A DNA stretch of 57,742 nucleotides, filler included, from Dimargaris cristalligena (taxonomy: Eukaryota), in assembly GCA_003614675.1 (NCBI GenBank). It is 5 parts of 5 records of this genome, joined end to end, with 100 filler letters (N's around TTAATTAATTAA, not from the genome) between each part and the next. Parts side by side here need not be neighbours in the genome. Positions count along the whole stretch, not along the records: positions 34,763 to 46,204 come from ML003112.1; 4 more parts are not named here. The stretch is one strand, 5' to 3'. Shown one piece after another: positions 1 through 57,742 of the stretch. A program made the translations under genes and the position numbers. A model generated the notes under the pieces. That model saw only the letters and a program-made list of their open reading frames with translations, had not been told where the DNA came from and made no database searches. Position 1 is the stretch's first letter. Each line of letters opens with the position of its first letter.

Positions 1-320
1 CACCCTTGCAAGCCCTGGGGTTCGCGTCGCCCCAACCAACGCGACGGGGGCGGGGTAATCTCCACCCGGACCGAGGGTAAGGAACCCGAATCGGAATCGG
101 ATTCCGAACCAGACCCGGAACGGGTGGCTGGTGGGGCCGCCGCCGGTCGGATTCGTTTAGGTGGGGATTCGGTGGACTGCGTCGGGACGGTGGAATCGGC
201 CACTTGGGCATGTCGGTCGGGGGCTAGAGGCGAAGCGGGAGGCTGGGGCCCTGGGCCCATGCGTCGGTTACGACGGGCGTAGGTCGTAATGACCTTACTA
301 CGACCAAATTGACCGGACAT
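1..320 (-). CDS. 5' part of a gene running off the contig edge; low-complexity N-terminus with a TYARR motif (WAPL/haspin-like?)
   Basis: ATG at 320 in a GCC-ATG context. Frame is open to position 1: MSGQFGRSKVITTYARRNRRMGPGPQPPASPLAP...SGSGSESDSDSGS. GC-rich coding-like composition. Confidence 0.6.
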   Translation of the reverse strand, partial: MSGQFGRSKVITTYARRNRRMGPGPQPPASPLAPDRHAQVADSTVPTQSTESPPKRIRPAAAPPATRSGSGSESDSDSGSLPSVRVEITPPPSRWLGRREPQGLQG

Positions 321-1211
321 GGCGGTGTTGCGGGAAAATGTATAAATGCAACTACGGTAGGGTGTAAGGGGAGCCTTTTTGTTTAACAACGAGGGTGATG
401 GTTGACTGGTCGATGGATAGTAACAAAAAAGGGGGTGAATTGGGTAGGGGTAGCTAGTTAGTTACCAACCCCACTGTGCCACAGAAAAGGCAGACCGGCA
501 AGGAACGAGGGGTGTAACATGTATAGAAGGACCGGCCACTAATGGAAAAGTAGTACGGGTTGGTATGGCTAATAGAAACAGCAGTGGCACTAAACGGAAA
601 GCAAACCAGACCGAACCTTCTCTGTCCTCGTTCCAACAGGAAACTACACAACCTTCGGAGTATCGTACATTATTCCTCTAATAGCACAATGATAATTTGG
701 CTGTTAAATTGCGTGGCGATTAATCAGAGTATGACCGAGGGGGAGGGCCACATATATCCAAGGGTAAATAGAGAAAAATGCCCTAGGGGAAAGACCTGAT
801 ACTCAGCCTGTGACTAGAATGATTGTTCCATTTTGATGGCAATATCTCCTTCGTTATGCTCTGTGCCAGGGAAATCAAATGGCTGGTTAATATACCAATA
901 GGATAATTATCCAAACTTTACACATCCATTAACAATAAAGAAAGCAATACGCCGGTCTTGGCAGTTGGGCGAAGTAGCCCCCTCCCACCTTTAATGACCA
1001 TCTATCACATCCCAATAGATTATCTGCTTTGGAATTTAGATTCACGGACTTCTCAGTGTGATTTATTATAATTACAAGATCTGAGGTCTAATGTCCTTCT
1101 ATAGCCTGGCTATTTGACGGAGCGTTTACCAAGTGGTCGGCCAAAATTACCCACCTCCAGTATGCTCACCGAAGTCGGGAATGGATTCGGGGGAGGTTCA
1201 GCCTTTCCTAA

Positions 1212-2693
1212 TCAGGCGTTCGAAAGGTCCACCTTCTTCAACTCCGGAAACGGATTCATATTACTAAGTACGAATATGCTTCTTTCGTGCGACAAGTACC
1301 CCTTGACCAGCCCTTTGGAAATCATGCTAGCCATTAGACACTCGGCTTCGCACATTTCCACATCGAGTCCGGCTAGCTCGAGTGCCTTCAAAAAGTTTTG
1401 GAACGGCAGGCGACTAGACTTACCACATACCAAATAGGTCTTTTTAAGCAGGGTGCGAAGGGCGATGATCCGGGTCTCTTCCAGGGCCAGGTAGGTGCCC
1501 TGCTTGAGCAATAGTCTTTCGTGGTTCACTAGTCCCTGGTCGAACAGGTGGACATTGCCCGTCCGCAGGGCCGTGCAAAACGGTTGGAACAGGGCCCGCA
1601 CGCGGGGGAACCGGTCCAGCAGGGCGGTAGACGGTAAAGCCGCCCGGTGCATCGCGGCCGGGATCAGATGCCACAGAATCCGTTCCTTGTTGGACTGGGC
1701 CTTGGCCGGGCAGCTCGTAAAGGCGAACAAGAGGTGCGCTTCCGCGACCAAGAGGTCGCCCCGGTAAAAGTCCAGCAACCCCTGGTAGTAGCGGTACTTA
1801 ATCTGGTGGGCCAAGGGGAATTTCTCCAAGGGGGGCAAATCAGTCGTTTGAAGGGTATTAGTCACACTGGAGCAGAGATTGCGGGTCTTCAACCGGAAGT
1901 AGAGTTGGAAGAGTAAGCCCGCTAGGAAATAAACCCCCCACTTGCGGGATTGGCTACGGACCATCTCCCGGTCGTTGGCACAAATGCTAAATGCCCGGTT
2001 GACCAGGCGTGCGGCATCCTCGAGTTTACCGGTTTTGTCGCCCCGTTCGGCAAGCTGGGCGTCGGCCTAGATGATCGAATATATATATATATATATAATT
2101 AGAGAGAGAGAGAGAAAGAGAGGGGGGGACAGTATGAGTAAGAAATCGGGGGGAATAACAGGCCAAACCAACCCCATACTAAAATACAATATGAGAAGGG
2201 GGGTCGTTCTGGGCACGGCCACGGAAAACCACAGCCAGGAATCTGGGCCATGAATGAAACAAAATGAAGAGGAGCCTGCTACACCGAACGACATCACCTA
2301 AAAAAAATTAGCCACGTCGCTCCCACCTACTTTAATCGCCAATTGGGAAAGTTCCCGGTTCACCACAAATACCACTGGGAGAAACGCGCGGGTCAGCGAA
2401 GGTAACAGCCGGTTCAGGATAATCTCAAACTGCGCGCGTTTGTCGTACGCTTCCACGAAGTCGCCTCGGGCGATGGCCGCCAAAGTGTCAAACTGCAGAA
2501 CGGTCAAGTCATTCCACGGCGCCATGGCAATCTCCTGGCGGATGGCCGAGGCATAGTCGATGCGGTTCTGTTGGCAGTCTTCGTAGCTGCTGATCACCCG
2601 CGGTTGGCTCAGGTCCAAATAGCCGCTCAATTTGTCGCCGGCCTCATTGATGAGGTGTTTGCTCAATTTGTGAATGAACGTGTCGAATTTCAT
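1212..2693 (-). CDS. CSN12: PCI-domain protein PCID2/CSN12/Thp1 family, 2 exons (2693-2331, 2066-1212), ~405 aa
   Basis: GTAGGT...CTAG phase-0 intron joins LAIK|ADAQL. Motifs LEDAARLVNRAFSIC, SRKWGVYF, YRYYQG, and a C-terminal PCI winged helix ECLMASMISKGLVKGYLSHE...VLS..NPFP. Confidence 0.88.
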
Positions 2694-3922
2694 GGGAGCG
2701 GATCACAAAATATAAATGGAATAGGGAAGTCTTCCACTCGGTAGAAACGCGGCAATTGCGGGCTGTAGGGACTAGCAATGTCAATTCAGATGAGTAATGT
2801 TTAAACAGAAACCAAACAGATGAGATACTCGACGGATAGATAAAAAATGTATAAACGGCTTGGAAATATTTCACAAAAGAAGCGTAAGGCAAGTGGAAGA
2901 CTGAGGGATTCTCCTCGGCCACTCTATTAGGCCCCAGCCCTTCTAATCACGCTGGGTTTACAGTCAATCCTAGTAAACCGATTTTATATTGCAGTGTAAG
3001 AGACCGGTGGTGATTTCAGCAACAGTACCCTAAAAAAAAGGTGTATGGAAGGTCTAAATCTCGTGCTATACTCTATACTATATGGACGATATATCACTAG
3101 TATTCGGTTTTATAATTTTTATTTTGCAACTACAAACAACTATACATACGAAAATAGGTCAGAAAAAAGAACTAAAGTAAACAGGAAAGAACGGAAAATG
3201 AGAAAGGCAAAATAGAATAAATGGGAAAAAGACCATACAACATAAAAAGGTAGGGAAAAACAGCAGCAAGAATGGTAGAATATAAAATGAGGATATGCGG
3301 ATGCCAGAATCGATTGATAGAAAATCCATAATGGCACTAAAAAGGAGGGGAGGAAAATGAGTTAGACAGTAAGCGATATAAATGTAGCAAGTCAATGGCG
3401 GTCGTTTCTCATCACAGGCTGGGGGTTGAAAATGCAGAACATTCAGGTGGAATTAATGGGTGGGGCATGGGTATAGGTTGATTAAGCAAAGACAAAGAAG
3501 CAGAGGATTGTGCGGAGGGATCGTCCCTGGAATAATGCAACCTTCCACTCCAGACGGAGCTTAGCAGAAACAGTTCGTTGGGATTAGACGGCTAGTTACC
3601 TGGGCCCGAGACAGCCGAAGGCAGGGGGGCTAAAAGGGACAATAGGTCCATTCCCCTCTAGAAGGAAGCATCCCACCCGATTAGCAGCGGAATTGGCGTG
3701 GTGGGGAATAGGCAGATAAAGTGCAACTATTCACTGGTGGTGCCCTTAGCCCCGCGCATAGCCGAGGGGACGTTACTTCGATATCAACGAGCTGAATTCG
3801 TGGCAGGCGAATGCAGACATAGATAGCCTTGGTTAAACCTTAACCGCTTCCGAACAAGTCTACGGCAGTAGACATCCTGTAAAAACCGGGGAGAGGCGAG
3901 CGAATGATAAACTCTGGGAGAT

Positions 3923-6368
3923 CTATCCACTCTTGGGGCGTTTGGGAGAATCTAACGAGGCCGATGTAATGATGATACATATATATAAACAGTGGTTAAG
4001 GACATCAATTAAACATTAGTAACCGAAACAGTTTAACGTTGTGGTCTGCATGTACCACATGTTCCTTCGGACATGGTGGTTTCTAGACAATCCATACACA
4101 CACTATAGTGGATTTCAAGCTACAGATAAAATAATCTAGAGAAATAAGTTAAAGGCACTTACCTGATCCGATAGCATGTACCAACTCGGTCTCTTCAAAC
4201 GATCGCTTGGTTGAGAGATCACCTTCGTCTTCCACCACCCGAAACTCCTTGGTCGAAGCCTCTGCAATACCAATCCCAACCATTTCACCAATATCGATGA
4301 CTGGGAAGTACATTGGCACGATATTGAGTCCCGGCGTCAAGCTACCTGCCGGCTTCCCTACTTCCAAGTCCTCGTCGTCGCCAAAACTGATAAGGCTTGC
4401 TTGATCATCTTCTAGGGGAGCTCCCATCCAAGCGTGTATATCGAAGTCCGTGGAAGGAGACTTAAGAAGTTTAGCGAAAGTGGAATTCTTAGACTGGGCT
4501 GTCTCCTGTGTAAACGCCGGTGAATGCGGCTCCGCTATTTCAACCGAGGAAACGGTAAGTTCAGGGACGGGGACTTTCCCTGACTCGTATTTTGGCACTA
4601 TTGCCTCGACAGTCACTTCATTCACTGGGACATCAGCAACGGCCAAGGCACCAATTTCTACCGGGGCCTCAGTAACTTGCTCGACATGGAGTTCTGTCTC
4701 ATCCTCGTCGTCCGAATACCCGACCTCATCATCGTCGTGATCAGCAATCGATAAGGTAGCCTCGCCAATGTCGTGATCAGCCGGTGGTAAAGTAGCCTCA
4801 GCACTGACATGGTCAAAACCTGGTAAGGCAGCCTCATTGTCGTTTTCAATCGGTTCGGCTGAATGGGCAACCGCGTCAATCACGGGCTCATCGAGAAGGG
4901 ATACGTCCACAGTCAAATCGGGGTCGATTCCATCAATGAACGAATCAATTTCACCATCTTCAATCGCTACCGAGGGATGTTCCCCCGTAGAAACGGGCTG
5001 AACTGATTCCCTAGAAACGGCCTCGGCCGCCGAATCCACGAGGCCGTTGGCTGTAGTATAAGAGTGCGACGTGACGGATGAGCGCAAATCAGATTCGATG
5101 AGGTCGTGCGCCGATTCCGGATCCTCCATATTGGCATCTAGGAATGCACGACAGTTCCACAGGCCCAAATGTATGTAAGTTAAGGTGGTTAGGTAACCGA
5201 GGGGGGGAGGTAAAGAGCCTCGGATGTGGTGAAGCCTGATTATTAATCAATAGGGAGTACGTATATGGGGAGAATAAAAATAAAGAGATACCTACCCGTT
5301 GCACTGTATTCGCCGGCCCAGGGGTTGGCCACCTCCAGTTCCTTCCCAGGATGAACTATTGCAGGAGGTTCGGTATGTTCTTCACCCAGGGATTCGTGAA
5401 CTGAATTGCCTTCAGTCGACTCTTCCGATAGCTCCCCACTACCTTCATGGGACAATTCGTAGAGTAATTCATCGTCCATATACTGCTCTTCTATCGAGCC
5501 ATCGTCGATGGATACGGCCTCGGGAATCACCACCACTTGCCCCGGGACCATGGCCTGGATGTCTAGGATTCGGCGCTCCACCGAAGGACTGTCCTCCACG
5601 TTCACAGTGAACGTATCCAACCAGTCAGCCGATTGGGTCACGTTTCCGGCCTGGTGGACGTAGGTCAGGTAGTGCATCTCCCATAGCTGCTGCAGGGAGA
5701 CGGATATTACGTGTTTGGAGTCCTCCCGGATGGTAAAATCAATCATCGGAAACTCCAGGGTCAGATCGTTGGGACCCAAGTAAAGGTCTAATTTGAGGTA
5801 ACGGATAAGGCAGTCGAGAGAGGAAACCCACCAATCCACCTGGTGCAGGTCAGCCAGGGTTAACGATTGGTCATAGCCCATCAAGTTGCTAAGGGTGCGG
5901 TAGTTATCGGAGTACCGGAAGTGGAACTCAACTTTAGTGTTGTCGGGAATGACCATCTCGGGCGAGGGTGTGACATATTCAGCACTGTGTAAGCCACTTT
6001 CATCAGTGGAGGTGGGGAGGTCGGCAGTGTACTCCTGGCCAACGGTTTCTAAAAGGAGTAGGTAAAAAGAGTAACAATGGTGACATGGAGTTAGCGATGA
6101 TTATTCGGGAAGGAATTATCTAAAAGGTGAGAAGTCCGAATGTCCGTCTAAACCATAGTGAGTACTAGGGTGTAAAAAGGGTACGTGGCCAACATTGGTA
6201 CTTACCTCCGTCTTCTAGTTCATATAGGGGTGCGGGGTCGGCAGTTTCGACCACTGGGGCGAAGTCAACCGTGACATTCTCTTCGAGGGCAGGCTGTTCA
6301 TGCGGAAGAGCGGATGTGGGGTGGATTCCCATCATATCGACGGAATCCATGGCGGCTGCGTCGGACAT
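3923..6368 (-). CDS. Highly acidic, probably nuclear protein, DUF2420/Rmr1-like; 4 exons (6368-6206, 6048-5296, 5137-4163, 3951-3923), ~639 aa
   Basis: Three phase-1 GT-AG introns keep the frame. The only globular segment (LADLH..SLDCLIRYLK..DLTLEFPMIDFTIREDS...VSLQQLWEMH) resembles fungal DUF2420 from memory. The spliced C-terminus KRSFEE...DSPKRPKSG* forms a bipartite NLS-like signal. The last exon is the best of several candidates. Confidence 0.6.
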
Positions 6369-7441
6369 ACCTAAAAGAGGGGATACAGGATATATAGATG
6401 GAAATATATAGCAGAGCAAACCAGAATACTTACACGGCGATAGGTGATATGCGGGTGAAACTATACCCAGAAAAGCTTGCTGAACAAATGTGCAAATATA
6501 TATATATATATATATGTATGATGGGGAAAATGAAGACGTCAACGGACCCCGGAGCTAAAGGATACCGAGAAAAAAGGTGGGGTGTTTCGAACCGCAAGTT
6601 GAATGAACCTCACACAATATTAGAGACGGAAGTATGGATTGAACGAGTTAGTAGCGGGCGAATAAAAATAAAAAATAAAAAGAGAAAACGTCCGCTGCAG
6701 GTCTTTGACGGCAGTTGATGGCTCCAAGACTAGTTTTTGCGAGGTCCCGAGGAAATCATAAGGGTGTTGTAGTATACTGGTTCGGAATCGTGAAGCGCGG
6801 AGTATTGGGTCTAATGGAAGGTGAGCTTCAGTGGCTGGATAGGTAGGCTTGGCAAGTGGGTTGAAGCAAGAACAGGAACCCCGAGGCTGGTTCGGGTTGG
6901 GAACTGAAACAGGGGCGGGCAGTAGAAAGTCGGCGAGGAAAAGAGGGAGAGTGAGTTGCAGGCTAGGCACTGAGACCAATGGAATGCATAAGAGATGTTA
7001 AAAAGAGAATGAAAGAAAAGGGAAGAGAAGAGGTTAAACCGAATGTGCCATGCCCAAAAGGTCGCACAAATAGTCCACCAGGAATAACCTCCCGTTGGAG
7101 GTGGTGTGATAAGTCCCACATCCAACAGTGTATGCAGTTTTTTTCCCCCGTGTATATGCTTCTTGGGTATAGCGGTATCTCTCCTACATGCTTGTTCCAA
7201 ATTCTTCGCAAACTTCTGACACTTGCAATTGTATGCGTACACCACTAATAGACAGGGAAGCGTCTGTCCTATTTGGTTGTTTCGGTGCCTACAGCGTTTA
7301 TCGTAATCTGGACTAGGCGGATCAGCTAGCCTCCTGATTCCCTGTTAGTCCTATGTTGGGTTACCCCTATATAATATTAAACCGCATTCTTTGTACGATA
7401 CCACCACCTGACGACTCCCCCCACAGTATAAACTTTTACCC

Positions 7442-7927
7442 ATGGCTGAACCGTCTGACAGTAAAGATTCCGTCATTTTCATGACCCAGGCCGAATTGGA
7501 GGCCGTTCCTTTAGTGGATCGGGAACCGGATGTATCCCCCGCTCCCTCGTCGTCCGCCCCCGCCTCGCCTCCCCAGGCCTACGATCCCGCGACCGGTGAG
7601 ATCAACTGGGACTGTCCTTGCCTAGGTGGCATGGCCACCGACGGCCCCTGTGCCGAGGCCTTCCGCGAGTCCTTTTCCTGTTTTGTTTACTCCAAAACCG
7701 ACCCCCAGGGTATAGACTGTGTCGATAAATTCACCTCCATGCAGGACTGTTTCGCTGCCCATCCCGAATATTACGCTGACCTGAGCGAAGCCGACGCCGA
7801 AATTGATGAAGATGAGGACGAAAACGAGAGTGAGAACGAGGGGCAGGATCAGGATGCCCATCAGGCGTTTCCATCCAGCGAACCGACATCACCGCAGCAG
7901 CCTGGGGAGGCATCCTCCACAAAATAA
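7442..7927 (+). CDS. MIA40: Mitochondrial intermembrane-space import oxidoreductase Mia40/CHCHD4, short soluble form
   Basis: [14 protein letters not shown] catalytic CPC motif; twin CX9C ([22 protein letters not shown]); HPEYY; acidic tail. Confidence 0.95.
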
Positions 7928-8195
7928 AGATATACTAAATTCAGCGATAGTTTTATTATTTGGTTTATGATACGACAAAAACTATTCAGTTGTATAATCC
8001 GCTGTGTGTACAAGCTGAAATAATGATACACCCAATATACCGGGCCATACACTCATAACTTTCGCCTTTCAATTATTATGGTTTACTTGAATCGAGATTG
8101 TAAATATATTATATTTTAATTGCAGAGTGATTACTAATTAGTACAAATCAAGTCAACCTTCGCTTGGAAAACGTAAAAGAGGCGACGGGTTCACA

Positions 8196-9800
8196 TTAAT
8201 CCTTGCAGTGTTTCTTCGCATCGCACTGGTAAATGTCCCCGATGGCGTTGATGAATCGGGCATAGTGGCACAGTCCGCTGTTGGAGTCACACCCTTCAAT
8301 TTGGGGCACCACTATCTCTTCGTTATGAAGTACCCGGAAATAATAGTCGCCGGACCCGCTGGATTCACCATGGCGCCGGACGCGGTCTCTATGGACATGG
8401 TCGTGGCTGACGGCCGGGCTCTGATCCGTCCCTTCGCACTCGTACAGCTCGAAGGCAAAGTTGGAGGCAAAGGGAGCCATTTCCGATGATTTGAAGAGCC
8501 GGCTTTGAATGAATGACAGAGGCTTGTCGCCGGTCAGATCGGGGTCTCCCTGGTTCAGCCGAAGGATACGGTTAAGCAGCATAATGCCGGCTGAATGGCC
8601 AAACCAAAATCGCACGCGGGGGCAGACCTGGTCCAACGAGTTCGGCGTGGGCGACCCTTCTTCGTTATGGGGATGGCGGCGGCCCATGGTGTGATCGGCT
8701 TCGTGGTCCTGGCAGAGGCGCATGTCATCCATCAGTTGGGTGAACAGTGCGCACCCCGCATACGGGGCCACGCCGTTGGGACCCACTGAGCCATAGCCGT
8801 ACGCCAGAACATCCTCCAGATCACTCCAGTAGTCTAAGATATCCAAATCCGCCTCGTGTCCTTCGAAGAGAGAGCACAGGGTGTGTCCCGGCCGGGGGGA
8901 GGCATTTTCGTACGAGCACATTCGATAAATTCGGTGGACTTCGTCGGCGGTGATATCGGGGTAGGCCAGAATGTCGCCCAGGCGTTTTTTCATATCGACC
9001 ATGGAGTGCTCCTCCAATAACTGACGCTGTTCGGCCAGATAACTGGCGATGGGACCACTAGCGAGGGCGGTATCATAGCGTGGGCACTTGCCGTCCATGT
9101 CTAGCAAACTGTCGGACTTGTGACGCAACATGTCGAATACGTAATCGTCCCGGAAGAGAGGGTCCACCTTGGTAGCCCCGCGAATCAGGTCAAATAGACG
9201 GTGTTGGAAGATGGTGGCCGACTCAACAGTCCGGTTATAGTCGGATGATGTGGCCCGCCACACCCACGGGGTATCCTCAGTGGAGGCATACATCTGGGGC
9301 CATAAATTAGCGTAGCGGTGGAACACCCGCCTGGCCAAAAGGTCCAAGTCCCGGCGACCTTGGGTCGTTAGTGCCGATACCCCAGTGGGGTAGGAGGGCT
9401 GGTACGTATTCAACCAGGCCCAGTCCCCCTGGGGCCCCTGGGGCTCGGGTTGGGTTTTCCAATGGGCCTGTAGTTTGGCCAGCAGCTCGTCGCCGGACTC
9501 GGCCCCGTGCTGGTTAGGATTGCGGGTACCGTGCCGAAAGAGCATTTGAATCTGGCGGAGTTGGCAGTGCTCTCCAACGGGGTTAGCGGTTAAGGCCTGT
9601 TGGGCCCGGGCATGGGCATAGGGACTCTTGGTCCCGAAAGGTAACCGGCGGGGCTCGGTGGGGTTAATGGGCCGCTCCGGGGAAATGACCGGGGCGCCAC
9701 CCTGGTTAAGCACCAGGGTGGTGAAGTAGAATAGGGACAGACTGCCGAAAGCCAGTCCCCCTAGAATTAGGGACCGGCGGAATTCCGAGTCGATAGCCAT
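8196..9800 (-). CDS. Histidine acid phosphatase (clade 2), MINPP1/phytase-like, with N-terminal membrane anchor
   Basis: FGTKSPY; RHGTRNP (RHGxRxP); RTVESA; MCSYE; APFASNFAFELYEC; RVLHNE; hydrophobic residues 11-31. Confidence 0.88.
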   Translation of the reverse strand: MAIDSEFRRSLILGGLAFGSLSLFYFTTLVLNQGGAPVISPERPINPTEPRRLPFGTKSPYAHARAQQALTANPVGEHCQLRQIQMLFRHGTRNPNQHGAESGDELLAKLQAHWKTQPEPQGPQGDWAWLNTYQPSYPTGVSALTTQGRRDLDLLARRVFHRYANLWPQMYASTEDTPWVWRATSSDYNRTVESATIFQHRLFDLIRGATKVDPLFRDDYVFDMLRHKSDSLLDMDGKCPRYDTALASGPIASYLAEQRQLLEEHSMVDMKKRLGDILAYPDITADEVHRIYRMCSYENASPRPGHTLCSLFEGHEADLDILDYWSDLEDVLAYGYGSVGPNGVAPYAGCALFTQLMDDMRLCQDHEADHTMGRRHPHNEEGSPTPNSLDQVCPRVRFWFGHSAGIMLLNRILRLNQGDPDLTGDKPLSFIQSRLFKSSEMAPFASNFAFELYECEGTDQSPAVSHDHVHRDRVRRHGESSGSGDYYFRVLHNEEIVVPQIEGCDSNSGLCHYARFINAIGDIYQCDAKKHCKD

Positions 9801-11513
9801 GGGTACAAGAGGGGAGAGAGTATAATGATATACTTTAACTAGAGACTAGAGCAAAATGGACCAGGGTGACTAATAGGAAACTGGGAAGGTGCTTGAAACC
9901 GGGAAGTAAAAAACGAACCAGGATAGTCAGTAGGACAGGAAAACGCGGTAGACGCCGTGTACCCAATGGTTAATAGCGCGGGGATCTAAATTAGTATGGC
10001 AAGTTCCCGAGTAAGATCTACGTCATACGATCTCCAGTGGTGGAAAAGATTGGGATGTGCGGGTGGGTTGAATAAGCGGAATACTTAGCGAGAATACGGG
10101 TCGAAAATTGGGCTTGCTTTTATATGCCAAACGGCTTGAACATTGGGTAAGCAGCATGTCCTGTTGCATTTATGCAGCAAGAAGCCATCCCGAGTGTGCT
10201 CGCAGTGCCCAGAGCACAGGGGTGGTTATATTCCCCTGGGCCGAACCATGTGCCTTTCAAACTTCAGCTGACTGGGGGGTTTTTAACTAGCGAAACAACA
10301 TACCGGTAGGCGATGCACAGCTACGCCCCCAACGCTCAAAAAGCTTAAACGAATCGACTCCCTGCACACTGTCTAGCATACGCCTTGTTTTTCAGCCACG
10401 ATTTCGCTCTGGAACAAATAGTCAATAAGGTTGCGGCATCATAGGCCATTCTCCGCCATGTACCACTCGATCCTCCCACGTGGTTTCCTTTACGGTGCTT
10501 ATTAAATGGCAAAAACCACACACCCTCTCGTCCCGGTGGAAAGTTGACCTGGCGATAACCACCGATTCTGACCACGATGCATCTCGTACGGTAGAGCTGT
10601 GCTCGGCATGTGGATGTACTATCGAAGGTATGGAGTGGCTGATACAACTACACCAATTCAAATTAAGCTGATTGGGCCCACGCGCGAATGATAGATAGTA
10701 CTTCAGGAAACGACTATATTCTGCGTAGCCCCAGAGTACTATTGAGACCCTGGATTAACCGACAATTGTCACATCGCACCAACCCCAACCTGATAAAAGT
10801 GTTGGCACAGATCACCCGATGGAAAAACCCAACATCAGTAGGGTTCTCGCTGGCGTAACTGACTGCTTTTATCATGCGAGAAAAGGGGCTAACAGATAGG
10901 AGTCTCATGTTGTTGCCCTGGCAGTCAAACAAGCTCCGTGGTCATATGGGCTACATGGCCCTGGGCAACAGTAGGGAACTACACTTGGATAACTCCTCCG
11001 ATAGAAATTCAGTTGCCTACAGCGTGGTTTAGGGGCAGCCGCACAGTCATTCGAAAGGAACGAGGCAGGTTTAAAGGTTCGTCCATATCTCTTTAGAGCT
11101 CATTACAGGAGCTATCATGGTACCATCGAGTCCATTGGCCTGCTCCTTCGAATGGCCATATATCCCATATTGCTGAGCTGGAGTCGAGCCCAGTACAAAA
11201 GCTCGGATAGGCTCATTGGCAGCGGTAAGACATTCAAAGTGGCTAACCCGTGCGACACCAAAAATTAATTCACGGAGAAAAAATGACACCCTGGACGTAT
11301 TATGCGCTATTATGGGTGGTTGCCGGGCTAATATATCAAGCCGTTGCTGGACTAACCATCGATGGTATAAATAGCTAAAAGAACTGATTCACCACCAACA
11401 TAGAACCCAAGCCACCCCATACGGCAAACATTCAGTGACATTTATCATCAATGCTAGTACCGAAGCCAATGAATCGGAAAATGAGGGTAGTTCTTCTAGT
11501 AATAACCTACACA

Positions 11514-11613
11514 NNNNNNNNNNNNNNNNNNNNNNNNNNNNNNNNNNNNNNNNNNNNTTAATTAATTAANNNNNNNNNNNNNNNNNNNNNNNNNNNNNNN
11601 NNNNNNNNNNNNN
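11514..11613. other. Artificial contig-joining spacer
   Basis: N44-TTAATTAATTAA-N44; the linker has stops in all six frames. Confidence 0.97.
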
Positions 11614-11965
11614 ATACGAATGCTATTGTAATGTCAGCTACGTCACAAAAATGTATGCAAAGGAATTGTGAGGAAGCTATGATAAATGACTTCGTTGACA
11701 ATACATCAACAATAAGGGGATCTCAAGTAATTCATCGCAGCAATGATGAAATTCAAATCCGCCGCTGTAGACGTTGGCATGATAAAGAAAGCTAAAAATA
11801 TATCCAAAAAATAAGCCATAAGCTGTGTTTGGCACCAATTGTTGGCAATCAACCATGGCATACCAGACGGCAGTGCACAGCAGCGATACGGAAGGCCGTG
11901 TTAATTTCTAGTGATGAATCTGATAGTGGATCCCGTTTTAATCATGGTAACAATACGATTGGCCA

Positions 11966-12397
11966 TTAAGGACACGGCGTGTATAAAGCAATTACTTCCT
12001 TCATGGCTGCAGTGAAGTCTTCATAAAATTTTGTCATGCTCTCTTTGTCCCAGGCGATAAAAGACGTTTCTTGTCCATGACAGTCGATAAGTGCTAATCT
12101 GTCCCATTCTTCTACAAAGCCCCGTACATCATCTTTGAAATATACCACGACCGGTGTATAACCCAGATTTAAATCGGCCAACAGATCTGCGGGTTCCATA
12201 CGGGCCCATATAAAGACTACACGACCATTATCCTTGATCATCATTTCGTAGTTTGGTGGATCGGTAGAGCATGCTTCGGTGTCTTCACTTAAATAGGGAT
12301 ACAAGCATTTGAAACTGGCAAAATATACAGTCCCTTTACGCAGTGGATAAGGCTCCCTCCTCTTCCAGATTGCCAACGGATAAAAGTTAACTATCAT
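11966..12397 (-). CDS. Hypothetical 143-aa protein, possibly PH-superfold
   Basis: AAA-ATG start (MIVNFYPLAIWKRRE). Probable 5'UTR intron (GTAAGC at 12579 to CAG near 12442). Beta-rich pattern ending in a helix (SFIAWDKESMTKFYEDFTAAM). Confidence 0.5.
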   Translation of the reverse strand: MIVNFYPLAIWKRREPYPLRKGTVYFASFKCLYPYLSEDTEACSTDPPNYEMMIKDNGRVVFIWARMEPADLLADLNLGYTPVVVYFKDDVRGFVEEWDRLALIDCHGQETSFIAWDKESMTKFYEDFTAAMKEVIALYTPCP

Positions 12398-14519
12398 TTT
12401 GGATTTGGCTGATACTATTTGACACGACCGGGTATAATTTCTGTCCAAGGTGTTTTACAATATATATATATATATATACACTCAATGACATTATGAGCGT
12501 GGGCTAAGGCTAGGGCAGGTGGCTGTTAAGCGGATGGGGCGGTGGGGGAGATGGTGGAGGTCAGTAAGGGGGCGCTTACCTAGCTGGGGAAGAGGGATGG
12601 TGGAGGCAGTATACCCGACGCAGAATCTGTTCGAGACTTAGGCAAATGGGCTTGGGAAGGATAGAAGCGGGTCGCGGGCGTTCGATACGGCCGGGGATAC
12701 GTGGATATCAGTACGGGGGCTTCAACGAACAGGGGAAAGCGGGAGAAGGGCTGTTGAGTTGATAGACAAGGTCCAGTCTGGCGGAGAATCGAAAAGCAAC
12801 TGAAGAAGGGAGGAGGTAGAAAAGAGGACAGTAGCCAGAGTGAGGGCAATAGAAGGAATGACTATAAGGGAAAAAAGAGGGAGAGCGAAGGGAAGAAGCA
12901 CATTCTACTTTGGGGAAGGGCTTTTGGAAACGGGTTAATAAGGACGGCTGTTTCCGTGGCCGCAGTTCAACCTCACATTCATAATAAGGAGATGTGGGAA
13001 AGGAAGTCACTATTGTACACTCACCTCAACAGTATCTAAAAGCCACTAGTTGCCCGGAATAGATAGTGAAGAAGGGCTGCTTTGAGGGAAGGAAGGAGCA
13101 AACCCCCTTTCACTATAGGTAGTTACACTGGAATAGAAAAACTGAAGGAGCTGGAGACCCAGAAGCTAACGAAATGGAATGAAGTCCGAGGCCTTGGTAA
13201 GTATGAATACTAACGGCTCGGCAATATGTGCTACCTGGTATTGTCGTAGATGAAAGGGAAATATATAGTAATAATAGGTCTGTATATGAGTAGGACAGAC
13301 GCCTGATTGTTTATAAATGAGATGCTAGGAGCGGGTTTTTATATCCGGGTGATTATTCACTAGGTTGACTGGCACGACTACATCCACGAATCCCCGCGGC
13401 GCTTATCTTGCTACTAAACCAACGGCTATGATAAATACAACGGAAATCAGAATAGTTGATAAATGAATAATACATGGGAATATCGGTGGCTTTATCCAGC
13501 TATTGATAAAAGGCTCATTTGGACAGATGGCTAGAGCATTTGGAGGCGACCTTCCAGCTTCCATGGGTAGTGGAAGGTCGCCACGGCGTTGGGTCAAACG
13601 GGTTTTGACCAATGCCAGAAACCCCGAGTTGCCTAATCAGGCCACTGTGTTGGCATTCATTTGGCCACACCACCACAGACCAGTCAATAACCAAGCTAGT
13701 GTGATTAACAGCTGGAATGTGGATTTATCTCCGCCAGTTGTTATCGCAACCTAGTGCTCCCCCTTCTTTCCTTTAGTATTCCTGTACAATAAACTGTTAA
13801 CACACTGTTCCTATTTGACTCCTATTGGCATGTAGCAGAAATAAAGAGAAACTCAATTGAAGTCCAAATGCAAATGACCGCTCTCCTCCTTCCTGGGGGA
13901 ACCTTGCCACCTTGTTCTCCGGAGAAGAACTAAAGGAATTGTAATAAAAAAACTCGTGTTAAAAGGCGGGATAATACTCATTTTGGAAGCAAAAATGGGA
14001 TTCTTATATCCATCCTCCTTTGATTGTTTCGTACTAGCTGACCCAATTTTGAGTGGTTTAGTTTAGTTTTAACAGGTAAAATATATCAACTCCTATGTTC
14101 ATTATATGTGGGTACGACACAGTATTTTGGTAATTTTAGGCAGCAGACTTGTCCATTGAGTGTAGTAAGTAATACCAATGAATAATTAAACGTTAACGAT
14201 ATCAATTAACGATAACGTACTTGGAGCCAATTTTTTTAGAAAAATATAACTTTATCGGTAGTCAGGGGGAGGTGGGAATCGTTGGTTTGTCGGAGAATGC
14301 CTTGAGACACTCTTTTGCACATGGACTCCACTGACCCCTTAGCCAGCAAAATTCAGCTTTCCTCGCCCCAATCTTACCCACAGCATCCCTTTATTGTCTT
14401 TTCCATCGCTATTGCATCCCGCTTTTCAAGCGTTGATCAGCACCATCGCGTTCCTTAACTCGTGAATCTCCGCTCCCTCTTCTTGATTATACATCTAGCC
14501 ATTTAATTGCAATCTTACC

Positions 14520-15896
14520 ATGTTTGGTGCACCCGCCGCTCCCTCCTCCTTCAGTAGTTTCGGCGCTCCGTCTAATGGCATCAGTATTACCGGCGCCTCT
14601 ACACTAGCGCCCCCCTCCTTCGGCGGCTTTGGTTCAGTATCTCAGGCAACTACTAGTGGCAGTCAGGCCTCTACGGCGACTGTCACCGCTCCTTCGTTCG
14701 GCAGCTTCGGTAACGCGTCGAATGCCACCGGTGGGGGCGATATTTCCATAGCCGGTACGGGCAATGCGCCGACCCCGAGTCCATTTGGGGCATTCGGCAG
14801 TAATACTTCGCAGGCCGCGGCACCCAGTTTCGGACTGGGGATGGGTAGTTCCGCTCCGGCGGCCCAGCCGACTTCGCAGGCATCTAACCCCGCGAACACT
14901 AGCGGATTGTTCGGTAGTTTTGGTCAACCGGCATCGAACATCACCGCAACTCCCCTGTCGTCTACGCTAGCGCCCCAAACCCTGCCAAACTCCTTCGGTT
15001 CCTGGGGCTCGAATTCCACTTCTACTCTCGCTTCCACTTTGGCTGCCCCCGCCCCCCTTTCCTTCACTTCCGCTTCCGCTTCTGCTCCTAACCCAGCCGG
15101 CCAGGCCTCGTTTTCAAATACCGCCGGTTGGACTAAATCCACCCGGGTGGCTGACTTACCCGAGGACGCCCGATCCATGCTGGAAGAATTCGAAAAGTTC
15201 CAACAGGAGCAGTTCAAAATTCGCGATAGCCTCGCGACGCGCTCGACGGCCCCCCAACTCATCCAGCGCGCCGCGGAACAGGTTTACCACGCCGAACAAC
15301 AACGCTCGGCCCTTCAACTCACGCTCAATGCGGACGGCCAGCGACTGGAGCAGCTTAAACAGCGCGTTAACGCCGAATTACGAATTATCGAAGTGGCCAC
15401 CCGGGGTTTATTGGATAACCCTCCCCATTCGGCCCCGAATCCCCCCCAAGGCGGGGCTATCGGAACCCCCGCGTCGGCTCCCCCCCTCGGAGGGCCAACA
15501 TCAGCAGCGATGATGAACTACCGCCCCACTTATCTGACTCAGCCCACGTACTCCGTCAATATGTCGGACAATGTGGCCATGAGCTTCGAATACTACTGGG
15601 CCCTGCTCAGTACCTTCGAAACCAAATACCAGGAATATAGTCAACTGGCGGATCGGATCGAATCCCACCTTCGGTCGCTACTCGGTTCGACCAACGGCGG
15701 CGGTGGTTCGGCGTCGTATGGTGCGAATAATGGAGGTCGGAGCCGGGGAGGTGAGGAGTTGAATAAGCTGCCAACCACATCATTAACCAATGCCATGCGC
15801 TACATGCACGAAACGTTCATGGCCCTATCCGCCCAAATTTCGTCGATTCATACCCGAGTGGAGGAACTTAAAGTAAACATGGGTTTTTATGCCTAA
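14520..15896 (+). CDS. NUP49: FG-repeat central-channel nucleoporin Nup49/Nup58-like
   Basis: Many SFG/FG repeats in the N-terminal half; WTKSTRVADLPE motif; C-terminal coiled coils ending FMALSAQISSIH. Confidence 0.8.
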   Translation: MFGAPAAPSSFSSFGAPSNGISITGASTLAPPSFGGFGSVSQATTSGSQASTATVTAPSFGSFGNASNATGGGDISIAGTGNAPTPSPFGAFGSNTSQAAAPSFGLGMGSSAPAAQPTSQASNPANTSGLFGSFGQPASNITATPLSSTLAPQTLPNSFGSWGSNSTSTLASTLAAPAPLSFTSASASAPNPAGQASFSNTAGWTKSTRVADLPEDARSMLEEFEKFQQEQFKIRDSLATRSTAPQLIQRAAEQVYHAEQQRSALQLTLNADGQRLEQLKQRVNAELRIIEVATRGLLDNPPHSAPNPPQGGAIGTPASAPPLGGPTSAAMMNYRPTYLTQPTYSVNMSDNVAMSFEYYWALLSTFETKYQEYSQLADRIESHLRSLLGSTNGGGGSASYGANNGGRSRGGEELNKLPTTSLTNAMRYMHETFMALSAQISSIHTRVEELKVNMGFYA

Positions 15897-16342
15897 TTTT
15901 TGCAGCGTGTCTTTTCTTCACACATATATATAACAGCAACTGCGGCCGCTAAACCTTGTACCGTCCGTGTTATTATCCACTTGGCCATTCCTCATATCCT
16001 ACACCAAATACCTTATTTACCATTTCAGTCCTTTGTCAGTTTTATACAAATAGTACTACGCCGGTTGTAATAAACGCTGGGCCGGTTGGTATCATCTACT
16101 CCTTTGATTATTTCTGTCGGACTAGTGCGGCCTTGGGCCGATTGAACCTATTCAAATGTGCTGATATGACTGGCCACCATCTCGCCATTGAGCAGCCAGC
16201 TCAATACATATTTTTCTTCATATACATGAGTTCAGCGCTATTTAAATTTTCAATACTATATATTTTTTTGCCCAGGAGTTGTTGAGAGTGTCTCTATAAG
16301 GAACAGATTATTGGTACAATAATACGACCATTTTCCCTGATT

Positions 16343-16612
16343 TTAATTTAGTCTGCCACGGCGCACTGCCGTGCACATATATCTATATCTATCTATATGT
16401 GTTGCCAATGATTTGAGGGGCTCTGCTGCAATGCCTTTGGGAGAGTCGGCAGGAGGGGGAACCTCCGATTTCTTTCCACTAGATGGCTCGCCATATTTCG
16501 TCGTGTAATGCGGAGTGCTGGACTTTGCTGGGTTCGAGGGGGTTGAGACCGAGGTGGCCTTGGGGAAGTCGCTGCTGAGTTCCTGGTCGTCCATTGCGTC
16601 GTATGTCGTCAT
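16343..16612 (-). CDS. Possible small hypothetical protein or gene fragment
   Basis: GC-rich island in AT-rich DNA. 89-aa S/P/K-rich ORF; an overlapping alternative frame is also open for about 47 codons. Confidence 0.2.
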   Translation of the reverse strand: MTTYDAMDDQELSSDFPKATSVSTPSNPAKSSTPHYTTKYGEPSSGKKSEVPPPADSPKGIAAEPLKSLATHIDRYRYMCTAVRRGRLN

Positions 16613-17802
16613 CTCGCATCATTGGTTGTTAAGAAAAAAATAAAATAAGCTACGACATTATAAGAAAATGTTAAAATCAAATGGTATAATCAATTTGGTA
16701 CTCGGAGATACCAAAAATTCGAACTAAGTAAATAAAAGTAAAACAAGTAGAGGTAGTGGCAATAAAATAATTGATAATAATAAAACTGGGTAAAAGGCTA
16801 ATTGTCAGTATCATCTGGTGAAGTTGAATCAGATCTTTATTCGTTTATCTCGAAACTAACTTGTCCCTTCAACTGAGGGGACACTACTAAGGTATATATA
16901 AGAAATTGACCAAACTAAATAACTATAGCTAAGAGCAACACTGTGATAATTGTAGGACATAAAAAAACCTAAAGATAGGGGAAAAATTGACCTACTGGCT
17001 AAACTATGGTCATAAATGGGTTAAGAAAGAACCAAAATATAGAAATTGGAAGGTTGGAAGACACAGCCTTCCCAGTCCTCCTTCATGTCAGATATTGATA
17101 AAACCAAGAAAAAGGAATTCATGCTAAGAAGTTGTATGGCGTGATTCCAAGAAGGAATCCACCAGTGGCTGGTTATTCTGTAACGATTATAAAAGGTTTA
17201 TTAGTATATTGAATAACCAGAATAAAGTAGAATATAAAAAGGGAACCTCCCAGATCCATGGAGGGGGTAGGGGCACTGGTATAAGTCCCTTATCAGTCCC
17301 AGGCCGGGTACCATAGTTATTCTGGCGGCCTTTCCTACTGGCTAATGCAGTACACCCTATATTCAGGAAGGATCTAATACCAGATAACATAGTACTTCCT
17401 TTATGTGGTCAGTATGACCGTAACAATTCCCAAGCCCCGCTCATGAAGGATTGTCAATAGCATAAAAGTAGTGATATAAGGTGGTCAATCGTCATAGTTT
17501 TAAAATTACAATTGATTTCGACAACCTATAACTTTGTCAATAATAGACGGAAAAGTAAATGGAAACATGATTTGGAAAGCTGAAGGAAAATAGAATCAGC
17601 TAGCATAAAGAAATAAAATAATACTCTCGGCCCCGGACTATTCCCATGGAAATAACTTATTGATCATCCGGGGACCTTGAATTCATCCAAAGTATGACTA
17701 CTTCTTGGATTGGTAATGTGTACCGGGGCTTACACGGCCTCTGCCCAACTGCCCACAGCAGCACACACATATATATATAGTTGCTATAGTAATCTATACT
17801 GA

Positions 17803-19318
17803 CTAATTAGCCTGGCTCAGAGACTTGGTCATGAGAGGTTGCATCTTCTTACGCGACGACTTAATGTTACGCTGGTTATACACAACGTAGCCCTTGGTGT
17901 CCAGTGTCTGGGAGTATGGGCTATCCGCGTCAATCAGGCTGGCAAAGCACTTGCGGTTATTGGTGGGTCGGTAGGGTTCGAGATTGAGCTCAGGGGCCGC
18001 ATTAAGGTCCTCCAGCAGTTTGCGGAAGTGCTGGTGCTTAGGATCGTTGATGGTAGCGTCGCTTAACCGGAGTTCCGGAGCGTAGACCAGGAGCTCGCGC
18101 CGCAGTTGGGTGGGGTCGTGTTCGTCACTGTACATAGTCATGACGGCGAACAGGTCCACTTTGCGGTCCAGATAAGTCTGGTGGATACTTTGTTCAAAGA
18201 CGGGGGTACTGTCACGCCCGATCCACTGTTTGAACGACATGATGACGGCACTGATACCGACATTATAAGGGCCCATGGTCCACGACTTGTAGTCCTTGCG
18301 CAGGAGTTCGGCCCCGGTCAGGTGGATGACGTTCTTGCGGGCGGTGTCGATGTCGTGGAACCAGGCGCTCAAGTAGGCGGTCCGGCAAGCCTCATCGGTT
18401 TCACCGATGCTGTTCGACTGGCATTCGGTGGGTAGCGCGATGGGGAAGGGTTTGCCCTCGGCCGCCAAATCGTAGACTTCGTCGGAGTTGCGCGGGGGCT
18501 GGCTCGGCAGCATAGTTTCTAGGCGGGGACGGGCGCGCCAGAGGACATCAATCGCCTCTTGGTCCATGGGGGCCAGCTGGCCGTTATTGGGGTCGAGGTT
18601 GCCCGTGTCCACTAGGATGGGGGCCAAGAGCATGTGGAACAGGTTCGGTTGGTGGCGGACCAGGTCGGGCAGGAAACCGTCCAAAGCGGTGGGGTTGGTA
18701 GCACTGGCTTGGGCTGTGGTATGGCCTGTACCACCCAACAGCTGGTAACCCTCCAAAGTGGTCAGGGTGGTGGCGGACCCTACTGTGGTGACCCAGCGGG
18801 GATTGGCCTCCGGGAATTTTTGTTTATCTTCGTGGTGGTCCAGAATGGCCCGCACATAGGGGGCCAGGAACGGTTGGTAATCGTTGGGCTTATTGTGGTC
18901 CACCAGGATAATTTCCAGCCGGTCGGCGGGAATCACCAAGGGACCGGACTTATTATCCCGGAGACGACCGAACAAACTGGCCAGGACGGGACTGTCTTCG
19001 AATACCAGTAGTTTCGGGTCCAAACGGCCCGTCTGCTCGAGCACCCGCACACATTCGGGTCGAATCTTGAAATCGGCCGCCGGGATGTTGATAAGGGGAA
19101 TGTAAACAGCGGGGGCCTGGGTGCCCTTGGTCAGGTCGTTCAAATGGCGCCAGTAGGAATAGGTGATGGCCGTGACCATGGAGTCGAGGTCTACATCGAC
19201 GAGAGGGGGGGGAAGAAGAAGGTGATTAGTTAATATCGAAGTCTGGCGGTGCCTTTTTAGTGTGCGGCTTCTCCGCAAATACAATACCGGTTTGACACAG
19301 TGGTTTAATGGTGCTATT

Positions 19319-19349
<31 letters not shown>

Positions 19350-19684
19350 GAATTGCGCAGGCGAATAATGGTCCTATTGGTAAACTTACCGGCTGCTTCG
19401 GTACCCATGGTAATTACCAGGCGGGGCTGCTTGGGGTCCAAAATCTGCTTCACCAGGAGTTCCAGGTCGGGGGTGAACGAAGTGATGAACCGGCTTAGTT
19501 CCAGGTGCGGCTCACCCGAAAGGGAGGCCGACGGCGGGTAATCGGACCCACGGCGAATCTGCGAGTAGGATTGGCTGGACATATTGATGGGCTCAGCAAC
19601 AGTCAAAGTCACTAAGGTACAGATCAAGAGAGTACCGATGCGAATGGCCCGGCAGCACCAGGAGGGGCGGCTAAACAGAGTCAT
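17803..19684 (-). CDS. PPX1: DHH-family exopolyphosphatase Ppx1/prune-like; 2 exons (19684-19390, 19190-17803); alternative start at 19582
   Basis: Splicing reconstitutes GTEAA|DLDS. Also LVDHN, ILDHHED, VGSATTL, ILVDTGNL, LLRKDYK and SSRKKMQP. Confidence 0.9.
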
Positions 19685-21363
19685 ACCAGTTAATGGGGTC
19701 GGGTTGTCGGAGTGAAGAGGTGGGGGGTAGGTTTTATCCGTAGTGAGGAACAATTGGAGCGAAGCCGAAAGATGGTGAGTCGTATTAGTCGGATATGTAG
19801 GAGCGCAGCGATGTCAATTTGTAAATGGTACAGAGCGGGTGAGATATATGGCAGAATGTGAACCGTGTTAGATAGGTGTATCGCCCCAGGTTGATGAAAG
19901 GAGGGGGGGGGTAAGGAATAAAGATTAGTCTTTGGCTTCTGTTGTGTGAGACTGGATTAGGTCGATATGTTAGTACACCCCAGAAGTTCAAGCGAAGTGT
20001 ATATTAAATATATATATATATATATATGAAAATTTATAGAGCAGCAAACACGCCGAGTCAAATAGGTTTTAAAGGGTGTGGACCGAAGGCAGTGGAAGCC
20101 GTGGTATAAGTAGTTAGTCGCCAGTTGACCAACTTACCTCTATACTGACGAGAAATATTATATATAAATAAATTTGGGTAGCGACGGTCCCTTTTACTCG
20201 ACCAGCTTGGCGTAAGTGACGGACGTGGGACGACGGCGCAATGTGAAACGATGGGGTGAAGCACCACCGACAAAGTGGGCAAAAGAAGAGAGACCAGCGA
20301 GGCGGGAATGAGAAGGTGGAGAGAATGGCCGCCAACCAGTAGAAGAGTCTCTAATATTAGTGCGATAGTATTTAGGCCCAGTTGGGGGGGGGGGGGTAAT
20401 AGTAAAGTATGGCAGTAAAAAGGTCCCGAATTCCTTTCGTGGTGAGCACCAACTTCGCTAGCGTTACCCAAGGCAAGGGGCCTGGACCAAAGAAGAGCCA
20501 ATAGTCCATTTGGGTCGTTTCACACAATGGGCACACACTAGGTTACAGGCGTGCCACTAACGATGAGTCCCTCGGCCACTCTGAGTCGTTTTCCTCGATT
20601 CCCTCTTTTGCATTGACCCTCCGCCACTTGGTGACTGCAGCACGCACTCCCCCCCCCATCCTCCTTCTCTACTATTAATGGCTTTGGCCGGCGGGCATTT
20701 GGGATGGTCCTGCTGCTATCTACCCCCCCCCAAGACCCAATGGTGTAAAAATCGGTGAGGACAAGGTGGGTGTGTGTGTGTTCGTGTATATAGGAAGAAC
20801 ACATGCATGCCCACTCCCCTCTATCTCTCTATCCCTCCTCACTCGCCGAATTGGCAATTTTATTTGATTATAAGGAGGCCGGTTGATTATAAAACCGTGA
20901 GTAAAAGGCTCAGATGCACCACAGGGCATTCGTTGCATATTTAGTACATAATAAAAACCAGTTGCAATGTGCCATGGTGGTGTGAGGTGGGAGCCAGCCA
21001 TTTCTCTTCGACATGCTGCCTCATAACTATCCACAGGATGGCTTCTTGGGAGTGCCCCGCCTAGATGTTCAAAGGCCTGGTTGTAACGACTATGCTATGC
21101 TGAAGAGGCCCGATTCTTACCGAGCGGGATACTTGGGGTTCTTGGATATTAAAAAAGATACTTTATTAAGATATGTCGAATCCCCGAGGTGACATGTGCG
21201 ATAGTTTGGTTTTAAACTCGGGTTCCTCATTGCGGAGTCGATTGTGCTAGTAACCACTCACTGCTATTATGGCGGTGGATCCTCTCGCTGGTGAGGAGGT
21301 CAGGTACGCTACGTCACGCCGAGGCGAATACGAAGGACTCGTGTATGCACACCCTGGTCTGGT

Positions 21364-21777
21364 TCACACGGAACTCCCGCCAGGTGCGGCCATACGGCTC
21401 CGAATAGTGAGCCGACACTCACGTAATTGGGCCAGAATGAACTGGTAATGTTTCTTCTCGCTCTCATTGACCTGGTGCTTGACCTGGAGGTTTTTCCAGG
21501 CTGGCCTTTCGGTGCTTTTAAAAGACATACCGGCCATGGACAAAACGATGCCCACCCGGTCCTGCTCGCAATTGGCCAATTTGACCTGGAACTCGGCGAT
21601 GAACCGGTCACAGACTTCCAGGCGCTTGGCGAGGGATTTCATGTCAAAGGCCGGATAAACGACCGTTGATGCGGTGGTGTCAGCCACGGGCGGGGAGGAG
21701 TCGCCAATTACGATAGTGGAGGGGGGTGGGGCCATGGAGGTGGCCTGGAGGAGTCGTGGCGGGGTAGGGTTAATCAT
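21364..21777 (-). CDS. Hypothetical small coiled-coil protein (start 21777 or 21735)
   Basis: GC-rich codon-like ORF with a helical segment (LAKRLEVCDRFIAEFQVKLANCE). No recognised family. Confidence 0.45.
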   Translation of the reverse strand: MINPTPPRLLQATSMAPPPSTIVIGDSSPPVADTTASTVVYPAFDMKSLAKRLEVCDRFIAEFQVKLANCEQDRVGIVLSMAGMSFKSTERPAWKNLQVKHQVNESEKKHYQFILAQLRECRLTIRSRMAAPGGSSV

Positions 21778-23101
21778 AGGGATGTATAATGGACGAGCTT
21801 CCGTCAAAAAGGCAACAACAATGGAATAATAGCTCAGAGGGTGAATGAATGGATGGGGAAGTCGACGAGGAAAGACCGGGAATCGACGAGTAAAAGGAAA
21901 GAGCTGGTTCACGAATGTCCTGGATTTTTATACCCGGTGGTTCGGACTAGACCTGGGAGGAATAAGCCTGCCAGTCCAACTGATTAGCCAGCTTCCAGTG
22001 CATACAAAAGGGGTGACCCCCCCAGAGGCGCACTCGCTGACTGTATGCGTGAAGAGCCTAATGGTGGACATTGTCCGCCTCTACATGTCGCAGTGGAGCA
22101 AAATGCGTGGTCGGCAGAGAGTGCACTTACTCATTGAATTACGGACAGCCGATGCAGCAGTAGAGCGTCAAGCTTGGCTAATCCATTAGTTCCAGGAAAT
22201 GAGGAAGCGCATAACCGAAAAGTAAAGAAAAAGGGGGTAGAGGGCAACTTCTGCTAGAATGGCAATGAACCTATTTCATATAACAATGGATGTTGGTGGA
22301 GCCCGATAATTACGCATCCCCTTGGGTGCCAATGGCAGTTGCTATAATTAGTCTATATCCTAATAATACCATTATATTGGCAACCACTGCATAGCTTGCG
22401 GCTTATCGAAGGGTCTTGGGATTATAAATACACTCCAACAATTCTATAATGGCTATGAAGTATGCCATAATTTATAGACCGTAGTAAGTGTCATATTTGA
22501 GTATTGATACCATTAGAATTCGGGTCACCAAATTTAGATGCCTATCCGGTAGGATAGTAAGTAATGAAAAATCAGTCGGATGATCAATTATAATTATAAA
22601 ACGAGCGAACAAATTAATTATTTAACCCCATAATAAGTACCCAAGCCCTTGGAATATATACAAATAAAGAAAACAGAAACCATTCTAGACAATACTAATC
22701 TCAAAAACAAAAAAACGTTAAGGACAAATTATCGCTGGTATATCCGACCCGCTCCAGTAATTGCAAGAGTCCTGTCAACTATGACCTATCCAATTAGCCA
22801 ATGAAAAAAGTATAATAAATAGTAAATGTGCCAATAGCACCCCAATTTTTTTTTAGAATGTGTAGTCCTACCCCATAAAATAACATTGTTGTGCCGCCTC
22901 CCCAAGAACCACAAACTTCGGCGGCACCTATTCCTAGGCCCAGGTCACCAGGACGTCCTCAGGACCGGTCTGGTGATTCCCCCAGACATCCTGCAAGAAT
23001 CCCCAACCCGCCGGTACCGAATGTTCCCATGACCTCCCCAGTAGCTAAGCCACCAAGTTTATTAGAACAAACTCGCTCGGAACTTAATCCAAACCAGCAA
23101 C

Positions 23102-23201
23102 NNNNNNNNNNNNNNNNNNNNNNNNNNNNNNNNNNNNNNNNNNNNTTAATTAATTAANNNNNNNNNNNNNNNNNNNNNNNNNNNNNNNNNNNNNNNNNNN
23201 N
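23102..23201. other. Artificial contig-joining spacer
   Basis: N44-TTAATTAATTAA-N44. Confidence 0.97.
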
Positions 23202-23297
23202 GGATAATATGTGGGATAATAACTTTTGACCAGTAATATTTACCTCATCAAATGGATTATTCGTTATACAGCCTGGATGAACTTCTGCTATATGGAG
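23202..23297 (-). mobile_element. Partial copy of the 148-bp MITE family, cut by the contig edge
   Basis: Reverse complement reads ...CAGGCTGTATAACGAATAATCCATTTGATGAGGTAAATATTACTGGT, matching 47448-47494 and 52252-52298. Confidence 0.75.
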
Positions 23298-23323
23298 AAA
23301 TAACAATACAGCCAACCGGCTTT

Positions 23324-25483
23324 TCACACAGGTGGCAATGGGGCTCGACATACTGGACATTCCAGCTTGGTGCGCATCCAAGTTTGAAGGCATTCGGTGT
23401 GGAAAATATGGTGACACGGAGTGACCATGTAACTGGTCCGGCCCAATCGGGAGACGGCCGCTGCGCCGGGGTGATTGGATCCACCACCACCTCCTCCTCC
23501 TGCCGCTACTGCTCCATTGGCCCCCGTTTCCACGGGTACCATGCAAATGGCGCAATCCCGGGCCGCGCCATCACTGGGGTCGTTCCCCGCGGCCGCCTCA
23601 GGGTCTAGGGGCGGCAAAAGAGGGTGGTAATTGTAAGTGGGGGGGATAAGCCGGGCGGGGAGGAAGAACCGGGGTCCCAGGTAGTCCTGGAGGGTCAGGA
23701 CCCCAATTTGCAGGCCCAGATAGGCCACTAGATGGAAGACTTCCGGGTAGGGGGCTTGATCCGCAAAGATGGATTCGGAGCAGCCCAGGGCGTAGAGGGG
23801 GTAAGCCAAGCGGGTGGCCGTTATTCCCCAGAGGTATCGCGGGCTCAGGGCATGGCTGGATCCCCGCTGGGCATTACGGATAATCTGGGGGATCCAGAAT
23901 GAGAAGAGGACCGTCAGCATAATCCGGAGTAGGGTGGTCTGGAAGACGGTTACCGCGTCTGCCGCGATGTAAATGAGCGTAAGTCCCGCCAGGAACATCG
24001 CCGAAATGTGGAGGTACAGGGTCCCCGTAATTTGACCTTCATTCAAGACGGGGCCGCCGGACTCGGGCTGTTGGACCTTCCAAATGATGAGCAGGTAGCG
24101 CATTTCGCAGATCGAGGCCAGTGTAAAGGTGAAAAAGGCGGCCGCCACAAAGGGTAGGAATAAATGGGCGCTGATCAAGGCGAACGAAAGGACGAACACG
24201 AGCGTGTAAGCATCGATAAGGGTCTGGAGGCAAATGGACCAATAGGATACTTTGGTAATACTGGACGGGGTTAGAGCGTAGTCAATTTGGTGAATGGTCA
24301 GCCAAACTTGGATGCAGCCGATGATTAGGGAGAAAACGGCGAAGTGTATGGCTTTCGTTTCGTAGATTTCGGACTTGGTACCGCGTAGGAAGGGCGTCTC
24401 TTCGGTGGTCCAGAGGGTACCGCAGGTGGACGAGTACATGAATATGGCGGCGTTGAGTGGGGGAGGGGCAATGGTCGATATCCCCGTGGGTATCCGTAGT
24501 TCCTCCTCCAGTTCGGCCAGGTCATTGGAATTGATATCGGCGGACACTGGCTGCAGTTGCACATACAAATCATAGTGGCAGCCCAGGGTGGAAGTGGAAT
24601 TATTGTCGGCATCCTCTGATATACGGTTAGCCATTTGAACGGACACGAATATAAAGCATAAAGTGTGATTAGAAAGATGCCAAGAAATATTAACTAGATC
24701 CATCCAACATGGGGTTTGGCAGCTTGTTAAATTCGTACTAATCCGGATAAACTTGGCAAATCAGTCGCGAATAAAATTTGGATAGAAGGACTTACTTGAT
24801 TCATGAGTCGAAAAGAATGGTTCTAATTTTGAACTAGTAAAGGTTGTTTGGGTCAGATTTTTCAAGGCGGTGAATGTACTATTGTCGGGCATCATGCGAA
24901 CCACGTCCAAATAAGCGGTCGCGTTGCGCTGGGATTGCGCTGACAGATAAATGGTTCCATTCTCGCGGAAATGATAGCCATCCAGCTGGAGCAGGGCAAT
25001 GTCCGTTCCATTACGCAACAATAACCGGCCCTGGATTTGCGCCACCGTTGCGTTTACCGTGTCGTGGGTTCGTAGATCTATTTTCACAAACCCCGGCAGG
25101 TGCGTGGAATTATCCGAACCCGGCCGTTGCTTCCCTGTAGACGGGTCAAGTGGTGATAAGGCGAGGTCTTTCAAGTCCAGACCCCCCGGATAGTATGTGA
25201 GCGGACCCTTAAAGGATGCCGCCAGGTGCTGGTAATACACGGGCGTCGTTGGCGCCCCAGGCGGAGGAAGAAGAACTTGGTTGAGATGGCGTTGGACGGC
25301 TTTGGGGTAATGGATTCGAGTGGCATTGTGGGTATAAGTTAAATTCCCGAGCTGGTCCCGCCACTGTTGGAGTAGCTGCTTACGCTCCGACGGCCCGGCG
25401 CTTTCGCTATTATTGAAGAGTCCGGAATTCAACAGGAGCAGGTAAAACATTAAAAGGTAAAAGAAGTAACTACAACGGTCCAT
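23324..25483 (-). CDS. TUL1: Transmembrane RING-H2 E3 ligase Tul1/Dsc1; 2 exons (25483-24796, 24615-23324), ~659 aa
   Basis: Signal peptide, luminal domain, ELEEELRIPTG, TPSSITKVS, multiple TM helices, SFWIPQI, LGPRFFLP, YNYH, and C-terminal CAIC...CHHIFHTECL..W....ECPVCR. Intron GTAAGT...GCTAAC...CAG. Confidence 0.92.
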
Positions 25484-38032: not shown

Positions 38033-39975
38033 GGGCAGGGTTGGTCAAATAGAATAGAATAGAGGACCGGGGTAGGGGAGGGCAATTGGGTTGGAGGGAG
38101 GGTGATGGCTTGCAGCTATAGGTAGGCAAATGGTTCAAACAAAAGCCGATAGTCTAGGGGTTAAATAACCAGAAGGCGGGCTTTGGAGTCGTAAGTCAAC
38201 ACGGCGGTTAGGATGAGTGAATAATGAACTGCGGTGGTTGAGGTAGAAACGTGCGATTGGTAACCGCAATGGCTGGAAGCGCCACGCTGTATGGATATGA
38301 AAAAATCACGGGTGAGGGAAGCGGCGCGTGTAAAATAGAGTACTATGTGTTTATCTAATTAGGGTCGGAAGGGTGGTGTGGTCCCCCCCTCCTTAATCTA
38401 GAGACAAGGGTGGTCGGCGTAAGCCAAACCACCCCATCCGGCCACTCGGTGATTGGTCCACGTTTGTTTACCTTTGGAAGAGATTCCCATCTTAAGGGAC
38501 CATTCCCGCCAAACCCCCTTAGTTGGTTTAGGCGGCTTGATTTGCTTATGGCTGTGGCATACCAAATGCCCGAAATGTGACCGGACTTAAGGATAGGCGG
38601 ATAAGTCACTAATAAAGTAAGGCAATATAAGAGGCGGGTTGCTCTTTAAAGTATATCACCATTGCCTCTGGATATCTGAAAATGGGCAGGTTCCTTACTA
38701 GGGCAGCACCATAAAGCTAAGGGGAAAGGTAGGACCAGGGGATAATGATAAATCAGCCCCAGCAGCCGACAAAGTGGCCAAAAGAGAGGAATAAGCGATA
38801 AACATGGTATGGGGATTGTACAGTGCTTGGGAGGGGTCTGACTTTATTTGTAGCTTTTGAGGGGTTTTGAGCCATTTGTCCTTTAATCTATTCCCTGTGG
38901 ATGGCAAATTATGACCAAAAGGTCGCCTGCCTTAGATTCACTTTAAATAAAACTCTACTTCATCTGAGAGGGGTCTGGGTGGGTATAGGGCAGTCTAAGG
39001 AGAGGTCGGATATAACCGAATGTAATAATAGTATATATTATCTGGGTAGGGGAGAAGAGACATAATGCCAATTCTGCAGAAAACAGGGTTGTCCTGTAAC
39101 CCAACAACCTATGTCTGCTAGAATTGGATAGGTGCTCAATCTTACCGCGCGATTTCCGGTAATGACTCTATTGTTGCTGCACTATCGATTGGTTTCGTAG
39201 CCTGATTAGAACCCAACCTTCCAGAAGATTCATTCAGCGCCCAACGGAGTCGAGTTGATCAAATCTGGTATGCCCACGGAGAATATTCGAACATTTATCT
39301 GGCATGTCCTTGAGGAATTCCCAAGTATACATCTACCGTAGATTCGAACCGAAATACATAAAGCCCCGCCTGCTCCCATGTAACTTACATACTTCTTTAA
39401 CAGCCACCCTGATCGCTCATCTCCATCAGCAGAAGCCATTCTGTATCTGTAAGCGAAATATACATATCTATATATAATATCCTGACAAATGTGTAAGTAA
39501 TTGGGCAATTATATAACCGATTCGGCCAGCGTTTAAAAGCATGCCCTGCCCATTGGCTATTTAAAGCTACGGGCGAGTGGGGTGGTTTTTCCTCCCCCAA
39601 TCCATACATAGTACACCCATCCCATCAAGTACATCTTCCGCCAATCCACGTGACCTCAGTTGGTCCCCTCTCTTTTTCATTCTCGTATTTTTTGAGGATT
39701 TCAGAGCCTGGATGAAAAAAGAAAAAAAATGTACGGCACTAGTGTGGTGTACGAGGGCTTCAAGTTGACTGCAGCTTTGATTAATCAACGGGTAGGTTTT
39801 TTTACGTAGCTAAAGTACTGTAATTATCATTAAGGGCCGAGTTTAGTGAGTATCTTTTACGCCGGTTGCTTCTAATCTCCTTCATTGCCCAAGGAACGTT
39901 TCCTTGATAAATTTGCATTTCACCCCACTTTTTTCTTCGTCGTCCTTCACAGCCCCCTACCCGCCAATCGTCAAC

Positions 39976-42151
39976 ATGGGTCGCCTCCTGAAGAAAGGAA
40001 AGTCCGGTACGGCCAAGAAATACTGCAGCCGCTCCAAGGCCATTTCGAAGCTTCAATTGACGCTCAATGACTTCCGGTAAGTCTTTAGTTTCCTGGCCTA
40101 AATAGCCCGTATTTATCCTCCTCGGTCCCAGTTCGAACGCGAGCTGTTGGTCTCTTGGCTTCTGATATAATATGTGTAGGCCGACTGAGACACGTCCCGC
40201 TTGACTCGATGCGTAATTGGCCATTCTATTGATTTCCCATCACCCGCACTAAATCCCACTCCTTACTGATATTTTCCATATATATATATATATATATATA
40301 AATCTGACCCATCCCGCTTGCGTGTATTGTGCAAATAGTCGTCTGTGCATCTTAAAGGGCATCTACCCCCGCGAGCCGAACAATCGGCGCAAGGCCGGTG
40401 ACCGGTCCAACCGCCCCAGCATCTTCTACTACACCAAGGATATCCAGTTCTTGGCCCACGATCCTTTGATCAACAAATTCCGGGAGCACAAGACGTTCAC
40501 ACGCAAGTTGGCCCAGGTCACCAATCGCCGGGATAAAACCTCCGTCGAGTCCCTCAAGCGCCGGAAACCCGAATATAACCTCGACCACCTGGTCAAGGAA
40601 CGCTACCCGACGTTCATGGATGCCCTGCGTGATATCGACGATGCTCTGAGTCTCCTCTTCCTCATTGCCGCTCTTCCCAAAAAGGGGCTCTTCCTTAACG
40701 CCAGCCGCCTTGCTGGCATCCAGACCCTGTGCGCCGAGTTCCAGCAGTACATCATCCACACCCGCTCGCTGCGCAAAGTGTTCCTCTCCATCAAGGGTAT
40801 CTACTACCAGGCCGAGGTCCAGGGTGTCCCCATCACCTGGTTGGTCCCCTACGAGTTCCGGCAGAGCACCCCCAAGACCGTGGACCTTCGCGTCATGGCG
40901 ACCTTTGCCGAGTTTTACGAAACGTTGATCGGCTTCATCAACTTCCAACTCTACCGCGACGCTAACCTGGCCTATCCCCCCAAGATCAATGCCCAGAAGT
41001 GGACCAACGGCGAGTTCCTGGACGCTCTGACCCTGCAGTCCGCCCAGAACATCGACCAGCTGACCGCCCAACTCAACGCCGGTGCCAAACCCAAGGTACC
41101 CGCCCAACGGGTTCGCAACCTGGCCGCCAAGATGGCCGAGCTGGAGGCCACGGCCGCCCGGGGGAGTAGCAGCAATGTCGATGCCGAGGCGGAGGGTCAG
41201 GACGAGTCGGAGGCAGCCAACGCCGACACCGCCCAGGCGGATATCCGGGAGTTTGTCCAAGCGGCCAAGCAGCAGGCGGCCGAAGAGGGGGATGCCACCA
41301 CCCCCTCGGATGCCCTACTGGATCTGCAGGCCATGGAGCACCTTGCCGAGGCCCACTCGTCCCTCCAGAACCTCTTCCAAGGCGCCGTGTTCTATCTGTC
41401 CCGGGAAACCCCCCGGGGGGTCCTCTACTTCCTCATCCGGGCCTTCGGAGGCCAGGTAGGTTGGGATCCCCTCGCCGCTACCGGATCACCGTTCGCCGAG
41501 GCCGACTCCCGCATCACTTACCAGATTTGTGATCGCCCCATGCTGCAACACACCGTGGTGGGCCGCACTTACTTGCAGCCCCAGTGGGTGTTCGATAGCA
41601 TCAACTTCCAGAAGCGCATGCCCGTCCAGCTGTACGCCCCCGGCAAGGAACTGCCCCCTCATCTTTCGCCGTTTGTCGAATACCGCGAAGGCGACTACGT
41701 CCCCGAAGAAGCCAAGACTCTGGCCCAGGACCTCGAAGAAGATGCCGCCGAACGGGTGGCTGACGATGCCTTCAGCTCTGATGATGATGGCGACGATGAC
41801 GAGGAGTACAGTCAAGACGAAGCCGAGGCCGAAGAAGTGGAAGAGGTCAAGGTCAAGGTAGTAGTAGAGAAGAAGGAAGCCGAAGTCAAGGAGGTGGAGG
41901 TGGTGAAAAAGACCAAGAAGCAAGCGGCCCGGGAAACCATGGCCCATAAGAAGCGGGCCGCCCAGGAACAGGAAGAAGCCGATCAGCAGGCTATGCTGAA
42001 ATCGGTCATGTCCAAACGCCAGCGCTATCAGTTTGAATCGCGCGAGCGGAATAAGAAGCGGGAGAGGGAGGCTACGGAAACGCTGCAAACCCGTAAGGAA
42101 AAGATTGTTCGTCAACAAAAGAAACAGGGCAAGGCCAAGGGCCGGAACTAA
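39976..42151 (+). CDS. NOP7: Pescadillo/Nop7 ribosome biogenesis factor; 2 exons (39976-40076, 40339-42151), ~637 aa
   Basis: MGRLLKKGKSGTAKKY...LQLTLNDFR|RLCILKGIYPREP; LDHLVKERYPTF; BRCT domain (QPQWVFDSIN); PPHLSPFV; acidic then basic tail. Confidence 0.96.
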
Positions 42152-42782
42152 ATTAATGGCGTTAGAAAGCTCCCTTCCATATACCCAGTTTTACTCTACT
42201 CCCCTTTTTTATTTACCGTGTGTCTCTCCCCTTTGTCAATGTTCGTAATCCTATCCACTGCCTCGTTTTTATGATTCCTGCATCTCGTTTATAATCTGCC
42301 GCTATACCATTGTGCTTATTTAGTATTTGATCTTTTTTATAGTTTTACTTTCACGCGTCTATCTGATTCCATTTGTTTAAAAAATGGTGGGCATTGACAG
42401 TATATTGCCAAAATAAATTCTACAACCGTGCAATTCAGCCGAGCCGCAGTGGAAATGGCGATGCTAATCGCCTACAACCTGCCCGGGAAATAGAACGGAA
42501 AGGGGTGTCGCAACTGACCGCCTCGATGCGTTTGTTGATTATTGATATTAAATTGGCTAATAGCTACTAACAAGATAAGTGTAGTGACACGATACGGGGA
42601 TTCGGCGTGGTCCTACCGGGTTGTAGGGAACCGGTCCGCGACGGGGGGCTTGAGATAAGACGCCGCTTCTTCGGGGCTTTAGACCAAGAAATCGGGGATA
42701 CCGACCCTGACAATGATGATACTGCCTCTGTCTCCCTTGGAAAGACAGAGCGGTAACGAGTCATTCGAGATATAATGATATT

Positions 42783-43655
42783 TGTCGGACCTTCTAATCC
42801 GACTTAATCCAGACATCATGCTGCCCGTCCCTATTAGACCTTATAGCACCATATTAACCTTCCCATGGTCACCCCCGGTACTATATGATCACTCTATATC
42901 ATATAACTGTTCCCCTTCCAGACTCCTCATTTTACACTAATTACTCCAGTGCTGATCCGAAGACTCTTCCGACTACCAGCAGAGTCTTCCAAGTCCTCAC
43001 AGCCGTCCAGTTGGCTTATTTACCTTACCCTAGTCTTAATAGTATTCTTCTCTGGGGACCTCCCTCCAGAGTCGCCCCTGCGTATATATAACCGGGCCCA
43101 TTGGGACTAGCTCAATTCCTTAGCTTATTCCTTACCCCCTGGTCTGCAACCGCATAATGTACCCTTATCACGTGACAAGAACATGTTTGGGCCAACATCA
43201 AATGGAGCACGAGTAATGAATACTGCCACTGAGGGCATAACCGAACCGGAAGTATAAAAGTAACGAATTTAACCCGAAAGCGGAAAAAGATCGTGTTTTA
43301 ATAAAATCATAATTTTAATCTTTACTAATTTGTCTCTATCCTGGACCCCCCAGGCCCCCTTTCTCCCCACTCGGAACAAGGCGTCGAAATTGGTAAATAC
43401 CCAGTCCTACTCGACCCCCCCCCCCATTACAGTCTATCCCAATAAACTCTATATACACTCACCCCCCTTGTATTGATTAGTAAGTGTGTCCGCTGCATGT
43501 CCCTTGTGTATACCTGTATCTGGTAACCTTTATTAGTTAGTACCGTGCCCCCAGCCTAACACTAGGACCCGTTTAGACGAGCCTAAGCCCCATCTACTGT
43601 TAGAAGCCTATCCTCGGGACTCTAGATGGACTAAAAGTGGTTAACCCGGCCGACA
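42783..43655 (+). mobile_element. Solo LTR (TGTCGG...CCGACA) carrying a ~290-bp nested insertion
   Basis: Inverted termini TG...CA; internal TATATATAA and AATAAA; colinear with the reverse complement of 51632-52218 apart from 43145-43431. No clean target-site duplication. Strand is assigned by convention. Confidence 0.75.
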
Positions 43656-43717
43656 GTTTATCTAATATATTTTCCCCTTGCGCTCAGTCATTGAAGCATC
43701 GATTTTTAACAATGGCT

Positions 43718-45452
43718 CTAATCTACAGATGCAGTCTTTTGTGAACTTTGCAGGTTAATTAGGATAACAGGGTCCACCACCGAAGATAGGATATGCATTT
43801 CCTCTTTATGAAATGCCCAAGGACCCAGGTCCGACACCCGGGCCTTCTCACTCGGTTCAAAATCCGATATCAAAACCATAACCCCCATTCTTTTGTCGTT
43901 GGTGAGCGTCAATTGCTTCGGCATATAAAAATACAATTCGTCAACTGCATCAATAATATGGGACCTGGATGATCCATTCTCAAATGTATCTGCCTCAGAT
44001 TCAACGGCCTCGAATTTGTTGGCTTCTCCATCACAAGCCCAGTAGGATTTCAGAAATACCGCCCCATCAAACAGTCCAAAGTCATTCATGTTCCCAGCCA
44101 AATTACACAGGAACTGATTATTAGATTCGATCTCATCTTCCGAGGCCTCTACTTTGTACACCCTCGTGAACACATTGAGAGCCGATTCCTGCTGGAACAT
44201 GGAGGCTAAGACAATGGCCAGTCGGTTCAAATTGTAAAAAGATCGGATGGCTTCTTCATCATTCATAGTGGGAGGGGGGCTCTTTGCGGTCATGAATGTT
44301 TCCATATCATCAAAGCGATTGGTGACAGCAAGTCGGGCTATAGCTATAGCCGACAACGTACGATCCAGATTGCTGGATAAAGCGGGAAGTATGGTATTAG
44401 ACGTCCCCGCGTCCAGATTTTTCATCATCAGGTGGCTGATCCGAGCCCGGGCGGGGTCTTGCATACCCTTTTCCACCGAGTGAAGGGTATCGCCATTCGT
44501 TAAAACCCCAATGGCTTCGGCAATTTTGTGGCCATCGGCGAGGTCTACGAGGGCTAGTAGGGGAATCTGGGTCGCCAAGGTATCCGTTTGAAGCAACTCA
44601 GGATCAACGAACCACCAAGCGTTAGGCTGGAAACTGGGCTCATTTTGGTTTTGCTCCAGATACCTTTGGTGGTTCTCAGAAACCGGTTTTTCACGACTAA
44701 TGGCCAATTGGGCTTTATCATACAAGGGCCGGGGAGGACACAGTGGATATCCGCCAACCTTGAAAAATAGCTCTCCGTATAGATGTTGATGCAGTAGTTG
44801 TTGCCATGTTGATGAGAGCCAGCTCTTCTCCTCGTCGACCAATGTGTCATTGGTAATGCGATCGAATTTGCTCAAAATAGTGACGTACTGCCACTAATGA
44901 CACCCAAAAGATATAAATATGTAGAATACTGGAAAATTAGATTATCAAGCCCATATCAGCTAGAAATTTAGACGACAGCTTAATTCAGGGTACTGTGGCG
45001 GGCCCAGGTCACCAGAAACCGATACCAATACATTTTAAATGGGTCGTAAGAAATGTCTCATCTGTGTATGTAATAGATAATTATTAAAAAGCAACTTGCG
45101 TAACATTCATAATAACGGGCTTTGGGCTTACCATTATATATTCTTTATTGAGATGGTTGTAGACAAAATTGTGTAAAAAATTCGATGTTTTCATCAGCTC
45201 AGAGATATATTCGTCAGTCAACATCGGTCTGATCATTTGTTTAAGAATTTCCGGGGGCATGGTGCTGAAACGGTCTTGTCTTCCTTCTCCACAATTTTCC
45301 ACCGGGTCGGTCTGGATGCGGGTGGTATCGTGAGTGCTACTGGAGTAATCACTGTTGATAGAATCCGAGGAGGGATTGGGGGCCGAGACAACTGATTGGA
45401 CAGCGAGACCAAGGACAACCAGGCCGACGATACTGATGCGTTGGGCTTTCAT
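43718..45452 (-). CDS. Secreted F-box-like protein A (candidate effector); 2 exons (45452-45132, 44893-43718), ~498 aa
   Basis: Signal peptide MKAQRISIVGLVVLGLAVQSVVS-AP; F-box-like FSTMPPEILKQMIRPML...ISELMKTSNFLHNFV; phase-0 intron GTAAGC...TAG joins EYIM|WQYVT in frame. Confidence 0.75.
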
Positions 45453-46204
45453 GGCAGGCGAAGAGTTGGCGGTAAGGGTGGGGAGAAGGTCGGAGAGGGA
45501 GAGAGAGAGAGAGAGAGAGAAAGGGGGTAAAATATAATAATAGGAAAAACAATAAGCGGGGAGTGAGCCTGGGGGGGGTTTAATAAGGTGCTGAGGGAGT
45601 CGAAGGTTGACTAGAGAGGCAATTTGAGTAGCAATATAGGGAGTAGAGCAAGAGAAGACAAACTGACTTTATTATATAAGCTGGGCATGTAATATGGGAC
45701 AACTGGTATTTCGTCTGGTGAACTGTAGGCCTAAGGCATCGCTAGTGAACGTACCTACAATTTTCCCTATACTCTCCTAATATAAGAATGAAGCCTCCGC
45801 CCTAGAGATACAATGGTAATGAACGGAAGGAAGAGAAGAAGGGAGGCGGTTGGTGGCTGATGCTAGTACGAAGTCTAACTAGATAGTTGGTGTATCGTTA
45901 CCCCATAGCCTTGAGACGGATTGGTGTGGTTTTCAAAACCATCGGCATAGCGAATAAGGTGTTTAGCTTGGTGGTACACCATTTCAAGGCAAAAGGGATG
46001 CCCCTTTTGTCGAATAACTGTAAAATTGTAGCGCCGAGACCCGGTGGACCGGTTAGGTCGGGGATTACGTCATGGGGGGAAAAAGCCGGGAAAATCAGCG
46101 AGAGGTTCGAACTACTATCAGGGATCTCGTTATTGGCAGATTGCAGTGGAGCCAACAGTGGGGTTGTAGAAGTGCTTTGCGGTGAGAAAGACATTGTGGT
46201 TTTT

Positions 46205-46304
46205 NNNNNNNNNNNNNNNNNNNNNNNNNNNNNNNNNNNNNNNNNNNNTTAATTAATTAANNNNNNNNNNNNNNNNNNNNNNNNNNNNNNNNNNNNNNNN
46301 NNNN
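46205..46304. other. Artificial contig-joining spacer
   Basis: N44-TTAATTAATTAA-N44. Confidence 0.97.
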
Positions 46305-46365
46305 TTTATTATCTATCTTTTCAAATAAAGTTCAGTTTTCAAGGATTTGATTTCAGTTCTTTACA

Positions 46366-46432
46366 CCTGCCTACCATTAGAAGCCTATCCCCAAGACTCT
46401 TGATGGCCTAAGAGTGGTTAACTCAGGTGACA
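46366..46432 (+). mobile_element. Terminal fragment of the same LTR family
   Basis: TTAGAAGCCTATCCCCAAGACTCTTGATGGCCTAAGAGTGGTTAACTCAGGTGACA aligns with 43600-43655 and with the reverse complement of 51632-51687. Confidence 0.8.
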
Positions 46433-47427
46433 CCCCTCTACCTGCTAGCCTGCTTCATATATCAGGATTCATACTGGTGGTTATCTAAAATGCACCTGGT
46501 ATGACTAGGGGTTTTTGCATGAGACTAACATTATACCCCTTTGTTTTCTCCCACTAACTACTGCTGGCCCATTGTGTTCCATTCTCAAAACAAGTCCCTT
46601 GATCAAGCTAAAATAATTCACATTACACCAACATAACTACCCCACCAACATAGCTTCATTGTAATTCATTTTTCAAGGGCTATAAATCTTACCAAATGTC
46701 CTAGTTATAAGCCTGCTAGTAAACATATGTGAAATACTGAATCTCCTTGAGGTTTGCAGCTAGAAGTGAAAAACAACAGAATTGTGACCAAAATGAGGTA
46801 TGCAGTGGCTAATTGACCAACATTGTAAATTAAATCAAACAGCCATATGACCTTGGGGTGGGGTAGGTATTTGGGTGGTTACCATCACCAGCCTGTCTAC
46901 AAAATGACCAATATAGCAATGGTGAGAAATGGGGGTAAACAGGTGGTGATGGAGTTCAACAGGAGAAATGTGGCTGGGCTAAGGTGGCCTTCTAGAATAT
47001 CTCCAGTGTGACACCACTAGCTGTCAGGAGTCTCACTGGGGTCCGACGTGGATATGAGGAGGGCCCCTTTGAAAGAGGGGGGGGTTCACTTGCCTCAAAT
47101 TATGAAAAGTATTATTTTTATACAACAGCGATGTTCAATAAATTAGCAGTGTCTCCGTAGGGTTTCACAATTAACCACCGATTCAGTGCGCCTATAAGTT
47201 GTATAGACTTTTAAAACGAAAGGCCCCTGAGTTGTTAGCTATTCTCTTTCTATGAACGACGGATGTCTGGGCGTGGGGATAGGTTCGAGGGGGGTATCAA
47301 ATGACCAGACTGTCCCATAATTGCGGATAACCCGGTCAGATTGAACGGCACCGGCATATGGGTGCATCTTGAGTTCTTTCGGATTTATGCTCGTTTCGAA
47401 TATACAGAGTGGTCAAATGAGGTATTA

Positions 47428-47575
47428 CAATATGGGAATTGTTCAACCAGGCTGTATAACGAAAAACCCATTTGATGAGGCAAATATTACTGGTTGAAAA
47501 TAAACATCCCGCCGATTTTCCCATACACATATCAATTAAAACCCTATACAGTCGAGCCGAACTTCACCCATATTT
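47428..47575 (+). mobile_element. 148-bp MITE with degenerate ~32-bp TIRs, flanked by TA
   Basis: TA|CAATATGGGAATTGTTCAACCAGGCTGTATA ... TATACAGTCGAGCCGAACTTCACCCATATTT|TA. Confidence 0.75.
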
Positions 47576-49343
47576 TAAAAACAGAGTGAGATACAACCTC
47601 TCTTGAGTTCAATCCATCTATATTGAAACTCCACTATTAATATTGCACCACAAAAAAATATATAGCCAGAGGCTGGCCAGAAAGCCCCATACTTGGAGCT
47701 TATTGCCTTTGAATATCTTTGAAACTATTGTACCAGTGTACTTTGGCAAAGTGCCACATTCCACCTAAAGTATATAATATCTCTAATTAAACGCCCCTGT
47801 ACCACCTCTTGTTAATGACTGTCTACGCGCTTCCGTTGACGTCTGCTCAGCTATTATCCGATTGAGGAGGTCGTAACTGGATTGGAGGGATGCTGATTAC
47901 TAAGAATACATATTGATACGGCCTAATTAGCCCATAAATTGTACGTAACGGTTAATGAAACAGTAGTTCAGCACTATAGTCGGTTTATATAATGCCCAAC
48001 GCCACTCCTAGATGTTGTCTGTTTAGATGGTTAGAAGTGAAGTGTTAGAAGAGGTGGTGTTATTTAATCTTCCGCTACCGCATACTATCATTGGGTTGGA
48101 CCAGATACGCAGATAAGCCCAGCAGATTTTTTTATATATAGATATATCAGTTCTTGGCGACAATAGGGGAGAGTGTATGGCTCGGGACCCCTTCCCTTCC
48201 TTCTGCCCTTGAAGGTCTCCTTTGGGATATCTAATAATAGGGCTTGCCTCTGCCTCTCTGACCCGGACAAAGTCACCACTAGCCATATTCCCAATCCTCT
48301 AGAAAACCAAATGCATCCAATATCCACGTAATTAGGTTCTGGTCTGGCCTTCTAATTTGTACATAAACCTTCATTTTTATTATGATTGACTCATTTTATA
48401 AAAAACATCCTATTATATAGACCAAGTCTGTTATATCCAGCCAAATGCAATGTTTAAAAGAATGGTGGGCATCCCACGTCTAATGCATTCCCCTAGTTGT
48501 GCGCCCAGGTGCCCCTCCCCTCCTAATAAGGTATCCACACTGTGGTTGGAGTTGGGGTGCCTTTGGTTTGAGTCTCACTGGGTCGTTTATGAGAGACCCA
48601 TGCAGTGAATAAGACACTACATATTCCTTATACCACAGTTGCTTGATCATAATGTAAACTGAATCTAATCACCGGTGAGAGACCGTAGGCCCCCCATTGC
48701 CCTATTTTTCTAAAAAAAAATAATCAAACCGAGCACTGTATCTCCCCAATGGCCAAGTCATCGATTTCAGAGGGATTAGGTAGCCATTCTCCTGTCATAC
48801 CATTGGGTAGTCGATGGAAGCGCCCATATTTTGATTTGTGTGAGTTTGAACTCCAATACAGAGGCCCCGTGGAACCAGAACTCTGTGCGTCTTCCAGAAA
48901 TATACAGTTAGAGATATGAGGGATGGGGATCTGTGCAAGCTACACTCAGATGTATACCGTCTTATGAAATTTAACACTTTTCGGGCTCAACAATAGAGTG
49001 TTATAATGTGTGTAACAATAAAATGCGATGATTTGGTTCAGATTCTCTTACTTACAATCGAATTTCTTAATGCCTGCAGCTAGGAACTAGACCTCGGTTC
49101 TGTCTATATAAACAGGTTGTTTGTCTTCTTTATGATGGTCGTTAGATATCTTATCATCACTCGAATCTTTCCATCCAAGGTTTCTCGAACAGCATTTTTA
49201 CATTTTATTTAATCGTTCTCCAGCGACTCATTGCGCAGTGTTTTCAAAGTACTTCCTTCCTTCCACCCACCCCCACTTCTACAAGACATTATCCAATTTT
49301 ATTCTTTCGCCCAAGCGTACCTTACCACCCGTATTCATCCACC

Positions 49344-51045
49344 ATGAAGATTACTATATCTACCCTCTCGCTTCTCTGGATGGTCCAATTGGCCATGGTT
49401 GCGGCCAGCCCCGTGCTCACCCCCCTCGACAACCAGGATGTCCCGTCCACCCAAAAAAACCAACCGCAGGCTCCCCCAATGGTCCGCACCACGTCTCCTC
49501 CTAGAGACTCGCTTTGTCGAGTCCCCAGTGAGACACTACTAACTATCGTAGAACATTCTGACCTTGCCACACTGCCCGTGTTCCTGGAAATCTCGCGTGG
49601 AATCAATCAGGTGGTCCGGACCAGTATTTCCTATCGAAACAAAATGGTAAGTGATAGTGAGAGAGGGGTATTTCTAGCAATATGCTGTATACTGGCAGTA
49701 CAGTCCAGTCTTTCCTTCGGAGGCCTGTGGGCCGAGCTTGACTAGTTGCTATTACAGGGATCCTGTTTGCCACACATACCTAGTAGCCATTTCCACCGTT
49801 CTTAGTATAAATTAATGACATTATTGACTTCACTCGTCCCACCACAGACCCGACTATCATTACCATATCACAAAGACCGTCTTTCCTAAGTATTCATCTG
49901 AATACAATCCCTCACTTACCACTTTTTATATTTCCCCTTGAATTGTCAATTCTATTTAGATGAAACTCCGTCTTCCCACTGTAAGCAACTACGGTCAAGA
50001 GTATGATGATCTTGGTCAAAGTGAAAAGGACTACCTGATCGACTTGTTCAAGTTCGAGTTCAGCCTTGACCGCTACTCATTTGGTGACCCCACTGATGTC
50101 ACCCTGGAGGAAATAGCCAAAAAATACCGGGAGCAGCCCTTACCTGAAATAGCTCAGGCCATAGCGGCCTATGTCAAGGCCGAACTGGTTGCGGAGACAC
50201 GTTGGAGAATGGTGGAGTTTTTAGCGCTCACCCCTGACCAAATGTACGCCATGTCACCAATGCTGGGACTGGTGGCCGACGGAAATATCGACCTTGTGCT
50301 GGAACTCCAAAGGCGTCTGGCGAGCTACTGCACCTCTGCGCCATTCATGGCCGCGTTTAACGAAGTCTGGGCACCGGAAACACACCATTTGTTCATCGAA
50401 GCGGAAAAGGCCTACGGTATCCAAAAGGGTTTCGAGTGTACGACTCACGGTTTCGGGGTGGTCCAACTGGCCACGCTTTTTACCCTGGCTTCCCTGAAAA
50501 AATGGGAAAGCCTGGTTGAGTTCCTCGTAAAAACTCTGGATACATCAGGGGTTATCGACTGGAGCCTTACTACCTTAGGGTTCATGCTCTTGTTCGAAAA
50601 TGGGGCCAACCCCTTGGACTATGATCACTACCAAAATTTGCCGTTGGAACCAACCTTCGTTCGCCATGTCCAGTTGTGTTCCGAAGAATTTAAATTTACC
50701 CGCACCCATTCTGAAGCCGCTATTCAATGGGATGACATTCAACAGGACTTTCCGGAAACCCGCCAATTGAACTCCCAGATTAAGGAATGCCCCTTTGATT
50801 TTCTAGGGAACAAAATCCGCTATGACATAGCCAATAACGCCGTAGCCTTTGTCGTGGATGAGGATATTATGAAAGGCGTGTTGGGTAATCGTCCCTTCAT
50901 AGCGAGTGGGGATGGTGTCTTGGCCAAGTCCATTCCTGAGGTCCTGACCCGAAGCTACAATGCTCGTGACATGCAGTTCGCTCTGGATTTAGTTGAAATG
51001 ACCAGGGAAGTCGAACAAATTCAAATTGCCAGAAACCTGGATTAG
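49344..51045 (+). CDS. Secreted F-box-like protein B (candidate effector); 2 exons (49344-49646, 49960-51045), ~462 aa
   Basis: Signal peptide MKITISTLSLLWMVQLAMVAA-SP; F-box-like LCRVPSETLLTIVEHSDLATLPVFLEISRGINQVV; phase-0 intron GTAAGT...TAG joins RNKM|MKLRL. Confidence 0.75.
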
Positions 51046-51631
51046 ACAACCTAAAATGAGGAAACTGAATGACCCTGACTTCTCTCTAATCCCGAGGAAT
51101 TGCCACTGTGCTAGGGTTTTAACCTCTCTACGGTTGATAGGATTTATTTGCCTTACCCAATTTTTTACTTGATATTCAGAAATGGCGGTAAAAATCTAGT
51201 GGCACTTAAGGTGTTTTCAAGGCAGTCAAATATTAGTGTGTAATCACTATATCTCAATGTAGCACTTTATTAATTTTGTTTTTTATATTGATGCAATAGG
51301 TTTAATATGGGCTAAATATACCTCACTACTATAGTATCGCCTTTTATATTCTGCTGAACATCCTCAGTACATCAGAAAGCATTTGTTTTGTCTGGGTAAA
51401 TGATGCAGCCGGTTCTAATATTTACTATTAAAGTAAAAATCATGAGGCTGAAATATACACAAATTATTGTATATTTTCCAATACTTCTGTGCATAGTTGT
51501 CAGCTAAAATCCGGGCCTCTTTTTAGTGGGGATTAATTCATTGGTGGTTCTTATTAACTATCCCCACACTGAGTAACAGTGAACTACTATCCCCATTAAC
51601 ATTCTTTTTTGATTTTCTTTATAAGACATAT

Positions 51632-52218
51632 TGTCACCTGGGTTAACCACTCTTAGTCCATCAAGAGTCCTAAGGATAGGCTTCTAATGGTGGACAGGGC
51701 TTAGGCTTAGCCAAGTGGGTCCTAGTACTAGGTAAGGGCATAGTACTAACTAATAAAGGTTTACTAGATGCAGGTACATGCCAGGGTTGTGCAGTGGGCA
51801 CACTTACTAGTCAGTATAAAGGGAGTGAGCATATATAATATTTATTGGAATAAAATAAGGGGTCAGAAATAAGCTGAGGAATTGAACTGGTCCCAATGGG
51901 GCTGGTTATATATATACGGGGGATGACTCCAAAGGGAGGTCCCCAGGGGAAGGTACTACTAATACTAATAGTATAATGAATAAGCTGGCCAGATAGCCAT
52001 GAGGACTTGGAAGACTCTATTGGGAATTGGAAGAGTCATTAGATCCACATGGGAGTAATTAGTGCAAAGAGCTGGAGTCCAGAAGGGGAAGGGTTATGTG
52101 ATATAGGGTGATCCCATAGTACTGGGGGTAACCATGGGAAGGTTAATATGGTACTATAAGACCTAATAAGGGTGGATGATTGTTATGTCCAGATTAAGTT
52201 AGATTAGGAGGGCCAATA
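51632..52218 (-). mobile_element. Solo LTR (~587 bp), same family as 42783-43655, heavily CpG-decayed
   Basis: Begins TGTCACCTGGGTTAACC on the + strand and aligns end to end with the reverse complement of 42783-43655. The far terminus has decayed from GGTCCGACA to GGGCCAATA. Confidence 0.78.
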
Positions 52219-52231
52219 ATAGATAATACTA

Positions 52232-52379
52232 TAATATGGTAGAGGTTTATTCAGGCTGTATAATGAAGAATCCATTGAATGAGGCCAATATTACTGGTTA
52301 AAAGCTATTCTCACATATATTTACCCATACACGTATTATGTAAAACCTTATATAGCTGGTTTAAATTTCACCCATATTC
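52232..52379 (+). mobile_element. Second full-length 148-bp MITE copy, flanked by TA
   Basis: TA|TAATATGGTAGAGG...TTCACCCATATTC|TA; same length as 47428-47575 and colinear with it. Confidence 0.75.
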
Positions 52380-53770
52380 TATAAATATATATTGAGTCTG
52401 GGATGACATGTGTTATTTTCTCCTTTTGTAACCCGAGTTTTTCTAGATAACCAATAAGGCTGGTAATTGGCCAGCACCCACCCGGTTTGGGTAACTACAT
52501 TGTGGCAGCTTGAAGATGCATCATTGCTGGTGGGATCAAGTGATCGTCCAGGGTCTTAGTGGTAGGCCTTACTTAGCGGTTCCGATTCCTCGAGGGGTGG
52601 GGTTGCAAGAAAAGCAGTGTGGTAAAGCGCTGGCTTATTTTGGATGCCTCGGTGAGAATCATACACAGTTGAAGGTCCTAACCAAACTCATTTCCGGGGT
52701 TTCCCCTGCTACATATATTGATCCTCCAGCCGCCAATTTTACCAAATTCGAGATGGAATTCAGAGGACCAATCTCTTCGCCCTTAATTTATGTTTTCATG
52801 GGATTGAGTAGAGACTTTCCCCAACAACGCTTTGTCCATCTATCTATGATTGGTAAAATGCGTAATTTTTTTTGTTCGAGCGACCAAAACACAGCTACAA
52901 AAGTATATATGGGCAACTTTACAGAGACCCACAGCAGTCTAAATGATACGAGGAGGAGAGAGTGGTAAGACAGTTCGTTTCTAAAGAGCCAAGCCTTGTT
53001 GAACTTGTAAATCATCGACCCGTCTATACCGCGCTCTTATGTTAGGTACACGGAGTCAGCGGGTATTAGACGCGGCCTAATTCAAAGAAATCGGCTAGGG
53101 GGGCTAGATAAAGGGATAGAAAGGTAAGAATATATAATGGCCCGGTTGTAATGTGATTGGCGAGAATGCCAGTTGACCAAGAGAAATGCATAGCGACTTA
53201 TGCAAATACAGTAAAAAAGGCGGGCGGGAACCCGAGTTACGGCGAGTGGCTTGATGGCCTTAGAATAGTAAATAAATATGAAAATATGTAACGTTTTTAA
53301 ACCAACCCGAGAAAATCTTTGGCGGGCACAATTCTGCGAAACAAGGCAACTGTATGCGTGAATTATTAGTGTATGCATATAGATAAATGAAGTATGTGAT
53401 CCTCCCAAATTAGGATATTGGAAGTCATCGCAATTCTATGTGTGAGCTGCACCTAGGTGAGATCTCCCAAAGAAGTAATATAGTCTTAATTGGGCTAAAT
53501 GATTTTATCGGAAAATAAATCTTGTCTATCATAATAAATTTTAGGCTGTGGCGATGCACTGAGATTAATTCGTGGAGCCATTGTTTTCTCTGGGGAGCTC
53601 GTTGCCAGCGCTGAATAATGGCCCAATAATGGGGGGAGGGTAAATATTAGTCGCTTCCGGATACTCCTATTCGCTTGCCATTTTTTTTGTTTATGGCCCA
53701 ATGGGGTCATGCCAATCCCAGAAAAGTGTTTCAGGGCCAGCAACCGCAGAAACTGCTTGAATTTATTTTA

Positions 53771-53850
53771 TATGGGGGATGTCCAACTGGGTTGTATAAC
53801 AAAATATCCGTTGAATGGGGTAAAAACCACTAGTTAAAAATAAATCGCCC
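53771..53850 (+). mobile_element. Diverged half copy of the MITE family
   Basis: TATGGGGGATGTCCAACTGGGTTGTATAACAAAATATCCGTTGAATGGGG...TAGTTAAAAATAAA aligns loosely with 47431-47505. Confidence 0.5.
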
Positions 53851-54246
53851 CTATGTCAACGAGTTAACATGGTGGGTAACACATCCGCCTGCTCGGCTAA
53901 CTACGCTACTCATCCCAGTAATTTCCCTAAATCGGTCCCCGGCATTTTCATATAAAATCATAGACTCTCCGGATGGGGCGATATAGCTTGGTATATATAT
54001 ATATAGGCTTGGCGCCATTACTTACATCACTCATATTGCTATCAAATTAATTTGTCCACAGTGTCCAATACTAGTCCAGGTAAGTATACTAATATGCGAA
54101 ATTTAGCCATCTGCTCTTATTTGTTTCTAAAGTGACTATCTTCACCTGAGTATTAACTGTTCTACATAAGGCATCTAACCACCAAACTATAATACTGCTT
54201 TAAAATAAATAGTGTACAAAGTTTTTGCCGGTTCAACAGCCCCACT

Positions 54247-56811
54247 ATGGTTTGGCTTTTGCACCACATTGGTGCCCACCTCTCAATCTTGCTTCTGGCC
54301 CTCAGCATCGCACAGGCCGATGTGGTCCCCAACTCGTTTATCGTTCAATTTCCCGGCAATCAGTATGACATAGCTATCACAACTCAGCAACGCGCCTCTT
54401 TAGTGAGTGACTTGAAGGCCTCGTCAATTCCATTTGTGTTAGCCACCAATTACAGTGATGTATTTGCAGGCTCCCAGATTGTGGTGGACGAGTACTATCG
54501 AACTGCCATCTCTAAGTTTTCTTCAGTGACGACTATTGTGCCGAACCAGATCATGATACAGGACAGCGTCGTGGACGTAAAGCCCCGCCAGTCGACCGCC
54601 AACGCGGAGCTGGTCCAAATCAACCACAACCATACAGGCGTCAACGCACTAGCATCCGCTTATGGGCTAACCGGAGCGGGCGTCAAAATCGGAATCATCG
54701 ACAGCGGAATCGACTATACCCATCCGGCGTTCGGCAACTGCTTCAATACCACCAACTGCAAGGTACGCTACGGGTATGATTTGGTGGGCGACGCCTTTAA
54801 TGGATATAACACCCCTCAACCCAAGGCCAATCCTTTGGATACATGTAACGGCCACGGCACCCACGTCGCCGGGATTATCGCGGGCAACTGCGGTAACTTC
54901 AAGGGTGTAGCACCGGGCGCAACTCTGGGGGTGTACCGGGTCATGGGCTGCTCTACCACGACCAACAGTGCCATCCTTATCAAAGCCCTGCAGATGGCCT
55001 ACCTTGACGGCATGAAGGTCATTAACATTTCTATTGCCGCTCCATCGGGGTTCAATTCCGACATCGACGCCTTTTGTAGCGACTATATGACTATCATGGG
55101 GATTGCCATAGTCGCTGCGGCTGGTAACGAAGGCCAGCGTTCTTTTTGGATGACAGGATCCCCCGCCACAGGGCGGTCGGTCATCACAGTAGGAAGTATG
55201 GAACCGCCTACGGTATATGGTTACGGATTCGCGTTCACCAACCCCACGGGTGTGCCCCTGCAAATTCGATCCAGCACCCAAGGCGCCTCCAAATCTTTTG
55301 CATTCACCAAAACGGCTGTCCTTCAGGCCAACTCCATAAACGGCTCGCTGACAGCCTGTTCCACTGTCACCACTGTGCTGACCGGTAAAATTGCCCTTGT
55401 CCAAGTGGGCGAGTGTACCCTCGATGTCAAGGCCGCTAACGTGGCGGCAGCCGGGGCCATGGCCATGATTGTGTATGACGTTGAAGATGTGCCAATCCAA
55501 CCCCCCTTATTCGCCAACCCCAACACCATCCCTACGGTGCGTGTGGGTAAAGCAACCGGCGATTGGTTTATCGACTTTTACGGCAGAGGATGGATCCCAC
55601 TTATCACTTCCACCGACAACTACCAAGTGATAGATAACCCCAAAGCCAACCAGGTGTCGTTCTTCTCCTCGCGTGGGCCCGGCCTCGGCATGGAAATGAA
55701 ACCCACTCTCGTCGCCCCCGGCTCCAACGTCTACTCCACCTATCCCATTAATCTCGGTTCCTATGCCATTCTCTCAGGCACCTCCATGGCCTCCCCTTAC
55801 GTCGCCGGTTGTTTCGCTCTTGTATTCCAACACCTGCCTAATGAGGCGGTTGCTCGAATATCTGATTTGATGGTGGGACACGCCTCCATACTATTTGATT
55901 CGGGTAAGCCGTATCTGCCTGCCATCCAGGGAGGGGGCAGTCTTGCCATGGATAGTCTGTTTGACGATTTAAGCTTGGATGCTTTTGTATATCAGCCTCT
56001 AACGGACTTAAAGGCTGTGGGTCCTATAGCCGGGTTCCAGTCTTTTAGTATTGCCATTTATAACAAAGGCTCGGCAACATATACTTACAGTCTCGCATAC
56101 TTTAATTGCCGACAGTATACTGTATATGATTCGAGTAAGAATCTGCTCATGACACCCCAAACGACGGCAGAGGGTGTTGGTATCATCTACATCAATCCTC
56201 CTGCAAGCAGTATACTACCCGCCAGTAGCCAAATTGCTAACGTTAAAGTCACCACCACCAATATTGCCAGCGATAGCTACATGATGTTCGGGTTCTACCT
56301 TAAGTACACTCTGGTTACTGGAACAACTACGCTTTATCGCACTTTCCCCATAATGGGTATGAAGGACAATATCGATCGGCTTCCCGTCCTTCCTCCGCCC
56401 TCCGCTCTCGGTTACCCGTCTTTTTGGAGTCCGGCAAAGGCACCCGCGGCGGGTGCCCTACCCACCTTTACCATGGTCAACAATGATAATCCCGGGTTCA
56501 CCTTCCAACAGATTTTCAACTCGGCCATGCTTCTTATTAATGCTGCCTCCGTCCTAGCAAACGGAACTACTCTCTACCGACAGGCCATCTACGGGGCCAA
56601 TCCTTACATGCGTCGCAACTGGGAACCAGCTAGCAATCCATACACCTGGCGTTTTGTAGGCGGTATCGTCAACACCAATACTGGTGCTTACGAAATACTA
56701 CCCAGTGGAACATATAGCCTCCAGGCCAAGTGGTTGAAACCCAGTCGAACTCCAGACAGCGACGATGATTATGTCATTTGGAACTCGCCCAAATTCAATA
56801 TCCAATGGTAA
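54247..56811 (+). CDS. Secreted subtilisin-like serine protease (S8A) with propeptide, PA insert and C-terminal beta domain
   Basis: Signal peptide; catalytic triad IIDSGIDY, HGTHVAG, GTSMASP; AAAGNEG oxyanion motif; PA region (GKIALVQVGEC...KAANVAAAGA). Probable 5'UTR intron at 54080-54239. Confidence 0.95.
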   Translation: MVWLLHHIGAHLSILLLALSIAQADVVPNSFIVQFPGNQYDIAITTQQRASLVSDLKASSIPFVLATNYSDVFAGSQIVVDEYYRTAISKFSSVTTIVPNQIMIQDSVVDVKPRQSTANAELVQINHNHTGVNALASAYGLTGAGVKIGIIDSGIDYTHPAFGNCFNTTNCKVRYGYDLVGDAFNGYNTPQPKANPLDTCNGHGTHVAGIIAGNCGNFKGVAPGATLGVYRVMGCSTTTNSAILIKALQMAYLDGMKVINISIAAPSGFNSDIDAFCSDYMTIMGIAIVAAAGNEGQRSFWMTGSPATGRSVITVGSMEPPTVYGYGFAFTNPTGVPLQIRSSTQGASKSFAFTKTAVLQANSINGSLTACSTVTTVLTGKIALVQVGECTLDVKAANVAAAGAMAMIVYDVEDVPIQPPLFANPNTIPTVRVGKATGDWFIDFYGRGWIPLITSTDNYQVIDNPKANQVSFFSSRGPGLGMEMKPTLVAPGSNVYSTYPINLGSYAILSGTSMASPYVAGCFALVFQHLPNEAVARISDLMVGHASILFDSGKPYLPAIQGGGSLAMDSLFDDLSLDAFVYQPLTDLKAVGPIAGFQSFSIAIYNKGSATYTYSLAYFNCRQYTVYDSSKNLLMTPQTTAEGVGIIYINPPASSILPASSQIANVKVTTTNIASDSYMMFGFYLKYTLVTGTTTLYRTFPIMGMKDNIDRLPVLPPPSALGYPSFWSPAKAPAAGALPTFTMVNNDNPGFTFQQIFNSAMLLINAASVLANGTTLYRQAIYGANPYMRRNWEPASNPYTWRFVGGIVNTNTGAYEILPSGTYSLQAKWLKPSRTPDSDDDYVIWNSPKFNIQW

Positions 56812-57742
56812 CAGTGTATCGTTATCACTAAGAGTCAATATTACTTCATATATATATTTGGTCATAAAATGACATTCCATAAATAGCGCACTATATTGTA
56901 CCGAGGAAATTGATAGTCAATGAACGCTGGGTGCCAAATAAACTAGAAGCTGTTGCTGTTAATAGTGTCACTACAGGAATATAAAAAATGATATAGACAA
57001 GGAGGGGAGCAAATCAATCGAGCGTTTATATATCATTGACTCAAGTTAAATTTCGGATTGTGGTTAATACAGGAAGGTCATACTTGAAAAAATATATATG
57101 AAAAGATGAAGTATATAAACGGTGCGCAATTTAACATGGAGAGGAAAGCGAGGGAAGTCGGTAGACCTAGCCATTTTTCACCATCACTTCCCAAAGACAC
57201 CCCTAGTAGAACTAAGACGATAGCCGACCGCGTTCTTCTTGTAATTAATGTGTTGTAAAATATGTCCTGACGGATCTACTGTCATCTCCAGCTTCTAACC
57301 AATTACTCTAGATTTTTTAGTAATTATATGTCCTCTCATTTTAACCGCTTTAAATGAACCCTACCGACTACGCTATTCAATAGAACTAACCACCTAGAGG
57401 CACCTACCGCCCTCTGGCGGCTTTTTCCCCCTTCTATACAGTGGAATTGATCCTCCTTTAGTATTTCCAACAAATCGGCCTCAAGGTACAGGGGATCTGA
57501 TGGCCCAATATGGCAACATGCCCTACACAAATGGCGCCCTAGAAAAAATGAAAAGAAGGAGGGAAATGAATATACAGCAATTGCTAATATACAAGCCAGT
57601 TGGCTACATGAGGTTCATTTTGAAAAGGGGGGAGCGAGGAAATTCTTGTTGGACTAGTCAGGCCAGCGCCCAATCCGACTTGAGGTTCTTGTGTAACGAA
57701 AAAGTCTTCGTAATTTATATACATTTTGAGCGGCGTTAGGGA

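Follow-up and report, generated by a model that had tools for sequence, protein, structure and literature searches.

Why should a protein that appears to enter the secretory pathway carry an F-box-like motif, when the partners of F-boxes are cytosolic or nuclear? This question is raised by a gene of Dimargaris cristalligena within a window (the whole stretch of DNA that was analysed) of 57,742 nucleotides. The effectors with which early-diverging haustorial mycoparasites act on fungal hosts are, to our knowledge, almost entirely unknown. D. cristalligena has been described as a biotrophic mycoparasite (PMC6784888, PMC9866270) and is reported to grow weakly in axenic culture when the medium is supplemented (PMC6784888). 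A sequence-only reading of the window had proposed that the gene encodes a translocated effector. The gene belongs to a lineage-specific family, and the computational analysis given here makes it plausible that this is a family of candidate effectors and a variant of F-box mimicry.

Gene model and paralog family

The gene lies on the minus strand and consists of two exons (45452..45132 and 44893..43718) that together encode a protein of 498 aa, P0001. Exon 1 (45132..45452) has 107 codons and ends ATG|GTAAGC, and in a tblastn search residues 1-107 align to it with 100% identity. The intron (44894..45131; minus strand) is 238 nt long, has GT..AG borders in the sequence and is in phase 0. Exon 2 (43718..44893; minus strand) has 391 codons and a TAG stop codon and corresponds to residues 108-498, as shown by the open reading frame and by tblastn. 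Over both exons the product has 100% identity to a D. cristalligena database entry of 498 aa, annotated as a hypothetical protein, and the tblastn blocks abut at residues 107/108, matching the position of the intron. The predicted start codon is the ATG at 45452-45450 (minus strand), the earliest in-frame ATG within the stop-to-stop frame. The coordinates and anatomy given in the sequence-only reading are therefore borne out. A single open frame in exon 1 spans the signal-peptide-like segment, the polar linker and the F-box-like motif. Because the signal-peptide-like segment and the motif are in the same exon, their linkage is independent of splicing.

The genes on either side are housekeeping genes (condensin subunit 2 and pescadillo) and the region is not rich in effectors, which counts against the effector reading. 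A second F-box-like gene and Skp1 motifs were sought across the window and only the P0001 gene was found.

An hmmsearch of 1,835,955,588 protein representatives with a two-row profile identified 32 relatives at E<=0.001, and for 22 of these the match was at E<=1e-10. All 32 are named as D. cristalligena and they collapse to about 31 paralogs. Within the libraries searched, this is a family of about 30 paralogs that is confined to D. cristalligena. Word-index searches with the motif profile (longer proteins, E<=10) and with the 31-row profile gave 10 and three proteins, respectively, all of which belong to the family, and are uninformative on distant relatives. Eight of the 31 paralogs, P0001 among them, carry the UniRef label "F-box domain-containing". 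The alignment used here has 31 rows and leaves out P0003, P0048, P0051 and P0059; P0003 is the version of P0002 from a second assembly and has an internal gap. Where the models from the two assemblies differed, the longer one was used. Nineteen motif segments were extracted and 18 were aligned, with P0040 omitted.

The gene model was read from a genome that is described as a single-cell co-assembly (PMC6784888). It could be that translation, or a second isoform, starts from Met65 at the motif (MPPEIL...) to give an ordinary cytosolic F-box-like protein, or that the locus is silent or its two exons are not spliced together. Met65 sits at the 'L' of LP, the paralog P0015/P0044 begins MPSEII... 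in the models of both assemblies, and nine of the 31 models have no hydrophobic N-terminus (three of these nine are partial and lack a start Met). However, P0001 and its sister paralog P0002 share 59% protein identity in residues 1-64, across the whole of exon 1, and a hydrophobic N-terminus is present in 22 of the 31 divergent paralogs, which would be unexpected if it were untranslated. The paralog alignment is unbroken across the exon junction of P0001, a confident helix crosses this junction in the AlphaFold2 model (residues 102-115; block means 88 and 92), and the motif and the C-terminal domain co-occur within single proteins across family members. A fault of this kind in the gene model is improbable.

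The F-box-like motif and the C-terminal domain

There is an F-box-like motif at residues 62-100 (45153..45269; minus strand) that reads M-P-P-E-I-L..M-I ... L..T-S and is modelled as three short helices. AlphaFold2 and DSSP place these at residues 67-77, 80-89 and 91-100, with a block mean pLDDT of 82-88 over residues 61-100. Four positions of the motif are conserved in the family: Pro66 (24/26 alignment rows), Glu68 (19/26), Leu86 (20/23) and Ser90 (17/23). We take these to be positions that are also conserved in F-boxes. The F-box consensus has the Leu of 'LP' and usually a Trp in the third helix, whereas P0001 has Met in place of this Leu and no Trp in its third helix.

The likeness to F-boxes is weak for P0001 alone, where it is not significant, and better for the family, where it is significant. 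The peptide encoded by exon 1 of P0001 matched none of the Pfam families at E<=10. The sequence-only reading had put forward PF00646 and PF12937 as a check on P0001; neither these nor any other Pfam F-box model matched the whole protein at E<=10, and the gathering score was not reached. When the 18 motif segments of the paralogs were compared with Pfam, PF00646 was found in six members (best E 1.6e-5), PF12937 in five and PF15966 in two. F-box models were the only recurrent matches and made up 13 of the 16 family-member matches; the remainder were three unrelated families with one member each, all at E>=0.077. Paralog P0024 exceeds the Pfam gathering cut-off (22.0 bits against 20.5), and P0002 falls below the F-box-like cut-off (16.6 bits against 24.3). 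The F-box cut-off is thus reached by one member of the family but not by P0001. With the full-length proteins, the F-box models were matched at E<=0.1 by only 2, 1 and 1 of the 31 members.

The 18-row motif profile had 13 weak matches at E<=10 among 177,635 PDB sequences, none of them to an F-box protein, and the segment of P0024, the best-scoring paralog, had no match among the PDB sequences. A Foldseek search of the PDB with the whole P0001 model had no F-box protein among the 46 matches listed. In the Atlas, the best feature match for residues 55-112 (0.92) is an F-box cluster, which is a lead only. Eight of the ten Atlas structure rows for these residues are F-box-bearing clusters with a TM by query of 0.63-0.71, all under the bar set by the service and resting on a low-confidence whole-protein model (pLDDT 0.37). 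The pattern that had been noted at residues 62-97 therefore stands in part: the exact FSTMPPEIL... stretch is present and F-box matches recur across the family, but P0001 itself is matched by none of the Pfam F-box models and the motif profile has no solved F-box protein among its matches. On balance, it is rather likely that the family has a true F-box fold.

The domain encoded by exon 2 (residues 108-498) is all-alpha with a small beta element in the AlphaFold2 model. This model was made from the 31-row alignment (mean pLDDT 80.3; pTM 0.79), which was used instead of a two-row alignment that gave a pLDDT of 34 and was unusable. The domain, of about 390 aa, had been called unrecognised from the sequence and our searches concur. 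There is no Pfam family above threshold in exon 2, no solved fold in the PDB resembles the P0001 model at E<=0.001 by Foldseek (best E 0.15; TM<=0.20), and the C-terminal domain has no feature match in the Atlas, where its structure rows have TM<=0.40 from a poor underlying model. Pfam gave no LRR families in P0001 or in the 31 paralogs, and the all-alpha model has no solenoid match. A match to the DUF2205 coiled coil was rejected (E 0.0025; 18.3 bits against a cut-off of 26.7; a single helix only). The Foldseek rows for PCI, armadillo and TPR-like helical repeats were insignificant (best E 0.15) and those for the PCI proteins of the CSN and proteasome were not taken to be meaningful.

Within this domain Cys370 (44105..44107; minus strand) and Cys394 (44033..44035; minus strand) are the first and second residues of a C-x23-C pair. 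Cys370 is a Cys in 22 of the 31 rows; the two cysteines occur together in 21 rows, are both absent from eight and occur singly in two. Joint retention or loss of this sort would fit a disulfide. On the family tree the pair was lost jointly about three times, too few events for a significance test.

The N-terminal segment and the compartment of the protein

Residues 1-23 (45384..45452; minus strand) form a signal-peptide-like segment that consists of MKAQR, a 13-residue hydrophobic run ISIVGLVVLGLAV and QSVVS, after which comes Ala-Pro. We scanned it with a rule-based heuristic of our own that looks for Sec-type features (a positive n-region, an h-region of about 7-15 residues, and small uncharged residues at -3/-1). 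By these rules P0001 has an n-region MKAQR (+2), a 13-residue h-region and small residues at -3/-1, with candidate cleavage sites at VVS|APN and GLA|VQS. The Kyte-Doolittle hydrophobicity of the N-terminus reaches 3.06 in an 11-residue window, and there is no other hydrophobic segment in P0001 (maximum of 1.13 in a 19-residue window).

This N-terminus is conserved in the family. In the 22 models that have it, the hydrophobic run is 8-15 residues long and begins within residues 1-13; the length fits a signal peptide and not a transmembrane span. The n-region is net positive in 19 of these 22. The alignment shows that across the paralogs the run is followed by small residues and then by a conserved (A/S/T)-Pro, with Pro25 kept in 22 of the 24 occupied rows. 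The signal peptide that had been proposed for exon 1 is thus supported by the rule-based scan of P0001 and by the recurrence of the layout in 22 of the 31 paralogs. The polar linker of about 38 aa is also as described before: residues 24-61 (45270..45383; minus strand) are rich in Ser, Thr, Asp and Asn. The length of the linker varies among the paralogs, as seen from gaps in the alignment, of which it is the least conserved part (0.32). AlphaFold2 confidence is low across residues 1-60 (10-residue block mean pLDDT <=54). Members of the family are predicted to be secreted, and this is probably the case.

An uncleaved N-terminal segment would have a different outcome. It could anchor the protein in the ER or the mitochondrial outer membrane with the F-box and the helical domain in the cytosol of the parasite, where the protein would be an endogenous SCF adaptor. 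The F-box likeness of the family would suit such an adaptor, and membrane-associated F-box proteins exist in yeast. However, hydrophobic runs of 8-15 residues are short for a membrane span, and the positive charges are N-terminal of the run in 19 of 22 models. In P0001 the run is followed by 15 residues with one negative charge and no positive one, and by the positive-inside rule this charge layout suggests that the bulk of the protein would be lumenal. Additionally, the small residues at -3/-1 before the conserved Pro resemble a signal peptidase site and the Cys pair is better suited to a location outside the cytosol. An anchored adaptor of this kind is hardly likely.

If the proteins are secreted, it does not follow that the motif is a working F-box. 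They could form a secreted, cell-wall or lumenal family that never meets Skp1 and acts extracellularly or at the interface; it might, for instance, bind a component of the host surface or wall. The F-box-like helices would then only cap the helical domain at its N-terminal side, and would be either a relic or an LPxE-helix motif that arose by convergence. The conservation of the signal-peptide-like N-terminus is consistent with this, as is the co-varying Cys pair, which suits an oxidising compartment. AlphaFold2 puts the motif helices confidently in one continuous helical body, whereas an F-box on its own usually needs Skp1 to become ordered, and the failure of the P0001 motif in Pfam, the motif profile with no solved F-box match and the established location of F-box partners in the cytosol or nucleus point in the same direction. 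In contrast, the recurrent Pfam matches are to F-box models only and P0024 is above a curated cut-off. A mere structural cap would also have no need for Pro66, Glu68, Leu86 and Ser90, which are kept as in F-boxes. We regard a family of secreted proteins with such a cap as somewhat unlikely.

A proposed route to host Skp1 and its precedents

For the reading that we prefer, mimicry of a host F-box protein, we infer a chain of cleavage, secretion, disulfide formation, host uptake, Skp1 binding and ubiquitin-ligase hijack. The N-terminal signal peptide, with a predicted cut near Ser23|Ala24, would route the protein into the secretory pathway. A polar linker that is probably disordered would be followed by the divergent three-helix F-box-like module, and the protein would end in the all-alpha domain of about 390 residues and putatively new fold, probably held together by a disulfide between Cys370 and Cys394. 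It would be released at the host-fungus interface and then taken up by the host. The F-box-like module may dock on the conserved host Skp1, and the variable helical domain may in this way bring proteins of the host to the SCF ubiquitin ligase. We put the probability of the whole chain, from secretion through docking on host Skp1 to hijack of the SCF ligase, at about 0.35-0.4.

The combination of a secretion signal, a weak F-box-like motif and a helical domain makes these proteins candidates for delivery into the host fungus. That some 30 secreted SCF-adaptor mimics, each with a signal peptide, a divergent F-box and a helical substrate-binding domain of a new kind, are delivered into the hyphae of Mucorales hosts, where they steer host proteins to the host ubiquitin ligase, is a tentative and rather doubtful proposal. 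If it is true, no such system would have been described before from any fungus or from the parasitism of one fungus on another. F-box mimicry is established in bacteria and viruses and reported in a gall midge, but not in fungi. Binding of host Skp1 would mean that F-box mimicry had been invented independently using a eukaryotic secretion signal, and that a new fold for protein binding had been found. The system would also lend itself to experiment, since the parasite can be grown together with its host and Skp1 of the host is highly conserved. Should Skp1 not be bound, there is still an F-box-like module in the secretory pathway, and this needs to be explained.

The sequence-only reading knew of no characterised fungal example, and this agrees with the literature searched, in which a candidate from Rhizophagus clarus appears as a prediction only (PMC4746824). 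The words F-box, secreted and effector are absent from the main text of the D. cristalligena genome paper, and the word F-box does not occur in two comparative papers that deal with Kickxellomycotina and with zygomycete secretomes. Secretome or orthogroup tables in the supplements of the papers might already include the family. The R. clarus protein, NLS_30765, is described as a predicted secreted effector candidate of 542 aa that has an F-box-like match (PF12937, 2.8e-07) and is otherwise without homology (PMC4746824). It is like P0001 in being fungal, of similar size, predicted to be secreted and F-box-like, and both are known from sequence alone. It differs in being the single candidate of a plant mutualist and in having a Pfam match much stronger than any in the Dimargaris family. 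NLS_30765 is absent from the relatives of the family found by hmmsearch in the 1,835,955,588 representatives.

Canonical F-box proteins (PF00646/PF12937) share with P0001 the LPxE(I/L)..I start, a second helix with a conserved Leu, (V/T)-S at the opening of the third helix and three short helices, which in P0001 are modelled. In contrast, they have no signal peptide, and P0001 is under every Pfam F-box threshold. The C-terminal domain of P0001 is also unlike their WD40, LRR or Kelch domains.

Bacterial F-box effectors have been described as recruiting the host SCF ligase while a separate domain picks the substrates (PMC4312480, PMC4617103, PMC2790608, PMC12602876). The F-box mimicry with a separate substrate domain that we propose for the Dimargaris family is like that of Legionella AnkB/LegU1, Ralstonia GALA/RipG and Agrobacterium VirF. 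The bacterial effectors, however, carry ankyrin or LRR domains and are injected through type III or type IV secretion systems, whereas P0001, with its predicted eukaryotic ER-type signal peptide, would depend on an uptake route of its own. No sequence relation between the Dimargaris family and the bacterial F-box effectors was detected by hmmsearch or with the PDB motif profile.

Finally, signal-peptide-encoding effector genes have been described in the Hessian fly (PMC7330099), and for the SSGP-71 proteins of this insect, which combine an F-box with LRRs, an interaction with host Skp proteins has been reported (PMC4617103). In the Dimargaris family there is no LRR by Pfam and an unrecognised all-alpha domain is found instead, both parasite and host are fungi, and Skp binding is putative. 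Like SSGP-71 of Mayetiola destructor, it is a large, diversified and lineage-specific family of a eukaryotic parasite. The SSGP-71 genes are said to be about ten times as numerous as those of the Dimargaris family.

Gene model and genomic context of P0001

The gene for P0001 lies on the minus strand and its start codon, at 45452, is the first in-frame ATG of the stop-to-stop frame. Exon 1 (45452..45132, 107 codons) ends ATG|GTAAGC at 45132/45131 and is followed by a GT..AG intron of 238 nt (45131..44894) and by exon 2 (44893..43718, 391 codons), with a TAG at 43720-43718. A word-index search with exon 2 recovered a deposited 498-aa protein with 100% identity. The gene is therefore already annotated, as 'hypothetical protein BJ085DRAFT_34883 [Dimargaris cristalligena]' at NCBI and as 'F-box domain-containing' in UniRef. 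In a tblastn comparison with the window the deposited protein gives two abutting blocks (residues 1-107 and 108-498), each at 100% identity, and so the predicted splice is that of the deposited model. This bears out the exon anatomy proposed in the sequence-only reading. Additionally, in an AlphaFold2 model a helix at residues 102-115 crosses the exon junction (block mean pLDDT 88 and 92); this predicted helix and the continuous paralog alignment support the joining of exon 1 to exon 2. Some 50 bases upstream of the ATG, at ~45499-45520, lies a dinucleotide repeat, (CT)n/(GA)n, which reads as CT on the coding strand.

The D. cristalligena genome is described, in an excerpt of PMC6784888, as a co-assembly of single-cell amplified genomes from a biotrophic mycoparasite. 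The window consists of five contigs of about 11.4-11.5 kb each, joined by spacers at 11514-11613, 23102-23201, 34663-34762 and 46205-46304, each made up of 44 N, TTAATTAATTAA and 44 N. It is not one contiguous locus and the gene context of P0001 is therefore limited to its own contig (34763..46204, 11,442 bp). The neighbours on this contig are housekeeping genes: condensin subunit 2 at 35252-38044 (minus strand; two frames with a short gap between them, Pfam Cnd2 E 2.7e-69 and 6.7e-89) and a pescadillo homologue at 40253-42151 (plus strand; Pfam Pescadillo_N E 5.5e-97).

The paralog family

A HMMER search of 1,835,955,588 representative proteins, using a profile of P0001 and its paralog P0002, gave 32 matches at E<=0.001, of which 22 reached E<=1e-10 and 4 reached E<=1e-30. 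Every one of the 32 belongs to D. cristalligena (named from exact look-ups for 30 matches and from the deposited names of P0001 and P0002) and they come from two assemblies, with the locus-tag prefixes BJ085DRAFT and H4R33. Within the libraries searched, the family is restricted to this species. Versions were paired between the two assemblies and the longer model of each was kept, which gives 31 paralogs (alignment A2); P0003, P0048, P0051 and P0059 were excluded as duplicates or fragments. P0002 (520 aa) is the sole close paralog of P0001, with 59% identity in the part encoded by exon 1 and 40% in that of exon 2, and the two are sisters in a quick maximum-likelihood tree (SH-aLRT 100), where their end branches measure 0.56 (P0001) and 0.62 (P0002) changes per site. 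End branches are long across the family (median 0.95), suggesting that it is old and divergent.

The majority of paralog clusters at 90% identity contain versions from both assemblies. The P0001 cluster was seen on one contig only, without an H4R33 name among those listed, which could reflect presence/absence variation or an annotation gap. The gene model of one member, P0049 (718 aa), continues at its C-terminus into part of a cytochrome P450 (Pfam p450 E 1.8e-07, in this member alone; UniRef name 'Cytochrome P450') and is probably two adjacent genes merged in annotation.

N-terminus and F-box-like module

P0001 begins with MKAQR, followed by a 13-residue hydrophobic run (ISIVGLVVLGLAV) and QSVVS-AP. 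In a rule-based scan P0001 has sites that suit the -3/-1 rule, VVS|APN and GLA|VQS, and 22 of the 31 models have a hydrophobic run of 8-15 residues beginning within residues 1-13; P0045 has a 23rd, which begins at residue 25 and is outside this count. The n-region is net positive in 19 of the 22 run-bearing models. The N-termini of the family can be aligned with each other (pattern M..R.N.LGL..L.L) and the Pro following the putative cut is kept in 22/24 occupied rows. Nine models are without the N-terminal segment, three of them partial (no start Met) and the rest shorter alternative models. No further membrane-span-grade segment was found in P0001 (top 19-residue window, 1.13).

By heuristic judgement, the length of the run, the distribution of charge and the small residues ahead of Pro speak for a predicted signal peptide that is cleaved and against an anchor, in agreement with the sequence-only reading. 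An uncleaved anchor would leave the protein in the parasite's cytosol as an endogenous SCF adaptor, but the same run length and charge distribution, and the -3/-1 pattern, disfavour this and we consider it improbable. The N-terminus might be a gene-model problem, with initiation for example at Met65, right at the motif. However, residues 1-64 are conserved at the protein level and the hydrophobic N-terminus recurs among divergent paralogs, and there is little likelihood of such an error.

The F-box proposed for exon 1 has no Pfam support in P0001 itself and better support in its family. At E<=10 the exon-1 peptide matched nothing in Pfam, and whole P0001 had no F-box match, PF00646 and PF12937 included. 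Full-length scans at E<=0.1 matched PF12937 in 2/31 members, PF00646 in 1/31 and PF15966 in 1/31. Of 19 F-box-like motif segments extracted from the paralogs, 18 were aligned (P0040 was omitted), and scanned alone these matched PF00646 in six cases (best E 1.6e-5), PF12937 in five (best 2.2e-4) and PF15966 in two, with only three single matches to other families (E 0.077-0.28). With 22.0 bits on PF00646, the paralog P0024 exceeds the gathering score of 20.5; on PF12937, P0002 (16.6 bits), P0039 (12.5) and P0041 (12.0) are below the cut-off of 24.3. Conserved residues across the paralogs are Pro66 (24/26), Glu68 (19/26), Leu86 (20/23) and Ser90 (17/23), which we take to be the most conserved positions of the F-box consensus. 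The third-helix Trp is absent, and in P0001 Met replaces the Leu of 'LP'.

AlphaFold2, run on the 31-row alignment, places helices at 67-77, 80-89 and 91-100 (block mean pLDDT 82-88). For residues 55-112 the first ESM Atlas feature match is an F-box cluster (0.92; 138/256 features shared) and 8/10 structure rows are F-box-bearing clusters (TM by query 0.63-0.71), all of them under the service's bar and resting on the Atlas's own poor model of the protein. Searched against the PDB at E<=10, a profile of the 18 segments gave 13 weak matches, of which none was to an F-box protein; the P0024 segment had no PDB match, and a word-index search with the motif profile found family members only. On balance, we think it probable that the module derives from an F-box and has diverged since.

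C-terminal domain and proposed mechanism

The AlphaFold2 model (mean pLDDT 80.3, pTM 0.79) is of the all-alpha type, apart from a small beta element around residues 435-448. Foldseek gave no match at E<=0.001 among 350,542 PDB chains (best E 0.15, TM<=0.20, all generic helical repeats), the ESM Atlas gave no feature match for the C-terminal domain (TM<=0.40) and Pfam nothing above threshold. We treat this modelled fold as unrecognised among the PDB, ESM Atlas and Pfam, as the sequence-only reading had said of exon 2. Cys370 and Cys394 flank a helix-turn-helix, and both are present in 21/31 rows, both absent in 8/31 and only one present in 2/31. The tree implies only about three joint losses, a number insufficient for a sign test. 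A Cys370-Cys394 disulfide and ER passage would fit the paired residues.

The predicted signal peptide would export the protein from the parasite, and in a haustorial biotroph it could then reach the host cytoplasm, where the F-box-like module might dock on the conserved Skp1 and the variable domain select substrates. We give this whole chain, in which the sequence anatomy is observed and each functional step is conjectural, a probability of about 0.4. Somewhat less likely is a secreted or lumenal family in which the F-box-like helices do no more than cap the structure. The observation made from sequence is confirmed and its interpretation as an effector partly supported.

The system closest to this proposed way of working is the Hessian fly SSGP-71, a large diversified family with an F-box plus LRRs, for which an excerpt of PMC4617103 reports interaction with host Skp proteins. 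The bacterial F-box effectors VirF, GALA/RipG and AnkB are also similar, as outlined in excerpts of PMC4312480 and PMC4617103. On sequence criteria the P0001 family belongs to none of these: Pfam scans of P0001 and 31 paralogs found no LRR or ankyrin repeats, and HMMER and PDB profile searches detected no relation to SSGP-71 or the bacterial effectors. Among the papers listed in literature searches on secreted F-box effectors and Dimargaris, none was identifiable as describing the family. 'F-box' is absent from the main texts of PMC6784888, PMC9866270, PMC9391592 and PMC13188720, whose supplementary tables might list it. We did not find in print a species-restricted family of ~30 members with a predicted conserved signal peptide, a putative divergent F-box and an unrecognised helical domain in a mycoparasite. 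As the sequence-only reading had supposed, no characterised fungal example was found; the one fungal case found is a predicted, uncharacterised Rhizophagus clarus effector candidate with an F-box-like domain (excerpt of PMC4746824).

Finally, while P0001 and P0002 are without it, seven of the 31 paralogs (P0035, P0042, P0043, P0046, P0052, P0041 and P0019) carry an (I/V)-P-x-x-F motif at the extreme C-terminus, for example ...IPSDF, ...VPPDF and ...VPEEF.
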